From: Promethearchaeota archaeon
GTDB lineage: Archaea > Asgardarchaeota > Lokiarchaeia > Sigyniarchaeales > SOKP01
Length of the DNA stretch: 10,295 bases
Direction of reading: 5' to 3'
NCBI GenBank assembly: GCA_048941265.1
Contig: JBHLNT010000153.1
Span: 1-10,295, forward strand
Under the pieces are notes generated by a model that saw nothing but the letters and a program-made list of their open reading frames with translations, had not been told where the DNA came from and ran no database searches. Shown in pieces: positions 1 through 10,295 of this stretch (position 1 is the stretch's first letter; the number at the start of each line of letters is the position of its first letter). Both the position numbers and the translations under genes were made by a program.

Positions 1-1283
1 ATATTGCGACCATCAATAATTACCGCATTCTTTTTTAATTTCTTTTTAAGATCATCAAGATCAAGATTATAATATTGTTTATGATTAGTTGCGAATATCA
101 AAACATCAGCATCCTTGACTGCTTTATCAATATTATCGGTTAATTCAGTCATCTTATAATCTTTTTCTTTGACATATGGATCATGAGCTATATAGGTAAT
201 GTTATGTGAATGATATCTCTGATGTAAAGTCTGTACAATATTCTCAGTTGGGGTATTGCGAGTATCATCGGTATCAGCTTTATACGCAACGCCCATAAGT
301 GCAATCTTTAAATTATCGTGCTTTTTTGCTTCATTTAAAGCATCCTCCATTAATTCAATCATATGTTCAGGCATCCAATCGTTTAATCTTCTTGATTCTG
401 GTAATATTTTTGGAATATTTTTTCGATCTGTGTATGTCTCTAAACCATACATTAGTAACCAAGGATCTTTAGTAAGACAATGCCCGCCAACTCCCGAACC
501 GGGAGTGTGCATCATTCTGTCATGTCTATAATTAATTAATCTAATAATTTCAAAGATATTTCGATTAAAATCTTCTGCTACCAATGCCATTTCATTAGCA
601 AATGCGATATTCACATCTCTATATGTATTTTCTATACATTTTGTTAGTTCTGCTGTAAGTGTATCTGTTATTTGAAGCTCCTTTTTCACCACTTTTCCAT
701 ATAAGAACTTTGCTCTATTATTAGCTTCCTCGCAACCACCCCCAATCACTCTTGGGAAATCCGTAATGTATTCCAGAAGTTTACCTGGCATAACCCGCTC
801 AAACGAAAAAACTAAATAAAAATCCTTACCTCTCTGCATACCACTCCCTTGTTCTAAAATAGGTTTAACAATATTATCTGTTGTTCCGGGCGCAACGGTT
901 GATTCTATGATGACTGTTACCCCTTTTTTCAAATGCGGAGCAACTAAAGAAGAGACATCTTTTAAAGATTCATATCTCGGAATTTTATGATCATCTACGG
1001 GTGTCTGTACATCTATTAAGATATAATCTGCATTATTACAAACGTTATAATTATCAATTACATGAAATTTTTTATTTTTAACCACTCGTGAAATTAATTC
1101 ATCCAAACCTGGCTCATCGCCTTCAAATGGATTTTTTCCTGCATTAAGATAATCAATTTTCCATCCACTTCTCTGAGATCGTCTTTGTATTCCAGTGACA
1201 TAGAAATCATCCACGTCGGCTAGTAGAGCGGCCATCGGGATTCCTACATATCCCATTCCAATTACTACTATTTTTGTAGTCAT
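1..1283 (-). CDS. Nucleotide-sugar dehydrogenase, UDP-glucose/GDP-mannose dehydrogenase family (WecC/WbpA-like); 3' end runs off the window
   Basis: Not in the ORF track because it has no stop in the window. Hand translation from ATG at 1283: MTTKIVVIGMGYVGIP (Rossmann GxGxxG), IDVQTP, IIESTVAPGTT, FSFERVMPG, AELTKCIENTYRDVNIAFANE, PGSGVGGHCLTKDP (catalytic Cys), and the C-terminal VIIDGRN motif at the window edge. Confidence 0.93.
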   Translation of the reverse strand, partial: MTTKIVVIGMGYVGIPMAALLADVDDFYVTGIQRRSQRSGWKIDYLNAGKNPFEGDEPGLDELISRVVKNKKFHVIDNYNVCNNADYILIDVQTPVDDHKIPRYESLKDVSSLVAPHLKKGVTVIIESTVAPGTTDNIVKPILEQGSGMQRGKDFYLVFSFERVMPGKLLEYITDFPRVIGGGCEEANNRAKFLYGKVVKKELQITDTLTAELTKCIENTYRDVNIAFANEMALVAEDFNRNIFEIIRLINYRHDRMMHTPGSGVGGHCLTKDPWLLMYGLETYTDRKNIPKILPESRRLNDWMPEHMIELMEDALNEAKKHDNLKIALMGVAYKADTDDTRNTPTENIVQTLHQRYHSHNITYIAHDPYVKEKDYKMTELTDNIDKAVKDADVLIFATNHKQYYNLDLDDLKKKLKKNAVIIDGRN

Positions 1284-1424
1284 ATTAATTCTTAAATTTT
1301 TTTTAATTAATGATTAATTTAGTAATTTAAGTATTTATAAATTATTTATGATTCAAAAAATTTGAGATAATGAATCTAATTAAGAAATGGTTTAAAAACA
1401 GTAATTTAAGAATTTAAATTCATC

Positions 1425-1436
1425 AAAAAAAAAAAA
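1425..1436 (-). terminator. Oligo-T (T12) tract, candidate archaeal terminator of the rhomboid gene
   Basis: A12 run on + (T12 on -) about 35 nt downstream of the rhomboid stop at 1470. Archaeal intrinsic terminators are U-tracts. Confidence 0.45.
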
Positions 1437-1469
1437 TTTTATTAATAATATTCAATATGATGTTATTCA

Positions 1470-2111
1470 TCAATATTTTTTACTAAACAATTTAAAGAGA
1501 TAAGCAAAAAAAGCACCTGCAATGAAACCTCCTACATGTGCCATATGAGCAGTACCTGTGGCTCCTAAAGAAACAATTGCATATATTATTTCGGCTACAA
1601 AATATATGAGTATAAATTGCTGTGCTGATATTTTCCTTACTCTAGAACTTCCTAATAATCCCAATTTATTTTTAGGGAAGAGTATTCCATAAACAGCAAT
1701 AATTCCAAAAATAGCACCTGATGCCCCTAATGTGGGAATATCCATCATGAAAGGGACTAATAGAGTAAAAAGTGCATGGAACAACGCAGCTACAATACCA
1801 GATACTATATATGTGATTAGGAAATATAAATGTCCCATTGCTTTTTCACAATTATCGGCGACTACGAAAAAGAACCACATGTTAAAAAGGATATGTATGA
1901 AGTCAGCATGCATAAACATTGAAGTAATAATAGTCCAGTATCTTCTACCCTCAAATAAATCCCGAGGAATGAACGCTGCTTCATAGATAAACATATTCCC
2001 TGTAGGATCCATAAGTTGAACTAAAAAAACTAGTACATTAATGACAATTATCGCTACGGATACATATTGGGTATAAAAAGGAACTCGGTCATCCTCAAGT
2101 TCGATTACCAT
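1470..2111 (-). CDS. Rhomboid-family intramembrane serine protease
   Basis: About 6 hydrophobic helices; YWTIITSMFMH...HILFNM, catalytic GASG serine, AHMAHVGG catalytic His. SD-like GAAGTGA 6 nt upstream of the ATG (2118-2124, - strand). Confidence 0.95.
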   Translation of the reverse strand: MVIELEDDRVPFYTQYVSVAIIVINVLVFLVQLMDPTGNMFIYEAAFIPRDLFEGRRYWTIITSMFMHADFIHILFNMWFFFVVADNCEKAMGHLYFLITYIVSGIVAALFHALFTLLVPFMMDIPTLGASGAIFGIIAVYGILFPKNKLGLLGSSRVRKISAQQFILIYFVAEIIYAIVSLGATGTAHMAHVGGFIAGAFFAYLFKLFSKKY

Positions 2112-2115
2112 TTTA

Positions 2116-2263
2116 ATTCACTTCTTTTAGAGTTTTTGAGATAAAATAAACAAAATTAATTTTTACTTGATAAATGTAACTAAATTCTTTAATAATTTAA
2201 CGGTTTATTACCATTTATGAAACTTGGAAATTCAAGTTTAGACAATATAGCAAAATTAAGACC
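2116..2263 (+). repeat. Direct repeat copy 1 (attL-like): rhomboid/GH172 intergenic region plus first 16 codons of GH172
   Basis: 2116-2137 is identical (22/22) to 4038-4059. 2149-2263 matches 4070-4184 at 102/115 by hand alignment. Confidence 0.95.
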
Positions 2264-2288
2264 ACGGATACATGGTAAATATGTATAA
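2217..2288 (+). pseudogene. Truncated 5' fragment of the GH172 gene (MKLGNSSLDNIAKLRP, then unrelated RIHGKYV*)
   Basis: 14 of the first 16 residues are identical to the 4138 ORF (MKLGKSSLDDIAKLRP). Homology stops abruptly and TAA follows at 2286-2288. Confidence 0.85.
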
Positions 2289-4037
2289 TAATATTGATTA
2301 AATCTAATATCCTAATTGTTTTTTCTGAATTCCTTAATGTGTAATATGAAATTATACAAAATTGTTAAATATTATATAATCATAATTTAATTTAATCCGA
2401 TTAAATTTTGAGATAAAAATCAATTGATATTGACTTTCTCTCAAAAGAAGTCCATTCAAACATATAATAATATAATTATGAATTCAGTAATAAATGAAAA
2501 AGATGAAAAAAGGCGATATTTCAAGAGATATAGCAAAATTTTCCGAAAATATAAAGGTTTAACTGTTCAAGCATTTGTTAAAAAGCTTAGAATTAATCCC
2601 AATGATCCTTCAGCCATCAAATCTCTCTCTCCTCAAGAAGCTGTAGATATTTTAATGATGATAGCTCTAAGTTCAATTCCATTTGGACTGATATTTAAAA
2701 AGAAAATCATTGAAAAACTGGGAGAAAATCCAGAAAATATAACTTTTGAAAAAATAATAGTTACTCTTAAATCAATTTCTTTAGAGGATATAAAAGATGA
2801 AAAATTACAGACATTTTTAGCGAAAAGATTAACGAGCATTAATCGAGAAAATATAGAAAATCCGTTCGAATCTAAAATAAAACTAAAGCATTATCCTGTT
2901 ACAAAGCGATTTATTATAATACCTGCTCATGTGAAAATAGCAGAAATTATTGGTGTTGATGATAAAATATTACAAATACTAAGAGAGTTCATTAATGATG
3001 AGAGAATGTTTTTAAGTATTGAGAACGAGCAGATGCATGATCAATTCCAAATCGAATTAGATAAAATTCAATTAATCAAAGATGCTACAACTATGGCGGC
3101 TAATTTTGGAATAAATCCTGAATTAGCCGTAATTCTATGTCAAAATTTTGATATAGAAGAATTAGCATCAAAAAATTTAAAAGATATTAAAGATGCAATA
3201 AAAAGTTCTAAAATAAACGTTCCTGAGAGACAATATACTGATAAAATATTAACTAAGTTACAAAAAACTGCTGAAGAACAGAACCCCAATCTGGTATCTT
3301 TAAATAAGGTTATTTCTGATTTAAAACTAAAATCAGTCTTAGAAAAATCAGGAATAAAAATCAGAACTATCGATGATTTTAAGAAGACTATAACAGATGA
3401 GAAAGAATCGAAGACTATTCTTGATATCGTGTCTGCACAGATAAAATCTAAAAAAAAAATTGAATCTCTAAAAGCATATGTTAGGCTAGAAAAAATATCT
3501 AAAAATTTTGAATTAAATAAAGCTTTAATTGAGAATAATTTGACTTCTTTTTATGATATAACCCGTATTCCACTTTTTGTATTCCAATATAAATTCAGAG
3601 ATAAAGCATCAATAAATGAATTAAAAGAGTTATACTTCAAGGCTCAAGAAAATTTGGTTAAAAATATTACTCTTGGGTCACTTTCAACTCTTAATCAGCA
3701 ACAGTCTGCTCTAGATTATCTTATTCTCAAATAAAGTTCGGGGATATCTCAACCAGTGAATAGTAATAGGACTAAAAAGAAGGTAGATGGAAATTAGTGG
3801 GGGGGCATTCTTCAATAAATAGTGCGATGGTTTTTTTGAGTTTATCATGAATAGATTTTATGGAAACGGATACGGGAAAGATTATCCCCCTGTGAATGAC
3901 AATGGAATTAAATTTTATCCCAATACTACTAAAATACTGAGTACTTTTAGGGATATTTTTTATGAAAAGTATAAGTAGCTTATTAATATTAAATTTCGAA
4001 ATTCTATTTCAATAGTTCAATCAGAAAAGAAATTTTT
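2264..4037. mobile_element. ~1.8 kb inserted island or integrated-element remnant between the direct repeats
   Basis: Bounded by the duplicated promoter/5' gene segment. Holds one orphan ORF and a degraded small ORF. No integrase, transposase or terminal inverted repeats were seen. Confidence 0.6.
2424..3734 (+). CDS. Hypothetical helical, Lys-rich protein with HhH-like motifs; C-terminal part resembles the N-terminal region of Tc-toxin A-subunit (TcA)-like proteins
   Basis: 436-codon ORF (TTG 2424; alternative ATG 2478). Motifs FGINPELAVIL...IEELAS, LEKSGIKIRTIDDF and LKAYVRLEKISKNFELNKALIENNLTSFYDITRIP...ELYFKAQ. The ORF is solid; the family call is from recall only. Confidence 0.6.
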   Translation: MILTFSQKKSIQTYNNIIMNSVINEKDEKRRYFKRYSKIFRKYKGLTVQAFVKKLRINPNDPSAIKSLSPQEAVDILMMIALSSIPFGLIFKKKIIEKLGENPENITFEKIIVTLKSISLEDIKDEKLQTFLAKRLTSINRENIENPFESKIKLKHYPVTKRFIIIPAHVKIAEIIGVDDKILQILREFINDERMFLSIENEQMHDQFQIELDKIQLIKDATTMAANFGINPELAVILCQNFDIEELASKNLKDIKDAIKSSKINVPERQYTDKILTKLQKTAEEQNPNLVSLNKVISDLKLKSVLEKSGIKIRTIDDFKKTITDEKESKTILDIVSAQIKSKKKIESLKAYVRLEKISKNFELNKALIENNLTSFYDITRIPLFVFQYKFRDKASINELKELYFKAQENLVKNITLGSLSTLNQQQSALDYLILK

Positions 4038-4184
4038 ATTCACTTCTTTTAGAGTTTTTAACTTTAATTAACAAAATTAATTTTTATTTGATAATTGTGA
4101 CTAAATTCTTTAATAACTTAACGATTTATTACCATTTATGAAACTTGGAAAATCAAGTTTGGATGATATTGCTAAACTGAGACC
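4038..4184 (+). repeat. Direct repeat copy 2 (attR-like), supplying the upstream region and start of the intact GH172 gene
   Basis: See copy 1. It keeps the rhomboid SD-like sequence (tcacttc at 4040-4046) but has no rhomboid ATG next to it. Confidence 0.95.
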
Positions 4185-5331
4185 TGATTCAATAAAAAGG
4201 AGGAGAATTTCTAGTTACGATAAAAAAGGGGGAAATCGTGATTGGATTGATATAAAAGCAGGAGAAAAGGTTGTGTTAGGTGAGATTCAAGGAGCAGGCT
4301 GTATTACTCATATATGGTGCACATGTATGTGTATTTCAAAATACTCAATACGAAATGCAATTATTAGAATGTATTGGGATGGGGAAGATGAAAATAGCCC
4401 TAGTGTTGAAGTTCCTATCGGAGATTTTTTTGGTATGGGACATGGTGAACGAAAAAACTTTGTATCAACGCCACTTCAAATGAGCCCTCGCAAAGGGAGG
4501 GGATTTAATTGCTGGTGGCCTATGCCTTTTTCAAAATCTTTTAAGATTACTTTAGAAAATGATAATCCTAAGAGATTTCGCTTGTATTATTATATCGATT
4601 ATGAATTATATGAGAACGGGTTTGAGAATGAAGCGGATTATGGCAGATTTCATGCTCAATGGCGCCGAGAAAATCCACCAAAAGTAAAAATACGGAGTCC
4701 TAGCTCGGGGAAAAAATATACACCAAAGAAGCCAATTAGATTTATGTTTTTAGGATTAAACACCGAACCTCTAAAGTACAATTACAAAATTTTAGAGGTA
4801 AGAGGAAAGGGGCATTATGTAGGATGTCATTTAGATATTGATAATATTACATTCATGCCTTGGTTTACTAATTGGCCAGGTGAAGGAGATGATATGATCT
4901 TTATAGATGATGATATTGATAAAGAATTTCCCACTCTTTATGGAACTGGAACAGAAGATTATGTTAACCAAGCTTTTTCGCAAAGAGAAAAATATTCCGC
5001 TCCCTATCATGGTACTATAAAAACCGGAGGCTTTAATTGGAGGGGTAAAATTACCTATTATAGATATCATATAGAAGATCCAGTTTATTTCAACAAAAAA
5101 ATTATTGTAACTATTGAACATGGACATGATAACCATCGAAAGGATGATTGGTCATCAACAGCATATTGGTATCAGAAAGAACCTCATGACCACACATTAT
5201 TTCCAAAATTATTAAATCGAGAAGATAGGAAACCCCGTTCAAATGGCGGGTCTAAAATAAGAAGGATTACCTGTATACTAATCCTAATATTGTTAATCTT
5301 TATAATTTTCTCAAAGTTCTATTTAGTTTAA
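4138..5331 (+). CDS. Glycoside hydrolase family 172 (DUF2961) protein with C-terminal transmembrane anchor
   Basis: SSYDKKGGNRD, GAGCITHIWCT, MYWDGE...PSVEVPIGDFFG, NCWWPMPF, YYYIDYE, WPGEGDD, GTGTEDY, YRYHIEDPVYF, IEHGH, DWSSTAYWYQ are typical DUF2961 motifs. Hydrophobic tail ITCILILILLIFIIF. Confidence 0.92.
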   Translation: MKLGKSSLDDIAKLRPDSIKRRRISSYDKKGGNRDWIDIKAGEKVVLGEIQGAGCITHIWCTCMCISKYSIRNAIIRMYWDGEDENSPSVEVPIGDFFGMGHGERKNFVSTPLQMSPRKGRGFNCWWPMPFSKSFKITLENDNPKRFRLYYYIDYELYENGFENEADYGRFHAQWRRENPPKVKIRSPSSGKKYTPKKPIRFMFLGLNTEPLKYNYKILEVRGKGHYVGCHLDIDNITFMPWFTNWPGEGDDMIFIDDDIDKEFPTLYGTGTEDYVNQAFSQREKYSAPYHGTIKTGGFNWRGKITYYRYHIEDPVYFNKKIIVTIEHGHDNHRKDDWSSTAYWYQKEPHDHTLFPKLLNREDRKPRSNGGSKIRRITCILILILLIFIIFSKFYLV

Positions 5332-5720
5332 GCGCTTAATTTTTCTTTTAACATATTTTCAACGAATTTCAATAGATCTTTCCCGGAAAAAGGTTTCGTT
5401 ATATAACCATCTGCTCCTAATTTTTTACCTTTTTGGATGTCTTCGTTAAAACTTTTGACGGTAAAGAGCACGACGATGATATCTTTATATTTCTCGTGCG
5501 TTTTAATTTCCTTTAATACAGAATAACCAGAAGTACCAGGCATCATTATATCAAGTAAAATTAAAGCGATTTCATCGTGGCTTTCCTTTACAATTTCCAT
5601 GGCATCTCTGCCGTTATTGCAGGTAATCGTATTGAAATCTCCGAGTTTTAAAAACTTTTCAGTTAAATTAACAATATCAGGTTCATCATCAACAATTAGG
5701 ATGGTATTTTTTTCTTTCAT
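5328..5720 (-). CDS. Single-domain response regulator (CheY-like receiver)
   Basis: ILIVDDE acidic pocket, LLDIMMP phospho-acceptor Asp, conserved Thr (LFTVK), GADGYITKPF. Its stop overlaps the convergent GH172 stop (TTAA 5328-5331). Confidence 0.95.
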   Translation of the reverse strand: MKEKNTILIVDDEPDIVNLTEKFLKLGDFNTITCNNGRDAMEIVKESHDEIALILLDIMMPGTSGYSVLKEIKTHEKYKDIIVVLFTVKSFNEDIQKGKKLGADGYITKPFSGKDLLKFVENMLKEKLSA

Positions 5721-5838
5721 ATCCTTACAAATAATTTAGTCACGTTTACTGTCTAATATATGAATAATTGTTTTTAATATATTTTAACTATTATATATTG
5801 ATATTTAATTGTTTTTTTTTCTCTTCAATGTGATCGCA

Positions 5839-6489
5839 TTGGCAAAAACAAAACTACCCACATTCCCAGATTCATATATAGGTGATAAAGCAGATGAATA
5901 TGATAGCTTAAAATGGATGCAACGGAATCAGAAAAGAGCAACCTTAAAAACAATTAATTATCTTGTTGATAATAAATTAGGTAAAACTAAGTACAATCTA
6001 GAAGAAGATCTTCCTTTAATAGTTTTGGATCTGGGTTGCGGAACCGGATTCTCTTCAGAAATGTTAGCTGAGTATGGTTTTAGGGTAATTGGTGTAGATA
6101 TTCTCCATGATATGCTTTCAAAAGCAGATAAAAAGAGGAGAATGCTAGATATTCCTAATCTTGAGCTTATTTTAGCTGATATTAACTATTTGCCAATAAG
6201 GAACCATTCAATTCATTTTATTATATCAATTTCAGCTTATAATTTCATCATCTATGAAAAACGCGGTCAAAGAAATAAAAGGATGGTCATGAATAATACC
6301 GCTAAATATTTACATAAAATTTTAAAACATGAGGGACGGATGGTTATTGAATTTTACCCTGAAAATGATGAAGAATTGAAATTATTTAACTTATCATTCA
6401 TTGAGAATAGCTTCGAAGGATTCATGGTAAAAATCGTTCCAAATCAGAAATCAGGGCAAACCTTTCTGTTATTAAAAAAAAAACGATAA
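5839..6489 (+). CDS. Class I SAM-dependent methyltransferase, Bud23/WBSCR22-like (putative SSU rRNA m7G methyltransferase)
   Basis: VLDLGCGTG motif I and GVDI...ML, plus Bud23-type ISISA, FYPEND and P-x-x-KS...FLLL motifs. Start moved from TTG 5809 to TTG 5839 because GTGA (SD-like) lies at 5830-5833. Confidence 0.8.
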   Translation: MAKTKLPTFPDSYIGDKADEYDSLKWMQRNQKRATLKTINYLVDNKLGKTKYNLEEDLPLIVLDLGCGTGFSSEMLAEYGFRVIGVDILHDMLSKADKKRRMLDIPNLELILADINYLPIRNHSIHFIISISAYNFIIYEKRGQRNKRMVMNNTAKYLHKILKHEGRMVIEFYPENDEELKLFNLSFIENSFEGFMVKIVPNQKSGQTFLLLKKKR

Positions 6490-6492
6490 AAT

Positions 6493-7632
6493 ATGGGAAC
6501 TTGTAAATTTTGTGGCAGTAAAGATAATTGTATATCTAATGTCCTGCAAATTTGCAGGGAGTGTATATTAAATCAGGATTGGAATATTGTAAAATCTCAT
6601 ATACTTTCGATACATAAAAAGGTAAGACAACAAGAAGAATTACCAGATTTGCCACCGAAAGCAGATTCAAATATTAAATTAAAATGTAACTTTTGTCTAA
6701 ATGAATGCATTCTTTCTGAAAATGATGTAAGTTATTGTGGATTAAGGAATATTCATAAAAATCAGAGCGGAGAATTACCATTTCCGACAAGAAATAAAGG
6801 ATATATCCATGGTTATATTGATGCCAATCCAACAAATTGCTGTAATAGTTGGTTCTGCCCAGCTGGAAGTTCAAGCGGATTTCCAGCCTATTCTGTTATG
6901 GTGGGTCCGGAATTTGGAACATATTCATATGCGGCGTTCCTTTATGGTTGTTCTTTTGATTGCCTGTTCTGTCAAAATTGGTCACATAAAAGGGTTTCTA
7001 AGCAATATTTGCATGATGTAGAAACTTTAGCAAATCAAATTGTTAGAAATAAGAAGATTACCTGTCTATGTTATTTTGGAGGTACACCTGAGGTACAATT
7101 ACCATTTTCAATAAATCTAGCTGAAAAAATTCTTGAGAAAATCGAGAATGAAGGTGAAAGGCGAATTTTTAGAGTATGTTGGGAATGGAATGGAAGCGGA
7201 AACCGTAAATTAGTAGAAAATTGCATGGAAATCGCTATTAAAACCGGGGGGAATATAAAATTTGACTTAAAAAGTTTTAATGAAAAATTGAATTTAGCAT
7301 TGTGTGGAGTTAATAACAGGAGAACGCTAGAAAACTTCAAATTTCTTGCCGAAAATTATTTTGGGACACGTGGTAAAGAAATGCCAGAGATGAGCGCATG
7401 TACTTTAATGGTTCCTGGATATGTGAATCATGAGGAAGTAGAACAAATTGCAAGATTCGTTAGTGAATTAAACAATGAAATTCCTTATAGTTTATTAGTC
7501 TTTCACGGAGATTATCAAATGAGAGATTTGCCCATAACTCCACGGAAGCAAGCAGAAAAATGTTTTGAAGTTGCAAAAAATTACTTAGAAAGAGTAAATT
7601 TAGGAAATAAATTTCTGTTAGGATTCTTTTAG
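6493..7632 (+). CDS. Radical SAM protein, PflA/COG1180-like (AmmeMemoRadiSam AmrS-related) with extra Cys clusters
   Basis: GCSFDCLFCQN (CxxxCxxC), YFGGTP, EWNG, KFDLKS. N-terminal CKFC...CREC and CNFCLNEC...YCGLR. Starts 3 nt after the methyltransferase stop. Confidence 0.88.
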   Translation: MGTCKFCGSKDNCISNVLQICRECILNQDWNIVKSHILSIHKKVRQQEELPDLPPKADSNIKLKCNFCLNECILSENDVSYCGLRNIHKNQSGELPFPTRNKGYIHGYIDANPTNCCNSWFCPAGSSSGFPAYSVMVGPEFGTYSYAAFLYGCSFDCLFCQNWSHKRVSKQYLHDVETLANQIVRNKKITCLCYFGGTPEVQLPFSINLAEKILEKIENEGERRIFRVCWEWNGSGNRKLVENCMEIAIKTGGNIKFDLKSFNEKLNLALCGVNNRRTLENFKFLAENYFGTRGKEMPEMSACTLMVPGYVNHEEVEQIARFVSELNNEIPYSLLVFHGDYQMRDLPITPRKQAEKCFEVAKNYLERVNLGNKFLLGFF

Positions 7633-7728
7633 TTTTAATCAAACACTCATTTGACCATCAGATAATAAAATTTATTTAATAGCAATAATTATCGATTATG
7701 CAAATATTAATTAAGAATTTGATAAAAT

Positions 7729-7743
7729 CGTAAAGTTTAAAAA
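7729..7743 (+). promoter_or_regulatory. Candidate BRE + TATA box for the uS10 gene
   Basis: CGTAAAG-TTTAAAAA fits the archaeal BRE/TATA layout, 28 nt before the inferred start. The AT-rich background lowers specificity. Confidence 0.4.
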
Positions 7744-7752
7744 CCTTTTACT

Positions 7753-7757
7753 GGTGA
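7753..7757 (+). promoter_or_regulatory. Shine-Dalgarno GGTGA upstream of the uS10 ATA codon
   Basis: GGTGA followed by a 6-nt spacer, then ATA at 7764. Confidence 0.6.
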
Positions 7758-7763
7758 TATAAG

Positions 7764-8069
7764 ATACAAAAAGCTCGCATACGATTATCTTCTACCGACT
7801 TAGAAGCTTTAAAATCAGTATGTGAGCAGTTAGAAAATGTGTGCTCAAAGACGGGTATTAAACGTTATGGCCCCATTCCCTTGCCAACTAAACATTTAAA
7901 AGTTCCTGTGCTGAAAGCTCCTTCTGGTCAAGGGACTAATACTTGGGCGAAATTTGAGATGCGCATCCATAAACGGCTTTTTGAGATTATTACTGATGAA
8001 AAAAGTATGCATCTCATAATGAAGATTCAAATTCCAGAATCAGTTTTAGTTGAAATTGAATTGATGTAA
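7764..8069 (+). CDS. rpsJ: 30S ribosomal protein uS10, 101 aa, probable ATA start
   Basis: The frame extends upstream of the called GTG (7839): ATA-QKARIRLSSTDLEALKSVCEQLENVCSKTG...GPIPLPTK...FEMRIHKRL. This matches the archaeal S10 start MQKARIRL. In-frame TGA at 7755-7757 bounds the frame. Confidence 0.95.
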   Translation: MQKARIRLSSTDLEALKSVCEQLENVCSKTGIKRYGPIPLPTKHLKVPVLKAPSGQGTNTWAKFEMRIHKRLFEIITDEKSMHLIMKIQIPESVLVEIELM

Positions 8070-8186
8070 TCAAACTTTTTATAATCAATGCAAATCATAT
8101 TTTTAAATGAATTTAAATCATTAAAGATCAATTATTCTATTAAGAAACTAAGATTAAACTAAAGTAAAAATAAAGATTTGAATGCT

Positions 8187-8915
8187 ATGGCTGACTTTCA
8201 CATTAAAAGTTTTTTTGGTCAGAATAGAGGATTAATAATCAACAGCCCAGCAAAATTAGTTCCTTATATATTTCTCCAATCGATAAAAAGGAAAAAAGAT
8301 GGGAGCTGGGAAAAACCGACGAAAGGAGAAGGAAAAACTGTAAAACTTTCAATAGAAGAAATCATATGTATTTTAGAAGTTCTTAAACGTAAAAGTGCTA
8401 ATTGGCGTGGGTATCATGTGTTTGAAGATTATAAGACCGAAATCTATGTTGGCTGGGAAAGCGAAGCAAGAGAAGTCTTAATAGTTATCGTTGGTGAGTA
8501 TAAAAAGAAATTAAGGTTTCCAAATACAAATTTTCTAACTCTATTGCTTGAGCATATATTGTCTGAAAAAATAGAATTTGCTACTTCAGGTACTTTTGAA
8601 TCAAAAGCTGAAAAAATAGAGAGCAAAGATTACGGAGTATTTTCTGAGCACATTACCGCGAGAGACGGTCTTCAAGTTGTAGAAACTACGGAATATGCTG
8701 TTGATAAAGAAGTTATGGAAATTAATGGAAAAATCAAAGTTGAAAGTCCTAAAGCTATATTGCTGATAATAGATACAGGCAATGAATTCTGGATTCCAAA
8801 GAGCACTATACATAATAGCTATAACGCTAACGATAAAGAAACTTATCAAAAATTAATTGTAGATAAATGGATTATAGAAAAATATATCATTGGTATTTTT
8901 GATAAGTACGAATAA
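8187..8915 (+). CDS. Hypothetical two-domain protein: N-terminal Whirly/PC4-like domain plus C-terminal KA...WIPKS domain
   Basis: 242-aa ORF from ATG 8187 (alternative TTG 8178). FLQSIKRKKDGSWEKP...GKTVKLSIEEII...YHVF; ESPKAILL...FWIPKSTI...VDKWIIEK. The fold call is tentative. Confidence 0.65.
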   Translation: MADFHIKSFFGQNRGLIINSPAKLVPYIFLQSIKRKKDGSWEKPTKGEGKTVKLSIEEIICILEVLKRKSANWRGYHVFEDYKTEIYVGWESEAREVLIVIVGEYKKKLRFPNTNFLTLLLEHILSEKIEFATSGTFESKAEKIESKDYGVFSEHITARDGLQVVETTEYAVDKEVMEINGKIKVESPKAILLIIDTGNEFWIPKSTIHNSYNANDKETYQKLIVDKWIIEKYIIGIFDKYE

Positions 8916-9029
8916 ATTAGAAGAAAATTGAGAATTTAAACAACAAATACTAAGAGAGCTAGAGAGAATTTTTAACTTCAATAAAAGTTATTTGCTTTTT
9001 TTAATTTGAATAATTAATACTAAAATTTA

Positions 9030-9863
9030 ATGATCTTAATGGAAATTACCTTAAATCTGTTAAAATCAATTGCTTTGGAAGTCTATGACACAGTAAATCC
9101 ATTACTAGGTACAAAAAAAGCTGCTGAAAAACTTAATAAAGGTGCTGGGGGCGATATTTCAATGCATATAGATGTTGTTGCTGAAAATGTTATTATTAAT
9201 GAACTAAAAAAGAATGAGATAGATGTTTTATTCATAAGCGAAGAGATAGGTGAACAATATATAGGTGATCAGCAGACAATTTTAAAAAATAAACATAAAC
9301 TAGTCGTAGATCCAGTTGACGGGTCTAATAATGCTGTTAGGGGTATTCCTTATTCCTCCGTTTCAATTGCTTATGCTGTGGGAGATCGACTTAAAGATGT
9401 TGAATTGGCTGTAATAATCAATTTATACACAAAAGATTTATATTGGGCCATAAAAGGAGAAGGTTCTTACATGAACGGGAACAGAATATTTGTTTCTGAT
9501 ATAGATATAACACAAAAAAGCTTTTTCGAAATAGATATTTCAAAGAAAGACTTATTTAAATATTTAAAAATTTTTAAAAAGATCTTTGAAAATCCCTTAA
9601 AAATTAGAATAATGGGAAGTACAGCATTGACTTTATGTCAAATTGCTAGTGGAAGCGTTGATGCATTCCTTAATTTAAGAATTACTAGTCGTGTAGTTGA
9701 TGCCGCAGCGGGTTATTTAATTATTATAGAATCTGGAGGGAAAATTTTTACCTTAAATGGATCTGATATCAACCAAGAATTATTATCAATTAATACCAGG
9801 TTTCCTTTTGTTGCCTGTAATTCTAAGTTAGAGAGTTTTCTTAAAAAAGCATTAATGGTTTAA
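9030..9863 (+). CDS. suhB: Inositol monophosphatase / fructose-1,6-bisphosphatase (archaeal bifunctional, SuhB family)
   Basis: GAGGD...IDVVAE, ISEE, DPVDGSNN, RIMGSTAL, DAAAGYLI motifs. Alternative start ATG 9039. Confidence 0.92.
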   Translation: MILMEITLNLLKSIALEVYDTVNPLLGTKKAAEKLNKGAGGDISMHIDVVAENVIINELKKNEIDVLFISEEIGEQYIGDQQTILKNKHKLVVDPVDGSNNAVRGIPYSSVSIAYAVGDRLKDVELAVIINLYTKDLYWAIKGEGSYMNGNRIFVSDIDITQKSFFEIDISKKDLFKYLKIFKKIFENPLKIRIMGSTALTLCQIASGSVDAFLNLRITSRVVDAAAGYLIIIESGGKIFTLNGSDINQELLSINTRFPFVACNSKLESFLKKALMV

Positions 9864-9868
9864 AATTA

Positions 9869-10295
9869 CTAATCCGGAACATTAATGGGATAATTTCCAT
9901 ATTTCCTCCTTATATCCTGCATTGCCTCAAATCTGTCAAGTGTAACTGCTGGATTAATTGAATGTCCACTACTAAAAATGTATCCACCACCAGGAGCTAG
10001 TTCACGTATTAAACTTTTTGCATAACTTTCGATTTCGGAAATTTCCCCCATTGCCAACATAATTGGACTTAAATTCCCATAAAAAGATATTTTATCTCCA
10101 TATTTCTCATTTAACTTAAAAATGTCATATTCAGGATTAGCAGTAGTCGATTCAATAGGGTGTAATACATCTACCCCACTTTCTACTATGTCTTCGAAAA
10201 TTTCCATCAAATCTCCATCAGAATGAAGTAAAATCTTGCAATCTCGTTTATGGGCCGCATCACAGATTTGTTTTATCCAAGGGAAAACAAATTTT
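9869..10295 (-). CDS. Uroporphyrinogen decarboxylase / MtaA-CmuA family protein, C-terminal part (5' end outside window)
   Basis: The frame is open to the window edge: KFVFPWIKQICDAAHKRDCKILLHSDGDL...GVDVLHPIE...FYGNLS...PGGGYIFSSGHSI. Confidence 0.88.
   Translation of the reverse strand, partial: KFVFPWIKQICDAAHKRDCKILLHSDGDLMEIFEDIVESGVDVLHPIESTTANPEYDIFKLNEKYGDKISFYGNLSPIMLAMGEISEIESYAKSLIRELAPGGGYIFSSGHSINPAVTLDRFEAMQDIRRKYGNYPINVPD

Follow-up and report, generated by a model that had tools for sequence, protein, structure and literature searches.

Bud23, together with Trm112, makes m7G1575 in yeast 18S rRNA, has a role in 40S maturation, and is generally regarded as eukaryotic. Other enzymes that depend on Trm112 (Trm9, Trm11 and Mtq2) have tRNA or translation proteins as their targets. 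According to passages of one study, Trm112 serves both RNA- and protein-modifying enzymes, and the Trm112 of Haloferax binds many methyltransferases (PMC6144793). Passages of the Trm112-field literature also state that no protein significantly similar to Bud23 occurs in archaea, and that no m7G occurs at the equivalent site of archaeal 16S rRNA (PMC5372719, PMC6144793). A figure legend in Ebersberger et al., 2013 gives BUD23 'orthologs' in all taxa, bacteria included, without one Pfam domain (PMC3919561). Birikmen et al., 2021 report no eukaryotic factor exclusive to Asgard archaea and leave Bud23 unmentioned in their main text (PMC8481954), as does the main text of PMC8997704. A full-text search found no paper joining Bud23 or WBSCR22 with Asgard, with words beginning Lokiarchae or with 'eukaryotic signature proteins'; supplementary tables may list such genes.

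Here we consider a gene, referred to below as W, on a stretch of 10,295 nucleotides from a Promethearchaeota archaeon (the whole of the DNA analysed, called the window; ~30% G+C). The host genome (G000) is spread over 361 contigs that total 5.01 Mb, and its completeness is 91%. W lies in an open reading frame at 5809..6489 (+), and its start is placed at the TTG codon by an alignment with 24 homologues (57–81% identity), the N-termini of which mostly read M-x-[RK]-K-x-x-LP-x-FP. The closest homologues (57–99% identity) carry source names of Promethearchaeota and other Asgard groups. W and its neighbours are listed in Table 1.

Table 1. Features of the W locus, in positions of the window
Feature	Coordinates	Strand	Basis and remarks
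W, Bud23-family methyltransferase gene	5839..6489	+	TTG start, stop codon included, 216 aa; ORF and translation, alignment, PDB matches, AlphaFold2 model, tree
Radical SAM protein of 379 aa, resembling PflA activases, with a Cys-rich N-terminus	6493..7632	+	Pfam Radical_SAM 53.6 bits; starts 4 nt downstream of W
Ribosomal protein uS10 gene	7764..8069	+	Pfam Ribosomal_S10 71.7 bits; apparent ATA start codon
Stand-alone response-regulator receiver gene, divergent upstream of W	5328..5720	-	Pfam Response_reg 90.9 bits

The product of W is a class I SAM methyltransferase, matched in Pfam by generic families only (Methyltransf_25, 31 and 11, at 49–54 bits), and every NCBIfam score falls well short of the respective cut-off. 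Its SAM motifs (LDLGCGTG, D87 and D114) are intact and invariant or nearly so among 25 members of the family, and W is therefore most likely an active enzyme. The family also has an N-terminal motif peculiar to it, FPDSYxGxKAEEYDxxKWMxRNQK, in which WMxRNQK is invariant in the alignment. An AlphaFold2 model of W (53-row alignment) has a Rossmann-like fold with a pLDDT of 93 and a pTM of 0.90. The long basic tail of eukaryotic Bud23 is missing, as had been noted when the gene was first read: the protein ends 'LLLKKKR' at residue 216, Pfam WBS_methylT (PF12589) is absent, and no archaeal member in the alignments of the W family or of the related C family described below carries a basic C-terminal extension. 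Among the 150 best representatives listed, a tail motif of the KYTGRKR type occurs only in longer proteins (241–393 aa), which are taken as eukaryotic on the strength of their length and of that motif.

The original prediction, that W follows Bud23 beyond the generic SAM motifs, is borne out by sequence, profile and fold alike. In a phmmer search of all PDB chains with W, human WBSCR22/BUD23 comes first (E 6e-15), yeast Bud23 is found at 2e-11, and the Bud23/WBSCR22 chains together range from 6e-15 to 4.5e-11. A profile of 25 W family members matches the Bud23 chains at 1.5e-19 to 4e-19 (72–74 bits, best 73.7), and the next PDB family is PH0226 (55.9 bits, E 4e-14). When the model of W is compared with the PDB by Foldseek, the top eight matches are all Bud23/WBSCR22 (E 4e-17 to 7e-15, TMt 0.73–0.90, rmsd 2.2–2.7 Å), and the alignments span 192–206 columns out of the 216 residues modelled. 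Methyltransferases of generic type come next, at E 9e-12 and a TMq of ~0.6, a gap of about three orders of magnitude in E. The pairs of C-terminal motifs proposed between W and Bud23 appear when HMMER aligns W with yeast Bud23 (4qtt_B) and with human WBSCR22 (7wtw_q): isisaynf with isisaiqw, efypende with qfypkndd, and fegfmvkivpnqksgqtfll with fsgglvvddpeskknkkyyl. The proposed N-terminal pairs (PDSYIGDKADEY... and MQRNQKRATLKTINYL...) are missed by single-sequence HMMER, because its local alignments begin at residue 53–61, and are supported by Foldseek and by way of the C family: in a profile–profile comparison the W family aligns to the C family over residues 8–216, and the C family in turn aligns to yeast Bud23 from its residue 3. 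W is thus confirmed as a genuine member of the Bud23 family, which contradicts the reviews that deny Bud23 relatives to archaea.

The reading we favour, with moderate confidence, is that W is a Trm112-dependent RNA methyltransferase working on the head of the small subunit, where its target is not that of Bud23, and that it is the diverged paralogue produced by a tandem duplication. The strongest competitor makes W itself the functional counterpart of Bud23 (an orthologue or co-orthologue), which with Trm112 would make m7G at the 16S equivalent of G1575; that W finds its best match in Bud23, in sequence as in fold, speaks for it, and on the whole of the evidence we regard it as rather unlikely. 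Against it stands, to begin with, a second Bud23-like gene in the same genome (G000:C138:41774-42364(-), called as 213 aa, P0274), which lies beside the gene for ribosomal protein eS25 and is referred to here as C, or C138. When a eukaryotic Bud23 of 281 aa that bears the KYTxRxR C-tail of eukaryotes (P0194) is searched against the host genome, C138 is the best match (78.2 bits, query positions 3–202) and W comes second (58.8 bits, query positions 44–201). The expectation that W would be the reciprocal best match of eukaryotic Bud23 in its own genome thus fails. A profile of the C family matches yeast Bud23 over its full length, with 118 bits (E 3.4e-33, positions 13–208) as against 74 bits for the W family, and the next chain that is not a Bud23 scores 42 bits.

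The motifs of the two copies tell the same way. W and C come from one genome, fall in the same length class and both have no basic tail; they share 30% identity over 157 residues, and hhalign relates their families with a probability of 99.9 over 191 columns. The C138 protein has the motifs RPEE..., ISISALQW, QFYPKN and IDNPDNAKKRRIFLVLKK, and with them C, like eukaryotic Bud23 and unlike W, keeps RPEE, ISISALQW, QFYPKN and IDNPxxxKKRxIFL. ISISA[IL]QW and QFYP are mostly common to eukaryotes, to the C copies of Lokiarchaeia and to other archaeal members, whereas the W clade has ISISA[YF]NF, EFYP and WMxRNQ. Among the same organisms the C family is as conserved as the W family. On these scores and motifs C is the more Bud23-like copy, a point that the tree does not decide, and it is a better candidate than W for m7G at the equivalent of yeast G1575. 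W, as judged from the same comparisons, is the more diverged of the two Bud23-like copies in the genome, and for that reason it probably places a different ribosomal mark. The changes in motif IV (Q to N, W to F) are chemically conservative, however, so that W may yet form m7G at the site of Bud23.

How the copies are related to the eukaryotic protein was considered in a careful tree (IQ-TREE, LG+C20 by PMSF, 64 rows, 217 columns), for which 25 rows of the first set had been dropped and 16 archaeal rows from genomes added, and which included seven outgroup methyltransferases. The eukaryotic (100/100), W (96/99, 19 rows) and Loki-C (100/99, 7 rows) clades are each recovered, alongside further archaeal groups from DPANN and from the small-genome family f3. 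The W clade takes in the window protein, the W-core type, W-like proteins from metagenomes, the second copies found in f2 (a sister family) and the single copy of genome G025; the stem branch of W-core is long (0.54), which counts against W as the counterpart of Bud23. The backbone is a polytomy, and the separation of the ingroup from the seven outgroup rows is weakly supported (74/96). W is shown to be a distinct paralogue clade, and the sister clade of eukaryotic Bud23 is left undecided by the tree. In AU tests, joining eukaryotes with W costs only 0.27 lnL (p-AU 0.48), a result that favours W as the counterpart, and joining eukaryotes with Loki-C costs 6.96 lnL (p-AU 0.21); neither is rejected. 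A first quick tree had joined the C-like copies and the eukaryotes with an SH-aLRT of 88, and this grouping was lost after the 16 rows were added, in a second quick tree as in the careful one. A recent transfer from eukaryotes to archaea has no support, as the eukaryotic clade (100/100) has a long stem and includes no archaeal row. Since the tree that joins W with eukaryotes is not rejected, W, and not the conservative copy C, could even be the lineage ancestral to eukaryotic Bud23, although we hold this rather unlikely. The gene was originally taken for an archaeal precursor of the Bud23 step; of this, the homology to Bud23 stands. The precursor role finds no support for this particular gene, which ranks second to C138, has altered motifs and belongs to a clade of its own, with more than one candidate for the sister of eukaryotic Bud23.

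The distribution of the family was surveyed in 151 sampled genomes of the host phylum with the C profile (E <= 1e-18). A Bud23-like gene is found in 32 genomes and not in the other 119. It is present throughout the host family f1 (26/26), in f2 (2/2) and f18 (1/1), and in 3/4 genomes of f3, the genomes of which measure 1.3–1.4 Mb; at this threshold, 23 families of the phylum gave no match. With the W profile at E < 1e-70, the W-core type occurs in 21 of the 26 genomes of the host family and nowhere else among the 151, and W-like genes are found at 1e-31 to 1e-43 in f2 and f18. Within the host family W is missing from 5/26 genomes, and a full C copy from two or three (two have W only, and one has a partial C). 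Both copies are kept side by side in most of these genomes, which argues for different jobs and against W as the counterpart of Bud23; together with the changed blocks of W after strands beta4 and beta5, it suggests a different target or chemistry. Titles in NCBI would spread W-core widely among Asgard groups (Thor-, Hod-, Hermod- and Odinarchaeota). We do not take them as evidence of a wide spread, because the loci so named share the gene order of the host and have neighbouring genes 55–87% identical, and W-core is confined to the host family in the survey. Beyond the host phylum, a Bud23-like gene occurs in three DPANN-labelled genomes, and in 6/121 genomes in a sample of that DPANN phylum.

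Gene order around W is conserved among fairly close relatives. The order response regulator (on the opposite strand), W, radical SAM gene, uS10 and orf245 is shared by 13 related loci, which come from named Asgard MAGs, and with neighbouring genes of such high identity the comparison covers a limited evolutionary range. The response regulator lies upstream of W in all 13, the radical SAM gene lies directly downstream in 11 of the 12 that have downstream DNA, and uS10 lies downstream in 10/13; of the others, two end before uS10 and one is without it within 2.8 kb. The radical SAM protein scores 49 bits with NCBIfam AmmeMemoRadiSam, against a cut-off of 220, and its best PDB match is PflA (1.7e-5). 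A functional link between it and W was considered and set aside, as no such gene separates W from uS10 in locus L026 or in locus L117 of the sister family, and the PflA-type match is weak.

The C gene also has a ribosomal neighbour. In the host family it stands back to back with an eS25 gene in 12/12 loci (Pfam Ribosomal_S25, 30.8 bits against a cut-off of 28.8). In L117, from the sister family f2, the two surroundings are joined: eS25 on the opposite strand is followed by a C-type gene of 217 aa, a W-type gene with a lysine-rich N-extension, and uS10. The extension is reminiscent of the basic tail of Bud23, and so offers something to the view of W as its counterpart. Genome G094 of the same family has the same C–W tandem with uS10 further downstream; the sister-family genomes in which uS10 lies downstream of W are G089 and G094. 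By coordinates, 7/7 genomes of f2 and 1/1 of f28 have a strong C-type match and then, 45–290 nt further along the same strand, a second copy that matches less well; the tree assigns this second copy to the W clade for G089 and G094 only. In f29 the two copies are non-adjacent in 4/4 genomes. Genome G001 of f3 has a single Bud23-like copy, divergent to uS7; among the DPANN copies, L7Ae lies upstream in one genome, and an Asp/Asn-tRNA synthetase follows the copy in another.

The simplest reading of these arrangements is a tandem duplication within a cluster of genes for proteins of the small-subunit head, later split in the host family. Under the favoured reading, the W clade would have arisen in this way, from a Bud23-like gene among head-protein genes such as those for eS25 and uS10. 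As G025 (f18) has a W-like gene alone, without a C copy, the duplication may predate the Loki order, or the history may include transfer.

A partner of the expected kind is encoded in the host genome. A protein of 207 aa matches Pfam Trm112p at 32.5 bits (cut-off 22), and the two halves of its zinc knuckle (CPxD...CxxC) are split by an insertion of ~125 residues. On the raw genome, Pfam Trm112p finds nothing at E <= 1e-3, and at E <= 10 gives two half-matches 160 residues apart in one ORF. A long Trm112-like protein of this type is present in 30/31 relatives. A zinc-ribbon ORF of 76 aa on contig C132 was rejected as Trm112, since it is better matched by ribbon families of the TFIIB type and its Trm112p score, 18.3 bits, falls below the cut-off of 22. 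In the complex model of W with the 207-aa protein, the ipSAE is 0.93/0.93/0.92, and the best of three controls reaches 0.01; the mark set for such scores is reached by 58/80 solved complexes and by 2/110 mismatched pairs. Contact agreement between runs is at least 89% and the pLDDT of the partner at least 91. A Trm112 interface, the lack of which had been named as an adverse outcome when the gene was first read, is predicted by the model, and it brings residues 109–114 and 116–121 of W (strand beta3 and the following loop) against residues 8–13 and 166–173 of the Trm112-like protein. As structures of Bud23–Trm112 exist, passing this comparison amounts to likeness and not to proven binding, and the score may only reflect resemblance to the solved complexes. 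The predicted interface is in keeping with the favoured reading, and counts equally for W as the counterpart of Bud23.

The case for a Trm112-dependent RNA methyltransferase of the small-subunit head is built on four things: the family of W, its fold, the Trm112 partner, and the persistence of ribosomal-protein neighbours. From these we infer that W binds Trm112, that its substrate is rRNA and that its target is a different one. W would act as a heterodimer with the long Trm112-like protein, held by a predicted beta-zipper on strand beta3 (residues 109–114) as in Bud23–Trm112. The pair would methylate small-subunit RNA, probably 16S rRNA in the head, and either the target or the chemistry would differ from what applies to C138, the less diverged copy.

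If W had left rRNA altogether, it would methylate another component of translation, be it a tRNA, a ribosomal protein or a translation-factor protein. Such a move is conceivable where Trm112 serves enzymes with RNA and with protein substrates, as described in passages of PMC6144793, and where W has altered pocket motifs and an invariant WMxRNQK of its own. We consider it improbable, as the whole fold of W, including the N-terminal helices, is closest to that of Bud23, and the adjacency to uS10 is conserved. The likeness of W to Trm9, Trm11 and Mtq2 is generic (the A. fulgidus Trm11–Trm112 complex ranks only 30th in Foldseek, E 7.6e-11, TMq 0.54), and NCBIfam PrmC scores 24 bits with W against a cut-off of 199.

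That W is a small-molecule methyltransferase of the UbiE/BioC/ArsM type, as several automatic annotations have it, is hardly credible: the JGI label 'ubiquinone/menaquinone biosynthesis C-methylase UbiE' on 7 of the 120 homologues listed and weak NCBIfam matches point that way, but 3 of the same 120 are labelled '18S rRNA (guanine1575-N7)-methyltransferase' (and one 'SAM-dependent methyltransferase'), Bud23 ranks above all enzymes of this type in the PDB, in sequence and in fold alike, and the NCBIfam matches cover the SAM-binding half only and all score far under their cut-offs (ArsM 47.7 against 263, BioC 42.8 against 185, UbiE/MenG 34.9 against 158, UbiG 36.5 against 103), so that the grouping with UbiE/BioC-type enzymes that the original prediction had named as an adverse outcome did not occur.

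A Loki-type Asgard genome thus has two Bud23-like genes and a Trm112 with a large insertion, and relatives of these genes are patchy in other archaea. With this, the origin of a family of eukaryotic 40S-maturation enzymes shifts into the archaea, and rRNA marks are predicted that can be searched for in cultured Lokiarchaeia. As a derived paralogue, W offers a lead to a new ribosomal mark, and is not by itself the ancestor of the eukaryotic step.

Among known systems, W may be set beside Hvo_0019–Trm112 of H. volcanii (PDB 6F5Z), which is likewise an archaeal class I methyltransferase for which, going by a figure legend in PMC6144793, a Trm112 beta-zipper is to be expected. It differs in belonging to another family, and its match to W is that of a generic fold (Foldseek rank 40, E 1.3e-10, TMq 0.56). 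The closer comparison is with yeast Bud23 and human BUD23/WBSCR22 (PDB 4QTT, 4QTU, 6G4W and 7WTS–7WTW), the activity of which on 18S rRNA (guanine1575/1639-N7) is known, whereas that of W is predicted. W has 26–28% identity to them and a TMt of up to 0.90. It differs in motif IV (ISISAYNF against ISISA[IL]QW), in EFYP against QFYP, and in the C-terminal hairpin (PNQKSGQT against DxPxSxKxKK); Bud23 has the basic WBS_methylT tail that W does without, and W has the long N-terminal motif of its own family. Common to both are a class I core of ~200 residues with N-terminal helices, the blocks ISISA, FYP-x-N and C-terminal hairpin, and, as far as the models predict, the manner in which Trm112 is held, with a Trm112 homologue encoded in the same genome and an interface formed by a zipper on strand beta3.

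The first conserved codon of the window's uS10 is ATA, as it is in five related loci that carry homologues of the window's methyltransferase (L016, L017, L019, L024 and L028), and the same position is occupied by ATG, GTG or TTG in five other relatives. Because ATA stands at the conserved start, with an in-frame TGA three codons upstream and no standard start codon there, the sequence suggests that this essential ribosomal protein gene is initiated at ATA.

The 245-aa ORF is kept 3' of uS10 in nine of the 13 related loci, with 63-95% identity. Searches of Pfam and NCBIfam found nothing for this ORF or for the 436-aa ORF. The radical SAM protein is 63-87% identical across 11 related loci. Its sole matches are weak ones, to the AmmeMemoRadiSam model, where it scores 49 bits and the cut-off is 220, and to activases of the PflA type.

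Coordinates and characteristics of the features discussed
Feature	Location	Strand	Remark
436-aa ORF	window 2424-3734	+	no family match
Radical SAM protein, 379 aa	window 6493-7632	+	Cys-rich N-terminus; 4 nt past methyltransferase gene
uS10 gene, full-length	window 7764-8069	+	conserved start, no ATG/GTG/TTG
245-aa ORF	window 8178-8915	+	downstream of uS10
Trm112 homologue, 207 aa	G000:C154:25072-25692 = L002:970-1593 (genome of the window's source)	-	Pfam Trm112p
W-type (window-type) methyltransferase copy, sister family	L117:2201-3115 (G089:C60)	+	lysine-rich N-extension

Some related records (L017, L025 and others) are titled Thorarchaeota or Hodarchaeota. The window's gene order is also found in loci so titled, where the neighbour proteins are ~65-80% identical, and in a survey of 151 genomes the type closest to the window's methyltransferase (W-core) was confined to the window's own family. 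The submitters' taxon names on these loci may be loose.

A homologue of Trm112, the partner of eukaryotic Bud23, is kept in 30 of 31 relatives. In the window's source genome its zinc-knuckle (CPxD ... CxxC) is interrupted by an insertion of ~125 residues, and a Pfam search of the whole genome at the default threshold overlooked it.

In the sister family, the N-terminal extension of the W-type copy spans ~85 residues, and its richness in lysine is reminiscent of the basic tail of eukaryotic Bud23, although that tail sits at the opposite end of the protein.
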